Below are positions 1-64,000 of a DNA stretch of 64,000 nucleotides, one piece after another. The stretch spans positions 576,001-640,000 of the forward strand of contig OY970178.1 of assembly GCA_963707915.1 (NCBI GenBank), given 5' to 3'. A program made the translations under genes and the position numbers. Origin of the DNA: Candidatus Eiseniibacteriota bacterium. Lineage in GTDB: Bacteria > Eisenbacteria > RBG-16-71-46. Numbering within the stretch: position 1 is the first letter of the stretch; each line of letters begins with the position of its first letter. The notes below the pieces were generated by a model. The model was not told the DNA's origin, made no database searches, and was given only the letters and a program-made list of their open reading frames with translations.

Positions 1-582
1 GTGGCCGGGCTCGAGGAGGGGTTGTTCCCCCACGCCTCGTCGCTCGAGGATGACGCCGAGCTGGAGGAGGAGCGCCGGCTGTTCTACGTCGCCGTCACGC
101 GGGCGCGGAACGAGGTGCTGCTGACGGCGGCGGCGACCCGACGGCGCTTCGGGGCGCTGGGCGGTCCGTTGGGGGGGCAGGTGTCGCGCTTCGTCGAGGA
201 GATCCCCGCGGAGTTGCTGGACCGCGAGTTGTCGCCGGCCCTGGCGCGGCCGTCGCGGAGCGGCGGGGGCCGATGGGAGGGCGACGGGGCGGCCCGGGCG
301 GCGGGTCCCTCCGCGGGGGCTTCGCGGCGCGGGTGGTCCGAGGGGTCGGGGAGCGCGGCGCGGCGCGCGGAGGGCGGCCGCGCGCCGGAGTCGGCCGGGC
401 GCGGCGGGGCGGCGCACCGCGTGGTCGGCCGGGAGGTCTATCACGAGATCTTCGGTCGGGGTATCGTGGTGGACGCGGAGGGGCCGCCCGGCGACCTCAA
501 GTGCACCGTGCGCTTCGCTGCCGGCACGAAGAAGGTGATGGGGCGTTTCCTGACGGGAGGAAGCGATGGCGATCCCGCGTGA
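1..582 (+). CDS. pcrA: UvrD/PcrA DNA helicase, C-terminal part (5' truncated by window)
   Basis: GLEEGLFPH and EEERRLFYVAVTRA helicase motifs, SRFVEEIP, C-terminal Tudor-like VYHEIFGRG..V..F domain. Confidence 0.9.
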   Translation: MAGLEEGLFPHASSLEDDAELEEERRLFYVAVTRARNEVLLTAAATRRRFGALGGPLGGQVSRFVEEIPAELLDRELSPALARPSRSGGGRWEGDGAARAAGPSAGASRRGWSEGSGSAARRAEGGRAPESAGRGGAAHRVVGREVYHEIFGRGIVVDAEGPPGDLKCTVRFAAGTKKVMGRFLTGGSDGDPA

Positions 583-865
583 CGAGGTCCGGCGCATCGC
601 CGGGCTGGCGCGCCTGGAGATCCGCGAGGAGGATCTGGAACGCCTCGCGGCGGAGCTCTCGGCCGTGCTCGACTACGCGGAGGCCCTGAAGCGCCTCGAC
701 CTGACCGGCTGCGAGCCGCTGAGCTTCGTCCCGCCCGGGGGCCCGCTGCGCCCCGACGAGCCGGACGGCCGGGGCCTCACGGCGCGGCAGGCGCTCGCGA
801 TGGCGCCCGAGGCGGAGGGCGGGTTCTTCGTCGTCCCCGCGGTGCTGGAGGGCCAGGACCCGTGA
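566..865 (+). CDS. gatC: Asp/Glu-tRNA amidotransferase subunit C
   Basis: EVRRIAGLARL...LRPD...AP..EGGFFVVP; precedes gatA. Confidence 0.93.
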   Translation: MAIPRDEVRRIAGLARLEIREEDLERLAAELSAVLDYAEALKRLDLTGCEPLSFVPPGGPLRPDEPDGRGLTARQALAMAPEAEGGFFVVPAVLEGQDP

Positions 866-2337
866 CGTCGCGGGAACTGTGGCGCCTCTCGGCGCGCGCG
901 CTGGCGGACGCGGTGCGCGCCGGCGGGTGCACGGCGCGGGAGGCCGTCTCCGCGGGCTGGGAGGGCCCGGCGGCCGCCTGGGAGCGCGACGTCCACGCGA
1001 TCGCGCACTCGGACGCCGAGGGGCGGGGCGCGGAGGCCGGGGCGGCGACCGCGGGTCCGCTGGCGGGCGTGCCGGTGGTGGTCAAGGACAACCTCTGCAC
1101 GCTGGGGCTCCCCACGACCTGCTGCTCGCGGATGCTCGCGGGCTACCAGCCTCCCTACGACGCCACGGTGGTGCGGCGGCTGCGCGCGGCGGGCGGCGTG
1201 GTCACCGGCAAGGGCAACATGGACGAGTTCGCGATGGGCTCGTCCACCGAGCATTCGTGCTATGGCCCGACCCGCAACCCGTACGACCTCGCCCGCGTGC
1301 CGGGCGGTTCGAGCGGGGGGCCCGCCGCCGCGGTCGCCTACGGTCTCGCGCCGCTGGCGCTGGGCAGCGACACCGGCGGGTCGGTGCGTCAGCCAGCCGC
1401 CTTCTGCGGGGTCATCGGCCTCAAGCCCACCTACGGCCGGCTCTCCCGCTACGGGCTCGTGGCGTTCGCCTCCTCGCTCGACCAGGTGGGCATCTTCGGG
1501 CGCCATGCCGGGGACGTCGCGCTGCTCTATTCGTTGCTCGCGGAGCCGGACCCGCTCGACGCCACCAGCCGGCCCGGCCCGCCGCCGGACGTGAGCGGCT
1601 GGGACGGCGGGGTGGAGGGCGTGCGCATCGGCTGGCCCGCGAACCTCTGGCGGGAGGGAGTCGCCGCCGAGGTGGTGGAGGGGCTCGAGGAGGCCGCGGC
1701 GGCGCTCGAACGGGCCGGAGCGCGGCGGGTGCCGCTCGACTTCCTGCCGGGGGAATACGCGGTCGCGACCTACTACCTGGTGGCCACGGCGGAGGCCAGC
1801 TCCAACCTGGCGCGCTTCGACGGCGTGCGGTATGGCCAGCGGGCGCCGGGGAGCGCCGACCTGCCCGCGCTCTACGCGCGCAGCCGCGGGGCGGGATTCG
1901 GCGCCGAGGTGCAGCGGCGCATCCTGCTCGGCACCTGCGTGTTGTCAGCCGGCTACCAGGACCGGGTCTACCTCACGGCGCAGCGCGCCCGCGCGCGGAT
2001 CCGCCGGGAGTACGAGGCGGCCTTCGCCCGCTGCGACCTCCTGCTCATGCCGGCCGCGCCGACGCTGCCGTTCCGGCTGGGGGAGAAGCTGGACGACCCG
2101 CTCGCCATGTACCTGAGCGACATCTTCACGCTGGGTGCGAACCTCGCGGGCATCCCGGGACTGAGCGCGCCGGTCGGGGCGGCCGCGGGCGGACTGCCGC
2201 GGGCGGTGCAGTTGCTCGGCCCCGACGACGGCGAGGGACTGTTGTTGCGGGCCGCGCGGGCGCTCGAGGTGCGGGGCGCGCGGGCGCGGCTGGATCGCTC
2301 CCACGAAGCGGAGTTCGCGTGGCCCACGAGGCGGTGA
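862..2337 (+). CDS. gatA: Asp/Glu-tRNA amidotransferase subunit A
   Basis: KDN, GGSSGG, GSDTGGSVRQPA amidase signature, SSNLARFDG. Confidence 0.95.
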   Translation: MTSRELWRLSARALADAVRAGGCTAREAVSAGWEGPAAAWERDVHAIAHSDAEGRGAEAGAATAGPLAGVPVVVKDNLCTLGLPTTCCSRMLAGYQPPYDATVVRRLRAAGGVVTGKGNMDEFAMGSSTEHSCYGPTRNPYDLARVPGGSSGGPAAAVAYGLAPLALGSDTGGSVRQPAAFCGVIGLKPTYGRLSRYGLVAFASSLDQVGIFGRHAGDVALLYSLLAEPDPLDATSRPGPPPDVSGWDGGVEGVRIGWPANLWREGVAAEVVEGLEEAAAALERAGARRVPLDFLPGEYAVATYYLVATAEASSNLARFDGVRYGQRAPGSADLPALYARSRGAGFGAEVQRRILLGTCVLSAGYQDRVYLTAQRARARIRREYEAAFARCDLLLMPAAPTLPFRLGEKLDDPLAMYLSDIFTLGANLAGIPGLSAPVGAAAGGLPRAVQLLGPDDGEGLLLRAARALEVRGARARLDRSHEAEFAWPTRR

Positions 2338-3806
2338 TCGGGCTGGAGTGCCACATCCAGCTGCGGACCCGCGGCAAGATGTTCTGCGGGTGCCCGGCGG
2401 AGTTCGGCGCTGTCCCCAACGCCAACGTCTGCCCGGTGTGCCTCGGCCTGCCGGGCGCTCTGCCGAGGACGAACCGCGAGGCCGTGGTGCTCGCGCTGCG
2501 GCTCGGGCTGGCCCTGGGCTGCGCGGTCCGCGCGGAGAGCCGGTTCGCGCGCAAGCACTACTTCTACCCGGACCTGCCGAAGAACTACCAGATCACCCAG
2601 TATGACCGGCCGCTCTGCCACGGGGGCGCGCTGCCGGTGGAGGACGGAGGCGGCGGGCGCCGCTACGCGCTCGAGCGCCTTCACCTGGAGGAGGACGCCG
2701 GGAAGTCCTCGCACCCGGTGCGGGCCGGCGACCGGCCGTTCTCGCTGGTGGACTTCAACCGGGCGGGGGTGCCGCTGCTCGAGCTGGTGACGGCGCCGGT
2801 GTTCCGGGAACCGGCCGAGTGCGCCGCCTTCCTCGCGGCCCTGCGCCGCCTGGTGCGCTGGCTCGACGTCTCGGACGGCGACATGGAGAAGGGGCAGCTG
2901 CGCTGCGACGCCAACGTGAGCCTGCGGTCGGCCGGCGCCGAAGCGCTGGGGGTCAGGACGGAGCTGAAGAACCTCAACTCGATCCGGGGGGTCGAGAAGG
3001 GCCTGGCCGCCGAGATCGCCCGGCAGCGTCGGCTGCTCGACGCCGGTCGCCCGGTCGAGCCGGCCACCCTGCTCTACGACGTCGAGCACGACCGGCTGGC
3101 GGTGATGCGGTCGAAGGAGGCCGACCGCGACTACCGCTATTTCCCCGAGCCCGACCTGCCCGCCCTGTGCGTGGAGGACGCCGTCCTCGCGGCGGTGCGC
3201 GGCGGGCTGCCCGAGCTGCCGTGGGACCGGGCGGCGCGCCTGGCCGCGCGCCACGGGCTGTCCCCGCGCGACGCCGCGATCCTGTGCGGGCAGCGCGAGC
3301 TCGCGGATTACTTCGAGGCCTGCGCCGCGGTGGCGGACCCGGGGCTGGCGGCGAACTGGGTGATGACCGAGGTGCTGCGCGTGGTGCGCGAGCCGGCCGT
3401 GCCGATCGGGGCCTTCGCCGCGCGCGTGCCGGCGGCCCGGCTGGGCGGTCTCGTGGCGCGCGTCGCGGCGAAGGAGATCCCGGGACCGCTCGCGAAGCAG
3501 GTGTTCGCGTGGATGCTGGCGGAGGGCGGGGACGCGGACGAGTTGCTCGCACGCCACGGCGTGCGCGCGATGCGTGACGCCGCGGAGCTGCTGCCGCTGC
3601 TCGCGGAAGTGTTCGGGGAGCACGGGGCGGCGGTGGCGGAGGCCGTGGCCGGGAACCGCAGGACGGTGGAGTTCCTGGTCGGGCAGGTCATGAAGCGGAG
3701 CCGCGGCCAGGCCGTTCCGCGGGTCGTGCAGGAGCTCGTGGCGACCGAGCTCGCCCGGCGCGCCGCGGGGGGCGGTCCGCCCCGCGATCCCGCGGACGCT
3801 CCTTGA
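2319..3806 (+). CDS. gatB: Asp/Glu-tRNA amidotransferase subunit B (GTG start at 2319)
   Basis: VIGLECHIQL, CPVCLGLPG, YFYPDLPKNYQITQ, HLEEDAGK, RCDANVS, DYRYFPEPDLP. Confidence 0.95.
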   Translation: MAHEAVIGLECHIQLRTRGKMFCGCPAEFGAVPNANVCPVCLGLPGALPRTNREAVVLALRLGLALGCAVRAESRFARKHYFYPDLPKNYQITQYDRPLCHGGALPVEDGGGGRRYALERLHLEEDAGKSSHPVRAGDRPFSLVDFNRAGVPLLELVTAPVFREPAECAAFLAALRRLVRWLDVSDGDMEKGQLRCDANVSLRSAGAEALGVRTELKNLNSIRGVEKGLAAEIARQRRLLDAGRPVEPATLLYDVEHDRLAVMRSKEADRDYRYFPEPDLPALCVEDAVLAAVRGGLPELPWDRAARLAARHGLSPRDAAILCGQRELADYFEACAAVADPGLAANWVMTEVLRVVREPAVPIGAFAARVPAARLGGLVARVAAKEIPGPLAKQVFAWMLAEGGDADELLARHGVRAMRDAAELLPLLAEVFGEHGAAVAEAVAGNRRTVEFLVGQVMKRSRGQAVPRVVQELVATELARRAAGGGPPRDPADAP

Positions 3807-3832
3807 CCCTCGCACGGAGCACTCGATAGAGT
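3803..3832 (+). promoter_or_regulatory. sigma70-type promoter TTGACC-N18-TAGAGT upstream of tsaC
   Basis: -35/-10 hexamers at plausible spacing in GC-rich background. Confidence 0.55.
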
Positions 3833-3915
3833 CGTGCCCCGGACGTCTGCCGCGTCCCCGTCGTTCCCCGGGCGCGTGCATGCGCCGGGCCCGTTCCGCG
3901 GAGTGGAGGCTGAGC

Positions 3916-4572
3916 ATGCAGGTCCTGCGCATCGACCCCGAGCATCCGGACGAGACCGCGTTGACCCGCACCGCGGAGGAGGTGCTGCGCGGCGGGATCG
4001 TGGCGTTCCCGACGGACACCATCTACGGGCTGGGGTGCTCGCTGTTCGACGCGGCCGCGGTGGCGATGCTGGCGCAGATCAAGCGCCGGGCGCCCAGCCA
4101 CGCATTCATCTCGCTCATCCCCGAGTCGATGCAGGCGTGGGGCCTGGCGGCCGACGTGAGTCCCGTGGCGGAACGGCTCATCGATCGCTTCTGGCCGGGC
4201 CCGCTGTCGCTGATCTTCCGTGCCTCGCCGCTGGTGCCGGAGCGCGTGCTGGGCCGCGGGGGCACGGTCGCCCTGCGGTGCCCGCGCGACACGCTGTGCG
4301 AACGCATCCTCGAGCGGATCGGCGGGCCGGTGGTCTCCTCCAGCGCCAACCTGTCGGGCGAGCCGCCCGCGGAGAGCGCCGCGGAGGTCGTGGCGATCTT
4401 CGGCAACCAGCTGGACCTGGTGCTGGACGGCGGCCCGCGGCACGCCCGGCCGCCGACGACGCTGGTGGACGTCAGCGGCGAGCGGCCGCGCCTGCTGCGG
4501 CGCGGCACCCTCGACGTGAGCGCGGAACTGGGTCCGTTCGACGACGAGACCCGGAGGCCTAAGGGGGCCTAG
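3916..4572 (+). CDS. tsaC: L-threonylcarbamoyladenylate synthase (TsaC/YwlC)
   Basis: VAFPTDTIYGLG, KRR, FWPGPL, SSANLSG; GGAGG SD before ATG 3916. Confidence 0.93.
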   Translation: MQVLRIDPEHPDETALTRTAEEVLRGGIVAFPTDTIYGLGCSLFDAAAVAMLAQIKRRAPSHAFISLIPESMQAWGLAADVSPVAERLIDRFWPGPLSLIFRASPLVPERVLGRGGTVALRCPRDTLCERILERIGGPVVSSSANLSGEPPAESAAEVVAIFGNQLDLVLDGGPRHARPPTTLVDVSGERPRLLRRGTLDVSAELGPFDDETRRPKGA

Positions 4573-4745
4573 CCTCGATGGTCCGCTCGGGCCGACGCGC
4601 CGCGGATGGCGGCGTGGGCCGCCACGAACCGCGCGCGGTGCAGCCGACACGACGAGCGGTGGAACCACGGGCGCCGGGCGTCGCGGATGCCCGCGAGCCG
4701 GTCCTTCGTGGGGCGACATCCTCCCGGACGAGCCAGGGGGGACAT
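4569..4745 (-). pseudogene. 58-codon ORF, possible decayed transposase C-terminal remnant
   Basis: ATG..TAG with GC3-rich codons (MSPLARPGGCRPTKDRLAGIRDARRPWFHRSSCRLHRARFVAAHAAIRGASARADHRG); weak remembered similarity only. Confidence 0.25.
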
Positions 4746-4779
4746 CCCCGGTCACGGACGACACCGGCGTCCGCGGGGT

Positions 4780-4808
4780 TTGACCCTTCCGCGGGCCGAG
4801 CCTATGCT
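4780..4808 (+). promoter_or_regulatory. sigma70-type promoter TTGACC-N17-TATGCT; near-leaderless ywlE transcript
   Basis: Hexamers at 17-nt spacing; ATG only 8 nt after the -10, no SD. Confidence 0.65.
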
Positions 4809-4816
4809 CGGTCGCG

Positions 4817-5308
4817 ATGATGTCCCGCACGCCGCCCTTCCGCCTGGTGTTGCTGTGCACCGGCAACACGTGCCGCAGCCCGCTGGCCGAGGCGCTGTTC
4901 CGCGAGGCACTGGGGCCGGATTCGGGACGAGTGGAGGTGGTGTCCGCCGGGACCGCGGCGTCGGAAGGGCAGCCGGCCAGCGTCGGGGCGAGCACGGTCG
5001 CGGCCCGGGCCGGGCTCGACCTGGGCGGCCATCGGTCGCGGCGGGCCAGCGCGGAGCTGGTGGCGGGCGCCGACCTGGTCCTCGTCATGGAGCACGAGCA
5101 CGCGCGCGTGGCCAGGGCCCTGGGCGCCGACCCGAGCCGCACCCACGTGCTGTCCGAGTGGCCCGAGCCGGGTGATCCATCGCTCGCCGTGTCCGACCCG
5201 TTCGGGGGTTCGTTGGAAGGATATGAAGAGTGTCTGGGCCGGATCCGGTGCCACGTCGACCGGATCGTGCCGCGCATCCGCGAGGCGTTGCGGTCGCGGC
5301 CGGCCTGA
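4817..5308 (+). CDS. ywlE: Low-molecular-weight phosphatase, protein-arginine phosphatase type
   Basis: CTGNTCRS P-loop (Thr variant), DPFGG; tsaC-X-rpiB-glyA synteny as in Bacillus ywlC-ywlE-ywlF-glyA. Confidence 0.8.
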   Translation: MMSRTPPFRLVLLCTGNTCRSPLAEALFREALGPDSGRVEVVSAGTAASEGQPASVGASTVAARAGLDLGGHRSRRASAELVAGADLVLVMEHEHARVARALGADPSRTHVLSEWPEPGDPSLAVSDPFGGSLEGYEECLGRIRCHVDRIVPRIREALRSRPA

Positions 5309-5340
5309 GCTTTCGTGCCGCATATCCCATGAGGTGAATC

Positions 5341-6291
5341 ATGCCGATGACCAAGGCGAAGAGCATCTGGATGAACGGGGAGCAGGTGCCTTGGGACGAC
5401 GCGAAGGTGCACGTGCTGACGCACGCGCTGCACTACGCCTCGAGCGTCTTCGAGGGCATCCGCGCGTACGAGACCCCGCAGGGCACGGCCATCTTCCGGC
5501 TCGAGGAGCACATCGACCGGCTGATGTTCTCGGCCCGGGTGTACCGGATGGAGCAGGAGCTGGCCTTCTCGCGTGACCGGATCCGCGACGCCTGCCTGCA
5601 GACGGTGGCGGCGAACGGGTTGAAGGACTGCTACATCCGCCCGCTGATCTATCGCAGCTACGAGCACATGGGAGTGAACCCCTTCGGCAACCCGGTGCAC
5701 GTGTGCGTGGCCGCCTTCATCTGGGGCCAGTACCTCGGGAAGGACGCGCTCGAGAAGGGCAGCGCGGTCAAGGTCGGGACCTGGCACCGCCTCGCCCCGA
5801 ACACGCTGCCGGTCATGGTCAAGGCCTCCGCCAACTACATGAACTCCCAACTCCTGAAGATGGAGGCCGTGGTGGAGGGCTACGACGAGGCGATCGCCCT
5901 CGACGTGAACGGGTACGTGAGCGAGGGCAGCGCGGCCAACGTCTTCGCCGTGGTCAAGGGCGAGATCCTGACCCCGCTGCTGGCGAACAGCGTGCTGGCG
6001 GGCATCACGCGCGACAGCGTCATCACGCTGGCGCGCGAGCTGGGCTACACGGTGCGCGAGCAGTCCCTGCCGCGCGAGATGCTCTACCTGGCCGACGAGC
6101 TGTTCTACAGCGGCACGGCGGTCGAGGTGACGCCGATCACCTCGGTGGACAAGATCCCGGTGGGCAAGGGCGTGGTGGGGCCGGTCACGCGGGCGCTGCA
6201 GAAGGCCTACTTCGCCGAGGTGCGGGGCGAGGCCCCGGATCGCCACGGCTGGCGCAGCCTGGTCCCGCAGGGCGCGGCCGCGGCGCACTGA
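5341..6291 (+). CDS. ilvE: Branched-chain amino acid aminotransferase
   Basis: [39 protein letters not shown]. Confidence 0.95.
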
Positions 6292-6314
6292 GCCGCCGGG
6301 GCCCGGGAGGCGGT

Positions 6315-6782
6315 ATGAAGGTCGCGATCGGCACCGACCACGCGGGTTACGAGCTGAAGGAGCGCTTCAAGCGCGAGCTCGCGTCGCTGGGCCACGACGT
6401 GCGGGACGTCGGCACCGCCGCGGCTCTGCCGCCGGTGGACTACCCGGACTACTGCTTCCCGGTGGGCGAGCTGGTGGCGCGCGGCGCGGTGGATCGCGGG
6501 GTGGTGCTGGGCGGCAGCGGGATCGGCGAGGCGATCGCGGCGAACAAGGTGGCGGGCGTGCGGGCCGCCCTGGTCACCAGCGACGAGACCGCGCGGTTGA
6601 CCCGCGAGCACAACGACTCCAACGTCATGGCGGTGGGGGCCCGGACCAACCGTCACGACGACGCCGTGCGCTGGCTGCGCATCTGGCTCGAAACCCCCTT
6701 CGAGGGCGGGCGTCACGTCCTGCGACTCGAGAAGATCCGGACCTACGAGGACCTCCACTGGAGAAGCCGGCAGGCACCATGA
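6315..6782 (+). CDS. rpiB: Ribose-5-phosphate isomerase B
   Basis: [38 protein letters not shown]. Confidence 0.93.
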
Positions 6783-8047
6783 CCTCACTCCGCGAGCAGG
6801 ACCCCACGATCTTCGACGCCATCCATGACGAGCGCCGCCGCCAGCTCACCACCCTCGAGCTGATCGCCTCGGAGAACTTCGTCAGCGAGCCGGTGCTCGA
6901 GGCGCTGGGCTCGGTCATGACCAACAAGTACGCGGAGGGCCTGCCGCGCAAGCGCTACTACGGCGGCTGCGAGTTCGTGGACGTGGCGGAGGAGCTGGCG
7001 CGCGAGCGGGTGAAGCAGTTGTTCGCCGCCGATCACGCCAACGTGCAGGCGCACTCGGGGGCCTCGGCGAACATCGCGGCGTACCTCGCGGTCTCCAAGC
7101 CGGGCGACACGCTGCTTGGCATGAGCCTGGCCCACGGCGGGCACCTCACGCACGGCCACCCGGTCTCGTTCACCGGGCAGCTGTGGAAGTCGGTGCAGTA
7201 CGGCGTGCGCCCCGAGGACGGGCGCATCGACTACGAGCAGCTGGAGGCCCTCGCCCGCGAGCACCGGCCGCGGATCATCGTGGCCGGCGCCAGCGCCTAC
7301 CCGCGGATCATCGACTTCCCGCGGTTCGCGGCGATCGCGCAGGAGGTGGGGGCGAGCCTGGTCGTGGACATGGCCCACATCGCCGGGTTGGTGGCGGCCG
7401 GCCTGCATCCCAGCCCGGTGCCGCACGCCGACCTGGTCACGAGCACCACGCACAAGACGCTGCGCGGTCCGCGCGGCGGTTTCATCCTGGCGAAGGCGGC
7501 GCTGCTCGAGAAGCTCGACAAGAGCGTGTTCCCGGGGCTGCAGGGCGGGCCGCTGATGCACGTCATCGCGGCCAAGGCCGTGTGCTTCGGCGAGGCGCTC
7601 ACGCCCGGCTTCCAGGCGTACCAGCGGCGGGTGGTCGAGAACGCGCAGGCGCTGGCCCAGCGGCTGCTCGGCCACGGCATCGAGCTGGTGTCGGGGGGCA
7701 CGGACAACCACCTGATGCTGCTCGACCTGAGGAAGCGCGGTCTCACCGGCAAGCTGGCCGAGGAGGCGCTGCACCGGGCGCGCATCACGGTGAACAAGAA
7801 CGCGGTGCCCAACGACCCGCAGAAGCCGTGGGTCACCAGCGGCGTGCGCATCGGCACGCCGGCGCTCACCACGCGCGGATTCGGCGTGGCCGAGATGCAG
7901 GTCATCGGGGACTGCATCGCGAAGGTGCTGGAGAAGCCGGACGACACGACCCTGGCCGCGGCGGTGGAGCAGGACGTCCTCGCGCTGTGCTCGGGCTTCC
8001 CGCTGTTCTCCTGGGAGCCGGTGAAGCGGGCGGACGTAGCGCGGTAG
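6779..8047 (+). CDS. glyA: Serine hydroxymethyltransferase
   Basis: [32 protein letters not shown]. Confidence 0.97.
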
Positions 8048-8070
8048 CGCCGACGCCCGCAGCGATCGGT

Positions 8071-8104
8071 GGCCGGCCCCCGGGGCGCCTCCCGGGGGCC
8101 GGTT
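8071..8104 (+). terminator. GC-rich hairpin after glyA (putative terminator)
   Basis: CCGGCCCCCGGG-gcgcct-CCCGGGGGCCGG perfect 12-bp stem; only a short U tail. Confidence 0.55.
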
Positions 8105-8233
8105 CGTGCAAGGTGAAGCGCGCGCCGGGTCAGGATGCATCGCGCGCGGGCCGGGGCCCGGGGTGCCGCGTGAGGTGCGGGCCCGGAACGGTTGTCCTGC
8201 AACGCGTTGGGGGCATCGGCCATCGCCGCCGGG

Positions 8234-8249
8234 TGGCACCGTTCCTGCC
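8234..8249 (+). promoter_or_regulatory. sigma54 (-24/-12) promoter
   Basis: TGGCACcgttcCTGC with exact GG-N10-GC spacing; IHF-like CAAnnnnTTG at 8200-8209. Confidence 0.7.
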
Positions 8250-8261
8250 TATGCGGCCGGT

Positions 8262-8681
8262 GTGCGACTTTGCCTGGTCTCCCTGCCCGACATCCTCGAG
8301 TCCCCGCGCACCTGGGCGCTGGCCTGCCGGCACCCATGGCTGTTCGACGGCGAGACGTTGCACCTGGCGGGGCTGCGCGCGGCCTGGGCCGGGGAGCACG
8401 ACACCGCCATCCGCCTGTTCGAGGGCGCGGCCCGGCGCTACCGGGCGGCGCTCCGGGTGGAGCCCCTTGCCCGGGTGCGCGTCCACCAGCTCATGGTCCG
8501 CGCCTGCGCCGCCGGCGGTTGGATCAGCCCGTTGTCGCTCGAGGTGGACCGGGCGCTCACCCGGCTCGAACAGATCGAATCCCCGGAGCCGCCCTTCGAG
8601 CTGGTGCCGGCCCACGTCCTGCTCGCGAACTGGCTCGCGGGCACCGGGCCCGAGAGCGACGCGGGGCGGCTCGCGGCCTGA
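8262..8681 (+). CDS. Hypothetical helical (TPR-like) protein
   Basis: Coding-like codon usage from GTG 8262; TPR-like LHLAG..A...GEHDTAIRLFEGA; ends in RLAA. Confidence 0.65.
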   Translation: MRLCLVSLPDILESPRTWALACRHPWLFDGETLHLAGLRAAWAGEHDTAIRLFEGAARRYRAALRVEPLARVRVHQLMVRACAAGGWISPLSLEVDRALTRLEQIESPEPPFELVPAHVLLANWLAGTGPESDAGRLAA

Positions 8682-8735
8682 GTCCCCCGCGCGGGGCGCG
8701 ACCGGCGCCCGGACCGCGTCCTCCTCCTGCGCGGA

Positions 8736-8763
8736 TTGAACTCGACCGCCGCTCCGATATACT
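8736..8763 (+). promoter_or_regulatory. sigma70-type promoter TTGAAC-N16-TATACT for the moxR/bat operon
   Basis: Hexamer match upstream of GGAGGAG SD of moxR. Confidence 0.55.
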
Positions 8764-8829
8764 GCGCGCGCACCCGCACCCGCCGAGACGGCCCGATCTC
8801 CGCGTCGCACCTTCCCTGGAGGAGCCTGC

Positions 8830-9816
<987 letters not shown>

Positions 9817-9819
9817 GTC

Positions 9820-10701
9820 ATGCAGACTTCTGAGCTGCTGCGCAAGGTCCGGCGGCTCGAGATCCGCAGCCGGCACCTGGTCGCGGACCTCTTCGCGGGG
9901 AACGCCGAGAGCGTCTTCAAGGGCCGGGGCATGGAGTTCGAGGAGGTGCGGCGCTACGTCCCGGGGGACGAGGTGCGCGACATCGACTGGAACGTCACGG
10001 CCCGTTTCGGCGAGCCGTTCGTCAAGCGTTTCGTCGAGGAGCGCGAGCTCACGGTGGTGCTGGTGGTGGACGTCTCGCGCTCGATGCGCTTCAGCACCGC
10101 CGCGGTCGAGAAGCGCGAGCTGGCCGCCGAACTGTGCGCGGTGCTGGGATTCGCGGCGCAGCGGCACAACGACAAGGTCTCGCTGCTGCTGGTGGGCCGC
10201 CGCGTCGAGCACTTCGTCCCGCCCGGCCGGGGGCGCTCGCACGTGTTGCGGATGCTGCGCGACGTGCTGGGTGCCGAGGCCCGGCCGGGCCCGGCGGGTG
10301 CGCGGGACGCCGCGCACTTCCTGCTGCGCACCGCGCGCCGGCACAGCGTGGTCTTCTGGATCTCCGACTTCGACGACCCGCTCGATCCGCGCGACTGGAG
10401 GGTGCTGGCGCGGCGCCACGACGTGACCGCGCTGTTGCTGCGCGACGCCCGCGACGAGTCGCTGCCCTCGGTCGGCTGGGTCGAGCTCGAGGACCTCGAG
10501 AGCGGGGAGCGGCGGCTGGTGGACAGCGGCGATCCGCGCACCCGCGAGCGCTACCAGCGCGAGGCCGCGAAGCGGCTCAAGACGGTGAGCGGCGCGCTCG
10601 CCCAGGCCCGCTGCCCGTTGCTGGTGCTCCAGACCGGCCGGCCCTGGCTGCCGGTGCTGATGCGCTACTTCAGCCAGCGGCGCCGGGGGAGGCGCGGGTG
10701 A
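9820..10701 (+). CDS. DUF58 domain protein
   Basis: GMEFEEVRRYVPGDEVRDIDWNVTAR, EERE, DVSRSM, ISDF. Confidence 0.92.
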   Translation: MQTSELLRKVRRLEIRSRHLVADLFAGNAESVFKGRGMEFEEVRRYVPGDEVRDIDWNVTARFGEPFVKRFVEERELTVVLVVDVSRSMRFSTAAVEKRELAAELCAVLGFAAQRHNDKVSLLLVGRRVEHFVPPGRGRSHVLRMLRDVLGAEARPGPAGARDAAHFLLRTARRHSVVFWISDFDDPLDPRDWRVLARRHDVTALLLRDARDESLPSVGWVELEDLESGERRLVDSGDPRTRERYQREAAKRLKTVSGALAQARCPLLVLQTGRPWLPVLMRYFSQRRRGRRG

Positions 10702-11711
10702 GGCGCGCGTGGGCGGTCGCCCTGGCGCTGGTCGCAGGGGTGGCGTCGGCCGCTCCGACGGGCGGCGGCCTGCCGGTCGTGCCGGTCCGCTCCGGTGTGG
10801 CCCGCGCGGCGGGGTACGCGTGCCAGGCCGCGGTGCGGCCCGGCGTGGCGAGGGTGGGAGAGCCGGTGCTCTACCGGGGCCGCGTGATGCTTCCCGGGCT
10901 CATGGAGCTGCGCTGGCGGCCGCCCGCCGGGGGCGGCGACTTCGAGTGGGGCAGCCCCCGGGTGCGGCGCATCCCCGCGTACTCGGGCTCGCGCAATCGT
11001 TCGCGCGAGCGGCTGCTCACCGACACGCTGGAGGTCGAGATCCCCCTGCAGGCGTTCACCCCGGGAATGCTCGGCGTGCCCGGGCTGGGCTTCGAGGTGC
11101 GCGGGCCCGACGGCTCCGTCCGGACCGGGCAGCTTCCCGTGGTCCGCCTGGCGGTTGCCCCGGTCCTGTCCCCCGACGACACCAGCGCGAGCCTGCGCCC
11201 CCTGCGCGGGCCGCTGGGGGCGCCGTGGTGGGAGCGGGTGCCCTGGCTCGCCGTGGGGCTGGGCGCGCTGGTCGCGGGGGGCGTCGGCTGGATCGCGTGG
11301 CGCCTGCGCCGCCGGCGCGTCCCGGAGGCCGGGCCCGTGCGGACGCGTCCGTCGGCGGACCCGGCGACGGTGGCGCTCGCGGCGCTCGCGGCGCTGCGCG
11401 GCCTGCGGCTGCCGGAGCAGGGCCGCTTCGCCGTGCATGCGCTCGAGCTGACCGGGATCCTGCGGCGCTTCCTCGAGGCCACGCAGGGCTCGCCGCGCCC
11501 CGGTGACAGCACCCCCGAGCTGGTGGCCCGCCTCGAGGCCACGCGCCTGACCCCGTCGGAGCGCGAGCGCGTCGCCGCGCTGCTCGCGGCGTGGGACCGG
11601 GTCAAGTTCGCGCGCGCGGCGAGCAGCCCGGAGGAGGCGCGCCGCGCCGAGGGCGCGGTCGAGGGCCTGGCGCGCCGACGTCTCCCGGGCGCGGGCGAGG
11701 GGGGCGCGTGA
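10698..11711 (+). CDS. Bat-operon membrane protein (signal peptide, Ig-like domain, TM, helical C-terminus)
   Basis: GTGA overlap with DUF58; C-terminal DRVKFA typical of the gene between DUF58 and batA. Confidence 0.75.
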   Translation: MRRAWAVALALVAGVASAAPTGGGLPVVPVRSGVARAAGYACQAAVRPGVARVGEPVLYRGRVMLPGLMELRWRPPAGGGDFEWGSPRVRRIPAYSGSRNRSRERLLTDTLEVEIPLQAFTPGMLGVPGLGFEVRGPDGSVRTGQLPVVRLAVAPVLSPDDTSASLRPLRGPLGAPWWERVPWLAVGLGALVAGGVGWIAWRLRRRRVPEAGPVRTRPSADPATVALAALAALRGLRLPEQGRFAVHALELTGILRRFLEATQGSPRPGDSTPELVARLEATRLTPSERERVAALLAAWDRVKFARAASSPEEARRAEGAVEGLARRRLPGAGEGGA

Positions 11712-12688
11712 TGCGCTGGGAGGCCCCGTGGCTGCTGCTCCTGCTGCTGCTCGTGCCGCTGCTCGCCGTGCTGTCGCGCCGTCGCCCCCCGGCGCGCCCG
11801 GCGGCGGTGCTCTGGGTGCGGGCGGACGGTCGCGCCGGCGTGCGCGCCGGGCTGGTGCGCGCCGTCTCGGTGCTGCCGTGGCTGGCGCTCGCGCTCGCGC
11901 TGGTCTCGCTCGCGCGCCCGCAGCAGGGCCTGAGCCTGAGCGAGACCGAGAGCCGCGGCGTGGACATCATGCTCGCGATCGACATGTCGCCGAGCATGTC
12001 GGCGCAGGACTTCCAACCGCTCAACCGCCTCAGCGTCGCCAAGGCGACGGCGCGCGAGTTCATCCGCCGCCGCCCGCACGACCGGATCGGCCTGACCGGG
12101 TTCGCGGCCACGGCGTTCACGCAGTGCCCGCTGACGCTCGACCATGACGCGCTCGTCGAGCTGCTGGACGGACTCGACTTCGGACTCGCCGAGGACGGCA
12201 CCGCCATCGGCATGGGGCTGGCGACGGCCGTGGCGCGGTTGCGCGAGAGCCGCACCCCCAGCAAGGTGATCGTGCTGCTCACCGACGGGGCCAACAATCG
12301 CGGGCAGATCGATCCGCTCACCGGCGCGGACCTGGCGCGGGCGCTGGGGGTGAAGGTCCACACCATCCTCGTCGGCCGGGGCGGGATGGTGCCGGTGCCG
12401 ATGGACGACCCGGTGACGGGCCGGCGCATCCAGATGATGCAGATGGAGGTGGACCCGGTGACGCTGCAGGAGATCGCGCAGCGCACCGGCGGCCGCTTCT
12501 ACCGCGCCACGGACGCGGGCGCGCTGGCGGGGATCTACGGCGAGATCGACCGGCTCGAGCGCGTCCCGGTGCGCTCCATCGTCTACCGCGACTACCGCGA
12601 CCTGGCGCCCCTGGTGCTGGGCGCGGCGGCGTTCCTGCTGGCGGCGGCCGTGCTGCTCGGCAACACCCTGGCCTTCCGGCTCCCGTGA
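11711..12688 (+). CDS. batA: BatA-like VWA domain membrane protein
   Basis: LARPQ, DMSPSM MIDAS, GTAIG, LLTDG.NN, TGGRFYRA. Confidence 0.9.
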   Translation: MRWEAPWLLLLLLLVPLLAVLSRRRPPARPAAVLWVRADGRAGVRAGLVRAVSVLPWLALALALVSLARPQQGLSLSETESRGVDIMLAIDMSPSMSAQDFQPLNRLSVAKATAREFIRRRPHDRIGLTGFAATAFTQCPLTLDHDALVELLDGLDFGLAEDGTAIGMGLATAVARLRESRTPSKVIVLLTDGANNRGQIDPLTGADLARALGVKVHTILVGRGGMVPVPMDDPVTGRRIQMMQMEVDPVTLQEIAQRTGGRFYRATDAGALAGIYGEIDRLERVPVRSIVYRDYRDLAPLVLGAAAFLLAAAVLLGNTLAFRLP

Positions 12689-12698
12689 GGACGCGAAC

Positions 12699-14408
12699 GT
12701 GACCTTCCCCGATCCCCGCTGGCTCCTGCCGCTGCTGGCCGTGCCCGCGCTGTGGCTGCTCGCGCTGCTGGCGCGCCGGCGCGCCCGCCTCGGCCTCGCC
12801 CGGCTGATCGGGGAGCGCCCGGACTCGGTGCTGCGCGCGCAGGTGCTCGCGGGCTCGCGCCGCGCCGAGGCGCTGCTGCGGCTGGGGGCGCTGACTGCGC
12901 TGATCGTGGGCGCGGCGGGGCCGGAGTGGGGACGCGAGGTGGTGCGCCGCGCGTCGAGCGGATCGGACGTGGTGCTGGTGCTGGACGCGTCGGCCAGCAT
13001 GGATACCCGGGACGTGGCGCCCTCGCGGATCGAGGAAGCGCGGCGCGAGGCGCTGGCCGCGCTGGACCGGCTCGCGGGGAGCCGCGTCGCCGTGGTGGCG
13101 TTCGCCGGGGACGCCTCGCGGCTCTGTCCGCTGACGCTCGACCGCAGCGCGGCGCGGCTCACGCTCGAGTCGTTGTCCAGCGCCTCGGTGAGCACGCCGG
13201 GCACGGACCTGGGCCGCGCGCTGCGGATGGCGGCGCGGGTCCTCCCGCCCGGGCGGCGCGACGAACAGGCCATCGTGCTGTGGACGGACGGGGAGGACCT
13301 CGAGGGCGGCGCGAAGGGCGCCCTGGACGAACTCGCGATGCACGGCGTGCGGGTCTTCGCCGTGGGGGTCGGCACGCCGGCGGGGGGCGAGGTGCCGGTG
13401 CTGGACGACCAGGGCCGCGCGGTGGACGTGAAGCGCGCGCCGGGCGGCGGGCCGGTGGTGAGCCGGCTGGACGAGGGGCTGCTCCGGGCGGTGGCCCGGC
13501 GCACTCGTGGCGGGTACTACTCCGCGTCGCGCCCGGGCGGGGAGTTGCCGCGGCTGCTGGCCTCGCTGGGCGGCCTGGCGCGCTCGGCGCGGGGCACGCG
13601 GATGAGCGAACGCCCGGTACCGCGCTTCCGGTGGTTCGCGCTGGCCGCGATCGCGCTGCTGACGCTGGACCAGCTCCGGGCGCGCCGGCGCCGCGAGGCG
13701 GAGTCCGAGGCCGGCGCCCCGCTGCACTCCGAACGGAGCACGGCCGCGGCGCTGGCGCTGCTCCTGCTGCTGGTACCGGGACCGGCCCGTGCGCAGAGCG
13801 AGTGGGCGCGGGGCGACCGCGCGTTCCGCTCGGGGCAGTGGGCGGTGGCGGAATCGCTGTACGCGAGCCGGCTGAGGTATGGCGCGCCGCCCGAGGTGCG
13901 GGTCAACCTGGCCACGGCACGCGCGCAGGGCGGGCAGGCGGAGCGCGCCGAGCGGGAGTGGTCGGCGCTGGCCGGGAGCGACACGCGCGCGGGGCGCGCC
14001 GCGGGGTACAATCTGGGGACGCTGCTGGGCGGGCGGGGCGACGTGACGCGCGCGCTGGGGGCGCTGCGGAACGTGCTGAAGCGCGACCCGGCCGACGAGG
14101 ACGCGCGCTGGAACTACGAGGTGCTGCTGCGGGAGCGCGAGCGGCGCGAGCAGCAGAAGCAGCCCCGGCCCGAGCCGAAGCCGCAGCCGGCCGGGGGCGG
14201 GGGCGCGAAGCCGCAGCCGCAGGGCGCGCCGCCGAGCCCGCCGCCGACGGGCGGTGCGGCGCAGCAGCCCGCGCCGGGGCCGCAGGGGACGATGAGCCGC
14301 GCGCAGGCCGAGCGGCTGCTCGACGCGCTCGCGGAACTGGAGCGGTCCCAGGTGGGGCGCCAGCGGAAGGTGCGCGTGACCGACGAGAAGCGGGGGAGGG
14401 ACTGGTGA
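12699..14408 (+). CDS. BatB (VWA)-BatC (TPR) fusion protein
   Basis: DASASM, FAG, TDGED; then TPR (YNLGT, DARWNYE), Q/P-rich linker and C-terminal RDW. Confidence 0.85.
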   Translation: MTFPDPRWLLPLLAVPALWLLALLARRRARLGLARLIGERPDSVLRAQVLAGSRRAEALLRLGALTALIVGAAGPEWGREVVRRASSGSDVVLVLDASASMDTRDVAPSRIEEARREALAALDRLAGSRVAVVAFAGDASRLCPLTLDRSAARLTLESLSSASVSTPGTDLGRALRMAARVLPPGRRDEQAIVLWTDGEDLEGGAKGALDELAMHGVRVFAVGVGTPAGGEVPVLDDQGRAVDVKRAPGGGPVVSRLDEGLLRAVARRTRGGYYSASRPGGELPRLLASLGGLARSARGTRMSERPVPRFRWFALAAIALLTLDQLRARRRREAESEAGAPLHSERSTAAALALLLLLVPGPARAQSEWARGDRAFRSGQWAVAESLYASRLRYGAPPEVRVNLATARAQGGQAERAEREWSALAGSDTRAGRAAGYNLGTLLGGRGDVTRALGALRNVLKRDPADEDARWNYEVLLRERERREQQKQPRPEPKPQPAGGGGAKPQPQGAPPSPPPTGGAAQQPAPGPQGTMSRAQAERLLDALAELERSQVGRQRKVRVTDEKRGRDW

Positions 14409-16657
14409 GGCGCCCGGGTCGCGCGTCGGCGATGGTGGTGCTGGTGCTGGCGTGGCTCGCGGCCGCGGTCGCGGTCGCGGCCGGCGCGACGGTCGTGGCG
14501 CGGCTCGAGCGGGCGCGGGGGACCGTGGACGAGAGCGTGGGGTTCACGGTCACGGTGAGCGGTGCGGGGGCCGGTGTGCCCGCCCCGGTGGTGCAGCTGC
14601 CGGCCGGCCTCGAGGTGCTGGGGGTCTCGCGGGGTGAGAGCGCCTCGCAGACGGTCTTCCGCTACGAGATCGGGCTGCAGCGGGCGGGGCGCTACTCGGT
14701 CGGACCGGTGCGCGTGAGGGCCGACGGGCAGCTCCTCGCCAGCGGGGCCTGTGCACTGGTGGTGACGGCGGCCGCGCCGGGGCTCGCGGCGACGTCCGGC
14801 GCGGCGTCGCTTCTGGTCGACGTCGAGCCGCGGGCCCCGTGGGTGGGGGAGCCGGTGATCCTGCGCGTGCGCCTGGTGCTGGCCCGGGACCTCGCAGAGG
14901 AGCCGGCCTACGTGCCGCCCGTGACGACGGGGTTCTGGGCCGAGCCTCCCAGTCGCCCGGAGTCGTACTACGCGACGCAGGCCGGTCGCCGCGTGCTCGT
15001 CACCGAGACGCGGACCCGGCTCTACCCGCTGGCGCCGGGAGTGGCGCGCATCGGCGCGGCGGGGGCGGTGGTCGTGTTCGCGGGCGCGGACGCCGCCGAT
15101 CCGCTGCGGTGGGAGTCGGGCCGGGTGCCGCGTCGCGAGGTGACGCTCCGGAGCCAGCCGCTCGAGGTGGGGATCCGGCCCCTTCCGCCGGGCGCGCCGG
15201 CGGGATTCGACGGCGCGGTGGGATCGTTCGCGGTGCGCTGGTCCGCGGACCGCGAACGCACCTCGCTGGACGTCCCGCTCACCGCGCGGCTCGACGTGCG
15301 CGGCGTGGGCAACCTGCCGCTGGTCAAGGCGCCGGTCCTCGCCCCGGCGGACGCCGAGGTGTTCGCCGCGGGATCGGAGGACAGCCTCGCGGCCCCGGGA
15401 TCGCGCGGGGACGGCCGGAGGCGCTTCCAGTGGACGGTGCTGCCCCGCCGGGAGGGGACGTGGTCGATCGCGGTGCCGGCGTTCGTCTGGTTCGATCCGG
15501 CGGCCGGGGCGTACCGCAGCGCGCCCCAGCGTCCGCTCGTGGCGGAGGTGGGCCCGCGGGTGTTCTCGTCCGCCGCGGAGCACGCGGGATTCCCGGCGGT
15601 GTTCGAGCGCGAAGCGCCCGACCCCTTCTCGCGCGGAGCGGCACCGTGGATCTGGGCGCTGGCGGGACTGCTGGCCGGTGCCGCCGCCGTGGCGTGGCGG
15701 GTGCGGCCCCCGGCGGAGGCGCACGCGGAGGCGCGCGCCCGGGCGGCGGCCTGGCGCAATGCCCTGCGCGCCCCCGGAGGGCCGGCCTTCTGGCGTGCGG
15801 CCGAGGAGGCGGTCGAGTGGCTGGAGCCCGGCGGGCGGCCGGTCGCCGAGGTGCGCGAGCAGATCGTCGCCACCCGCTACGGCGGCGCCGAGGGTGACGT
15901 GGACGCGGTGCGTCTGCGGCTCGCCCGCGAGCTGGCGCTCGCGCTGCCCGCGGTTCCGGCGGCCTGGCGCTGGCGGCCCGTGGCGGTGGCGCTGGCGGGG
16001 ATCGCGGTGGTGGTGATGGTGCTGGGCGGCGTGACGCTGGGGGAGAGCGCGAACGCCCTGCGGCTGCGGGCGGCGGATCGCGTGGCGCGCGATGGAGACG
16101 TGGCGCGGGCCCGGGCCGCGTGGTACGGGATGTGGCAGGAGGGCGGTCGCGCGCCCGCCCTGGCCGCGCGACTGGCCTGGGCCGAGGCGACGCGCGGCGC
16201 GCTGGGCCCGGCCGCCGTGTGGGTGTTGCGCGGCCAACAGGGCGACGCCCGGGATCCGGCGCTGGCATGGGTGTCCGACCTGGTGCGCGAGGGCGGAGGG
16301 CTGGCGGGCTCGCGCCCCGTGAGGCTGCCGTTGCGGCGGATCGAGTGGGCGGCACTCGGACTGGTCCTGGGCCTCGCGGCGGGTGCGGTCTGGCCGCGGC
16401 GCCGTCTCGCGCTGGTCCTCGGCCTGCTGGCGCTGGGCACGGCGGGGGTGGAGCCGGTGCAGGACGCCTGGGTCGCTCACGTCGGACAATCGGTGGTGGG
16501 AAGGAGCGTGACGCTGGCGGGCGCGGGGCTCGAGCTCGAGCCCGGGCAGGTCGTGCAGGTGCTGGGCACCGAGGGTGCGTGGGCCCGGGTCCGCGCGGGG
16601 CGCGAGCTGGAGGGGCGCGTGCCCCTGGTGGCGCTGCTGCCGGTGGGACGACCGTGA
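14405..16657 (+). CDS. BatD-like protein with degenerate BatE-like (TPR/SH3) C-terminus
   Basis: Signal peptide, BatD repeats, FDGAVGSF, G.GNL, FVWFDP...Y, C-terminal SH3-like W.RV....GRV. Confidence 0.8.
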   Translation: MRRPGRASAMVVLVLAWLAAAVAVAAGATVVARLERARGTVDESVGFTVTVSGAGAGVPAPVVQLPAGLEVLGVSRGESASQTVFRYEIGLQRAGRYSVGPVRVRADGQLLASGACALVVTAAAPGLAATSGAASLLVDVEPRAPWVGEPVILRVRLVLARDLAEEPAYVPPVTTGFWAEPPSRPESYYATQAGRRVLVTETRTRLYPLAPGVARIGAAGAVVVFAGADAADPLRWESGRVPRREVTLRSQPLEVGIRPLPPGAPAGFDGAVGSFAVRWSADRERTSLDVPLTARLDVRGVGNLPLVKAPVLAPADAEVFAAGSEDSLAAPGSRGDGRRRFQWTVLPRREGTWSIAVPAFVWFDPAAGAYRSAPQRPLVAEVGPRVFSSAAEHAGFPAVFEREAPDPFSRGAAPWIWALAGLLAGAAAVAWRVRPPAEAHAEARARAAAWRNALRAPGGPAFWRAAEEAVEWLEPGGRPVAEVREQIVATRYGGAEGDVDAVRLRLARELALALPAVPAAWRWRPVAVALAGIAVVVMVLGGVTLGESANALRLRAADRVARDGDVARARAAWYGMWQEGGRAPALAARLAWAEATRGALGPAAVWVLRGQQGDARDPALAWVSDLVREGGGLAGSRPVRLPLRRIEWAALGLVLGLAAGAVWPRRRLALVLGLLALGTAGVEPVQDAWVAHVGQSVVGRSVTLAGAGLELEPGQVVQVLGTEGAWARVRAGRELEGRVPLVALLPVGRP

Positions 16658-17226
16658 CGAAGGTGCTCATGCTGGCCCTGGCCCTGCTGGGCCCGGTGGA
16701 ACGTCTGGACTGGGCGGTCGCCCGAGGCGTGCAGGAGGCGCGGCGGCCGGCGCTCGAGGGGGTCATGAGGGAGGCCACGGCGATCGGGCGGCCGGCAGTC
16801 GTGGCGGCCGGGCTCGCGATCGTGCTGGCGGTGGACCTCGCCGGCGGGGGCGGCTGGAGCACCGTGCGCCTGGCGGTGGTGGCGCTCGCCGGGACGAACC
16901 TGGTCGTGGAAGGGCTCAAGCGCGCCGTCGGGCGCACGCGGCCGGACGGGGACCCCAAGCGCTCGAACTCGTCGTTCCCGTCGAGCCACGCGGCCAACGC
17001 CTTCGCGCTGGCCTGGGTCCTCGGCCACCGCTGGCGCCGGGGGATCGTGCCATTCGTGGCGCTGGCGCTCGTGGTGGCGTTCTCGCGCATGTACCTGAAC
17101 CGGCACTTCCTGAGCGACGTGGTGGTCGGCGCGCTCATCGGCGCCGGCTGCGCCTGGGCGGCGGCGCGGTGGCTGCCGCTGCGTCGGCGGGTCGGGCCGC
17201 CGGGGACGGGGAGCCACGCGGGCTGA
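16654..17226 (+). CDS. PAP2-family lipid phosphatase
   Basis: KRAVGRTRP, SFPSSH, SRMYLNRHFLSD motifs. Confidence 0.88.
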   Translation: MTKVLMLALALLGPVERLDWAVARGVQEARRPALEGVMREATAIGRPAVVAAGLAIVLAVDLAGGGGWSTVRLAVVALAGTNLVVEGLKRAVGRTRPDGDPKRSNSSFPSSHAANAFALAWVLGHRWRRGIVPFVALALVVAFSRMYLNRHFLSDVVVGALIGAGCAWAAARWLPLRRRVGPPGTGSHAG

Positions 17227-17296
17227 GCCCCTCGATGCGGGGGCTGGCGGGCCCCCGGAGGCTTTGCTATCGTCCGTCCGGGAGGTCGTGCGGACC

Positions 17297-17761
17297 ATGT
17301 CGATCCTCGTCGGTCCTGCCATGCACCCTGCTCGTCTCATCCCGGACCTCAAGAGCTCCAGCCGTGACGGCGTTCTCGGCGAGATGGCGCGCCAGGCGCT
17401 GGGGCTCGGCGTCGCGCGGGAGCCCGCGGCGCTCCGCGCCCTGCTCCTGATGCGCGAGCGTCTCGGGGCGACGGCCGTGGGGCACGGGATCGCCGTGCCG
17501 AACGCCCGCTCGCTGCTGGTGACCTGGCCCGTCCTGCTGATGGGGCGCTCCCGGCCGGGCGTGGACTGGGGGGCGGAGGACGGCCTGCCGGTGCGCCTGG
17601 TCCTGCTCCTGCTCTCCCCGGCGCAGACCGGCGCGACGTTCCACGTCGGAGCGTTGTCGCGCGCGGTCGCCGCCGTCCGATCGGCGCGGGCGCGCCAGCG
17701 GCTGTTCGAGAGCGACGACGAGTGCGAGATCGCCGATCTGCTCGGAGCGGCACGGGGATGA
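17297..17761 (+). CDS. PTS EIIA (Ntr/Fru-like) domain protein lacking the phospho-His
   Basis: RERLGATAVGHGIAVPNAR, GVDWGAEDGLPVRLVLLL; extended -10 TGcTATCGT at 17265-17273. Confidence 0.85.
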   Translation: MSILVGPAMHPARLIPDLKSSSRDGVLGEMARQALGLGVAREPAALRALLLMRERLGATAVGHGIAVPNARSLLVTWPVLLMGRSRPGVDWGAEDGLPVRLVLLLLSPAQTGATFHVGALSRAVAAVRSARARQRLFESDDECEIADLLGAARG

Positions 17762-18093
17762 CCGACTGGAGCGACGTGGTCGGACTGCACGACCTCGACC
17801 TGCTGATCGAGGAGGCGGGCAGCGGCGGCACCCGGCAGATCGTGCTGGGCCTGGGGTTCAGCCTCGCCGGGCTGCCGGCCGTGGAGCGGGCACGCGCCCG
17901 CCTGCACGCGCGGCTGGAGAGCCGGTGGGCGCACGCCTACGATCGCGCGCGGCGGCGCTACGGCCGCGGCGTCGTGCTGGTGCGCGACCGCGTCTGCCAG
18001 GGCTGCTTCATCACCCTTCCCACCTGCGCCGCGGCGAGCCGGGACTCCCTGACCCTCTGCGAGTCCTGCGGCCGCATCCTGTTCTGGCGCTGA
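17758..18093 (+). CDS. C4-type zinc-ribbon protein (zf-RING_7-like)
   Basis: Y.R.R.R...V......CQGCFI.....CESCGRIL. Confidence 0.8.
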   Translation: MTDWSDVVGLHDLDLLIEEAGSGGTRQIVLGLGFSLAGLPAVERARARLHARLESRWAHAYDRARRRYGRGVVLVRDRVCQGCFITLPTCAAASRDSLTLCESCGRILFWR

Positions 18094-18173
18094 GCGCCCG
18101 CTCCGGGGTCCACGCCGGGGTGCGGCCTGCGGTATGCTGGGCGGGAGCGGATCGGGCAACGGGAGGAGCGCTG

Positions 18174-18599
18174 ATGAAGCGGAGCCGTGGATGGCAGGTC
18201 GTGATGCTGCTGGCCTGGTGCGCGGGATCGGGTTGCACCGCGCTGCGCGAGATCCCGCGCGTGGACTACGTGGCCCGCGCACAGGACCGTCCGGTCCGGA
18301 TCGTGACGCGCGAGGGCCTGAGCTACGAGCTGGATTCGGCGAAGATCGAGGCGGACACGCTGGTGGGCTATCGCCGCCGGGACGTGCAGGGCCCGATCGA
18401 CGAGTTCGACACGATCCGGTTGCCGCTCGACGAAGTGGCCACGATCTCGGCCCGGCGCATCGACTGGTACCGCACGGGCCTGGTGGGCGGACTGTCGATG
18501 GCGGCGATCGTGATCGGGGCCTCGGTGGCGCGGCGAGGGACCTCGGGAGGGACGTCGGGGACGCCCTCCCCGTGCCGCAAGGAACCGTGCCCGCAGTAG
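18174..18599 (+). CDS. Hypothetical lipoprotein
   Basis: GGAGGAG SD, signal peptide with GSGC lipobox, C-terminal TM segment. Confidence 0.75.
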   Translation: MKRSRGWQVVMLLAWCAGSGCTALREIPRVDYVARAQDRPVRIVTREGLSYELDSAKIEADTLVGYRRRDVQGPIDEFDTIRLPLDEVATISARRIDWYRTGLVGGLSMAAIVIGASVARRGTSGGTSGTPSPCRKEPCPQ

Positions 18600-18600
18600 C

Positions 18601-18960
18601 TCACCGGGCCAGGGCTCCGGTGGCGAGCGCCGCCAGGCCCGCGCCGATCGCGTCGGCCGCGAGGTCCACGGGGTCGAAGCCCCCGTGCCGGCGGTCGCGC
18701 GCCTCCTTGGCGAGGCCGAGAGCGAGCGCGCTCGCCGCGCCCGCGGCGGGGCGGCGCGCGAGCAACCCCACGCCGAGGCCGAGCGTGAAGGAGAGCGAGG
18801 CGTGCTCGAGGCGGTCCGCCCGAAGCAGGCCGGTCTGCCACGCGCGGACCGACGGCGGGGGTGGCGCGGGCGGGGGCGCCGGCCCGGCCGTCGCGGTCAG
18901 GGGCGCGAACGCGAGCCGAGCGAGGAGCAGCGTGCCGGCCAGCCGTGCCGGGTGTCGCAT
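18601..18960 (-). CDS. YfiM/DUF2279-like small membrane protein
   Basis: DRLEH...GLAKEARD...GFDPVDLAADAIG pattern; GGAGG SD. Confidence 0.7.
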   Translation of the reverse strand: MRHPARLAGTLLLARLAFAPLTATAGPAPPPAPPPPSVRAWQTGLLRADRLEHASLSFTLGLGVGLLARRPAAGAASALALGLAKEARDRRHGGFDPVDLAADAIGAGLAALATGALAR

Positions 18961-19038
18961 GTGGGCCTCCCCGTGCCCGCCGGCGGCGCCGGGCAGCCTC
19001 GGCGTTGACGTCCCCGGGGCGCGTGCGCGAGGCACGTC

Positions 19039-20433
19039 GTGAGTGAGTTCGTGGCGACGGCCGCCGCGCGCCTCGCGGCGCACCCGTGGCCCGCCGAAGT
19101 GCTCGCCGCGCTCGAGCGGTTGCGCGCGGACGGCCACCAAGCCTACATCGTCGGGGGGGCGCCGCGCGACGTGCTGCTGGAGCGGGCCGGGTCGGAGTTC
19201 CCGGACGTGGCGACCGACCGGCGGCCGGAGGAGGTCATGGCCCTGTTCCCGCGGGTCGAGCCGATCGGGCTGGCGCACGGCACGGTGCTGGTGCTGCTCG
19301 AGGGCTCCGGCTTCGAGTGCACGACCTTCCGGCGGGAGGGTGCGTACGCGGACGCGCGCCACCCCGACGAAGTGGAGTTCACCGCCGACCTGCCGGCGGA
19401 CCTGGCGCGGCGCGACTTCACCGTGAACGCCCTGGCCTACGATCCGCTGAGCGGCGTGCTGGTGGACCGCCACGGCGGGCTCGCCGACCTCGCCGGGCGG
19501 CGCCTGCGGGCGGTGGGTGAGCCGCTGGCGCGTTTCCGCGAGGACGCGCTCCGGCCGGTGCGGGCCGCCCGCTTCGCCGCCACGCTGGAGTTCGAGCTCG
19601 AGCCCGCGACGCGCGCGGCCCTGGCCGGGGTCGCGGACCGCGCGCGGTTCGTGGCGCCGGAGCGGGTGCGCGTGGAGCTCGAGAAGCTGATGGCCGCGCG
19701 GCGGCCCTCGGTGGGGCTCGAGCTGCTGCGCGAGGCGGGCCTGATGGAGATCTGGATGCCGGAGCTGGCCCGCTGCCACGCCGTGCCGCAGAACCGCTGG
19801 CACGCTCACGACGTCTTCACCCATTCGCTCGAGACCTGCGACCACGCGCCGGCAGGGAAGCCGGCGGTGCGCTGGGCGGCCCTGCTGCACGACATCGGCA
19901 AGCCCGACACGCGGGTCGAACGGCGGGGCGACGGGACGTTCTACGGTCACGAGCGGGTGGGCGCCGAGCTCGCCGACCGCCTGCTCGGGCGGCTGCGCTT
20001 CCCGGGGGCGCTGCGGGCCGAGATCGTCCACCTGGTGAGCGAACACATGTTCGACTACCGCGCGGAGTGGAGCGACGCGGCGGTGCGACGCTGGGTGCGC
20101 CGGGTCGGGGAAGCATCGGTCGCGGACTTGTTCGACCTGCGGATCGCGGACATGCTGGGCAACGGCCTGAAGACGGGGTTCCCGGCCCAGCTCGAGCCGC
20201 TGCGCCGCCGCATCGCGCGGGTGCTGGCCGGGTCGCGTGCGCTGCGGGTCAGCGACCTCGCGGTGGACGGCCGCGACGTGATGGAGTCGCTGGGGATCGG
20301 GCCGGGGCCCGCGGTGGGCGAGGCGCTGGCGGCGCTGCTCGAGGAGGTCCTCGAGGACCCGGCGCGCAACACCCGCGAGCGGCTGCTCGCGGGGCTGGCG
20401 GAGCGGCGCGAGCCGCGCGCCGGCGGTGCTTGA
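19039..20433 (+). CDS. cca: tRNA nucleotidyltransferase (CCA-adding/poly(A) polymerase family) with HD domain
   Basis: VGGAPRD, RRDFTVNA, EDALR, ERVRVEL, ALLHDIGKP. Confidence 0.88.
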   Translation: MSEFVATAAARLAAHPWPAEVLAALERLRADGHQAYIVGGAPRDVLLERAGSEFPDVATDRRPEEVMALFPRVEPIGLAHGTVLVLLEGSGFECTTFRREGAYADARHPDEVEFTADLPADLARRDFTVNALAYDPLSGVLVDRHGGLADLAGRRLRAVGEPLARFREDALRPVRAARFAATLEFELEPATRAALAGVADRARFVAPERVRVELEKLMAARRPSVGLELLREAGLMEIWMPELARCHAVPQNRWHAHDVFTHSLETCDHAPAGKPAVRWAALLHDIGKPDTRVERRGDGTFYGHERVGAELADRLLGRLRFPGALRAEIVHLVSEHMFDYRAEWSDAAVRRWVRRVGEASVADLFDLRIADMLGNGLKTGFPAQLEPLRRRIARVLAGSRALRVSDLAVDGRDVMESLGIGPGPAVGEALAALLEEVLEDPARNTRERLLAGLAERREPRAGGA

Positions 20434-20459
20434 CACTCTCGAAGAGCGGCCCGTATCCT
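20430..20459 (+). promoter_or_regulatory. sigma70-type promoter TTGACA-N18-TATCCT
   Basis: Consensus -35 plus TAnnnT upstream of polyprenyl synthase. Confidence 0.65.
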
Positions 20460-20508
20460 GCGCCGCGCATCGGAGTGGCGCATCGTCCCCATCCCCGGAA
20501 GATTCGAC

Positions 20509-21561
20509 ATGTCGTTTACCGCCGTCCAGAGGCCCGTGCGACGCGAGTTGGCGCAGGTCCAGGGCCTGCTGCGCGACGCGTTCCGGACCTCGATTCCGAT
20601 CCTGAACCGGGTGGGCGGCCACGTGCTGGCCACCCGGGGCAAGAAGTTCCGCCCCACGCTGGTGCTCCTGACGGCCCGCGTGCGCGACCGGCTCGACGGG
20701 GCGGCGGTGATGTCGGCGGCGGTGGTCGAGATGGTGCACGCCGCGGCGCTCATCCACGACGATTCGGTCGACCGCAGCGCGTTGCGCCGGGGACTGCCCA
20801 CGGTCAACGGCCTGTGGACCGACGAGATGGCGATCATCATGGGCGACTACCTGTTCGGGCACGCAATGGGGCTCATGGTGCGCAACGGCCTCGACCACCC
20901 GCTCGAGGTGCTGGCGCGGGTCGTGACCGAGATGTCGTGCGGCGAGGCGCTGGAGTTCCAGTACGCCTACGACCTCGAGACCACCGAGGAGCAGTACGTC
21001 GAGATGGTCCGGGCCAAGACCGGCTCCCTGATCGGGGCCGCGACGGAGATCGGGGCGGGCCGCACGGCGGACCGCGGCGAGCGGCGTCCCATCGCGAAGA
21101 GCGGCGGCCGTTCCCGGCGCCGCCCCGCGGGCGAGCAGGTGACGTTCCGCGAGTTCGGCGAGCGGCTGGGTGTGGCGTTCCAGATCGTGGACGACGTCTT
21201 CGACTACCTGGGCGATCCGGACGTGACCGGCAAGCCGACGGGCTCGGACCTGGCCGAGGGCAAGATCACGCTGCCGCTCATCGCGGCCCTGCGGGAGGCG
21301 AGCGAGGCCGACCGGCGCCGGCTCAAGCGCCTCGCCCTCGGCCAGCGCCGCACCGATGCGCAGTGGAACCAGTTGCGCGCGCTGATCGAGAAGTGCGGCG
21401 GCTTCGCCTACGCGCGCGAGTGCGCCGGGGGCTTCGCCGGCGACTCGCGGCGCCTGCTCGACGAGGTGCTGGGGCCGCGGCGTTCGCGTTCGGCGCCCGC
21501 CGTGGCGGCCCGCCGGGCGCTGGACCAGATGGTGGACTACGCGGTGCGCCGTGACCACTAG
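20509..21561 (+). CDS. Long-chain polyprenyl diphosphate synthase (IspB/HepT-like)
   Basis: GKKFRP, HDDSVD, RRG, KTG, FQIVDD, GKP.GSDL.EGK.TLP. Confidence 0.92.
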   Translation: MSFTAVQRPVRRELAQVQGLLRDAFRTSIPILNRVGGHVLATRGKKFRPTLVLLTARVRDRLDGAAVMSAAVVEMVHAAALIHDDSVDRSALRRGLPTVNGLWTDEMAIIMGDYLFGHAMGLMVRNGLDHPLEVLARVVTEMSCGEALEFQYAYDLETTEEQYVEMVRAKTGSLIGAATEIGAGRTADRGERRPIAKSGGRSRRRPAGEQVTFREFGERLGVAFQIVDDVFDYLGDPDVTGKPTGSDLAEGKITLPLIAALREASEADRRRLKRLALGQRRTDAQWNQLRALIEKCGGFAYARECAGGFAGDSRRLLDEVLGPRRSRSAPAVAARRALDQMVDYAVRRDH

Positions 21562-21588
21562 GGCGCACTTCCGTGGCGCCGGGGCGCC

Positions 21589-21975
21589 GTGATCCGCCGG
21601 CCCCGTCCCACCGCCGGAGCGGACCCCATCGTCCTGCTGAAGGCCGCGGCGCGCGCGGCGCTCGCCAAGAAGGCGCACGACCTCGTGGCGCTCGACCTGC
21701 GGGGCCTCGACGCGGTCTGCGACGGGTTCCTGCTGTGCTCGGCGTCGAGCGACGTGCAGGTCAAGGCGGTGGCGGAGAGCATCGAGGAGGCGCTGCGGGA
21801 GCAGGGCCTGCGCCCCTGGCACGTCGAGGGGCTGCAGGGGCGTCGCTGGGTGCTGCTCGACTACGTGGGCGTCGTGATCCACGTGTTCCACGAGAAGACC
21901 CGGGAGTACTACCTGCTCGACCGGCTCTGGGGCGACGCGAGGAGCGTGGATCTTGGTCTGGAAGGAACTGACTGA
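21589..21975 (+). CDS. rsfS: Ribosome silencing factor
   Basis: KKAHD, QVKAVA, EG....WVLLDY..VVIHVF....REYY.LDRLW.DA. Confidence 0.93.
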   Translation: MIRRPRPTAGADPIVLLKAAARAALAKKAHDLVALDLRGLDAVCDGFLLCSASSDVQVKAVAESIEEALREQGLRPWHVEGLQGRRWVLLDYVGVVIHVFHEKTREYYLLDRLWGDARSVDLGLEGTD

Positions 21976-23707
21976 GGGCCTGGACGCCGCGTTGCGCGGG
22001 ACGGGACTCCACACTCCCGAGCGCATGGCGCGGCTCGAACTCTCCATCCCGCGCGAAAGCGCGCACGGGGACTGGACCACCAACCTCGCGCTGTTGATCG
22101 CCAGGGAGGTCGGGCGGCCGCCCCGCGCGGTGGCCGAGGCCCTGGCGGCGGCCTTCCCGCGCGACCCGGCGTTGTTCGCGAGCGTCGAGGTCGCGGGCCC
22201 GGGCTTCCTCAACTTCCGCTACAGCGAGGCGTTCCTCGACCGCCTGCCCGGGCACGTCCTGGATTCGGGTGGGGGGTTCGGCACGAGCGTGGGCGGCGGC
22301 GGGGCGCGCGTGCTGGTGGAGTACGTGAGCGCGAACCCGACCGGGCCCCTGAACATCGTGAGCGCGCGCGCCGCCGCGGTGGGCGCGACGCTGGTGCGGT
22401 TGCTGCGGGCGACCGGGCACGACGCGGCGGGCGAGTTCTACGTCAACGACGCGGGCCGCCAGGTGGACCTGCTCGGCCAGTCGGTGGCCGCGCGCTTCGC
22501 CGAGGCCGCGGGGCTCGACCGCGCGTTCCCGGCGGGGGGCTACGAGGGCGAGTACGTGCGCGATATCGCCGCGGCGTTGCCGCCGCAGGATGCGCGCGCG
22601 GCGCTGGACGCAGCCGCGGGGGCGGCGTGGTTCCGCGACCAGGCGCTGGACCAGATGGTGCGCGAGCAGCGCCGCGACCTCGACGAGTACGGCGCGGAGT
22701 TCGCGCGTTGGTTCCGCGAGTCCGAGCTCCACCGTTCCGGGGACGTGGCGGCGACGCTGGCCGAGCTCGAGGCGCGCGGCATGACCTACCGTGCGCGGCT
22801 TCCCGAGGTGGACCGGACCCCGGAAGGCGTCGGGGCGGAGGGCCCGGCGGCCGCTGCCGGGGAGCTGGAGGAGGCGACGTACCTGCGCACCGGCCGCTTC
22901 GGCGACGACAAGGACCGGGTGATCGTGCGCAGCGACGGCACGCCGACCTACCTGCTCCCGGATCTCGCCTACCATCGCGACAAGCGGGGCCGCGGCTTCG
23001 GGGTCGCGATCGACCTCTGGGGGCCCGACCACCACGCCTACGTCACCACCATGAAGGCGGCGCTCGCCGCGCTGGGGGTCGAGGACGGGTTCCTCGAGGT
23101 GCTGATCGTCCAACAGGTGAACCTCTGGGAGACCGGTGCCGACGGCCGGCGGGAGCAGGTCAAGATGAGCAAGCGGCGCGGGCGGATCATCACGCTGCGC
23201 GACCTGGTCGACGACATCGGGGCCGAGTGCGCGCGGTTCTTCTTCCTGATGCGCTCCACCAACGCCCACCTCGACTTCGACCTGGACGTGGCGCGCCGGC
23301 AGAACGACGAGAACCCGGCCTTCTACGTGCAGTACGCGCACGCGCGCATCGCCTCGATCCTGCGCTACGCGGCCGAGCGTGGCCTGCGGCCGGCGGACGG
23401 GGCCACGCTGCGGCTCACGGTCCCGGAAGAGGTGGCGCTGGTGCGGCGCCTGGCCGTCTACCCGGAGCTGGTGCGTGGGGCGGCGGCGGCGCGCGAGCCG
23501 CACCGCCTGCCCGCCTACCTGGTCGAGACGGCGGCCGAGTTCCACCGCTTCTACCACGCCTGCCGGGTCGTGGGGGAGGACGCGGGCGTGAGCCGCGGGC
23601 GGCTGCTGATCGCCGAGGCGGCCCGCGTCGTGCTGGCGAACGGGCTCGCGCTGATGGGTGTTTCGGCCCCCGAGCGCATGGAACGCGCCGCGGAGGTCCC
23701 CGCGTGA
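21953..23707 (+). CDS. argS: Arginine--tRNA ligase
   Basis: HGD..TN, GPGFLN, VEYVSANPTGPL, KMSKR, NP.FYVQYAHARI, MGVSAPERM. Confidence 0.95.
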   Translation: MVWKELTEGLDAALRGTGLHTPERMARLELSIPRESAHGDWTTNLALLIAREVGRPPRAVAEALAAAFPRDPALFASVEVAGPGFLNFRYSEAFLDRLPGHVLDSGGGFGTSVGGGGARVLVEYVSANPTGPLNIVSARAAAVGATLVRLLRATGHDAAGEFYVNDAGRQVDLLGQSVAARFAEAAGLDRAFPAGGYEGEYVRDIAAALPPQDARAALDAAAGAAWFRDQALDQMVREQRRDLDEYGAEFARWFRESELHRSGDVAATLAELEARGMTYRARLPEVDRTPEGVGAEGPAAAAGELEEATYLRTGRFGDDKDRVIVRSDGTPTYLLPDLAYHRDKRGRGFGVAIDLWGPDHHAYVTTMKAALAALGVEDGFLEVLIVQQVNLWETGADGRREQVKMSKRRGRIITLRDLVDDIGAECARFFFLMRSTNAHLDFDLDVARRQNDENPAFYVQYAHARIASILRYAAERGLRPADGATLRLTVPEEVALVRRLAVYPELVRGAAAAREPHRLPAYLVETAAEFHRFYHACRVVGEDAGVSRGRLLIAEAARVVLANGLALMGVSAPERMERAAEVPA

Positions 23708-24633
23708 GCGCCGCGCCGGAGATCCTGGTGGTGGGGTCGGTCGCGCTCGACTCGGTGCGCACGCCGTACGGCGAGGTGGTCGAGGCGCTGGGCGGATCGG
23801 CGTCGTACTTCTCGCTCTCGGCGAGCCGGTTCGCCCCGGTGAGCATGGTCGCCGTGGTCGGCGAGGACTTCCCGCCCGAGCACCGCGCGCTCTTCGAGGC
23901 CCGCGGCATCGACCTGTCCGGCCTGGAGACCAGCCCGGGAAGGACCTTCCGCTGGCGGGGCGAATACGGCCCGGAGCTGGCGCACGCGCACACGCTCGAG
24001 ACCCAGTTGAACGTCTTCTCGACCTTCCACCCGCGGCTCGAGGAGCAGCACCGCGAGTGTCCGTACGTCTTCCTCGCCAACATCGACCCCGAACTGCAGC
24101 TCGAAGTGCTCCAGCAGATGAAGCGGCCCCGGTTCACGCTCAGCGACACCATGGACTACTGGATCGCGCGCAAGCCGGAGCTCGTGCTGGAGGTGCTGCG
24201 GCGGGTGGACGTGGCGCTGCTGAACGAGGAGGAGGCGCGGGCGCTGGCGGGGGAGAGCCTGCTGGTGCGGGCGGCCGACCGCCTGCTCGAGCAGGGCGCG
24301 AAGTCCGTCATCATCAAGAAGGGCGAGCACGGGGCCCTGTTCCGCACGGCCGGGGAGCGCTTCATCATCCCCGCGTTCCCGGTGGACGCGATCCGGGACC
24401 CCACCGGGGCCGGCGACTCGTTCGCCGGCGGCTTCCTGGGCTGGGTGGCGCGGTGCGGTCGGACCGAGGGGGGCATGCTCCAGCAGGCGATGGCCTGCGG
24501 GACGACCATGGCGTCCCTGGCCATCGAGGATTTCAGCCCGAGGCGGCTGGCCGAGGCGGGCTCGGACGAGATCGCGCGGCGCGTGGCCCTGCTGCACCGC
24601 ATGGTGCACTTCGACCTGGTGCCCCTCTCCTAG
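23704..24633 (+). CDS. PfkB-family carbohydrate/nucleoside kinase
   Basis: GSVALDSV, GGSASY, KKGEHGA, DPTGAGDSFAGG. Confidence 0.92.
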   Translation: MSAAPEILVVGSVALDSVRTPYGEVVEALGGSASYFSLSASRFAPVSMVAVVGEDFPPEHRALFEARGIDLSGLETSPGRTFRWRGEYGPELAHAHTLETQLNVFSTFHPRLEEQHRECPYVFLANIDPELQLEVLQQMKRPRFTLSDTMDYWIARKPELVLEVLRRVDVALLNEEEARALAGESLLVRAADRLLEQGAKSVIIKKGEHGALFRTAGERFIIPAFPVDAIRDPTGAGDSFAGGFLGWVARCGRTEGGMLQQAMACGTTMASLAIEDFSPRRLAEAGSDEIARRVALLHRMVHFDLVPLS

Positions 24634-24711
24634 GCCTTCGACGGCCGCGGGTTAGACGTCCCTTCTCACGGTGGGCGCGAAGCGCGCCGACCGTGGCGAT
24701 GCCGAGGAGCC

Positions 24712-24732
24712 CTGTGCTAGAATGAAGCACAG
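24712..24732 (+). promoter_or_regulatory. Extended -10 promoter (TGcTAGAAT) inside a 7-7-7 inverted repeat (putative operator)
   Basis: CTGTGCT-agaatga-AGCACAG perfect palindrome overlapping TAGAAT (24718-24723). Confidence 0.65.
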
Positions 24733-24762
24733 TCCCCTCATCCGAAGGGAAGGAGACCAGCG

Positions 24763-25491
24763 GTGGAAGACACGCGGATGTCATGGAAGACGGACGCCGA
24801 GCAGGGGATCCGTGGCCTGCCGGACGTCGAGGACGCGAAGATCCTCGTGGAGGCCGGCGAGATCCGCGAGGTCCACGTCATTTCGTCGGCACGCAAGCCG
24901 GCGAAGCTCATCGTCAAGGACGTGGTCGGCCTGATCTGGACCCGCTACAACCGGCGCATCGACCACCGCATCGTCGGCGTGGTGCGCGTCCGGTCGCAGG
25001 CGGACTCGGCCGCGAAACCCGAGCCCGTGAGCGTGCTCGAGGAGGCCGCGCCGGCGCCGCCGGACGCCAGCCGCGTCCGCTTCGGGAGCGTCAACCTCTA
25101 CATGGACGGCGCGCGCGGCCAGGCGCAGGTGGAATTGCGCTGGAAGGGCATGCTGCGCATGGGAAGCGCCTCCGGCTGGTGCTCGCGGCAGGGGTCGCAC
25201 CGCCTGGTGGCGGCCGCCACGCTGACGGCGCTGCAGGAGTTCCTCGACGACGACGTCGCCCTCGGAGTGGAGGGCGTGCACGTGGTGGGCATGGGCGGCC
25301 ACGAGATCGTGATCGTGGGCGTCACGCTGCTCACGCACCGGCAGGAGAAGCTCCTGACCGGCTGTTGCACGGTGGGCCGCGATCTCCCCCAGGCGGTCGT
25401 CCTGGCCTCCCTTTCAGCCTTGAATCGCGTGATCGGCGGCCTGAAGACGAAGGAGCCGATCGAGTACGTCTTGAGACCGGCATCGACCTAG
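24763..25491 (+). CDS. Conserved hypothetical protein; C-terminal half resembles the LeuA allosteric regulatory domain
   Basis: AAGGAG SD; IREVHV..RKPAKLIVKD..IDHRIV N-domain; C-domain ..G.A.G..LVAAATLTAL...G....D...AVVLASLSALNR. Confidence 0.8.
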   Translation: MEDTRMSWKTDAEQGIRGLPDVEDAKILVEAGEIREVHVISSARKPAKLIVKDVVGLIWTRYNRRIDHRIVGVVRVRSQADSAAKPEPVSVLEEAAPAPPDASRVRFGSVNLYMDGARGQAQVELRWKGMLRMGSASGWCSRQGSHRLVAAATLTALQEFLDDDVALGVEGVHVVGMGGHEIVIVGVTLLTHRQEKLLTGCCTVGRDLPQAVVLASLSALNRVIGGLKTKEPIEYVLRPAST

Positions 25492-25593
25492 GAGCCAGCG
25501 GAGCGACAAGACAATCGAGAAGCGAAGCGAAGCCGCCTGTCGGGAAGCTGTTCGTACCCGCAGAGTCCCATGCCAAGTAAGGAGGTGGGCTTC

Positions 25594-25644
25594 GTGCTCT
25601 TTATCCTCGAGCTCTTGGAGTTCTTCGGCCGCGCGGGCTGGTAA
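25594..25644 (+). CDS. 16-aa small peptide MLFILELLEFFGRAGW (24 aa if ATG 25570 is used)
   Basis: TAAGGAGGT SD at 25578-25586, 7 nt before GTG; TAA stop; below ORF-track cutoff. Confidence 0.75.
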   Translation: MLFILELLEFFGRAGW

Positions 25645-25710
25645 CCTAGTCCCGTACGTCCGGACCTAGGAAGTGACCTCCGAAGTGGATGCCGGTCTCT
25701 GCATCTTCAC
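25645..25710 (+). promoter_or_regulatory. Two hairpins between peptide gene and HD-GYP gene
   Basis: CCTAGTCC...GGAcCTAGG (25645-25670) and GATGC-cggtctct-GCATC (25688-25705). Confidence 0.45.
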
Positions 25711-25749
25711 GCATGCGGAAGCCCACCCGCCCCCGATGATCGACCTCGC

Positions 25750-27075
25750 ATGAAAGACTCGCCGGTCCCGACCCACCCGCGCGCGTTCCGGCTCTACTAC
25801 GCGCTCGTGGTGCTGGCCGCAGGCGCCTTCTTCGTGCTGGCCACGCCCACGGCGGGGGCGCCGCGGCTGGTGGCCCTGGGCGTCGTCCTGGTGCTGATGG
25901 TCGTGAGCGAGGCCCGCCCGGTGCCGCTCCCGAGCGGCGGCTACGCCACCGGCAGTGCCGTGCTCGACCTGGCGTCGATCATCATCCTGGGCCCGGTGTG
26001 GACCGCGTGGGTGGACCTGGCCAGCACGGTGATCGTGCAGGGCGTCCTGCTGCGCCGGCCCCTGGTGCGCGTGCTGCACAACGTGTCCATCTTCGCGCTC
26101 ACCTCGTTCGTGGCGGGCTACGCCTTCCTGGCCGCCGGGGGGCAGGTGGGCACCCTCGCGTTCCCGCGGCACATCGTGCCGCTGCTGGTGTGCGGGGGCG
26201 TCTACTTCCTCTGCAACTCGACGCTGGTCTCGACCGTGCTGGGGCTCACGGTGGGCCCCGGACCGTGGCGCATCTGGCAGCGCAACTTCCTGCAGGGGAT
26301 CCTGCACCACCTCTCCTTCGTGGCCCTCGGCACGCTGGTGGCCGTGGTCTTCTTCAGCGCGGGGCCGTGGGGCCTCGTGCTGGTGGGGATCCCGTTCCTG
26401 GTCGCACGCCACTCGTTCGGCGTCTACATGGAGATCCGCGCGGACCTCAAGGACTTCGTCCGTGCCCTGTCCGAGGTGCTCGAGGAGGTGGATCCGTACA
26501 CCCGCCACCACTCGCACCGGGTCGCGCAATACGCGGTGCTGCTGGCGCGCGGCATGCGGCTCTCGGAACGCGAGGTCGAGGAGATCGAGTACGCGGCCCT
26601 GGTGCACGACCTGGGCAAGATCGGGCCGCAGCACCAGCACATCCTGCAGAAGCCGGGCTCGCTGTCGCACGAGGAGCAGCGCACCTTGCGGGCCCACCCG
26701 GCTGCCGGGGCCGAGATCGTCGCGCGGGTCCGGGCGCTGCGGCGCTCGGCGGAGATCGTGCGCACCCACCACGAGCGGCCCGACGGCCAGGGCTACCCGC
26801 TGGGCCTGCACGCGGAGGACGTGCCGGTGGGGGCCCGCATCCTGAACGTGTCGGACGCGTTCGACGCGATGACCTCGGACCGCCCGTACCGGCGGGCGCT
26901 GTCGGTGGCGGCGGCGCTCGACGAGTTGCGGCGCGGCGAGGGCTCGCAGTTCGACCGGGCCGTGGTGGAGTGCCTGCTGCGCCTCTACGGGTCGGGACAG
27001 TTCCCGCTGATCCCGAGTCCCACGAGCGAGGACCTGCAGCTGTTGCGCCTGAAGCCGCGCGAGGCCCAGGGCTGA
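25750..27075 (+). CDS. HD-GYP cyclic-dinucleotide phosphodiesterase with N-terminal multi-TM sensor domain (MASE9-like)
   Basis: About 7 hydrophobic segments, then DPYT.HHS.RV, LVHDLGKIG, HHERPDGQGYP, DAFDAMTSDRPYR. Confidence 0.92.
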   Translation: MKDSPVPTHPRAFRLYYALVVLAAGAFFVLATPTAGAPRLVALGVVLVLMVVSEARPVPLPSGGYATGSAVLDLASIIILGPVWTAWVDLASTVIVQGVLLRRPLVRVLHNVSIFALTSFVAGYAFLAAGGQVGTLAFPRHIVPLLVCGGVYFLCNSTLVSTVLGLTVGPGPWRIWQRNFLQGILHHLSFVALGTLVAVVFFSAGPWGLVLVGIPFLVARHSFGVYMEIRADLKDFVRALSEVLEEVDPYTRHHSHRVAQYAVLLARGMRLSEREVEEIEYAALVHDLGKIGPQHQHILQKPGSLSHEEQRTLRAHPAAGAEIVARVRALRRSAEIVRTHHERPDGQGYPLGLHAEDVPVGARILNVSDAFDAMTSDRPYRRALSVAAALDELRRGEGSQFDRAVVECLLRLYGSGQFPLIPSPTSEDLQLLRLKPREAQG

Positions 27076-27328
27076 AGGACTGACGTCCGCCGGCCCGTCG
27101 CGGCCGGCGTGGCCCCCGGGAGTGAGACAGGGCGACGTGACGTGCGGCCGCTCCCCCGCGCGCCACGTCACCGAGGCACGTGCCCCCGGCGAGGCGGGCG
27201 TTCCTGCACGCGGCAGGGCGGGGCCTGGTGGCCGGGCCCGCCTGCCGGTCGGGGCGCACGGGGGACGGGGAGCCGGGGTGGCGGGCGCTGCCCGCGGCGT
27301 CCCGTGGGGCGGAGGGGAGGACGGGAGG

Positions 27329-28375
27329 ATGGAGCGCCTGCGAAGCGAACGAGATCCGGATGCGCCCGCCGCGAAGGCGGACCGCGCGGCGACGCCCGCC
27401 ATGCTGGGGGACTCGCCGGCGTGGGCGGCGGTGCGGGAGATGCTGCCGCGGGTCGCGCGCAGCGGGCTCCCGGTGGTGGTGCTGGGGGAGACCGGGACCG
27501 GCAAGGAGCTGGTGGCGAGGGCGATCCATGCGCTCTCGGCCCGTGCCGCCCAGGGGTTCGTGGCGCAGAACTGCGGCGCCACGCCCGACACGCTGATCGA
27601 GAGCGAGTTCTTCGGCCACACGCGCGGGGCCTTCACCGGGGCGGTGGCCGACCGGGCGGGGCTCTTCGAGTCGGCCGCCGGGGGCACGCTGTTCCTGGAC
27701 GAGATCGGGGACGCCAGCGCCCTGCTCCAGATGAAGCTCCTGCGCGTGCTCCAGGAGGGCGAGGCCCGGCGCGTGGGGGACACCCGCCTGCGCCGGGTGG
27801 ACGTGCGGGTGGTCTCGGCCACGCACCGCTCCCTCGAGGAGGCCGTCGCGGGCGGGAGGTTCCGGGCGGACCTCTTCTTCCGGTTGAACGCGGTCCGCGT
27901 GAGCCTGCCCCCGCTGCGGGAGCGCGGCGACGACGTCCTCGTGCTGGCGCGGCACTTCCTGGCGGGAGCCGCGGCGCAGCTGGGACAGGAGCCGCCCGTG
28001 CCGGACCCGGCGCTGGTCGACCACCTGCGCTCGTACGCCTGGCCGGGCAACGTGCGGGAGCTGGCGAACGCCTGTGCCTACGCGGTGCACGTGGGCGGAG
28101 CGCGGGAGCAGGCGGACCTGTCGCACTGGCCGGAGACGCCGTCGATGCCGGGGCCCGGCGCGCGACCGGTGACGGCGGGACTTCACGCCGAGACCCGCGC
28201 GCTCGAGGAACGCCGGCTGCGCGAGGCCCTGCAGCGGACCTGCGGGAACAAGTCGCAGGCGGCCCGTGCCCTGGGGCTCTCGCGCCAGGGGCTGCTGAAG
28301 AAGCTGCGGCGCTACGGGTTCACCAGCGCGGAGTCCGCGGCGCTCGCTCTTGACGGTGCGGGGGGCGCTCCCTAG
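27329..28375 (+). CDS. sigma54-dependent activator (bEBP) without N-terminal regulatory domain
   Basis: GETGTGKE, GAFTGA, LFLDEIG, FRADLFFRL, WPGNVREL, Fis-type HTH NKSQAARALG; GGGAGG before ATG 27329. Confidence 0.92.
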   Translation: MERLRSERDPDAPAAKADRAATPAMLGDSPAWAAVREMLPRVARSGLPVVVLGETGTGKELVARAIHALSARAAQGFVAQNCGATPDTLIESEFFGHTRGAFTGAVADRAGLFESAAGGTLFLDEIGDASALLQMKLLRVLQEGEARRVGDTRLRRVDVRVVSATHRSLEEAVAGGRFRADLFFRLNAVRVSLPPLRERGDDVLVLARHFLAGAAAQLGQEPPVPDPALVDHLRSYAWPGNVRELANACAYAVHVGGAREQADLSHWPETPSMPGPGARPVTAGLHAETRALEERRLREALQRTCGNKSQAARALGLSRQGLLKKLRRYGFTSAESAALALDGAGGAP

Positions 28376-28378
28376 AGT
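28350..28378 (+). promoter_or_regulatory. sigma70-type promoter TTGACG-N17-TAGAGT
   Basis: Hexamers at 17-nt spacing upstream of the oxidoreductase-lnt-asd run. Confidence 0.65.
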
Positions 28379-28476
28379 GCCCGTTTCGGGAGGACCGACT
28401 CGCGGGCCGCCGGCGCGCCCACCCATCGTGGGGCCGCGGGCTCGGCGGGTTCGAACCTGCAAGAGGGAGGGAATTC

Positions 28477-29490
28477 GTGGCCCGCAAGACGCTTCGTATC
28501 GGGCTGGTCGGCGTCGGCGCCGCGGCCCAGATCAACCACATCCCGGCGCTGAAGAGGGTCGAGGATTTCGAGCTGGTGGCGCTCTGCGATCGCGACGCCG
28601 AGAAGGGCGCGCGCGTGGCGCAGAAGTTCCAGGTCCCGCGATCGTACGCCCGCATCGAGGAGCTGCTCAGCGACGAGGACGTGGACGTCGTGGACCTGTG
28701 CACGCCCAACTACCTGCACGCGCCCATGGCGGTCGCGGCGCTGGAGGCCGGCAAGCACGTGTTCTGCGAGCGGCCGCTGTCGCGCAGCGCGGACGAGGCC
28801 GCGGCCATGGTGAAGGCGGCGAAGAAGCACGAGCGCGTCGTCATGTGCTCGGTGCAGCACCGCTTCCGCCCGGACGCCCAGTTGCTGCGCAAGTTCATCG
28901 AGAAGGGCGACCTCGGGGAGATCTTCTTCGTCAAGGCGGGGTGGCTGCGCCAGCGCACGCACTGGGACTCCGACGAGTGGCGCCGGCAGAAGCGGGAGTC
29001 GGGCGGCGGCGTGATCCTCGACCTCGGCTTCCAGATGCTCGACCAGGCGCTCTGGATCCTGGGCTGCCCGAAGGTGGAATCGGTGACCGCGAGCCTGCAC
29101 CGGGCCCGCAAGGGCGAGGTCGAGGACAACGCGATCGCGTTCTTCCGCCTGGCCTCCGGGGCGACCCTCACGCTCGAGGTCACCTGGGGCCTGCTGATGG
29201 AGAAGGACTTCGCTTACGTGAACCTGTTCGGCTCGGGCGGCGCGGCGCTGCTCAACCCGCTGCGGATCCACAAGGGCATGCACGGCACGCTGGTGAACGT
29301 GACCCCGCAGGTCGACACCTCGCGTTTCCAGTACAAGGCCTCGATGGAGGCGCAGTTCGCCCATTTCGCCGACGCGCTGCGCAAGGGCGGCCGGCCGATG
29401 GGCGCGGCGGAGGAGATCCTGCCCGTCATGGAGATGCTGGACGCGGTCTACCGGTCGGCCGAGCAGGGCAAGGAGGTCCGACTCGTCTAG
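28477..29490 (+). CDS. Gfo/Idh/MocA-family oxidoreductase
   Basis: IGLVGVG, CTPNYLH, AGKHVFCERP, SGGGVILDLG. Confidence 0.92.
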   Translation: MARKTLRIGLVGVGAAAQINHIPALKRVEDFELVALCDRDAEKGARVAQKFQVPRSYARIEELLSDEDVDVVDLCTPNYLHAPMAVAALEAGKHVFCERPLSRSADEAAAMVKAAKKHERVVMCSVQHRFRPDAQLLRKFIEKGDLGEIFFVKAGWLRQRTHWDSDEWRRQKRESGGGVILDLGFQMLDQALWILGCPKVESVTASLHRARKGEVEDNAIAFFRLASGATLTLEVTWGLLMEKDFAYVNLFGSGGAALLNPLRIHKGMHGTLVNVTPQVDTSRFQYKASMEAQFAHFADALRKGGRPMGAAEEILPVMEMLDAVYRSAEQGKEVRLV

Positions 29491-29515
29491 GTCCGGGGGA
29501 TCTCGGGAGCGCGCG

Positions 29516-31057
29516 CTGGCGATCGTCTCGGGCATCCTGCTCGGGGCCGCCTTTCTGCCACGCGTGCCGGGCTTCGTCGCGTGGGGGGCGCTGGTCCCCC
29601 TGCTCGTCGCGCTGGAGCTCCGCGCGCGACGCTCGGCCCCGGCCGGGGCGTTGTTCCGGCTGGGCTGGCTCTTCGGGTTCGTCTTCTTCCTGATCGGGAT
29701 GCACTGGATCGGGCTGCTCTCGGACGTGGCGATCACGGTGCCGTGGCTGAAGTACCCGGCGTGGATCCTGGCGGCCGCGTACCTCGCGGTCTACGGGGGG
29801 CTCGTGACGCTGGTCGCCGGCGTGCTCGCCCGACCGGCGGGCCCTCGTTGGCGGGGCACGGCCCGGGTGCCGCTGGCGCTCGCCTTCCCGGTCGTCTTCC
29901 TGTGCGTGGAGGAGCTGCGCGCGTCGGGTGAGATGGGCTTCCCGTGGTTCCAGCCGGGCTACACGCAGCACGCCTACGTGCCGCTGCTGCAACTCGCGAG
30001 CCTGGGAAGTGTGAGCCTCGTGACCCTCTGGGTGCTGGCGCTGAACGTGTTCCTGTGGCGCTCGCTCGCGGGACGCGCGCGGCTGCGCTCGGCGCTCGGC
30101 GCTCTCCTGCTGGTGCTCGTCCCGTGGTTCTGGGGGCAGCGCGTGCTGCAGGCCACCGCGGCGCCCGCCGCGGGCCCGGCCGCGGACCGGGTGGTGGCGC
30201 TGGTGCAGGGGAACGTGGCGGGGGAGATCAAGTGGTCGGGGAGGCACCAGCCCGAGATCCTGGCGACCTTCCTCCGGCTTTCGGGCGAAGCGGCGGGGCG
30301 CGTGCCGCGGCCGGTCCTGGCGATCTGGCCGGAGACCGCGACCGGGAGCTACCTGCGCAAGCAGCTCGACCAGGCGCTGGCGGTGGCCGGGTTCGCGGCG
30401 CGCACCGGCGTGCCGGTCTTCTCGGGCTACGCCGACTACGAGTGGGACCGGGACGGGCGGCAGCGCTCCTACAACGCGGCCGGCCTGTTCGCGACCGACG
30501 GGTCGCTCGGAACGGCCTACGCGAAGCGGCACCTCGTGCCGTTCGGCGAGCGCATGCCGTTCCAGCGCCTGCTCCCGTGGCTCGGCCGCCTCGAGTTCGG
30601 ACAGGCGGAGTGGACCCCGGGCGAGCGGACGGTGCTGTTCCCGTCCCCGCCCGGCCCGTTCAGCTGCCTGGTGTGCTTCGAGGCGATCTTCCCGGACCTG
30701 GCGCGTTCCGACGTCCGCGCGGGGGCGCGCTGGCTGGTCAACATCACGAACGACGAGTGGTTCGGGAACAGCGCGGCGCTCTACCAGCACGCGGCGATGT
30801 CGGTGTTCCGCGCGGTGGAGAACCGGGTCCCGCTGGCGCGTTGCGCGAACACCGGCCTGACGCTGGTGGCGGACGCCAACGGCCGGGTGGTCGCGACGCT
30901 GCCGGTGTTCGCGCCCGGGGTGCTGGTGACGGAGCTCCCGCGCGCCGGCACGGTCGGGTTCCCGACCCCGTACACGCGCTTCGGCGACTGGCCGGGGGTG
31001 GTGGGCCTGCTGGCGCTCGCCGGGATCGCGGTGCGCGCCCGGGTGCGATCGCGATGA
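29516..31057 (+). CDS. lnt: Apolipoprotein N-acyltransferase (start uncertain; CTG 29516 or GTG 29564)
   Basis: GFPW, VQGN, WPETA, YAKRHLVPFGE, VCFEAIF, NDEWFG, RAVEN, RCANTG. Confidence 0.93.
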   Translation: MAIVSGILLGAAFLPRVPGFVAWGALVPLLVALELRARRSAPAGALFRLGWLFGFVFFLIGMHWIGLLSDVAITVPWLKYPAWILAAAYLAVYGGLVTLVAGVLARPAGPRWRGTARVPLALAFPVVFLCVEELRASGEMGFPWFQPGYTQHAYVPLLQLASLGSVSLVTLWVLALNVFLWRSLAGRARLRSALGALLLVLVPWFWGQRVLQATAAPAAGPAADRVVALVQGNVAGEIKWSGRHQPEILATFLRLSGEAAGRVPRPVLAIWPETATGSYLRKQLDQALAVAGFAARTGVPVFSGYADYEWDRDGRQRSYNAAGLFATDGSLGTAYAKRHLVPFGERMPFQRLLPWLGRLEFGQAEWTPGERTVLFPSPPGPFSCLVCFEAIFPDLARSDVRAGARWLVNITNDEWFGNSAALYQHAAMSVFRAVENRVPLARCANTGLTLVADANGRVVATLPVFAPGVLVTELPRAGTVGFPTPYTRFGDWPGVVGLLALAGIAVRARVRSR

Positions 31058-32088
31058 GCCTGCGCCTCGGCATCCTGGGGGCGACGGGGCTGGTGGGCCG
31101 CACCATGCTCGCCCTGCTGGAGGAGCGCAGCTTCCCGGCGGACGAGCCGCGCCTGCTGGCCAGCGGTCGCTCCGACGAGCGCACCCTGGACTTCCGCGGG
31201 CGGGCGAGGCCGGTCGTGCCGGTCTCCGCGGAGGCCCTCGCCGGGCTGGACGTCGTGCTCTCGGCGGTGTCGAACCCGCTGGCCCTGGAATGGGTGCCGG
31301 TGGCGCGGGCGGCGGGCGCGGTGGTCGTGGACAACAGCAGCGCCTACCGCTACGACGCGGACGTGCCGCTGGTGGTCCCGGAGGTGAACGGCGACCTGCT
31401 GGCGGAGCGCCCCGGGCTGGTGGCGAACCCCAACTGTTCCACCATCGGGATCGTGATGGCCCTGGCGCCGCTGGCGCGCGTGGCGCGGCTGCTCCAGGTG
31501 GTGGTCTCGACCTACCAGTCGGTCTCGGGCGCCGGATCGGAGGCGATCGCGGAGCTCGAGCGCGGCGTGCGGGCCGGGCTCGACGGCGATCCACCCGCGC
31601 GCGGTGACGGGGCGCCGCCGTTCGCCTTCAACTGCATCCCGCGGATCGACCGCTTCGAGGCGAACGGGTACACGCGCGAGGAGATGAAGGTGGTGTGGGA
31701 GACGCGCAAGATCCTCGGGTTGCCGACGCTGCCCGTGGTCTGCACGGCGGTGCGGGTGCCGGTGAGGGTCGGCCACGGCGCGGCGGTGCACGCCGTGTTC
31801 GACCGTCCGATCGCGCCGGCGGAGGCGCGGTCGAGGTGGGCGTTGTTCCCGGGGCTGGAAGTGGCGGACGATCCGGCGCGCGATCTCTATCCGACGCCGC
31901 TGGCCGCGGCCGGCCGCGACGCGGTGCTGGTGGGACGGGCCCGGGCGGACCTCGACGACGCGCGCGGGCTCGAGTTCTTCACCTGCTCGGACAACCTGCG
32001 CAAGGGGGCGGCGCTCAACGCCGTGCAGATCGCCGAACGCTGGTTCGGGGTCGCTCCGCGGGGGCCGGGCGAGGTCCGGCGCCCATGA
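31054..32088 (+). CDS. asd: Aspartate-semialdehyde dehydrogenase
   Basis: GATGLVG, DNSSAYR, ANPNCST, STYQSVSGAG, DNLRKGAALNAVQIAE. Confidence 0.95.
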   Translation: MSLRLGILGATGLVGRTMLALLEERSFPADEPRLLASGRSDERTLDFRGRARPVVPVSAEALAGLDVVLSAVSNPLALEWVPVARAAGAVVVDNSSAYRYDADVPLVVPEVNGDLLAERPGLVANPNCSTIGIVMALAPLARVARLLQVVVSTYQSVSGAGSEAIAELERGVRAGLDGDPPARGDGAPPFAFNCIPRIDRFEANGYTREEMKVVWETRKILGLPTLPVVCTAVRVPVRVGHGAAVHAVFDRPIAPAEARSRWALFPGLEVADDPARDLYPTPLAAAGRDAVLVGRARADLDDARGLEFFTCSDNLRKGAALNAVQIAERWFGVAPRGPGEVRRP

Positions 32089-32807
32089 CGCCGGGGGAGC
32101 GGATGGCGCCGCTGTTGCTGGGCGCCCTGGCCGGATCGCTGGTGGCGGGGCGGCTGGCGACGGCCATCGGCTGCCTGGCGCTGGCGGCGACCTGCGGCGC
32201 GCTCGCGGGGGCGCGCTGGCCGCGGCCGGCGGCGTTGCGGCTGGTGGGCATCGGCATGGCGGTGGCCGTGGTGCTGAACACGCTGCTGGTGAGCGGCCGG
32301 CCGCTGGGCGAGGTGCCGCACGCGAGCGTCGCGGGCCTCCGCCTGGGCGCCCTGCTGGCGCTGCGTCTCGCCGGGGCCGCCGCGGCGGTGCACGGGCTGG
32401 CCGCGGCCTGGCCGGGTGAGCGCGCCGCCGACGAGCTGGCGCGCCTGTTGACCCCGCTGGAGCGCGTGCGCGTGCCGGTGCGCGACGCCCGCGCCGTGCT
32501 GGGGCTGGCGGTGCGCTTCGTCCCGCTGCTGGCGGGCGAGGGGGCGCGCATCGCCCGCGTCCAGGCGCTGCGGGCGGGCGGGCCTCCGCGGGGCTGGCGT
32601 GAGCGCTTCACGCGCCGGCGCGCGGTCGTCGTCCCGGTGATGGTGAACGCCCTCGAGCGCGCGGAGCGCGTGAGCCTCGCGCTCGAGGCCCGGCACCACC
32701 GCCTGCGGCGGGTGCCGCCGGCCGCGGCGCCCGGCCCGGTCGGGAACTGGGCGTGGGCGCTCGCGGGGCTCGCGGTGGCGGTGACCAGCCTGGTGTTGCG
32801 GGGCTGA
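32085..32807 (+). CDS. EcfT/CbiQ-like ECF transporter T component
   Basis: Hydrophobic N-terminus; LAVRFVPLL.E..RI..VQALR, LALEAR motifs; precedes truA. Confidence 0.75.
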   Translation: MTPGERMAPLLLGALAGSLVAGRLATAIGCLALAATCGALAGARWPRPAALRLVGIGMAVAVVLNTLLVSGRPLGEVPHASVAGLRLGALLALRLAGAAAAVHGLAAAWPGERAADELARLLTPLERVRVPVRDARAVLGLAVRFVPLLAGEGARIARVQALRAGGPPRGWRERFTRRRAVVVPVMVNALERAERVSLALEARHHRLRRVPPAAAPGPVGNWAWALAGLAVAVTSLVLRG

Positions 32808-33550
32808 ATGGAGAACTATCGGCTGCAGGTCGCCTACGACGGCACGGACTTCCATGGCTGGCAGCGGCAGCCGGAGTGCCGCACGGTGCAGGGTGTGCTC
32901 GAGGCAGAACTGGCGGCGCTGCTGGGGGCGGACGAGGTCGTGCTGCGGGGCGCGGGGCGGACGGACGCGGGCGTTCACGCCCGCGGGCAGGTGGCGTCGT
33001 TCCGCGCGCGGACGCCGATCCCGGGCGCCGCGCTGAAGCACGCGCTCGGCCCCCGGCTGCCGCGGGACGTGCGCGTGCTGTCCTCGGCGGCGGTGCCGGA
33101 CGATTTCGACGCGCGCCGCTCCGCCGTGGCGCGGCGGTATTCGTACCGCCTGCTGGGCGCGGAGGACCCGCTGGAGGAGCGGTTCGCCTGGCGACCCCGG
33201 CGCTGGCCGGAGATCGCGGCGCTGGAAGCGGCCACGCGCGCCCTGGAGGGCCGGCAGGATTTCTCGTCGTTCCGGTCGACGGGGAGCTCGGAGACGAACC
33301 CGGTGTGCGACGTCGCGCGCGCGCGCTGGGTGCGCTGGGAGAAGGGACTCCGGTTCGAGATCGTGGCGGACCACTTCCTCTACCGCATGGTGCGCAGCAT
33401 CGTGGGCACGGCGCTGGAGGCTTGTGGCGGCACCGATCCGGCGGGCCGGATGCTCGCGGTGATCGAGGCGCTGGACCGTTCGGCGGCGGGGCCGACCGCG
33501 CCGGCGCATGGACTCTGCCTGGAAGAGGTCACGTATCCGGAGGTGACGTC

Positions 33551-33554
<4 letters not shown>
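32808..33554 (+). CDS. truA: tRNA pseudouridine(38-40) synthase
   Basis: YDGTDFHGWQRQ, GRTDAGVHA, FLYRMVR, TAPAHGL. Confidence 0.96.
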
Positions 33555-34714
<1,160 letters not shown>

Positions 34715-34773
34715 GCGCGGTTCCGTACGCCCGCTGACGCCGGCATCCGGGGCCCCGCCGGCGCCGGCCTGCC

Positions 34774-34802
34774 TTGACGCCCCGGCGGCGGCTCCCTAGA
34801 GT
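34774..34802 (+). promoter_or_regulatory. sigma70-type promoter TTGACG-N17-TAGAGT upstream of lysS
   Basis: Hexamers at 17-nt spacing. Confidence 0.65.
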
Positions 34803-34855
34803 CGCCCGGCTTCCCCGTACCCCCGAGTGGCCCGGATCGGCCCAGGAGAGTCCCC

Positions 34856-36391
34856 GTGTCCCTGCGCGAACTGATGCGCCAGCGCGAAGAGAAGCTCGCC
34901 CAGTGGCGGGCGCTGGGGGTGGAGCCGTACGCCTACCGCTACGAGCCCACGCATCATGCGGCGGAGGTCCTGGCCTGGGGCGAGGCGGTCACCCAGGAGC
35001 CCGGCCGGCGGGTGTGCGTGGCCGGGCGGATCGTCGCCCTGCGCGGTCACGGCAAGGCCGGTTTCGCGCACCTGCTCGACGGCAGCGGGCGGCTGCAGCT
35101 CTACTTCCGGGCGGACGCGCTGGGGGAGGGCTTCCGGCGCTACGAGCTGCTGGACGTCGGCGACTGGGTCGGCGTGGAGGGGGCGGTGTTCCGCACCCGG
35201 ACCGGCGAGATCACCGTGAAGGTCGAGGCGGTGGAGTTGCTGGCCAAGTCCATCCGGCCGCTGCCCGAGAAGTGGCACGGGCTCCGGGACCCGGAGACCC
35301 GCTTCCGGCAGCGTTACGCCGACCTCTTCACCAACCTGGAGGTGCGCGAGGTGTTCCGCCGCCGCGCGCGCCTGGTCTCGGCGATCCGCGGCTTCCTCGA
35401 CGGCCGGGAGTACCTCGAGGTCGAGACGCCGGTGCTGCAGCCGCTCTACGGCGGCGCCTTCGCGCGCCCCTTCGTGACCGAGCACCACGCGCTGGGGATG
35501 CAGCTGTACCTGCGCATCTCCGACGAGCTGTACCTAAAGCGGCTGATCGTGGGCGGGCTCGAGCGGGTCTACGAGTTCTCGCGGGACTTCCGCAACGAGG
35601 GGATGGACCGCTCGCACAATCCCGAGTTCACGCTGCTGGAGTACTACCAGGCCTTCGCCGACGTGCACGACATGATGACCCTCACCGAGGAGCTCGTCGG
35701 GCACGCGGTGAAGGCCGCGACCGGCGGGCTGGAGGTCGCCTGGCAGGGGCAGAGCCTCGACTTCGCCGCGCCCTGGCCGCGCGTCTCGATGCTGGACGAG
35801 GTGGGGCGCGTGGTGGGCGAGGACGTCTCCGCGCTGGACCCGGCGCAGCTGGGACGGCTGGCCGCGACGCGCGGCATCGCGACGCGTCCCGGCACCGGGG
35901 CCGGCGGGCTGCTGGACGCGCTCTTCAGCGAGCTGGTCCAGCCGGGCCTGGTGCGCCCGTGCTTCGTCGTGGACTTCCCGGTCGAGACTTCGCCGCTGGC
36001 GCGGGTGAGCCGGGTCCGCCCGGGCGTGGTCGAGCGCTTCGAGGTCTACGTGGGCGGCATGGAGCTGGCGAACGCGTTCTCCGAGCAGAACGACCCGGCC
36101 GCCCAGCGGGCGGCCTTCGAGGCGCAGATGAGCCGGCGCGCGGCGGGGGACGACGAGGCGCAGGTCATGGACCACGACTACGTCCGGGCGCTCGAGTACG
36201 GCATGCCCCCCACCGGCGGCGTGGGGATCGGCGTGGACCGCCTCGCGATGCTGGTCACCGACTCGCGCACCATCCGCGACGTCATCCTCTTCCCGCAACT
36301 GGGGCCCGAAGAGGGGCTGGGCCAGGCCGGCGACGAGGACGAGGAGCCCGCTTCGCACGAGGGTGCCCCGGGAACGGCCGGGCCGAAGTGA
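34856..36391 (+). CDS. lysS: Lysine--tRNA ligase (class II)
   Basis: LPEKWHGL, GGAFARPF, YLKRLIVGG, FRNEG, HNPEFT, YGMPPTGG.GIG.DRL. Confidence 0.97.
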   Translation: MSLRELMRQREEKLAQWRALGVEPYAYRYEPTHHAAEVLAWGEAVTQEPGRRVCVAGRIVALRGHGKAGFAHLLDGSGRLQLYFRADALGEGFRRYELLDVGDWVGVEGAVFRTRTGEITVKVEAVELLAKSIRPLPEKWHGLRDPETRFRQRYADLFTNLEVREVFRRRARLVSAIRGFLDGREYLEVETPVLQPLYGGAFARPFVTEHHALGMQLYLRISDELYLKRLIVGGLERVYEFSRDFRNEGMDRSHNPEFTLLEYYQAFADVHDMMTLTEELVGHAVKAATGGLEVAWQGQSLDFAAPWPRVSMLDEVGRVVGEDVSALDPAQLGRLAATRGIATRPGTGAGGLLDALFSELVQPGLVRPCFVVDFPVETSPLARVSRVRPGVVERFEVYVGGMELANAFSEQNDPAAQRAAFEAQMSRRAAGDDEAQVMDHDYVRALEYGMPPTGGVGIGVDRLAMLVTDSRTIRDVILFPQLGPEEGLGQAGDEDEEPASHEGAPGTAGPK

Positions 36392-37626
36392 GGCTTCCGC
36401 TGTGGATCGCCGTGCGCTACCTGCGCACGCGGCGGCAGAGCGGGTTCATCACCCTGCTGACCGGCATCTCGGTGGGCGGCGTGGCCGTCGGCGTGACCGC
36501 GTTGCTCACGGTGCTCGCGGTGATGAACGGCTTCGAGAACGAGGTCCAGACGCGCATCGCCGGCACCGACGCGCACATCGTGCTGCTGGGGGAGACGGCC
36601 GCGGGAGTCACGGGGGCCGGCCCGCTCGCGGCCGAGGTGGCCCGGCAGCCCGGCGTGGAGGGCGTCGCGCCGTTCACCTACGCCAAGGCGATGGTCTTCC
36701 ACGAGGGCTTCACCGAGGGGCTCATCGTGAAGGGCGTGGACCTGGCGGCGGAGCGCGGGGTGACCAGCGTGGGACGCAACATCCGGCCGGCCCTCGATTC
36801 GATCCCGGTCCTCACCGCGGGCGGCTTCCCGGGCATCGTGCTGGGCAACGAGCTGGCGGGCCGTCTCGCCGCGCGGGTCGGCGACCGCGTGGTGCTGGCG
36901 ATGCTGAGCGGGGGCGGCGCTTCGCCGCTCGGGTTCACGCCGCGGCTCAAGGAGTTCCGCGTGGTCGGAGTGTTCACCTCGGGGCTGTACACCTACGACT
37001 CGAGCCTGGGGTTCACGTCCATCCCGGCCTCGCAGGCGTTCTTCCAGATGGGGGACGCCGTGACCGGAATCGAGGTGCGGATCACCGACATGTTCGAGGC
37101 GCCCCGCGTGGCCGGCGAGCTGCTGCTGGCGGTGCGGCGGCCGGGGCTGCGTGCCAACAACTGGATCGAGCTCAACCGGAACCTGTTCACCTGGATGAAG
37201 CTCGAGAAGACCGTGATGTTCCTGATCCTCGCCCTGGTCGTGCTGGTGGCGGCCTTCAACATCGTCAGCACGCTCTTCATGGTGGTCATGGAGAAGCGCC
37301 GCGACATCGGCGTGCTGCGCTCGCTCGGCGCCGGACGCGGCGTCGTGCTGCAGGTGTTCCTGGCCGAGGGGCTCCTGATCGGCGGCCTGGGGACGGGCCT
37401 GGGCGTGCTGCTGGGCTCGACGCTCATCGCCGTGCTCAAGCGCTACCCGTTCGTGCGGCTCCCCGGGGACGTCTACTTCATCGAGCGCCTCCCGGTGCGC
37501 CCGGAGGCCGGGGACTTCCTCTTCGTGATCCTGTCTGCGGTCGTGCTGTGCCTGGCCGCTGCGCTCTATCCGGCCTGGCGCGCCTCGCTGCTGGACCCGG
37601 TCGAAGCCATCCGCAAGCAGGCTTGA
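36388..37626 (+). CDS. lolE: Lipoprotein-releasing ABC permease LolC/E
   Basis: VLAVMNGF, VAAFNIVSTL, IGVLRSLGA, YPAWRAS.LDPVEA. Confidence 0.9.
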   Translation: MRLPLWIAVRYLRTRRQSGFITLLTGISVGGVAVGVTALLTVLAVMNGFENEVQTRIAGTDAHIVLLGETAAGVTGAGPLAAEVARQPGVEGVAPFTYAKAMVFHEGFTEGLIVKGVDLAAERGVTSVGRNIRPALDSIPVLTAGGFPGIVLGNELAGRLAARVGDRVVLAMLSGGGASPLGFTPRLKEFRVVGVFTSGLYTYDSSLGFTSIPASQAFFQMGDAVTGIEVRITDMFEAPRVAGELLLAVRRPGLRANNWIELNRNLFTWMKLEKTVMFLILALVVLVAAFNIVSTLFMVVMEKRRDIGVLRSLGAGRGVVLQVFLAEGLLIGGLGTGLGVLLGSTLIAVLKRYPFVRLPGDVYFIERLPVRPEAGDFLFVILSAVVLCLAAALYPAWRASLLDPVEAIRKQA

Positions 37627-37634
37627 GGGACGAC

Positions 37635-38360
37635 ATGAGCGGACCGGGCCAGGTTCCTGGGAACGAAGACGTTGCGGGTGCTGCGCCCGTGCTGGTCGCG
37701 CGCGGCATCGACAAGGGCTACGCGACCACCCGGGGCCGGCTCGAGGTCCTGAAGGGCGTGGACCTCGACGTCACGAGCGGCACCATCGTGGCCATCCTGG
37801 GGGCGTCGGGCTCGGGAAAGAGTACGTTGCTGAACATCCTCGGGACACTGGACCGGGCGGATGCAGGCATTGTGGAGGTCCGTGGCTGGCGGGTGGACCC
37901 GCTGCGGGACGAGGAACTCGCGAGCTTCCGTGCGCGGCACCTGGGCTTCGTCTTCCAGTTCCACCACCTGCTTCCGGAGTTCAGTGCGGAGGAGAACGTG
38001 ATGCTGCCGCTGCTCATCGCCGGGCAGGGTCCCGGGCCGGCCCGCGAGCGGGCCCAGGCGGCGCTGGCCGACGTGGGCCTGGCCGAGCGCTGGGACCATC
38101 GGCCGGCGCAGCTCTCGGGCGGCGAGGCCCAGCGCGTGGCGGTCGCGCGGGCGCTGGTGGCGGATCCGGAGCTGGTGCTGGCGGACGAGCCGTCGGGCAA
38201 CCTGGACCAGCGTTCGGCCGCGCAGTTGCACGAGCTCATCGCCTCGCTGGCCCGGGAGCGGCGGCAGACGTTTGTGGTGGTGACGCACAATGATAGGCTG
38301 GCCGCGATCGCCGACCGGGTGCTGACGCTCGAAGGCGGGCGGCTCACCGGCGGCTCGTAG
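37635..38360 (+). CDS. lolD: Lipoprotein-releasing ABC ATPase
   Basis: GASGSGKST, GFVFQFHHLLPEF, LSGGEAQR, ADEPSGNLD. Confidence 0.92.
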   Translation: MSGPGQVPGNEDVAGAAPVLVARGIDKGYATTRGRLEVLKGVDLDVTSGTIVAILGASGSGKSTLLNILGTLDRADAGIVEVRGWRVDPLRDEELASFRARHLGFVFQFHHLLPEFSAEENVMLPLLIAGQGPGPARERAQAALADVGLAERWDHRPAQLSGGEAQRVAVARALVADPELVLADEPSGNLDQRSAAQLHELIASLARERRQTFVVVTHNDRLAAIADRVLTLEGGRLTGGS

Positions 38361-38370
38361 AGGGACAGGG

Positions 38371-38895
38371 ATGCTCTGCCAGATCTGTGGGAAGAACCCG
38401 GCCACGGTCCACTTCACCGAGATCCACGACAACAAGATGTCGGAGATCCACGTGTGCGAGCGCTGCGCCGAGGAGAAGGGGCTGCACGCGACCTCGAAGA
38501 AGCAGCAGTTCGACATCGCGGACCTGCTGGTGAAGATGGTGGACGATTCCACCGGAACCGAGGAGGAGCGCGTCGGGAACGTGCAGTGCCCGCGCTGCGG
38601 ACTGCTCTACTCGGGCTTCAGCGAGACCGGGCGGCTCGGCTGCGCGGACTGCTATACCGCGTTCCAGTTCCAGCTGCGCCCGTTGCTCCGGCGGATCCAC
38701 GGGGACACGCGCCACCGCGGCAAGCGCCCGGTGGGCGAGGGGGAGGGGGCGACGCGCTTCCGCCAGATCCAGCGCCTCCACGACGAGCTGCAGCGGGTGG
38801 TCGAGCGCGAGGAGTTCGAGCGCGCGGCGGTCCTGCGCGACGAGATCCGCAAGCTGGAGGAAGAGACGCGCACGGCCGGGAAGGACAAGCCATGA
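38371..38895 (+). CDS. mcsA: Arginine kinase activator McsA
   Basis: Four CxxC motifs, GRLGCADCY, H.GK.P, UVR domain (EEFERAAVLRDEI). Confidence 0.93.
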   Translation: MLCQICGKNPATVHFTEIHDNKMSEIHVCERCAEEKGLHATSKKQQFDIADLLVKMVDDSTGTEEERVGNVQCPRCGLLYSGFSETGRLGCADCYTAFQFQLRPLLRRIHGDTRHRGKRPVGEGEGATRFRQIQRLHDELQRVVEREEFERAAVLRDEIRKLEEETRTAGKDKP

Positions 38896-39992
38896 GCGGC
38901 CCGGACCGCCCGCCCGCGGACTTCGACGAGCTGGTCGCGCGGCCGGCCCGCTGGCTCTCGGCCGAGGGCCCGCACGCCGACCTGGTGCTGTCGAGCCGCA
39001 TCCGGCTGGCCCGCAACCTGCGCAGCGTCCCGTTCACGCACCGGGCCCACGAGGAACAGCTCCAGGGCGTGCTGATGAGCGTGTCCGGCGCGGCGCAGCG
39101 CAGCGCGGCCCTCGCCGACGGCCTGCTGCTGCGGATGGCGGAGCTCGCGCCGCTCGACCGGCAGGTGCTGGTGGAGCGGCACCTGGTCAGCCACGAGCTG
39201 GGGGACGGGACCCGCCCGCGCGGCATCGTGGTCTCGAGCGACGAGCGGCTCTCGCTCATGATCAACGAGGAGGACCACCTGCGGCTGCAGGCGATCGCGC
39301 CGGGCTTCCAGCTGACCGAGGCGTGGGCCGCGGCCGACGCGGCCGACGACGAGCTGGACCAGTCGCTGGACTTCGCCTTCTCGGAGGAGATCGGCTACCT
39401 GACGGCCTGCCCGACGAACGCGGGGACCGGCCTGCGGGCCTCGGTGCTCATCCACCTGCCGGCCCTGGTGCTGCTCGACGAGATCCAGCGGGTGCTCAAG
39501 AGCATCACGCAGGTCGGCCTCAACGTGCGCGGGCTCTACGGCGAGCACAGCGACGTCATGGGCAACCTGTTCCAGATCTCGAACCAGACCACGCTGGGCC
39601 GCAGCGAGCGGGACTCGATCGAGATCCTGGACCGGGTGACGCGCCAGATCATCGAGACCGAGGAGCAGGCGCGCGAGCGGATGATCCGCGACGCGCGCGT
39701 CCAGATCGAGGACAAGGTGTGGCGGGCCTACGGGACGCTGCGCCACTGCCGGACCATCCACTCGCGCGAGGTCATCAATCTCTGCTCGGCGGTGCGGCTC
39801 GGCGTGGCCCTCCAGCTGTCCGGGCTGTGCCCGCTGCGCGTGATCAACGAGCTGCTGGTGCTGACGCAACCGGCGCACCTGCAGCGGGCTTACGGGGGCG
39901 AACTGAGCCCCGCCGAACGCAACGTCTACCGCGCCCAGCTCGTGCGCGAGCGGCTGGTCGCCGCCGAGCCCGGGCCCGGGCCGTCCGCCTAG
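38892..39992 (+). CDS. mcsB: Protein arginine kinase McsB
   Basis: SSRIRLARN, NEEDHLR, CPTNAGTGLRAS, RGLYGE, QISNQ.TLG. Confidence 0.95.
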   Translation: MSGPDRPPADFDELVARPARWLSAEGPHADLVLSSRIRLARNLRSVPFTHRAHEEQLQGVLMSVSGAAQRSAALADGLLLRMAELAPLDRQVLVERHLVSHELGDGTRPRGIVVSSDERLSLMINEEDHLRLQAIAPGFQLTEAWAAADAADDELDQSLDFAFSEEIGYLTACPTNAGTGLRASVLIHLPALVLLDEIQRVLKSITQVGLNVRGLYGEHSDVMGNLFQISNQTTLGRSERDSIEILDRVTRQIIETEEQARERMIRDARVQIEDKVWRAYGTLRHCRTIHSREVINLCSAVRLGVALQLSGLCPLRVINELLVLTQPAHLQRAYGGELSPAERNVYRAQLVRERLVAAEPGPGPSA

Positions 39993-40010
39993 AAGGGGAG
40001 CCTCCCGACC

Positions 40011-42503
<2,493 letters not shown>

Positions 42504-42504
42504 C

Positions 42505-44901
42505 GTTCTCCGCATCCTGCTTCTCCTCGCGCTCCTGAGTCCCGGGGTCGCCCTCGCGCAGGGGGACTCCGGCACGCCGGGGGCCCCGGCGCAGGAACTC
42601 GCCCCCGCCGTCGCCGGCGCCGATTCGGCGTCCCCGGCGCCGGGCATCGACTACCGCGTCGGGGTGGTGCGCGTCCGCGGGAACGCGCACACCGACAGCG
42701 TGCGCATTGTCCGCACGTTCGAGGTGCTGGCCGGCTCGCGCTACGCGGACGACGCGGTGCGGCGCGGCATCCGCAAGCTCTTCGCGCTGGGCCTCTTCAG
42801 CGACGTCTGGGTGGACAAGGCCCCGGTCGCGGACCGGATGGACCTCATCATCCACGTGAAGGAGAGGCCGCGCATCGGCAAAGTCGAATTCCGCGGCAAC
42901 GCGAAGCGCAAGACCGAGGACCTCGAGAAGAAGCTCGTGCTGCGCGAGGGCTCGGTCTACTCGCCGGTGGCGGTGCAGAGCCAGGTGGACTCGCTGGTGA
43001 AGTATTACCGGGACGAGGGCTTCTCCAGCGCGACGGTCGCGGCCGCCAGCGACACCGCGGCGGACGGGAGCCTCGACCTGCGATTCGAGATCCGCGAGGG
43101 CGTGAAGGTGCGCATCACCAGCGTCGAGTTCGTGGGGGCGCGCGCCTTCCCGGCGAAGCGGCTCCGCAAGCAACTCAAGACGCGGGCGAAGGGGTTCCTC
43201 GGCGGGGGCAGCGTCAAGGAGGAGGAGGCGGCCGAGGACCGGGAGAAGCTCGAGCGCTTCTACCACGATCACGGGTACCGCGACATGCGCATGGTGGCGC
43301 GCGAGCTGGCGGAGACGGCCGACCCGCGCAAGCTCACCCTGCGGGTCACGGTCGACGAAGGGCGGCCGTACCGGATGGGCACGGTGACCTGGGTGGGCAA
43401 CCAGGTCGTGAAGAGCGCCGCGCTGGCCGAACTGTGGAAGGTGAAGCCGGGCGAGGGATACAGCGCCGCCAAGATCGAGAAGACGCAGGGGCTGGCGTAC
43501 GCGGAATACGCCGAGAACGGGTACCTGGCCGAGGTGATCGTCGAGCCGCGGGAGTCGGTGCGCGATTCGGACGTCGTGGACATCGCGTTCGCGCTCAACG
43601 AGGGGCGGCCGTCGAACATCCGCTACGTCAACATCCTCGGCAACCGGGGGACGCGGGAGAAGGTCATCCGGCGGGAACTGCTGGTGCACGAGGGGGACCG
43701 GTTCCGGCGCTCGGCGCTGATGCGCACCCAGGGCGAGCTGTCGAGGCTCGGCCTGTTCGAGGACGTCGTGCCGGACTTCGCCCTGGCCGAGAGCACGGAC
43801 GTGGACATCAACATCCGGGTCAAGGAGAAGCAGGTCGGCACCGCCTCGGCGGGCGCGGGGTACACCGGCACGACCGGTCTGACCGGCTTCGTCGAGCTCG
43901 GGCACAACAACGTGCTCGGCAACGGCCAGAGCCTGGCCCTCCACCTCGAGCGCGGGGACCGGCGGAGCGACTACTCGCTGAGCTTCACCGAGCCGTGGTT
44001 CCACGACAGCCCGACGCTGCTCGGCTTCTCGGCGTTCAACATGTCCACCGAACTCGACCTCTACAAGGAGAAGCGCCGCGGCGGCTCGGCCCGCATCGGG
44101 CGTCCGCTGCCCTGGCCGGACTACTCGCGCGGCTCGATCGGCTACAGCCTCGAGGACGTGACCATCAGCCAGTTCGGGACGACGCTCTCGGGCCAGGACT
44201 CGATCGTGCTCTCGGGCATCGCGACCGGGACGGCGGTGCGTACCAGCAGCGTCCTGCTGAACTTCAGCCGCAACTCCACGGACAACGCCTTCTACCCGAC
44301 GCGGGGCACGCGCCTGACCTGGAGCAGCGAGCTGGCCGGGGGCCCGTTCCTGGGCGCGGTGAACTACATCAAGAACCGCGCGGAGGGCCGCGTCTACCTG
44401 CCCTCGTTCCTGAAGCACCTGACCACGATGGTGCGCGCGCGGGTCGGCGTGCTCGGCATCTGGTCGGGCCAGACGAGCGCGGTGCCGACGTACGAGCGAT
44501 TCCGGCTGGGCGGCGGGAGCGTCGCCGACCCGCTGCGCGGGTACGAAGACTACATGGTCGTGCCGGACAAGTTCATCCGGACGACCACCGTGCCGACCAC
44601 GACGGGCACCTACACCAGCAAGGTGCGGTACCCCGGCGGCCGCTACATGCTGACCTACAGCGTGGAGCAGCAGTTCCCGATCGTCGTGCCGCTGCGCGGC
44701 GTGGTGTTCTTCGATGCGGGCAACACCTGGGACCGCTGGGAGGAGATCAGCCCGTTCCACCTGCGGACGAGCGTCGGTGTGGGGGTCCGGATGGAGATCC
44801 CGATGCTCGGCAACGTCGGCTTCGACTACGGCTACGGCTTCGACCGCGACGACGGTCCGCGCGGGAAGGGGCATTTCCTGCTGGGCAACGTGAACTTCTG
44901 A
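42505..44901 (+). CDS. bamA: Outer membrane protein assembly factor BamA (start codon unclear)
   Basis: Signal peptide, POTRA repeats, T...VIRRE, LSFTEPW, LRGY, FFDAGN, C-terminal Phe. Confidence 0.93.
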   Translation, partial: VLRILLLLALLSPGVALAQGDSGTPGAPAQELAPAVAGADSASPAPGIDYRVGVVRVRGNAHTDSVRIVRTFEVLAGSRYADDAVRRGIRKLFALGLFSDVWVDKAPVADRMDLIIHVKERPRIGKVEFRGNAKRKTEDLEKKLVLREGSVYSPVAVQSQVDSLVKYYRDEGFSSATVAAASDTAADGSLDLRFEIREGVKVRITSVEFVGARAFPAKRLRKQLKTRAKGFLGGGSVKEEEAAEDREKLERFYHDHGYRDMRMVARELAETADPRKLTLRVTVDEGRPYRMGTVTWVGNQVVKSAALAELWKVKPGEGYSAAKIEKTQGLAYAEYAENGYLAEVIVEPRESVRDSDVVDIAFALNEGRPSNIRYVNILGNRGTREKVIRRELLVHEGDRFRRSALMRTQGELSRLGLFEDVVPDFALAESTDVDINIRVKEKQVGTASAGAGYTGTTGLTGFVELGHNNVLGNGQSLALHLERGDRRSDYSLSFTEPWFHDSPTLLGFSAFNMSTELDLYKEKRRGGSARIGRPLPWPDYSRGSIGYSLEDVTISQFGTTLSGQDSIVLSGIATGTAVRTSSVLLNFSRNSTDNAFYPTRGTRLTWSSELAGGPFLGAVNYIKNRAEGRVYLPSFLKHLTTMVRARVGVLGIWSGQTSAVPTYERFRLGGGSVADPLRGYEDYMVVPDKFIRTTTVPTTTGTYTSKVRYPGGRYMLTYSVEQQFPIVVPLRGVVFFDAGNTWDRWEEISPFHLRTSVGVGVRMEIPMLGNVGFDYGYGFDRDDGPRGKGHFLLGNVNF

Positions 44902-44920
44902 CGAGGATCCGGGAGGCGCC

Positions 44921-45484
44921 ATGAACCACAGGGCTATCCTGCGCTCGGCCGGTGCGGCCGCCGCTGCCGCGCTGGCGGTCGTGGCGCTGGCGGCGGCGCC
45001 GTCGCGCGCCGAGACCCGCTTCGGCTACATCGACTCCGGGCGCATCTTCACGGAGTACTCGGTCGCCCGGGACGCGCAGGCCCGCTTCGACCGGCAGGTG
45101 CAGGGCTGGCGTGACGAGGCCGCCGAGAAGGAGAAGGTCGTCGGCCAGCTGCGCATCGAGGTGCGCGACCTCTCCCCGATCCTGTCCTCGCTGAAGCGCC
45201 AGGAGAAGGAGGAGGCCCTGCAGAAGGCGATCAGCGAGTACGAGCGCTTCATCCAGGACGTCTGGGGCCCGCAGGGACGGGCGAGCCAGGAGAACGACCG
45301 CGCGACGAACGACGTGGTGCGCCTGATCCGCGCCGCCGTCGAGAAGGTGGCGGGCGAGAAGAACCTGAACCTGGTCTTCGACGCGGCGAGCGGGATGATC
45401 ATCTACGTCGACAAGACGCTCGACGTGACCGCGGACGTCCTGACCGAGCTGAAGGCCGGGGCGCAGGGCACGACGGGCCCGTAG
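44921..45484 (+). CDS. skp: Skp/OmpH periplasmic chaperone
   Basis: Signal peptide, FGYID, coiled coil, VFD...IIY....DVT..V; between bamA and lpxD. Confidence 0.9.
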   Translation: MNHRAILRSAGAAAAAALAVVALAAAPSRAETRFGYIDSGRIFTEYSVARDAQARFDRQVQGWRDEAAEKEKVVGQLRIEVRDLSPILSSLKRQEKEEALQKAISEYERFIQDVWGPQGRASQENDRATNDVVRLIRAAVEKVAGEKNLNLVFDAASGMIIYVDKTLDVTADVLTELKAGAQGTTGP

Positions 45485-45491
45485 GGGGGGC

Positions 45492-46547
45492 GTGACGATG
45501 GTCCTCAAGACACTGGCGGAGCTTGCCGCCGGGCTGGGCGGCACCGTGGTGGGGGACGGCTCGGTGGTGATCCGCGGCGTCGCGGGGATCCGCGAGGCCC
45601 TGCCGGGCGACCTGACCTTCCTGGCGAACGCGCGCTACGAGTCGCACCTGGCGGAGACGCGCGCCTCCGCGGTGATCTGCGACCGGCAGCCCCGTGCGTG
45701 TGCCATCCCGTTGCTGCAGGTGGAGAACCCGTACCTGGCCTTCCAGCAGGCGGTGCGCGTCTTCCGTCCCGACCTCTACCGTCCCGCCCCCGGCGTGCAC
45801 CCCACCGCGGTGATCGCTCCGGACGCGACGCTCGGCACGGACGTCTCGATCGGCCCGTACTGCGTGATCGAATCGGGCGCCCGGATCGGCGCGCGGGCGG
45901 TCGTGATGAGCGGCGGGTACATCGGGGGGCGGGTCGAGCTGGGCGACGAGTGCTTCCTCTACCCGCGGGTCGTGGTCCGGGAGGAGTGCGTGATCGGCGC
46001 GCGCTGCATCCTGCACGCCGGCGTGGTGATCGGCGCGGACGGCTTCGGCTTCGCCTTCGACGCGGGCCGGTACCACAAGATCCCGCAGGTCGGCAACGTC
46101 GTGATCGGCGACGACGTGGAGATCGGCGCGAACAGCTGCGTGGACCGCGCGACCACGGACAGCACGCGGATCGGGGACGGGACGAAGCTGGACAACCTGG
46201 TGCAGATCGGGCACAACGTGAACGTCGGCCGCCACTGCATCATCGTCGCGCAGGTGGGCGTCGCCGGGAGCACCGAGCTCGAGGACTACGTGACGCTGGG
46301 CGGGCAGGCCGGGATCGCCGGGCACCTGCGGATCGAGAAGGGGGCGGTCGTGGCGGCGCAGAGCGGCGTGAGCCGGAATGTGAAGTCGAAGGAGGTCGTC
46401 TCGGGCTACCCGGCCGTGGCGCACGGCGCGTGGAAGCGCGTGAGCGTGCTGCTGCGCAAGCTGCCGCAGCTCTTCCAGAAGACCCGCGAGCTGGAGCAGC
46501 GGGTCGAGGCGCTGGAGCAGCAGCCGGCCCGCGAGGAAGCGCGATGA
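45492..46547 (+). CDS. lpxD: UDP-3-O-acylglucosamine N-acyltransferase
   Basis: NPYLAF, hexapeptide repeats, GADGFG, KLDNLVQIGHN. Confidence 0.96.
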   Translation: MTMVLKTLAELAAGLGGTVVGDGSVVIRGVAGIREALPGDLTFLANARYESHLAETRASAVICDRQPRACAIPLLQVENPYLAFQQAVRVFRPDLYRPAPGVHPTAVIAPDATLGTDVSIGPYCVIESGARIGARAVVMSGGYIGGRVELGDECFLYPRVVVREECVIGARCILHAGVVIGADGFGFAFDAGRYHKIPQVGNVVIGDDVEIGANSCVDRATTDSTRIGDGTKLDNLVQIGHNVNVGRHCIIVAQVGVAGSTELEDYVTLGGQAGIAGHLRIEKGAVVAAQSGVSRNVKSKEVVSGYPAVAHGAWKRVSVLLRKLPQLFQKTRELEQRVEALEQQPAREEAR

Positions 46548-47866
46548 GCCCGCGCATGCAGCAGACGCTCGCCCGGGCGGTCGGCCTGGAGGGGGTCGGC
46601 CTGCACACCGGTGCGCCCGGGCGCATCACCTTCCGCCCGGCGGCGGAGAACACGGGCGTGCGCTTCGTCCGCACCGACCTGCCCGGCTCGCCCGCGGTGG
46701 ACGTGCGCCCCGAGAACGCCACGTTCGACCCGCAGGCCGGGCGGCGGACCATCCTGCAGCAGGACGGCGTGCAGATCCACAGCATGGAGCACGTGCTCGC
46801 CGCGGTGTCCGGCCTCGGGCTCGACAACCTGGTGATCGAGACCGACCAGATGGAGATCCCGGAGCCGGCCGACGGCAGCGCCCTGCCCATCGCCCAGGCA
46901 CTGCTCTCCGCGGGCTTCGAGTCGCAGGCCCGGGCCAAGCGGCACATCAAGGTCGCCAAGCCGGTGCGCTGGAAGGAGGGCGACGTCGAGCTCGCCGCCG
47001 TGCCCTACAACGGCTGCCGCCTGAGCTTCACGATCGTCTACGACCACGCCCTGGTGGGCACGCAGAGCCTCACGCTGGACATCGATCCGGAGACGTTCCT
47101 GCGGGAGATCGCGCCGGCCCGCACCTTCGTGCTCGAGCGCGACCTCGAGTCGCTGCGCCGCGCCGGCTGGATCAAGGGCGGGCGGCTGGAGAGCGCGGTC
47201 GTCATCGGGGCCGACCGGATCCTGAATCCCGGCGCGCTGCGCTTCCCCGACGAGTTCGTGCGCCACAAGCTGCTCGACCTGCTCGGCGACCTGTTCCTGC
47301 TGGGCGCTCCCGTGCTGGGGCACGTCAGCGCCGTCCGCTCGGGGCACGAGGGGCACGTCGCGTTCGTGAAGCGCCTCAAGGAGACGCTGCCGCTGCCGGG
47401 ACGGCGTCCCGGCGGGCCCCCCGACGAGTGGGACATCACGTCGATCCTCGACCTGCTCCCGCACCGCTACCCGTTCCTGCTGGTGGACCGGATCACGTCG
47501 CTCGAGGAGGGGCACTTCATCGAGGGCGTGAAGAACGTCACCATCAACGAGCCGTTCTTCCAGGGGCACTTCCCCGGTCACCCCATCATGCCGGCGGTGC
47601 TCATCCTCGAGGCGATGGCCCAGGTGGGCGGCCTGTTGCTGCTGCATTCGGTCGGGGACCCGAACGACAAGCTCATGTACTTCATGAGCATCGACGGCGC
47701 GAAGTTCCGCCGCCCGGTCACGCCCGGCGACCAGCTGCACATGAAGCTCCGCATGATCAAGCTGAAGAACCGGGTCGCGAAGATGCGTGGCGAGGCCTAC
47801 GTCGAGGGGAAGCTGGTCGCCGAGGCCGAGTTCGTGGCGACGGTGGTGGACCGGAGGCCGTCGTGA
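46544..47866 (+). CDS. lpxC: Bifunctional LpxC deacetylase / FabZ dehydratase
   Basis: GVGLHTG, EHVLAA, IAPARTF, RHKLLDLLGD; then LPHRYPFLLVD, GHFP..PIMP.VL..EAMAQ. Confidence 0.95.
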   Translation: MSPRMQQTLARAVGLEGVGLHTGAPGRITFRPAAENTGVRFVRTDLPGSPAVDVRPENATFDPQAGRRTILQQDGVQIHSMEHVLAAVSGLGLDNLVIETDQMEIPEPADGSALPIAQALLSAGFESQARAKRHIKVAKPVRWKEGDVELAAVPYNGCRLSFTIVYDHALVGTQSLTLDIDPETFLREIAPARTFVLERDLESLRRAGWIKGGRLESAVVIGADRILNPGALRFPDEFVRHKLLDLLGDLFLLGAPVLGHVSAVRSGHEGHVAFVKRLKETLPLPGRRPGGPPDEWDITSILDLLPHRYPFLLVDRITSLEEGHFIEGVKNVTINEPFFQGHFPGHPIMPAVLILEAMAQVGGLLLLHSVGDPNDKLMYFMSIDGAKFRRPVTPGDQLHMKLRMIKLKNRVAKMRGEAYVEGKLVAEAEFVATVVDRRPS

Positions 47867-48639
47867 GCGTCACCGTGCATCCGACCGCGATCGTCGAGGA
47901 CGGCGCGCAGCTGGGGACCGGCGTCACGATCGGTCCCGGCGCCATCATCGGGCCCCACGTCACGATCGGCGACCGCACGCGGGTGGACAGCCACGCGCTG
48001 GTCACCGGCTGGACCCGCGTGGGCAGCGATTCGCACGTGCATCACGGCGCCGTGCTGGGCACCGCGCCGCAGGACCTCAAGTACACCGGGGTGGAGTCGT
48101 ACCTCGAGGTCGGCGACCACGTCGAGGTGCGCGAGTTCGTGACCGCGAACCTCGCCTCGGACCCCGGGGCGACGACCCGGGTCGGCGGCCACTGCATGCT
48201 CATGGCCTGTGCCCACGTCGCGCACAACTGCGTCCTCGGCGACCACGTGATCGTGGCGAACGGGGTGCTCTTCGCCGGGTACGTGACGGTGGAGGACTGG
48301 GTGATCGTGGGGGGCGGCTCGCAGGTCCACCAGTTCACGCGCATCGGCCGCCACTCCATGATCGGCGGCGGCTCGCGCGTCACCCAGGACGTGGCCCCGT
48401 TCATCAAGCTGGGGGGCTCCCCGCCGCGACTGGGCGGACTGAATCGCATCGGGCTCGAGCGGCGCGGCTTCAGCCGCGCGACCTGCGACGCCCTCGGGGT
48501 GGCGTACCGCCTGCTGTTCCGGCGGGGGCTCCCGGTGGCGCTGGCGGTGGCCGAGATGCGCGCCGCGTTCCCCGGCGTGCCCGAGGTGGAGCACCTCGCG
48601 CGGTTCGCCGAGACCTCGGCACGCGGGTTGACGCGATGA
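47863..48639 (+). CDS. lpxA: UDP-N-acetylglucosamine acyltransferase
   Basis: VHPTAIV, PQDLKY, HVAHNC, VHQF, GLNRIGLERRG. Confidence 0.95.
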   Translation: MSVTVHPTAIVEDGAQLGTGVTIGPGAIIGPHVTIGDRTRVDSHALVTGWTRVGSDSHVHHGAVLGTAPQDLKYTGVESYLEVGDHVEVREFVTANLASDPGATTRVGGHCMLMACAHVAHNCVLGDHVIVANGVLFAGYVTVEDWVIVGGGSQVHQFTRIGRHSMIGGGSRVTQDVAPFIKLGGSPPRLGGLNRIGLERRGFSRATCDALGVAYRLLFRRGLPVALAVAEMRAAFPGVPEVEHLARFAETSARGLTR

Positions 48640-49646
48640 GCGCCGGCGCGATCCGCACCGGGGTGTGGGGCGTCGGTGCGTGGGGCGAGAAGCACGCCCG
48701 CGTCTACCACGCGCTGCCCGGGTCCCGGCTGGCCGGCGTGTACGACCAGGACCCCGGGCGCGCGCGCGAAGTGGCGGAGCGCCACGGCTGCGTCGCCTTC
48801 GCCAGCCCGGATGAACTGCTCGGCGCGTGCGAGGCGGTGTCGATCGCCGTGCCGACGGTGGAGCACCGTGCGGCGGCGGAGCGGGCCGCGGCCGCGGGCC
48901 GGCACGCGCTGGTCGAGAAGCCGATGGCGGTGACGGTCGAGGAGGGACGTTCGATGATCGCGGCCGCGCGGCGCGCGGACGTCGTCCTGCAGGTGGGACA
49001 GGTCGAGCGGTTCAACCCCGCGCTGCTCGCGGCGCGCCCGCACGTGCGCCGGCCCAAGTTCATCGAGGCGCACCGGCTGGCGGTGTTCCAGCCGCGCTCG
49101 CTGGACGTGGACGTCGTGTTCGACCTGATGATCCACGACCTCGACGCGGTGCTCGACGTGGTGGGGGCCTCGCCCCGCTCGGTGTCGGCGGTGGGGGTGG
49201 CGGTGCTGTCGGGAAGCGAGGACATCGCGAACGCGCGGCTCGAGTTCGAGGACGGCTGCGTCGCCAACCTCACGGCGAGCCGGGTCTCGCAGGACCGGTT
49301 GCGGCGCATCCGCTTCTTCCAGGGCGACGCGTACGTCTCGGTGGACCTGTTCGGGAAGACCTGCGACCTGCTGCAGGTGGACTCCGCCCGGCTCCGCGCG
49401 GTGGTCGCGCAGGGCGGCCCGGTGGAGGCGGGGCTCGCGGCGATCGAGCGGCGTCGGCTCGACGTCGATGCGGGCGAGCCGCTCACGCTGGAATTGCAGG
49501 CGTTCCTCGGCTCGTTGCGTGGCGAGGGGGCCGGGGCGGCGTCGGCGGAGGCCGGGTGTGCGGCGCTCGCGGTCGCGGCCGAGGTGCGCTCGGCCATGAA
49601 GTTGCGGGCGAGGCAGTGGGCGGACCGGGCGAACGCCGGTTCCTGA
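48636..49646 (+). CDS. gnnA: Gfo/Idh/MocA oxidoreductase, GnnA-like (UDP-GlcNAc 3-dehydrogenase)
   Basis: VEKP, VG.VERFNP, DVV.DLMIHDLD, D.ANAR.EF..GCVANLTASRVS; position between lpxA and lpxB. Confidence 0.75.
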   Translation: MSAGAIRTGVWGVGAWGEKHARVYHALPGSRLAGVYDQDPGRAREVAERHGCVAFASPDELLGACEAVSIAVPTVEHRAAAERAAAAGRHALVEKPMAVTVEEGRSMIAAARRADVVLQVGQVERFNPALLAARPHVRRPKFIEAHRLAVFQPRSLDVDVVFDLMIHDLDAVLDVVGASPRSVSAVGVAVLSGSEDIANARLEFEDGCVANLTASRVSQDRLRRIRFFQGDAYVSVDLFGKTCDLLQVDSARLRAVVAQGGPVEAGLAAIERRRLDVDAGEPLTLELQAFLGSLRGEGAGAASAEAGCAALAVAAEVRSAMKLRARQWADRANAGS

Positions 49647-50752
49647 TCGCCGCCGGGGAGGCCTCCGGGGACGCGCACGCCGCGAAGCTCCTCACGGCCC
49701 TGCGGGACCTCGGGCCGTGTCGCGTCCGGGGCGTGGCGGGCCCCGCCCTCCTGGCCGCGGGCGCCGAACGCGTCGTCGCGATGGAGGACCTCGCGGTGCT
49801 CGGGTTCTCCGGCGTGGTCGCGCGCCTGCCGCGCATCTGGACCGCCTACCGTCGCCTGCTCGCCGAGGCGCGGGAGTTCCGCCCGGACGCGGCCGTGCTG
49901 GTCGACTCACCCGGGTTCAACTTCCGGGTCGGGCCCGCGCTGAAGCGGCTGGGCGTCCCGGTCTTCTACTACATCGCGCCCCAGGTCTGGGCCTGGCACC
50001 CGGAGCGCGCCGCGCAGATGGCGCGCTGGGTGGAGCGGCTCGCGGTGATCTTCCCGTTCGAGGAGGGCTTGTTCCGCGACGCGGGGGTGAAGGCGCGCTT
50101 CGTGGGGCACCCGCTGGTCGACGGCCTCGAGCCCGAGATCGGCGCGGACGCGTTCCGGGCGGAGATCGGGGCCGCAGCGGACGCGCCGATCCTGGGGCTG
50201 CTGCCGGGGAGCCGGCCGCAGGAATTGCGCGCGCACGCGCCGGTCATGGCCGCCGCCGCCCGGCGCCTGCGCGCCGGCCGCCCCGGCCTCGCGGTCGTGC
50301 TGGCGCTGGCGCCGGGGCTCGAGCGCGAGGTCGCGCGGCTGCGCCCCGCGCTCGAAGGCGTCCGCGTCGTGAGGGGGCGCGCCCGGACGGTCCAGGCGCA
50401 CGCCGCCTGCTGTGCCGTCGCGTCGGGGACGGCGACCCTCGAGACCGCGCTGTTCGGCACGCCCGAGGCGATCGTCTATCGAACCGGGTGGCTCAACTAC
50501 CAGATCGCCCGGCGGCTGGTCACGCTGTCACGCATCGGGCTGCCGAACATCGTGGCCGGCGGCGAGGTCGCGCCGGAATTGCTGCAGGGCGACCTCAGCG
50601 CGGAGCGGCTCGCCGCGACGCTCGCGCCGTGGCTGGACGACCCGGCGGCGCGCGACCTCCAGCGGGCCCGCCTCGGCGCGGTGCGCGCCCGCCTCGGCGG
50701 CCCCGGCGCGGCGCTCCGCGCGGCGGAGTGGCTGTGGGAGATGGTCGCGTGA
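49616..50752 (+). CDS. lpxB: Lipid A disaccharide synthase
   Basis: AGEASGD, DSPGFN, PQVWAW, FVGHPL, LLPGSR, ASGTATLE. Confidence 0.95.
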   Translation: MGGPGERRFLIAAGEASGDAHAAKLLTALRDLGPCRVRGVAGPALLAAGAERVVAMEDLAVLGFSGVVARLPRIWTAYRRLLAEAREFRPDAAVLVDSPGFNFRVGPALKRLGVPVFYYIAPQVWAWHPERAAQMARWVERLAVIFPFEEGLFRDAGVKARFVGHPLVDGLEPEIGADAFRAEIGAAADAPILGLLPGSRPQELRAHAPVMAAAARRLRAGRPGLAVVLALAPGLEREVARLRPALEGVRVVRGRARTVQAHAACCAVASGTATLETALFGTPEAIVYRTGWLNYQIARRLVTLSRIGLPNIVAGGEVAPELLQGDLSAERLAATLAPWLDDPAARDLQRARLGAVRARLGGPGAALRAAEWLWEMVA

Positions 50753-51417
50753 GCCGGCGCCGGGCGCGCCCCTGGTGGTTCCCGCTCGCGATCGCGGCGG
50801 GGGCGGCCGCGCTGCGCGCGCTGGGCGGGACGTGGCGGCTGCGGCGCATCGACACGGAGGAGTTCGACCGGAGGCTCGCGGCGGGCGAGCGCTGCATCTA
50901 CGCGCTCTGGCACTGCCGCATGCTGCCGCTGATCTACGCCTATCGGGGTCGCGGCGTGGCGGCGCTCGTCAGCCACAGCCGCGACGGAGAGCTCATCACC
51001 GGGGTGATCGAGCGCATCGGCTACGTCGCCGCCCGCGGTTCGAGCAGCCGGGGCGGGCAGGAGGGCTTCAACGAGTTGGTGCGCTTCGCCGAGGAGGGCC
51101 GCTCGCTCACGCTGACCCCCGATGGACCCCGCGGCCCGGGCGAGGTCGTGAAGCCGGGCGTGGTGCGACTGGCGAGCCGCACCGGGCTGCCGGTCCTCCC
51201 GGTGGCGAGCGCGTCGCGCGGCGCCTGGGTCCTGCGCTCGTGGGACGGCTTCCGCGTCCCGCGGCCCTTCGCACGGGTGTGGATCTCCTACGGCGAGCCG
51301 GTGCGGGTGCCGGCAGGACTGGACGACGCGGGGGTGGAGAGCTGGCGGCGGCGGCTGGAGGAGGCACTGAAGGCGAACACCGCGCGCCTGGCCCGCGAGG
51401 CCGGGGAGGACGCGTGA
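50749..51417 (+). CDS. DUF374 / LpxJ-like lipid A acyltransferase
   Basis: ALWH, VSHSRDGE, RGSSSRGG, TPDGPRGP, SWD.F.VP.PF. Confidence 0.85.
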   Translation: MSRRRARPWWFPLAIAAGAAALRALGGTWRLRRIDTEEFDRRLAAGERCIYALWHCRMLPLIYAYRGRGVAALVSHSRDGELITGVIERIGYVAARGSSSRGGQEGFNELVRFAEEGRSLTLTPDGPRGPGEVVKPGVVRLASRTGLPVLPVASASRGAWVLRSWDGFRVPRPFARVWISYGEPVRVPAGLDDAGVESWRRRLEEALKANTARLAREAGEDA

Positions 51418-52667
51418 GCCTGGCGTGGAGCGCCTACCGGCTGCTCGCGCCCTGCCTCGGGGCGGTCCTGCCGATGGCCCGGGCCATCGTCCCTCCGCCG
51501 GAGCGGGCGCACTGGGACGAGCGGCTGGGGCGCGTGAGCCTGCCTGGAGGAGTGGACGCCTGGGTGCACGCCGCCTCGATGGGGGAAGCGACGGCGGTGG
51601 GGCCCTTCGTCTCCGCCCTGCAGGCGCTGGCGCCGAAGTCGCGCTTCCTGCTCACGGCGACGACCCGCGCCGGGTGCGAACGGCTCGGCGTCCTCGGGCA
51701 GCCCGCGGCGGTCGCGCCGCTGGACTCGCCGCAGGCCGCGGCACGTTTCTTCGGCGGCGCCGCCCCGCGGCGATGCTTCCTGCTCGAGACCGAGCTCTGG
51801 CCGCACTGGCTGCTGCAGGCGCGGGCCTCGCGGGTGCCGATCGGGGTCGTGAGTGCGCGGTTGTCGGGTAGGTCGGTGGCCCGGTACCGGCGCCTGGGAG
51901 CCGAGTTCCGCGGGCTGGTCGCGGGGCTCGACGCCGTGCTGTGCCAGACCGCGACCGACCTGGAGCGCTGGCGGTCGCTGGGCGCACGCGCCGAGGTCTG
52001 CGCGGTCACGGGCAACCTGAAGGACGACGGCCTGCCGGTCGCCGCGACGGACCGGGCCGCGGCCCGCGCGGCGCTCGGCCTGCACCCGGAGCGCCCGCTC
52101 CTCGTCCTGGGCAGCCTGCGCCCGGGCGAGGCGCGGGTGCTCGCCCGCGCGTGGCGCGCGGTGCCGGCGGCGTTGCGTGAGGCCTGGCAGGTCGTGGCGG
52201 TGCCACGACACCCGATCGCCTCGGCCGGGCTGCGGGCCGAGGCGACCGGGGCGGGCCAGGCGGTGTCGGCAGACGTCGGCGGCGAGGCGGGAGCGTGGCG
52301 CTGGGACGACCGGCTGGGAGTGCTGCTGGGCTACTACGCGGCGGCCGACGTCGCTTTCGTGGGCGGCAGCCTGTCCCCGCACGGCGGGCACAGTCCGCTC
52401 GAGCCGGCGGCCTGCGGCGCAGCGCTGCTCATGGGGCCGCATCACGCCAGCCAGCAGGACGCGGTGCGCGAGCTGGAGTCCGCCGGGGCGCTGGTCGTCA
52501 CCGCGTCCGGGGTGGAGGTCGCGGCCGCCCTGGAGCGCCTGCTGGGGGACGCGGGCGCCCGCGGGGCGGCCGGAACCGCGGCCCGCCGAGTCGCGGAGCA
52601 GCGCCGCGGGGCGGCGCGGCGAACGGTCGCGCGGCTGGTGGAGCTGGGCCTGTGGGCGGCGTCGTGA
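51414..52667 (+). CDS. waaA: Kdo transferase
   Basis: WVHAASMGE, PLD, ETELWP, TGNLK.D, VPRHP, FVGGSL...GGH..LEPA. Confidence 0.93.
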   Translation: MSLAWSAYRLLAPCLGAVLPMARAIVPPPERAHWDERLGRVSLPGGVDAWVHAASMGEATAVGPFVSALQALAPKSRFLLTATTRAGCERLGVLGQPAAVAPLDSPQAAARFFGGAAPRRCFLLETELWPHWLLQARASRVPIGVVSARLSGRSVARYRRLGAEFRGLVAGLDAVLCQTATDLERWRSLGARAEVCAVTGNLKDDGLPVAATDRAAARAALGLHPERPLLVLGSLRPGEARVLARAWRAVPAALREAWQVVAVPRHPIASAGLRAEATGAGQAVSADVGGEAGAWRWDDRLGVLLGYYAAADVAFVGGSLSPHGGHSPLEPAACGAALLMGPHHASQQDAVRELESAGALVVTASGVEVAAALERLLGDAGARGAAGTAARRVAEQRRGAARRTVARLVELGLWAAS

Positions 52668-53626
52668 CCGGGGCGCTGGGCTCGCTGGCGGCCGGGCTGT
52701 ACGGGGCGGCCTGGGAGCTGCGGCGCAGGGTGTACGCGGGCGGGCTGCGACGGCCCCGCCGGGTGGGGGCGCGCGTGGTGAGCGTGGGGAACCTCACGGT
52801 GGGCGGCACCGGCAAGACCACTCTCACGCTCCGGCTGGCGCGGCGCGCGCGCGAGCGCGGGCTCGCCCCGGCGGTGGTGTGCCGACGGTACCACCCGGGA
52901 CCCGGGGGCCGCGGCGACGAGGAGTTGATGTACCGCGCCACGCTGGGACCGGACTGCGTCTTCGCCGGCGCGAGCAAGCTCGGGTCGGCGCGGGCGGCGG
53001 CGGGTGCGGGGTTCGATCCGGTCTTCGTGGACGACGGCCTGTCGCACTGGCCGCTGGCGCGGGACGCGGACATCGTGCTGCTGGACGCGCGCGACCTGAC
53101 CGGGGGCGGGCGGCTGCTCCCCGCGGGACGGCTGCGCGAGCCACTGCGCGCCCTGCAGCGCGCGCGTGCCGTGGTGGTGTCGCGGCTCGCCGCGGGCGAG
53201 GACCCGGCGCCCTGGCTGGAGCGCGCGCGGGCACTGGCGCCCGGGGCGATGGTGGCGGCGGCCCGGCACCGTCCGATCGGGGTGCGTGCGCTGGGCGGGG
53301 GAGCGCTGCCGCCGGGTGTCCGGGTGCGGGTGGTTTCGGCGACCGGGAACCCCGCGGCGGTCGAGGTGAGCGCGCGGGAGGCCGGTCTCGAGGTCGTGTC
53401 GGCCTCGCCCTGGCGGGACCACCACTGGTTCACGCTGCGCGAGGCGCGGGCGGAACGGGCCCGGGCCGCCGACCAGGGAGCCTGGGTGCTGCTCACGGCC
53501 AAGGACGCGGTACGATGGCCGGAGCCGGCGGGCGCCGGGCAGGTGGCGGTCCTGGAAGTGGAGTGGGAGTGGATCGCGGGTGGCGACGCGGTCGAAGACC
53601 TGGCGATCGAGGGGAAGGGGGAGTAG
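52664..53626 (+). CDS. lpxK: Tetraacyldisaccharide 4'-kinase
   Basis: VSVGNLTVGGTGKT, GDE, DDG, LLPAGRLREP, DHH, T.KD.V. Confidence 0.9.
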   Translation: MTGALGSLAAGLYGAAWELRRRVYAGGLRRPRRVGARVVSVGNLTVGGTGKTTLTLRLARRARERGLAPAVVCRRYHPGPGGRGDEELMYRATLGPDCVFAGASKLGSARAAAGAGFDPVFVDDGLSHWPLARDADIVLLDARDLTGGGRLLPAGRLREPLRALQRARAVVVSRLAAGEDPAPWLERARALAPGAMVAAARHRPIGVRALGGGALPPGVRVRVVSATGNPAAVEVSAREAGLEVVSASPWRDHHWFTLREARAERARAADQGAWVLLTAKDAVRWPEPAGAGQVAVLEVEWEWIAGGDAVEDLAIEGKGE

Positions 53627-55296
53627 TGGAAACGGACGTGCTGGTGCTCGGCAGCGGGATCGCGGGGCTCATGCTGGCGCTCGGGTGTGCGGAACGCGGA
53701 GCGGACGTGCGGGTGCTGACCAAGCGCGGCGCCGCCGACTCGAACACCAACTGGGCGCAGGGCGGGATCGCCGCGGTCTTCGACCCCGCGGACAGCTTCG
53801 CGCGCCACCGGCGCGACACGCTCCGCTGCGGCGCCGGGTTGTCGGACCCGGAGGTGGTCGCGCAGGTCATCGCCGAGGCCCCCGAGCGGGTGCGGGAGCT
53901 GGAGGCCCTCGGGGTCGAGTTCACCCGCACGACGCGCGGCTTCGCGCTCGGGCGCGAAGGCGGGCACTCGGGGCGCCGCATCGTCCACGCGAAGGACTTC
54001 ACCGGGCGGGCCATCGAGGAGGCGCTGCTGCGCCGCGTGCGCGCCCACCCGCGGATCCACCTGGACGAGGACCAGCTGGCGCTGGACCTGATCCTGGAAT
54101 CGCGCATGGGGGCCCCGCGCGGCTCGCGGAAGGCCGCCGGGCGCGCGGAGCGCTGCTGGGGCGCGTACGTGATGGAATGCCGCCCGGGGGCACCGGGCGC
54201 CGGGCGCATCCACCCGGTGACCGCGAAGGCCACCGTGCTGGCGACCGGCGGCTGCGGGAAGATCTACCTCTACACCACGAATCCCGACGTGGCCACGGGC
54301 GACGGCATCGCCATGGCCTACCGGGCCGGAGCCGCGGTCGAGAGCCTCGAGTTCGTGCAGTTCCACCCCACCTGTCTCTACCACCCCGAGGCCAAGTCGC
54401 TGCTGCTGACCGAGGCGCTGCGCGGCGAGGGGGCGGTGCTGCGCACGCTCGACGGCGAGCGCTTCATGCCGCGCGTGCACCCGATGGCGGAACTGGCCCC
54501 GCGCGACGTGGTGGCGCTGGCCATCGACCGCGAGCTGAAGCGGCGCGGCGACACTCACGTCACGCTCGACATCAGCCACCTCCCGCCCGCCCGCGTGCGG
54601 GCGCGGTTCCCGAACGTGTACGCGTCGCTGCAGCGCTTCGGCCTCGACCTGACGCGCGAGCCCATCCCGGTCGTGCCCGCGGCGCACTACATGTGCGGCG
54701 GCGTGAAGGCGACGCTCGCGGGGCGCACCTCGCTGCGCGGGTTGCTGGCGCTGGGCGAGACGGCGTCCACGCGGTTGCACGGCGCGAACCGCCTGGCGAG
54801 CAACTCGCTGCTGGAGGCGCTGGTGGGGGCGCACCACGGCGCCGGCGAGGCGTGGCGGCTGGTGCGCGGCGCGCAACGGCCCCCGCGGGCCGAGCCCTGG
54901 CGCGCCCGGGGCACGCGCCCGCCGCTCGAGACCGTGGTGTTCGACCACCACTGGGACGCGGTGCGGCGCCTGATGTGGGACCTGGTGGGCATCGTGCGCA
55001 GCGACCAGCGCCTGCTGTACGCCGAGCGCCTGCTCGCCCTGCTGCGCGAGGAGATCGAGCTCGACTACGTGCGGCTCCGCCTGTCGCGCGACCTGGTCGA
55101 GCTGCGCAACATCGCGCTGGTCGGCAGCCTGGTCGTGGAGTGCGCGCGGCGGCGGGGCGAGAGCCGGGGGCTGCACTTCAATCTCGACCATCCGCGCCGG
55201 GACCGGCGTTACGATGGGCGCGTCACCGTGCTGCGCCGCTCGCGCCCGGGCGCCCGGGCGCGGCGCCTTGCCGCCCCGGCGGGGCGCGGCCTATAG
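53626..55296 (+). CDS. nadB: L-aspartate oxidase
   Basis: GSGIAG, WAQGGIAA, REGGHS..RIVH, QFHPT, ELAPRD, PAAHY, HGANRLASNSLLE. Confidence 0.95.
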   Translation: METDVLVLGSGIAGLMLALGCAERGADVRVLTKRGAADSNTNWAQGGIAAVFDPADSFARHRRDTLRCGAGLSDPEVVAQVIAEAPERVRELEALGVEFTRTTRGFALGREGGHSGRRIVHAKDFTGRAIEEALLRRVRAHPRIHLDEDQLALDLILESRMGAPRGSRKAAGRAERCWGAYVMECRPGAPGAGRIHPVTAKATVLATGGCGKIYLYTTNPDVATGDGIAMAYRAGAAVESLEFVQFHPTCLYHPEAKSLLLTEALRGEGAVLRTLDGERFMPRVHPMAELAPRDVVALAIDRELKRRGDTHVTLDISHLPPARVRARFPNVYASLQRFGLDLTREPIPVVPAAHYMCGGVKATLAGRTSLRGLLALGETASTRLHGANRLASNSLLEALVGAHHGAGEAWRLVRGAQRPPRAEPWRARGTRPPLETVVFDHHWDAVRRLMWDLVGIVRSDQRLLYAERLLALLREEIELDYVRLRLSRDLVELRNIALVGSLVVECARRRGESRGLHFNLDHPRRDRRYDGRVTVLRRSRPGARARRLAAPAGRGL

Positions 55297-55297
55297 T
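55268..55297 (+). promoter_or_regulatory. sigma70-type promoter TTGCCG-N18-TATAGT
   Basis: Hexamers overlapping the nadB stop codon. Confidence 0.55.
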
Positions 55298-55375
55298 CGC
55301 GCGCAAAGCGACGGGGCACGCGCGGACGGTCCGCTGCCGCAGGCGGCCCGTGGAGACGGCCGGGAGGGACGGGGA

Positions 55376-55837
55376 TTGAGCTCGAGCGAACTGCTGTTCT
55401 GGGACGCGGTGGACGGCATCCGCGAGACCGAGCCGCGCTACCGGCGCGAGGCCTACGGCTTCGTGGTGGCGGCGCTGGGCAGCACCGTCGCGGCCCTGCC
55501 GCCGGAGCGTCTCGCCGATCCCGCGCTCCGCCATCTCACCGGCGGGGAGCTCCTGCGCGGGGTGGTCCGGCTCGCCCGGCAGGAGTTCGGCGTGCTCGGG
55601 CCGACCGTCTTCCGGGAGTGGGGCGTCCTCACGGGCGAGGATGTCGGTCATATCGTCTTCCGCCTGGTGGAATGCGGCGAGCTGAGCGCCCGTCCCGAGG
55701 ACACCCTGGCCGATTTCCGGGACTTCGACCTGCTCGGCGGCCTGGCCACCGACATCGGGACCGGCCGGCTGGTCGCGCCGCGGGAACCGGCGCCGCGTCC
55801 CCCGCGCGGGGCCGGCGGTCCCGGTGCCGCGCACTAG
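55376..55837 (+). CDS. Minf_1886 family (TIGR04138-like) protein
   Basis: PRY.REAY.FV..AL, HLTG.EL, FG.L...V...WGV....D.G.IVF.LVE...D...DF. Confidence 0.8.
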   Translation: MSSSELLFWDAVDGIRETEPRYRREAYGFVVAALGSTVAALPPERLADPALRHLTGGELLRGVVRLARQEFGVLGPTVFREWGVLTGEDVGHIVFRLVECGELSARPEDTLADFRDFDLLGGLATDIGTGRLVAPREPAPRPPRGAGGPGAAH

Positions 55838-55879
55838 GCGCGCGGGGACCGCCGCGGGCCGCGGCCCCGGGACGCTCCC

Positions 55880-57718
55880 GTGAAGACGTATCTCCGCCTG
55901 CTGGGCTACCTGCGGCCCTACCTGGCGCGGCTCTCCGTCGCGCTCGCCTGCATGGCGCTCTTCGGCGTCACGAACTTCGTGTCGCTCGGGATGATCTCGC
56001 CGCTCATGAGCGTGCTGTTCCGGGAGAGCGGCGGCACCCACGTGGCCGCGGCGGCGCCGGCGCCGCTCGCCGCGATCCAGGGACGCCTGCAACTGCCCGC
56101 CCAGGTCTCGGCGCTGGGGGAGCGCTGGATCGTGCAGGCCAGCCCGCTGGTGGCGCTCGAGCGTATCTGCGTCATCCTGATCGTCATCTTCGTGCTCAAG
56201 AACCTTGCCGACTACATGCAGTCCTTCCTGATGGTGTCCATCGAGCAGGGGGTGATCCGCGACCTGCGCTCGGCGCTCTACGCCCACCTGCAGGAGCTCT
56301 CGCTCTCGTTCTACCACGGGCGCCGCACCGGGATGCTGGTGTCGCGGATCACCAGCGACATGGAGTTCCTGCGCGAGGCGCTCTCGTCGAGCGTCAGCAA
56401 CCTGGTGAAGCGCGGGCTCACGCTGCTGGGCGCGTTCACCTGGGTGTTCGTGACGTCGTGGCAGCTGGCGCTGCTCTCGTTGCTGGTCGTGCCCCCGCTC
56501 GGGCTCGCGCTCGCGAGCGTGGGGCGCAAGATGCGCAAGCGCTCCGGGCGCGCCCAGGAGCGCATGGGCGACGTGACCGCCATCGTGCAGGAGTCGATCG
56601 CCGGCGTCCGCGTGGTGAAGGCGTTCGGGATGGAGGCGTTCGAACGCAGGCGCTTCGACCGCGCCAACCAGGAGTACTACGGGGCCTTCGTGCACCTGCG
56701 CCGGGTCTCGGCGGCGGCGCAGCCGCTCACCGAGCTCGCCGTCGTCCTGGCGGCCGTGGCGATGCTCTGGTTCGGGGGCCGGGAGATCTTCGCGCACCAC
56801 GGCCTCTCGCCCCAGTCGTTCATGCTCTTCGTGGGCGCGCTGCTCACCATGCTCTCGCCGATCAAGAGCCTCGCCGAGGTGAACGCGAACATCCAGCAGG
56901 GCGTGGCCGCGGCCCAGCGGGTGTTCGCGACGCTCGACACCCCGCCGGCCATCACCGACCGCCCCGGGGCGCGGGCCCTGCCGGTGCTCGCCGGGCGGAT
57001 CCGCTTCGAGGACGCGTCGTTCGCCTACGAGCCCGGACGGCCGGTGATCGAGGGCGTCTCCTTCGAGCTGCGCCGGGGCGAGGTCGTGGCGCTGGTGGGG
57101 TCGAGCGGCGCCGGCAAGAGCACGCTGATGGACCTGCTGGCGCGGTTCTACGAGCCGACCTCGGGCCGCATCACGCTCGACGGCATCGACCTGCGGGACG
57201 GCACGGTGGCCTCGCTGCGCGCCCAGCTCGGCATCGTCACGCAGGAGACCATCCTGTTCCACGACACCGTGCGGGCGAACATCGCCTACGGGCTGTCGGA
57301 CGCGAGCGACGAGTCCGTGCGGGCCGCCGCGGTCGCGGCCCACGCCCACGACTTCATCTGCGGCCTCAGCCACGGCTACGACACGGTGATCGGCGAGCGC
57401 GGCGTGAAGATCTCGGGCGGCGAGCGCCAGCGGCTGGCCATCGCGCGGGCCCTGCTGAAGAACCCGCCCATCCTGTTGCTCGACGAGGCGACCTCGTCCC
57501 TCGACACCGAGAGCGAGCGCCTGGTCCAGGACGCGCTCGAGCGGCTGATGCACGACCGCACCGTGCTGGTCATCGCGCACCGTCTGTCCACGGTGCAGCA
57601 CGCGGACCGCATCCTGGTGCTGGAGCAGGGCCGGGTCGCGGAGTCCGGCACGCACCGCGAGTTGATGGCGCAGGACGGCATCTACCGCCGGCTCTACGAC
57701 CTCCAGTTCGCCGGCTGA
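55880..57718 (+). CDS. msbA: Lipid A-core flippase ABC transporter (MsbA-like)
   Basis: TMD plus NBD, GSSGAGKST, ISGGERQR, LDEATS, IAHRLST; LPS context. Confidence 0.85.
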   Translation: MKTYLRLLGYLRPYLARLSVALACMALFGVTNFVSLGMISPLMSVLFRESGGTHVAAAAPAPLAAIQGRLQLPAQVSALGERWIVQASPLVALERICVILIVIFVLKNLADYMQSFLMVSIEQGVIRDLRSALYAHLQELSLSFYHGRRTGMLVSRITSDMEFLREALSSSVSNLVKRGLTLLGAFTWVFVTSWQLALLSLLVVPPLGLALASVGRKMRKRSGRAQERMGDVTAIVQESIAGVRVVKAFGMEAFERRRFDRANQEYYGAFVHLRRVSAAAQPLTELAVVLAAVAMLWFGGREIFAHHGLSPQSFMLFVGALLTMLSPIKSLAEVNANIQQGVAAAQRVFATLDTPPAITDRPGARALPVLAGRIRFEDASFAYEPGRPVIEGVSFELRRGEVVALVGSSGAGKSTLMDLLARFYEPTSGRITLDGIDLRDGTVASLRAQLGIVTQETILFHDTVRANIAYGLSDASDESVRAAAVAAHAHDFICGLSHGYDTVIGERGVKISGGERQRLAIARALLKNPPILLLDEATSSLDTESERLVQDALERLMHDRTVLVIAHRLSTVQHADRILVLEQGRVAESGTHRELMAQDGIYRRLYDLQFAG

Positions 57719-57719
57719 C

Positions 57720-58760
57720 GTGAGACGGGTCCCGGTACCGCCCGAAGGCTTCCGCCGCATCGCGGTGCTGCGGCTCTCGTCGCTGGGGGACGTCGTCCTG
57801 GCGTTGCCGGTCACGCACGCGCTGGCCCGGGCGTTCCCCGGCGCGCGGATCGAGTTCTGGACCAAGGAGGAGTACGCGGACGTCGTGCGCTTCGATCCGG
57901 CGATCGCGCACGTGAGGGTGCTGGAGCGGGACGCGCGCCGCATCGAGGACCTGGTGTCGATGAGCGCCGAACTCGGGGACTGCGACCTCATCGTCGACCT
58001 GCACGGGAGCCTGCGTTCGCGGTTGCTCACCTTCCGGCAGCCGGCGCCGGTCCTGCGGTCGGCGTCGCTGCGCCTGGGCCGGTGCCGCTGGGTCCGTGCC
58101 CGGTGGACGCGCCCCGGGCCGCTGCCGCACGCGCTGGAGCGGTACGCGCGCGCGCTGCGGCCGGTCGGGCTTGCCGTGGCCGGGGCGCCGCGCCTGGCGG
58201 CCGGCGCGGCGGCGGAGGCGTGGGCGGAGGAGTGGCTGCGATCGTGGCCGGGCGCGGGGGACCTGGTGGCGCTCTGCCCGGGCGCCCGCCATGCGACCAA
58301 GCGCTGGCCGGAGGAGCACTGGGTGACGCTCCACCGCGCCCTGCGGGCGCGCGGCGCCCGGTTGCTGTACCTGTCGCTCGAGTCCGAGCGCCGGGCGCTG
58401 CCCACGCTGGCCGCGTGCGCGTCGGGCGACCCGCAGGTCCGCTGGTGCGCCGAGCCGCTGGCCCGGATGGCCGCCGTGCTCTCGCATTGCCCGGCCGCGG
58501 TCGCGCAGGACAGCGGCCTGATGCACGTGGCCGCGGCGCGCGGCGCGCGCCTGGTCGCGCTCTTCGGCAGCACCTCGCCGGTCCTCGGCTTCGCCCCGTC
58601 GGGGGAGGGACACGTCGTGCTGTGCCGGAACGAGCCCTGCCAGCCCTGCACGCTGCACGGGCTGGAGCGCTGCCCCCGGGGACACTTCGACTGCATGCGG
58701 AAGCTGGAGCCGGGCCAGGTCGTGGACGCGCTGGCGCGGATCGGCGTGCCGCGCGCCTGA
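57720..58760 (+). CDS. Glycosyltransferase family 9 (heptosyltransferase)
   Basis: RLSSLGDVVL, DLHG, PGA....KRWP, DSGLMHVA, FGST. Confidence 0.9.
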   Translation: MRRVPVPPEGFRRIAVLRLSSLGDVVLALPVTHALARAFPGARIEFWTKEEYADVVRFDPAIAHVRVLERDARRIEDLVSMSAELGDCDLIVDLHGSLRSRLLTFRQPAPVLRSASLRLGRCRWVRARWTRPGPLPHALERYARALRPVGLAVAGAPRLAAGAAAEAWAEEWLRSWPGAGDLVALCPGARHATKRWPEEHWVTLHRALRARGARLLYLSLESERRALPTLAACASGDPQVRWCAEPLARMAAVLSHCPAAVAQDSGLMHVAAARGARLVALFGSTSPVLGFAPSGEGHVVLCRNEPCQPCTLHGLERCPRGHFDCMRKLEPGQVVDALARIGVPRA

Positions 58761-58806
58761 CGGCCGGTCGCGCGCCCGCGCGGCGCGCGGCGGACCGCCC
58801 CGCCGC

Positions 58807-58835
58807 TTGTCGCTCCACGGGGCGCTGCCTATACT
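58807..58835 (+). promoter_or_regulatory. sigma70-type promoter TTGTCG-N17-TATACT upstream of proS
   Basis: Hexamers at 17-nt spacing. Confidence 0.6.
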
Positions 58836-58929
58836 GCGCTCGAGCGCGCTGCGCCTCGTGCGCGGCCTTGACGCGGAATCGCCCCGGCGGACGGAACGCC
58901 GCGAGCGGCACCCCAGCACGGAGACCCGA

Positions 58930-60378
58930 GTGAGCCAGGACCAGAGCCCCGCCACCCCGCAGAGCCTCACCCCGCAGTCGAAGGACTTCTCCGAGTGGTA
59001 CAGCGAGGTGGTGCAGCGTGCGCAGCTGGCCGACCACTCGGGCGTGCGCGGGTGCATCGTGTTCCGGCCCTACGGCTACGGGATCTGGGAACACATGCAG
59101 CGCCTGCTGGACCGGCGCATCAAGGCCACCGGGCACCAGAACGCCTACTTCCCCCTGCTGATCCCCGAGAGCCTGCTGCAGAAGGAGGCCGACCACGTGG
59201 AGGGCTTCGCGCCCCAGGTCGCGTGGGTCACGCACGGCGGGAACAAGAAGCTCGAGGAGCGCCTCGCCATCCGGCCGACCAGCGAGGCGATCATCGGCTC
59301 GATGTACTCGAAGTGGATCGAGTCGTACCGGGACCTGCCGGTGCTCATCAACCAGTGGGCGAACGTGATGCGCTGGGAGATGGTGACGCGCCCCTTCCTG
59401 CGGACCGCGGAGTTCCTCTGGCAGGAGGGCCACACCGCGCACGCCTCCGCGGCCGAGGGCAAGGCCGAGGTGCTGCGCATGCTCGAGGTCTACCGCGATT
59501 TCGTCGAGACCGAGCTGGCGATGCCGGTGCATCCGGGCGCCAAGAGCGACGCGGAGAAGTTCGCCGGTGCCGAGATGACCTACTCGATCGAGGCCCTGAT
59601 GAAGGACGGCTACGCGCTGCAGGCGGGCACCTCGCACGACCTCGGCCAGCACTTCGCGAAGGTCTTCGACATCACCTACCAGGACGAGCAGGGCGTCCGC
59701 CAGCACGTCTGGCAGACGTCGTGGGGCGTCTCGACCCGGCTCATCGGCGGCGTCATCATGACGCACGGGGACGACCACGGGCTGCAGCTCCCGCCGCGCA
59801 TCGCGCCGGTGCAGGCCGTGGTCGTGCCGATCTGGCGCAAGCCGGAGGACCGTGGGCCCGTGCTGGCGTTCATCGACAAGGTGAAGGAGGCGCTCGGGGA
59901 GCGCGTGCGGCTGCTGGTGGACGACCGCGAGCAGTACTCGCCCGGCTGGAAGTACTACGAGCACGAGTTGCGCGGCGTGCCGGTCCGGCTCGAGGTCGGG
60001 CCCAAGGACGTGGAGAAGAACGCGGTGATGAGCGTGCGTCGCCTCGATCGGAGGAAGGAGTCGATCCCGCTCGATCAGCTCGCGGCGCGCCTGCCGGCGC
60101 TGCTCGAGGAGGTGCAGGCCGACCTGTTCAAGGCGGCGCTGGCGTTCCGCGCGGAACAGACCGCCACGGCGACCTCGATCGAGGACCTGGAGCGGCACTT
60201 CCTGGCCGAGGGGAAGCGCGGCTTCGTCGCCCTGCCGTGGACCGGGGACGCCGAGCTCGAGGCGCGGATCAAGCAGCGCTGCGCCGCGACCTTGCGCTGC
60301 GTCCCGCTCGACCAGGCGCCGTTCGCGGGGCTCGCGCCGGCGGGCGGGCGGGTCGCCCTCTTCGCGCGGGCGTACTGA
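58930..60378 (+). CDS. proS: Proline--tRNA ligase, archaeal/eukaryotic type
   Basis: DFSEWY, HVEGFAP, RPTSE, FLRT.EFLWQEGHT, QTSWG.STR, C-terminal ARAY. Confidence 0.95.
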   Translation: MSQDQSPATPQSLTPQSKDFSEWYSEVVQRAQLADHSGVRGCIVFRPYGYGIWEHMQRLLDRRIKATGHQNAYFPLLIPESLLQKEADHVEGFAPQVAWVTHGGNKKLEERLAIRPTSEAIIGSMYSKWIESYRDLPVLINQWANVMRWEMVTRPFLRTAEFLWQEGHTAHASAAEGKAEVLRMLEVYRDFVETELAMPVHPGAKSDAEKFAGAEMTYSIEALMKDGYALQAGTSHDLGQHFAKVFDITYQDEQGVRQHVWQTSWGVSTRLIGGVIMTHGDDHGLQLPPRIAPVQAVVVPIWRKPEDRGPVLAFIDKVKEALGERVRLLVDDREQYSPGWKYYEHELRGVPVRLEVGPKDVEKNAVMSVRRLDRRKESIPLDQLAARLPALLEEVQADLFKAALAFRAEQTATATSIEDLERHFLAEGKRGFVALPWTGDAELEARIKQRCAATLRCVPLDQAPFAGLAPAGGRVALFARAY

Positions 60379-60395
60379 GCGCGGACGCTCCCGCG

Positions 60396-61382
60396 GTGCG
60401 GCCCCTGGAACGGATCCTCGTCCGCCTGCCCAACTGGCTCGGGGACGTGCTCATGGCGCGTCCCGCGCTCCACGCGTTGCGGGCGGCCCATCCCGGGGCG
60501 GAGATCACCGCCTGCGGCCCGCCGGCGCTGCTCGAGCTGCTGGCGCCCGAGGCGCTGTGGCAGCGGACCGAGGAGTTCCCCGGCGGGCGGGGGCTGGCCC
60601 GCCGGCTGCGGGCCGAGCGATTCGACGCGGCGCTGGTCCTGCCGCCGTCGTTCTCCAGCGCCTGGCTCGCGTTCCGCAGCGGGGCGCGCCTTCGGGCGGG
60701 GTTCGCGGCGGATGGCCGCTCGCCGCTCCTGACGCACGCCCTGCGGCGGCCCGCGCGCGGCGACCTTCACCAGTCCCGCGAGTACCTGCGGCTGGTCGCC
60801 GGCCTGGACGCGCCCGAGGTCGCGGTGCCGGCGCTCGCGGTGGGCGCGGGCGCGGCCGCCGCAGCCGGCGCCCTGCTGACGCATGCCGGGGCCGCCCCGC
60901 GCGCCTTCGCGATCCTCGCGCCGGGCTCCGCCTACGGCCCCGCCAAGCGGTGGGGAGCGGAGCGCTTCGCCGTGCTCGGCCGCCGGCTCGCGGCGCGGCA
61001 GCTCGCCGTGCTGGTGTGCGGCGCGGCCGCCGAGCGGCCGGTCTGCGGCGAGGTGGCCGCGGCCATCGGGGAGGCGGCCACCTCGCTCGCCGGGGAGACC
61101 CGCCTGCCGGTGCAGGCGGCGCTGTGTGCGCGGTCGGCGCTGACGGTGTCGAACGACTCGGGCCTGGCGCACCTCGCCGCCGCCACCGGGGCCCCCACCG
61201 TGGTGGTGTTCGGCTCGACCAGCAGCGCGTGGACGGCGCCGCTCGGGACGCGGGTGCGCGTGGTGCAGCGCGCCCCGGTGTGCTCGCCGTGCTTCGCGCG
61301 GCAGTGCGCGATCGGCACCGTGTGCCTGGCCGCGGTCGACGCGGGCATGGTGGAACGCGCCGCCGGGGAGCTGGTGGCGTGA
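60396..61382 (+). CDS. waaF: ADP-heptose:LPS heptosyltransferase II
   Basis: PNWLGDV.M, PPSFSSA, PGSAYGPAKRW, NDSGLAH.A, CSPCF.R.C. Confidence 0.88.
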   Translation: MRPLERILVRLPNWLGDVLMARPALHALRAAHPGAEITACGPPALLELLAPEALWQRTEEFPGGRGLARRLRAERFDAALVLPPSFSSAWLAFRSGARLRAGFAADGRSPLLTHALRRPARGDLHQSREYLRLVAGLDAPEVAVPALAVGAGAAAAAGALLTHAGAAPRAFAILAPGSAYGPAKRWGAERFAVLGRRLAARQLAVLVCGAAAERPVCGEVAAAIGEAATSLAGETRLPVQAALCARSALTVSNDSGLAHLAAATGAPTVVVFGSTSSAWTAPLGTRVRVVQRAPVCSPCFARQCAIGTVCLAAVDAGMVERAAGELVA

Positions 61383-62452
61383 GGATCCTGGTGCAGGGCG
61401 GGCTCTCGCGCGGACCGGCGCGGCGGCTCGCGCGGGCCGCGGCGGGCCTCGCGCTGCGCGGCCACGAGGTGTCGTGGGCCCGACGGGACGACGCGCACCT
61501 TCCCGCGGGCGTGCCTGCGACCGTGCGCGACGTCCCCGCGGGAGCCGGCCTGGTGCGCCACTCGGCGGAGATCGTGCTGGGCGGGCCCGGACCGGTGGGG
61601 GCGGCGCTGGCGGGCTGGCTGGTGCGCGCGCGCTGCATGGTGCTGGCACCGGACGCCGGCGCGCTGCGGGGCTGGGGACACACCCAGCGCGGGGCGTGGA
61701 ACACGCTCCACGCGTGGGCGGTGATCGACGAAGCCGACGGCCCGCTCGTGCAGTCCGGCGCGCCGGGCATCGATCCGCGGCAGGTCGCGCTGTGGCCCGC
61801 GGGCGGGCCGCCCGACGAACCCGACGCCGCACACCCCGATACCGAGGTGCTCGAGCGGGTCTGCGAGCGGGCGCTGGCCCGCCAGCGCGGACGCGCACCG
61901 CGTGCAGGGGTCTTCCTCGACCGTGACGGCACGCTGGTGGTCGAGCGGGGCTACCTCGCGGACCCGGCGGGCCTCGAGTTCCTGCCGGGGGCGGTCGCCG
62001 GGTTGCGCGACCTGCAGGCGGCCGGTGTGCCGCTCATCGTGATCTCGAACCAGTCGGGCGTGGGACGGGGCCGCTTCCCGCTGTCACGCGTCCACGAGGT
62101 CATGGCGCGGCTGCGCATCGAGGCGCGCGCCGCGGGGATCGAACTGGACGGCGTCTACTTCTGCCCGCATCGGCCGGAGGACGGCTGCGCGTGCCGCAAG
62201 CCGGGCACGCAGCTGCTCGAGCGCGCCGCCGAGGACCATGGCCTGAGCCTGCGGGGCTCCTTCATGGTGGGGGACAAGCTGCTGGACGTGGAGACGATCC
62301 AGCGCGCGGGCGGACAGGGCGTGCTCGTGCGGACGGGATACGGGCGCGAGCAGGAGGGATCGCCCGGCGTCTCGCCGGACCACGTCTGCGACGGCCTGCC
62401 CGAAGCGAGCGCGTGGATCCTGGCGAGCCTGGAGTCCGCGGCTCCGGCGTAG
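61379..62452 (+). CDS. gmhB: GmhB heptose-1,7-bisphosphate phosphatase fused to an N-terminal GT-B-like domain
   Basis: FLDRDGTL, SNQSG, CPH, C.CRKP, GDK..D; about 175 extra N-terminal residues. Confidence 0.85.
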   Translation: MRILVQGGLSRGPARRLARAAAGLALRGHEVSWARRDDAHLPAGVPATVRDVPAGAGLVRHSAEIVLGGPGPVGAALAGWLVRARCMVLAPDAGALRGWGHTQRGAWNTLHAWAVIDEADGPLVQSGAPGIDPRQVALWPAGGPPDEPDAAHPDTEVLERVCERALARQRGRAPRAGVFLDRDGTLVVERGYLADPAGLEFLPGAVAGLRDLQAAGVPLIVISNQSGVGRGRFPLSRVHEVMARLRIEARAAGIELDGVYFCPHRPEDGCACRKPGTQLLERAAEDHGLSLRGSFMVGDKLLDVETIQRAGGQGVLVRTGYGREQEGSPGVSPDHVCDGLPEASAWILASLESAAPA

Positions 62453-62470
62453 GCCCGGCGCCACGGGCGG

Positions 62471-63553
62471 CTACCGGGCGGAATCCCGGTCGAGCTGGTA
62501 GGCCTGCCGGTCGGGCCGGCAGACATAGCGCATCCCGTGCCCCGCGACCCGGAGACCGTCGTGGGTCAGCCAGCGGTCCGCGACCAGGTCCTGCAGCCCG
62601 GCGGGGTAGGCGCCGTGCTCGCGCCGGTAGAGGTCGAGGGCCATGCGCAGGTCGCGCACCTGGGCGGCCGCGAAGATGTCGGTGCCCGGGGGACGCGAGG
62701 TCGCGTGCGCGACGACGTGCGAGGTCGCGCGCAGCACGACGAGGGTGGCGATCAGCAGCCCCGCCAGCGCGAGCTCGCGCTCCCAGCGGATCCGCGCAGG
62801 CCGGGCGGCCACCGACGGTTCCGGCGGGGACGAGACGTGCCCGGGCGCGCGGCGCCCGACCGGCTCGAACCATCCCGCGTCGACCATCCGCTGGAGCGCC
62901 TCGTAGGTCTCGTACTCCGACATCGGCGCGGCGGCCACGACCTCGGCCAGCGTGCGCCGGCCGTCGATGATGCCGAACAGCTCGCGCTCCTCCTCGGCGA
63001 GTTCCACGTCGGGATCGGGCAGGTCGCGCAGGCCGAGGATCACGTTCGCATCGGGGAAGGCGGCGGCGTAGCGCTTCTCCTCGTCCGAGCGCCGCGCCAC
63101 TTCCATCAGGACGCCCTCGATGCTGAGGCGAACGAGCAACGGCTGGGTCCAGCGCAGGCGGGGGTCGAAGCGGTAGGTGCCGTCCTCCCAGCGGACGAGT
63201 CGCATGAGGTCGTCGAGGATCTGGCGCTCGACGAAGCCCGCGAGCTCCTCGGCGTCCAGGTAGCGTCCGTTCAGGAGCAGGTCCTCGAGGTCACGCGACG
63301 ACTCGCGCTGGATGGTGAGGATGCCGCGCTGCTGCTCGTCGGAGAGGCGGTGCGCCTGCCGCAGGAACGCCAGCAGCGGGTCGCCCTTCTCGAGGCCGGG
63401 GTTGCGGGTCGAGACCACGCGGCCGTCCTGCACGTAGATCACGACCTGCTGCCCGGCGCGTTCGAGCGTGAGGCATCCGGTCTTCTTCTGCGTGCCCAGG
63501 AGCTGCAGGATCTCGCTGGCGGAGAAGTCGCGGAGGTTCCCCTGGAGGGCCAT
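62471..63553 (-). CDS. DUF4388 domain membrane protein with C-terminal GspG/pilin-like segment
   Basis: MALQGNLRDFS..EILQLL....KTG.L, W..G.Y.F, TM, LRMALDLY....G.YP..LQDLV. Confidence 0.82.
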   Translation of the reverse strand: MALQGNLRDFSASEILQLLGTQKKTGCLTLERAGQQVVIYVQDGRVVSTRNPGLEKGDPLLAFLRQAHRLSDEQQRGILTIQRESSRDLEDLLLNGRYLDAEELAGFVERQILDDLMRLVRWEDGTYRFDPRLRWTQPLLVRLSIEGVLMEVARRSDEEKRYAAAFPDANVILGLRDLPDPDVELAEEERELFGIIDGRRTLAEVVAAAPMSEYETYEALQRMVDAGWFEPVGRRAPGHVSSPPEPSVAARPARIRWERELALAGLLIATLVVLRATSHVVAHATSRPPGTDIFAAAQVRDLRMALDLYRREHGAYPAGLQDLVADRWLTHDGLRVAGHGMRYVCRPDRQAYQLDRDSAR

Positions 63554-63561
63554 GCGGTCTC

Positions 63562-64000
63562 CTAGGCGGCCAGCGCCGAGTGGTCGCGGCTGGCCAGGCG
63601 GATCCGGCTCCGCAGCGGCGCGGCCTGGGCGGCTTCGGCCGCATCGGCGCGCGCCAGGCTGCCGAAGTAGCCGAGCAGCGAGACCAGGTAGACGGCCAGC
63701 CAGCTGCCGACCTGCACCGCGAGCGGGAACTCCGCGATCGGGACCGCGAGCCGGGTCTCGAAGGTGAACGGCGCGGCGCATCCCGCGGCCACCGCCAGCA
63801 GGGCGGCGCTCACGGTGAGGAGCAGCACGGCGGGCACGACGCGGCGGAAGGTGAGCAGCCCGAAACCGGGGACCACCAGCGCCAGCGCGGTGAGCAGGCG
63901 GCGTTGTGAGCGGCGCACCTGGCGGCGGCGCTGCAGCAGCAGGACGCGGCCGAAGTCCGGGGTCTCGGCGCCGGCCTCGACCGCCGCGCACGCCGGGCAG
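63562..64000 (-). CDS. Membrane protein C-terminus with CxxC (5' truncated by window)
   Basis: Open frame from window edge: CPAC...LVVPGFGLL plus TM segments, ends HSALAA. Confidence 0.7.
   Translation of the reverse strand, partial: CPACAAVEAGAETPDFGRVLLLQRRRQVRRSQRRLLTALALVVPGFGLLTFRRVVPAVLLLTVSAALLAVAAGCAAPFTFETRLAVPIAEFPLAVQVGSWLAVYLVSLLGYFGSLARADAAEAAQAAPLRSRIRLASRDHSALAA

Follow-up and report, generated by a model that had tools for sequence, protein, structure and literature searches.

A 16-codon open reading frame directly upstream of a gene for a membrane HD-GYP phosphodiesterase proved, as judged from comparison of related genomes, to be a conserved protein-coding gene whose initiation region is embedded in a structured RNA leader. 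It lies in a 64,000-nucleotide stretch of the genome of a Candidatus Eiseniibacteriota bacterium (GenBank assembly GCA_963707915.1, contig OY970178.1, positions 576,001 to 640,000 of the forward strand), referred to below as the window. We tentatively propose, at somewhat less than even odds, that this micro-ORF and its leader are a control module dedicated to the downstream MASE9-type HD-GYP gene; most likely they gate or partner the enzyme and do not act as a secreted signal. Our literature search found no published description of such a micro-ORF/RNA-leader/HD-GYP module. The features of the locus are collected in Table 1; all those listed in a preliminary description of this DNA were found at the positions given there.

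Table 1. Features of the micro-ORF/HD-GYP locus, in window coordinates.
Feature	Position	Strand	Remarks
Promoter-like extended -10, TGTGCTAGAAT	24713..24723	+	upstream of the 242-aa gene (hyp242)
hyp242, conserved two-domain cytosolic protein	24763..25491	+	242-aa ORF
Spacer 3' of the hyp242 stop, repeated RAGCG pentamers	25489..25532	+	seen in alignments
Match to covariance model R1 (leader helix and inner hairpin)	25514..25605	+	76.5 bits
Anti-SD strand, GCGAAGC ... CCGCCT	25522..25538	+	5' arm of helix H1; RNAalifold pairing with 25583-25595
Shine-Dalgarno AAGGAGGTG (25579-25587) and GTG start region	25579..25595	+	3' arm of helix H1
16-codon small ORF, peptide MLFILELLEFFGRAGW	25594..25644	+	GTG 25594 to TAA 25644
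Conserved 3' element GGATGCCGGTCTC, then pyrimidine-rich tract	25687..25712	+	candidate attenuator arm (H2) or promoter
Membrane HD-GYP phosphodiesterase, MASE9-like N-terminal domain and HD-GYP	25750..27075	+	Pfam HD_5, MASE9
Gap at the position of the relatives' purM	27076..27328	+	relatives have a purM of ~1.1 kb there
Short sigma-54 activator (bEBP), AAA+ and HTH	27329..28375	+	ORF 27122-28375; likely start ATG 27329

The micro-ORF has a perfect Shine-Dalgarno (SD) sequence whose GGAGG core is separated from the start by 8 nt, and the GGAGGTG of this region is invariant in all 20 loci from the window's family. Of the 48 related genomes examined, 39 contain an SD-led ORF with the same tail at its C terminus, far beyond chance: 20 of 20 family loci, 7 of 8 loci at the order or class level and 12 of 20 taken from other families in the phylum. 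Substitutions within it follow a coding pattern. The entropies at codon positions 1, 2 and 3 are 0.81, 0.35 and 1.05, so that position 2 varies least, and pN/pS is 0.56 in frame versus 0.96 and 2.6 in the other two frames. These results bear out the claim of the preliminary description that the small ORF is a gene; in homologous loci both an SD-led small ORF and the gene order are conserved. Among relatives its length ranges from 11 to ~50 codons with the frame kept open. The encoded peptide combines a conserved hydrophobic or amphipathic helix, specified by T at codon position 2, with a conserved basic-small-Gly-Trp tail (G-[KR]-[AGS]-G-W-stop), which takes the form [R/K/H]-[A/G/S]-G-W-stop in every one of the 20 family loci. 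The basic residue of the tail alternates between CGN and AAR codons, and in the final two sense codons all three positions show almost no variation. Conservation of helix and tail indicates selection on the peptide itself, which in the window has 16 residues, three of them Glu. In three relatives (L039, L040 and L050) the ORF is longer, and a single hydrophobic, leader-like helix is followed by two to three C-terminal motifs in tandem. Contigs from three RNA libraries, which derive from relatives and may include DNA, cover the leader and the small ORF; one of 80 nt (25531-25610) had a depth of 310, compared with 3-30 on hyp242 contigs of the same run.

In the consensus folding models, a conserved 13-bp helix, H1, sequesters the SD and start codon of the micro-ORF by pairing them with an upstream anti-SD strand. 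RNAalifold predicted the 13 bp in an alignment of 16 sequences, all 16 of which could form them, and 10 bp in one of 21, again in every sequence. The anti-SD and SD strands differ between families and still pair, with compensatory changes across families. In a model-guided alignment of 18 rows, about three of them probably spurious, 85.7% of the cells pair and compensatory change is seen in 10 of the 16 pairs; covariation scores 0.245, compared with 0.106 after shuffling (none of 500 shuffles reached it) and at most 0.059 when slid. Fitting this alignment to the model biases it towards the structure. Within the window's own family covariation did not exceed that of shuffled alignments (0.097 versus 0.093, with 181 of 500 shuffles as high). 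The covariance model R1 matched this leader and no other place in the 3.6-Mb genome, and the region matched no Rfam family at E values up to 1. The ORF lies within a conserved RNA structure in which its own ribosome-binding site is sequestered; this points to a role in cis regulation that the preliminary description had not considered. In several relatives the hyp242 stop codon adjoins the anti-SD strand, and in some it directly adjoins the RAGCG repeat.

A second conserved segment follows the micro-ORF. The core of this 3' element, TG.CGGT.TC, is invariant in 19-21 loci. RNAalifold paired it over 8 bp with the last codons of the ORF (25636-25643), forming helix H2, in which no compensatory change was seen. 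The energy of a duplex between the ORF end and the 110 nt downstream beat that of shuffles in only 2 of 38 loci, which is not significant, and no pairs of a conserved helix reaching the HD-GYP start were found, in the full-length fold or otherwise. In two families (f7 and f8) a U6-U7 tract directly follows the equivalent element or helix; the corresponding tract in the window is pyrimidine-rich and not a clean U run. H2 is a predicted, not a proven, attenuator helix.

By these genome comparisons the micro-ORF travels with the MASE9-type HD-GYP gene and not with the 242-aa protein. Presence and absence agreed in 46 of the 48 genomes, 38 having both ORF and HD-GYP and 8 neither; one locus (L037) has an HD-GYP and no detectable ORF, and one (L054) an ORF without the HD-GYP. 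Where an inserted gene of 479 aa parts hyp242 from the HD-GYP (L058), the ORF remains 76 nt upstream of the HD-GYP and hyp242 sits 1.9 kb from it. Five genomes whose hyp242 locus has no adjacent HD-GYP were searched, and none of the five contained a full-length HD-GYP orthologue; four also lack the ORF and the fifth (G068) retains it. Upstream of two HD-GYP homologues from Chloroflexota (30-31% identity) lies a hydrophobic small ORF, SD-led and followed by a canonical terminator, and the peptides encoded there have a layout like that of the window, a hydrophobic helix and then a Gly-Gly-x-Ala-Gly tail. Of the multi-gene signalling module put forward in the preliminary description, the specific tie between small ORF and membrane HD-GYP is supported, and the membership of hyp242 and the bEBP is not.

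The HD-GYP protein matches Pfam HD_5 with an E value of 8.9e-36 (123.6 bits, the cut-off being 27.2; positions 2-170 of the 170-position profile), and its orthologues within the family are 65-93% identical. As previously noted from the letters alone, the HD, HHE and GYP motifs are intact: the metal-binding and GYP residues (HSxRV, HDLGK, HHERPDGQGYP and DAFDAM) align with those of the nearest solved enzymes, 5z7c, a 3'3'-cGAMP phosphodiesterase, and 4mcw, a c-di-GMP phosphodiesterase. The match to MASE9, over residues 70-216, is marginal (25.8 bits versus a gathering score of 24.3).

The other genes of the locus show no such association. Gene order is strongly conserved throughout the region, and the block argS-pfkB-hyp242-sORF-HD-GYP-(purM)-bEBP-gfo-lnt-asd is syntenic across the class, which contradicts the initial view of the locus as an island among housekeeping genes. 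In this genome no purM match above the cut-off was found. The T.TG.TA...T columns of the promoter-like TGTGCTAGAAT are invariant in 10 of 10 aligned family loci; a generic sigma-70 scan did not report this site. hyp242 is core to the phylum: 151 of the 201 phylum genomes have it, as do 17 of the 18 families. It matched no Pfam or NCBIfam family. Its AF2 model (pLDDT 84.7) has an alpha-beta-beta-alpha-beta N-terminal domain, a disordered Pro/Ala linker and a C-terminal domain of 2x(beta-beta-beta-alpha) resembling the allosteric domain of LeuA and citramalate synthase. Foldseek matched the model to LeuA/LiCMS at E ~1e-5 (1.5e-5 to 3fig), and residues 103-225 superimposed on 3f6g with a VIA Z score of 9.6 and an rmsd of 2.8 (108 of 115 residues aligned); the C-terminal region is accordingly modelled as LeuA-regulatory-like by fold alone, with no sequence-family match. 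Its supposed partnership with the peptide and HD-GYP was not upheld: hyp242 accompanies pfkB in almost all loci, and it is present where ORF and HD-GYP are not in three sampled families (f11, f13 and f15), a count that leaves out family f9, which could not be judged because its contig ends. The bEBP has Sigma54_activat (E 2.8e-64) and HTH_8 (E 2.4e-10) matches in Pfam/NCBIfam, and no N-terminal sensor domain was found in it, here or in relatives. Sigma-54 promoters have the consensus -24 GG/-12 GC. No match with up to two mismatches was found at 24.6-27.3 kb, which covers the upstream regions of hyp242, the small ORF and the HD-GYP, and the window as a whole has 11 matches versus 16 expected by chance. 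In relatives purM stands between HD-GYP and bEBP, and in five loci of the two families f7 and f8 no bEBP was found between HD-GYP and gfo; these observations and the lack of a promoter match do not support the bEBP as part of the proposed module. hyp242 and the bEBP are conserved neighbours with no demonstrated module role, and no specific link was seen for either.

The reading we favour, while giving it slightly less than an even chance, is a translation-dependent gate on HD-GYP expression, in which the peptide may also serve as an arrest peptide or membrane partner. In the default state the small ORF would be untranslated. Some input, whether ribosomes terminating at hyp242 or a factor or ligand, would open H1, and a ribosome would then translate the ORF up to its Gly-Trp-stop codons. 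A ribosome positioned there would block the attenuator helix formed with the downstream element and its U- or pyrimidine-rich tract, allowing transcription or translation to continue into the HD-GYP gene. The peptide itself could exert a nascent-chain effect at termination, or could have a second role as membrane partner of the enzyme.

Such a partnership could also be the whole function. A small membrane-associated peptide acting in trans on the MASE9 domain, and modulating phosphodiesterase activity while the RNA tunes peptide synthesis, is the next reading to consider, though we hold it to be rather unlikely. It would account for selection at the amino-acid level on the hydrophobic or amphipathic helix (T at position 2, with its low entropy), for a tail kept through codon switches compatible with non-synonymous change, for the comparable helix and tail in the Chloroflexota ORFs and for the strict adjacency to a MASE9-type enzyme; the paper defining MASE9, in its available part, suggests that the domain binds a ligand within the membrane (10.1101/2021.11.05.467447). 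However, a canonical transmembrane helix would be longer and less acidic than these 16 residues with three Glu, and a purely trans role would not need the conserved RNA pairing of the ORF ends. This reading is close to the idea in the preliminary description and is compatible with the cis model. A further reading is that the region is a purely non-coding structured RNA with an incidental open frame, as the predicted pairings of SD region, ORF end and 3' element and the near-invariance of the last two sense codons might suggest. We regard this as very improbable, since the frame is kept open with SD and start in 39 genomes despite the wide range of lengths, substitutions show a three-base periodicity with pN/pS lowest in frame, hydrophobic character is retained while the nucleotides diverge, and no Rfam family matches.

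The 3' element might instead be a promoter of the HD-GYP, the small gene being a separate transcription unit with an unrelated function, whose adjacency reflects synteny. ECF-sigma-like promoters have -35 boxes of the GGAAC type and -10 boxes of the CGGTCT type, and a GAAC- or GACC-like box lies ~16 nt upstream of the element in many loci; the element is invariant with no significant pairing partner proven, and gene order across the region is strongly conserved. The putative -35 box is, however, poorly conserved in the window's genus, and the U6-U7 tracts after the element in f7 and f8 are terminator-like. Moreover, the break of synteny in L058 left the ORF beside the HD-GYP, ORF and HD-GYP were lost together in three families, and L054 kept the element after its ORF despite losing the HD-GYP. 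These observations make separate units improbable. Less probable still, with only a slight chance, is a modified or exported peptide, RiPP-like or agrD-like, sensed by the HD-GYP. The tandem-motif ORFs of L039, L040 and L050 do resemble multi-core precursors, but no modifying enzyme, protease or exporter family is found nearby (the neighbours are argS, pfkB, hyp242, bEBP, gfo and lnt, and a scan of six neighbouring proteins gave no RiPP-class modifying enzyme), no signal peptide or double-glycine leader was recognised in the peptide, and the locus is core and syntenic and not a variable biosynthetic cluster.

Several known systems offer points of comparison. With the RAPP/RAGP-like ("RQH") translation arrest peptides, such as SecM, ApdA and YwcI (PMC10987492, PMC10951233, PMC7897499), the micro-ORF shares, as far as the available parts of these sources describe them, a variable N-terminal part, a regulatory position and a short conserved C-terminal motif of R (or H/Q), A or G, then G (PMC10987492), which here occupies the final codons of an upstream ORF. 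However, the final Pro is reported there to be crucial, P91A having abolished arrest in YwcI (PMC10987492), whereas the motif here ends in Trp-stop; none of the 20 family loci has the Pro-ending form (R/Q/H-A/G-P/G-P). In addition, the gene downstream here does not encode a Sec/YidC component, and a peptide as short as the window's could not sense translocation force. MASE9-HD-GYP proteins (10.1101/2021.11.05.467447) have the same fusion of an integral-membrane N-terminal MASE9-like domain to an HD-GYP domain, and an upstream micro-ORF or RNA leader is not mentioned in the available part of that paper. The present protein differs also in its marginal MASE9 match. The agr system (agrD-agrB-agrC-agrA) is a peptide quorum-sensing system, and it too has a small ORF directly upstream of a membrane receptor gene. 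The agrD/agrC-like secreted signal of the preliminary description nevertheless finds no counterpart here: there is no processing or export gene nearby, the receptor is not a kinase, no response regulator accompanies it, no AgrB-like gene or histidine-kinase receptor was found among argS, pfkB, hyp242, HD-GYP, bEBP, gfo and lnt, and the locus is core and syntenic. Small membrane proteins such as MgrB with PhoQ and KdpF with KdpABC modulate sensors or transporters; like them, the micro-ORF encodes a tiny hydrophobic peptide beside a polytopic membrane signalling protein, but the window's peptide lacks the length of a transmembrane helix and is also more acidic, and its putative target is a MASE9 HD-GYP, for which we know of no small-protein partner of this type. 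In leader-ORF attenuators, such as the trp and pyrBI leaders and the erm/cat leader peptides, a short SD-led ORF likewise lies 5' of the target gene, with helices overlapping the ORF and a terminator-like element after it, and the downstream fold responds to a ribosome on the ORF, a response that in the present case is hypothetical. A conserved helix also covers the initiation region of the ORF here, H1, whose covariation is seen across families and not within the window's own. The micro-ORF differs from these attenuators in that its own SD and start codon are also locked in this helix, in that its peptide sequence is conserved across a phylum, and in that its target is a c-di-NMP phosphodiesterase gene.

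The features reported in the preliminary description are all present: an unclassified 242-aa gene (hyp242), a small ORF led by a Shine-Dalgarno (SD) sequence, an intact HD-GYP membrane protein, a sigma-54 activator (bEBP) and a promoter-like extended -10 element. When the HD-GYP domain was aligned with the solved enzymes 5z7c, a 3'3'-cGAMP phosphodiesterase, and 4mcw, a c-di-GMP phosphodiesterase, the metal-binding and GYP residues were found in place.

Features of the region (window coordinates; + strand from 24713 on)
Feature	Position	Description
argS	21953-23707	5' flank of the region; gfo/lnt/asd lie on the other side
PfkB-family kinase gene (pfkB)	23707-24633	
Extended -10-like element	24713-24723	TGTGCTAGAAT; kept in 10/10 aligned loci of the family
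hyp242	24763-25491	242 aa; without Pfam or NCBIfam family
Small ORF	GTG 25594 to TAA 25644	16 codons, MLFILELLEFFGRAGW; preceded by AAGGAGGTG (25579-25587)
HD-GYP membrane protein	25750-27075	441 aa; MASE9-like N-terminus, 25.8 bits (cut-off 24.3); full-length HD_5, E 8.9e-36
bEBP ORF	27122-28375	Probable start ATG 27329; without N-terminal sensor domain

We searched homologous loci for the small ORF, whose conservation had been left to be checked. An SD-led ORF ending in G-[K/R]-[A/G/S]-G-W-stop was found in 39 of 48 genomes. Within the family of the window it lies, with SD and tail, between hyp242 and HD-GYP in 20/20 loci; at the order and class level seven of eight loci have it (none was detected in L037), and ten further families contribute another 12 loci out of 20. 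Its length varies among relatives from 11 to about 50 codons, and the N-terminal part remains hydrophobic or amphipathic. When 20 family sequences are compared over their last 13 codons, the entropies at codon positions 1, 2 and 3 are 0.81, 0.35 and 1.05, and pN/pS is 0.56 in frame versus 0.96 and 2.6 in the two other frames. The basic residue of the tail switches between CGN and AAR/AGA codons, a mark of selection on the amino acids. Judged by this pattern of conservation, the small ORF is a real gene. In three relatives (L039, L040 and L050, the last at L050:3319-3441) the ORF has 37-50 codons and carries two to three tandem copies of the Trp-ending tail motif; a single hydrophobic N-terminal helix precedes the repeats, an arrangement reminiscent of multi-core peptide precursors. 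The 20 family ORFs (L001-L020) stop at TAA in 13 cases, at TAG in seven and at TGA in none. TGA is expected to be common in such a GC-rich genome; RNA pairing, or the release factor in use, may limit the choice to TAA and TAG.

Of the 48 genomes, which are kin so that the counts are not independent, 38 have the small ORF together with an orthologous HD-GYP gene and eight have neither; the discordant genomes are L054, with the small ORF alone, and L037, with HD-GYP alone. By family, 11 have both and four have neither. In all five tested genomes that have a hyp242 locus minus the adjacent HD-GYP gene, the best HD-GYP matches span the catalytic domain only; these are paralogues, and the orthologue was thus not found with this query. 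Two genomes without an HD-GYP orthologue have weak membrane-domain-only matches within long ORFs, 5-8 kb from the hyp242 locus (G068:C1:1373483-1374025, E 3e-8; G106:C7:742009-742695, E 4e-7), and in these a different output may be attached to the sensor domain. The most informative linkage case is L058, in which a 479-aa gene is inserted between hyp242 and HD-GYP: here the small ORF, with its AGCGAAGCG-type leader, lies 76 nt upstream of HD-GYP and 1.9 kb from hyp242. Beyond the phylum, a contig search with the membrane-domain alignment used a generic pattern, and only 5 of 80 kept loci covered the membrane domain, so that very few loci inform the distribution there. Among them, two closely related Chloroflexota records have an SD-led hydrophobic small ORF with a Gly-Gly-x-Ala-Gly-type tail upstream of a homologous HD-GYP gene and are without hyp242; the ORF is followed, before HD-GYP, by a canonical hairpin-plus-U terminator. 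One unclassified MAG has hyp242, a Trp-Trp-tailed ORF and HD-GYP. The co-occurrence, the L058 locus and the Chloroflexota loci together tie the small ORF to HD-GYP. In an Eisenbacteria record, L071, HD-GYP directly follows pfkB; the spacer of approximately 470 nt is without hyp242, and no small ORF could be detected in it.

Thus, of the module proposed in the preliminary description, the pairing of peptide gene and HD-GYP stands; hyp242 as its partner is not supported: pfkB adjoins hyp242 in nearly every locus, so that hyp242 is tied to pfkB. Homologues of hyp242 occur in 39 of 41 close relatives and, in a sample of the phylum, in 151/201 genomes and 17/18 families, one family having none in 41. 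A database search gave 456 homologues (E up to 0.001); the best 120 carry either no name or the label hypothetical, and the organism names given for some are mostly Candidatus Eisenbacteria. The AlphaFold model (pLDDT 84.7) has two domains joined by a disordered Pro/Ala linker. The N-terminal alpha-beta-beta-alpha-beta domain has a widespread arrangement, matching many unrelated proteins at Z about 8. The C-terminal beta-beta-beta-alpha pair is most similar to the amino-acid-binding allosteric domains found in citramalate synthase and LeuA (Foldseek E 1.5e-5; VIA Z 9.6, 108/115 residues). The model suggests that hyp242 may be a small-molecule-binding regulatory protein. Its functional tie to the small ORF goes no further than probable co-transcription.

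Nor is the region an island, and a place of the bEBP in the module is not supported. The order argS-pfkB-hyp242-sORF-HD-GYP-purM-bEBP-gfo-lnt-asd is maintained throughout the class. In relatives, among them a same-genus genome at 87% identity, the AIR synthase gene purM separates HD-GYP from the bEBP; in two families, five loci showed no bEBP in the interval from HD-GYP to gfo. In the window purM is missing at 27076-27328. Scanning all 3.6 Mb of the single-contig assembly, which is 94.8% complete, likewise gave no match above the TIGR00878 cut-off. The gene may really have been lost, or the assembly may have a deletion. The bEBP consists of AAA+ and HTH domains only (about 340-348 aa in the window and relatives); since it has neither an N-terminal sensor nor a receiver domain, it would need control in trans. 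A pattern scan gave no sigma-54 promoter-like site in front of hyp242, the small ORF or HD-GYP.

We then considered the RNA around the small ORF. RNAalifold, run on 21 and on 16 family sequences, placed a 13-bp helix (H1) in all sequences, in which 25522-25528 and 25533-25538 pair with the SD/start region at 25583-25595. Inside the family H1 is almost invariant, and covariation there is consequently no better than in shuffles. Single-sequence folds from other families have a different sequence near the SD, together with a correspondingly altered upstream strand. A covariance model built from the family has a single match in the whole genome and places the element as expected in 10 further loci. 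The resulting 18-row alignment is fitted to the model and has about three doubtful rows. Pairing holds in 85.7% of its cells, both partners have changed in 10 of the 16 pairs, and covariation scores 0.245, against 0.106 in shuffles (0/500 reach 0.245) and at most 0.059 for slid partners. Several relatives have the hyp242 stop codon directly next to the anti-SD strand, a placement that would permit translational coupling to the small ORF. RAGCG pentamers (GAGCG/AAGCG/TAGCG) are repeated at 25489-25532, from or just past the hyp242 stop, and also in L002-L020, L049, L050, L054 and L058; the outer part of the anti-SD helix is made by one of these copies, and further copies are present as well. 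A TRAP-like protein-binding array on these repeats, with hyp242 as the RNA-binding regulator, was set aside, adjacency being its sole support. An Rfam scan of 24000-29000 (E up to 1) gave a spurious miRNA-family match inside the HD-GYP coding region as its sole hit. Three metatranscriptome libraries, from three studies, yielded contigs that cover the leader and the small ORF together with the 3' end of hyp242. In run X19, an 80-nt contig at 25531-25610 (anti-SD/SD/start) has a depth of 310 versus 3-30 for hyp242 and neighboring contigs, and may reflect a stable or abundant leader fragment; because the contigs are from relatives at ≥85% likeness and may include DNA, and their ends cannot define transcript ends, the abundance of leader RNA is a hint only. 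The RNA contigs leave a gap at 25671-25772, from which nothing follows since a DNA run has the same hole.

The reading that best fits these observations is that the small ORF and its leader would act in cis as a translation-dependent gate on HD-GYP expression. H1 would hold the small ORF silent; once it opened, a ribosome would get to Gly-Trp-stop and there block a downstream attenuator helix, so that HD-GYP would be expressed. The candidate for that helix, H2, is a predicted pairing of the last ORF codons, GGCTGGTA (25636-25643), with TGCCGGTC (25690-25697). The latter is part of an invariant element of 12-13 nt, after which comes a pyrimidine-rich tract. In two other sampled families (f7 and f8) the equivalent element is nearer to the ORF and U6-U7 follows directly, giving it the look of an intrinsic terminator with the ORF end as 5' arm. 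Within the family alignments no compensatory changes were seen in H2; in 36 of 38 loci the ORF-end duplex was not stronger than with shuffled downstream sequence, and in this GC-rich context thermodynamics alone gives H2 no support. No conserved helix over the HD-GYP start emerged from consensus folding, whether of the stretch between the 3' element and that start or of the entire leader. Together these results leave H2 a hypothesis, and it is a live rival that the 3' element is a promoter instead of an attenuator arm. A generic promoter/terminator scan gave no relevant match in the leader.

Since the peptide sequence is conserved, the peptide itself would also matter: it may act on the ribosome while still nascent, or it may be a partner of the MASE9 domain in the membrane. 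The MASE9-defining paper proposes ligand binding inside the membrane (10.1101/2021.11.05.467447); co-folding of the 40-aa L050 peptide with its cognate MASE9-like domain scored 0.01, which makes no call in either direction. A Trp-codon attenuator of the trp-leader type was set aside: the tail is conserved as an amino-acid sequence over its whole length, which points beyond codon sensing. A bolder proposal, which we think improbable though not negligible, is a new class of nascent or membrane regulatory peptide for MASE9-type HD-GYP enzymes, whose tail would pause the ribosome at termination or anchor at the membrane interface and so couple a cue to phosphodiesterase synthesis or activity. If true, a MASE9 domain would for the first time have a known input, and c-di-GMP control would have a peptide and RNA layer conserved in at least two phyla.

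HD-GYP enzymes with membrane MASE domains are common and their inputs are unknown; a phylum-wide micro-gene and RNA leader that travel with one of them offer a testable handle on how the enzyme is switched, and the module would add a peptide/RNA layer to cyclic-dinucleotide signaling. As it spans only about 250 nt, roles in cis (RNA/ribosome) and in trans (peptide) are experimentally separable. The case also illustrates that unannotated ORFs of fewer than 20 codons can be core genes. We found no published description of the module in the literature, supplements apart, on MASE9, on HD-GYP with small proteins, upstream ORFs or leader peptides, or on c-di-GMP in Eisenbacteria. The tail of the small ORF resembles the R/Q/H-A/G-P/G-P arrest motifs, for which Pro is reported to be crucial (PMC10987492); lacking this Pro, the tail falls outside that arrest family. 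By analogy, the small ORF and its leader would resemble known leader-ORF or micro-protein control.
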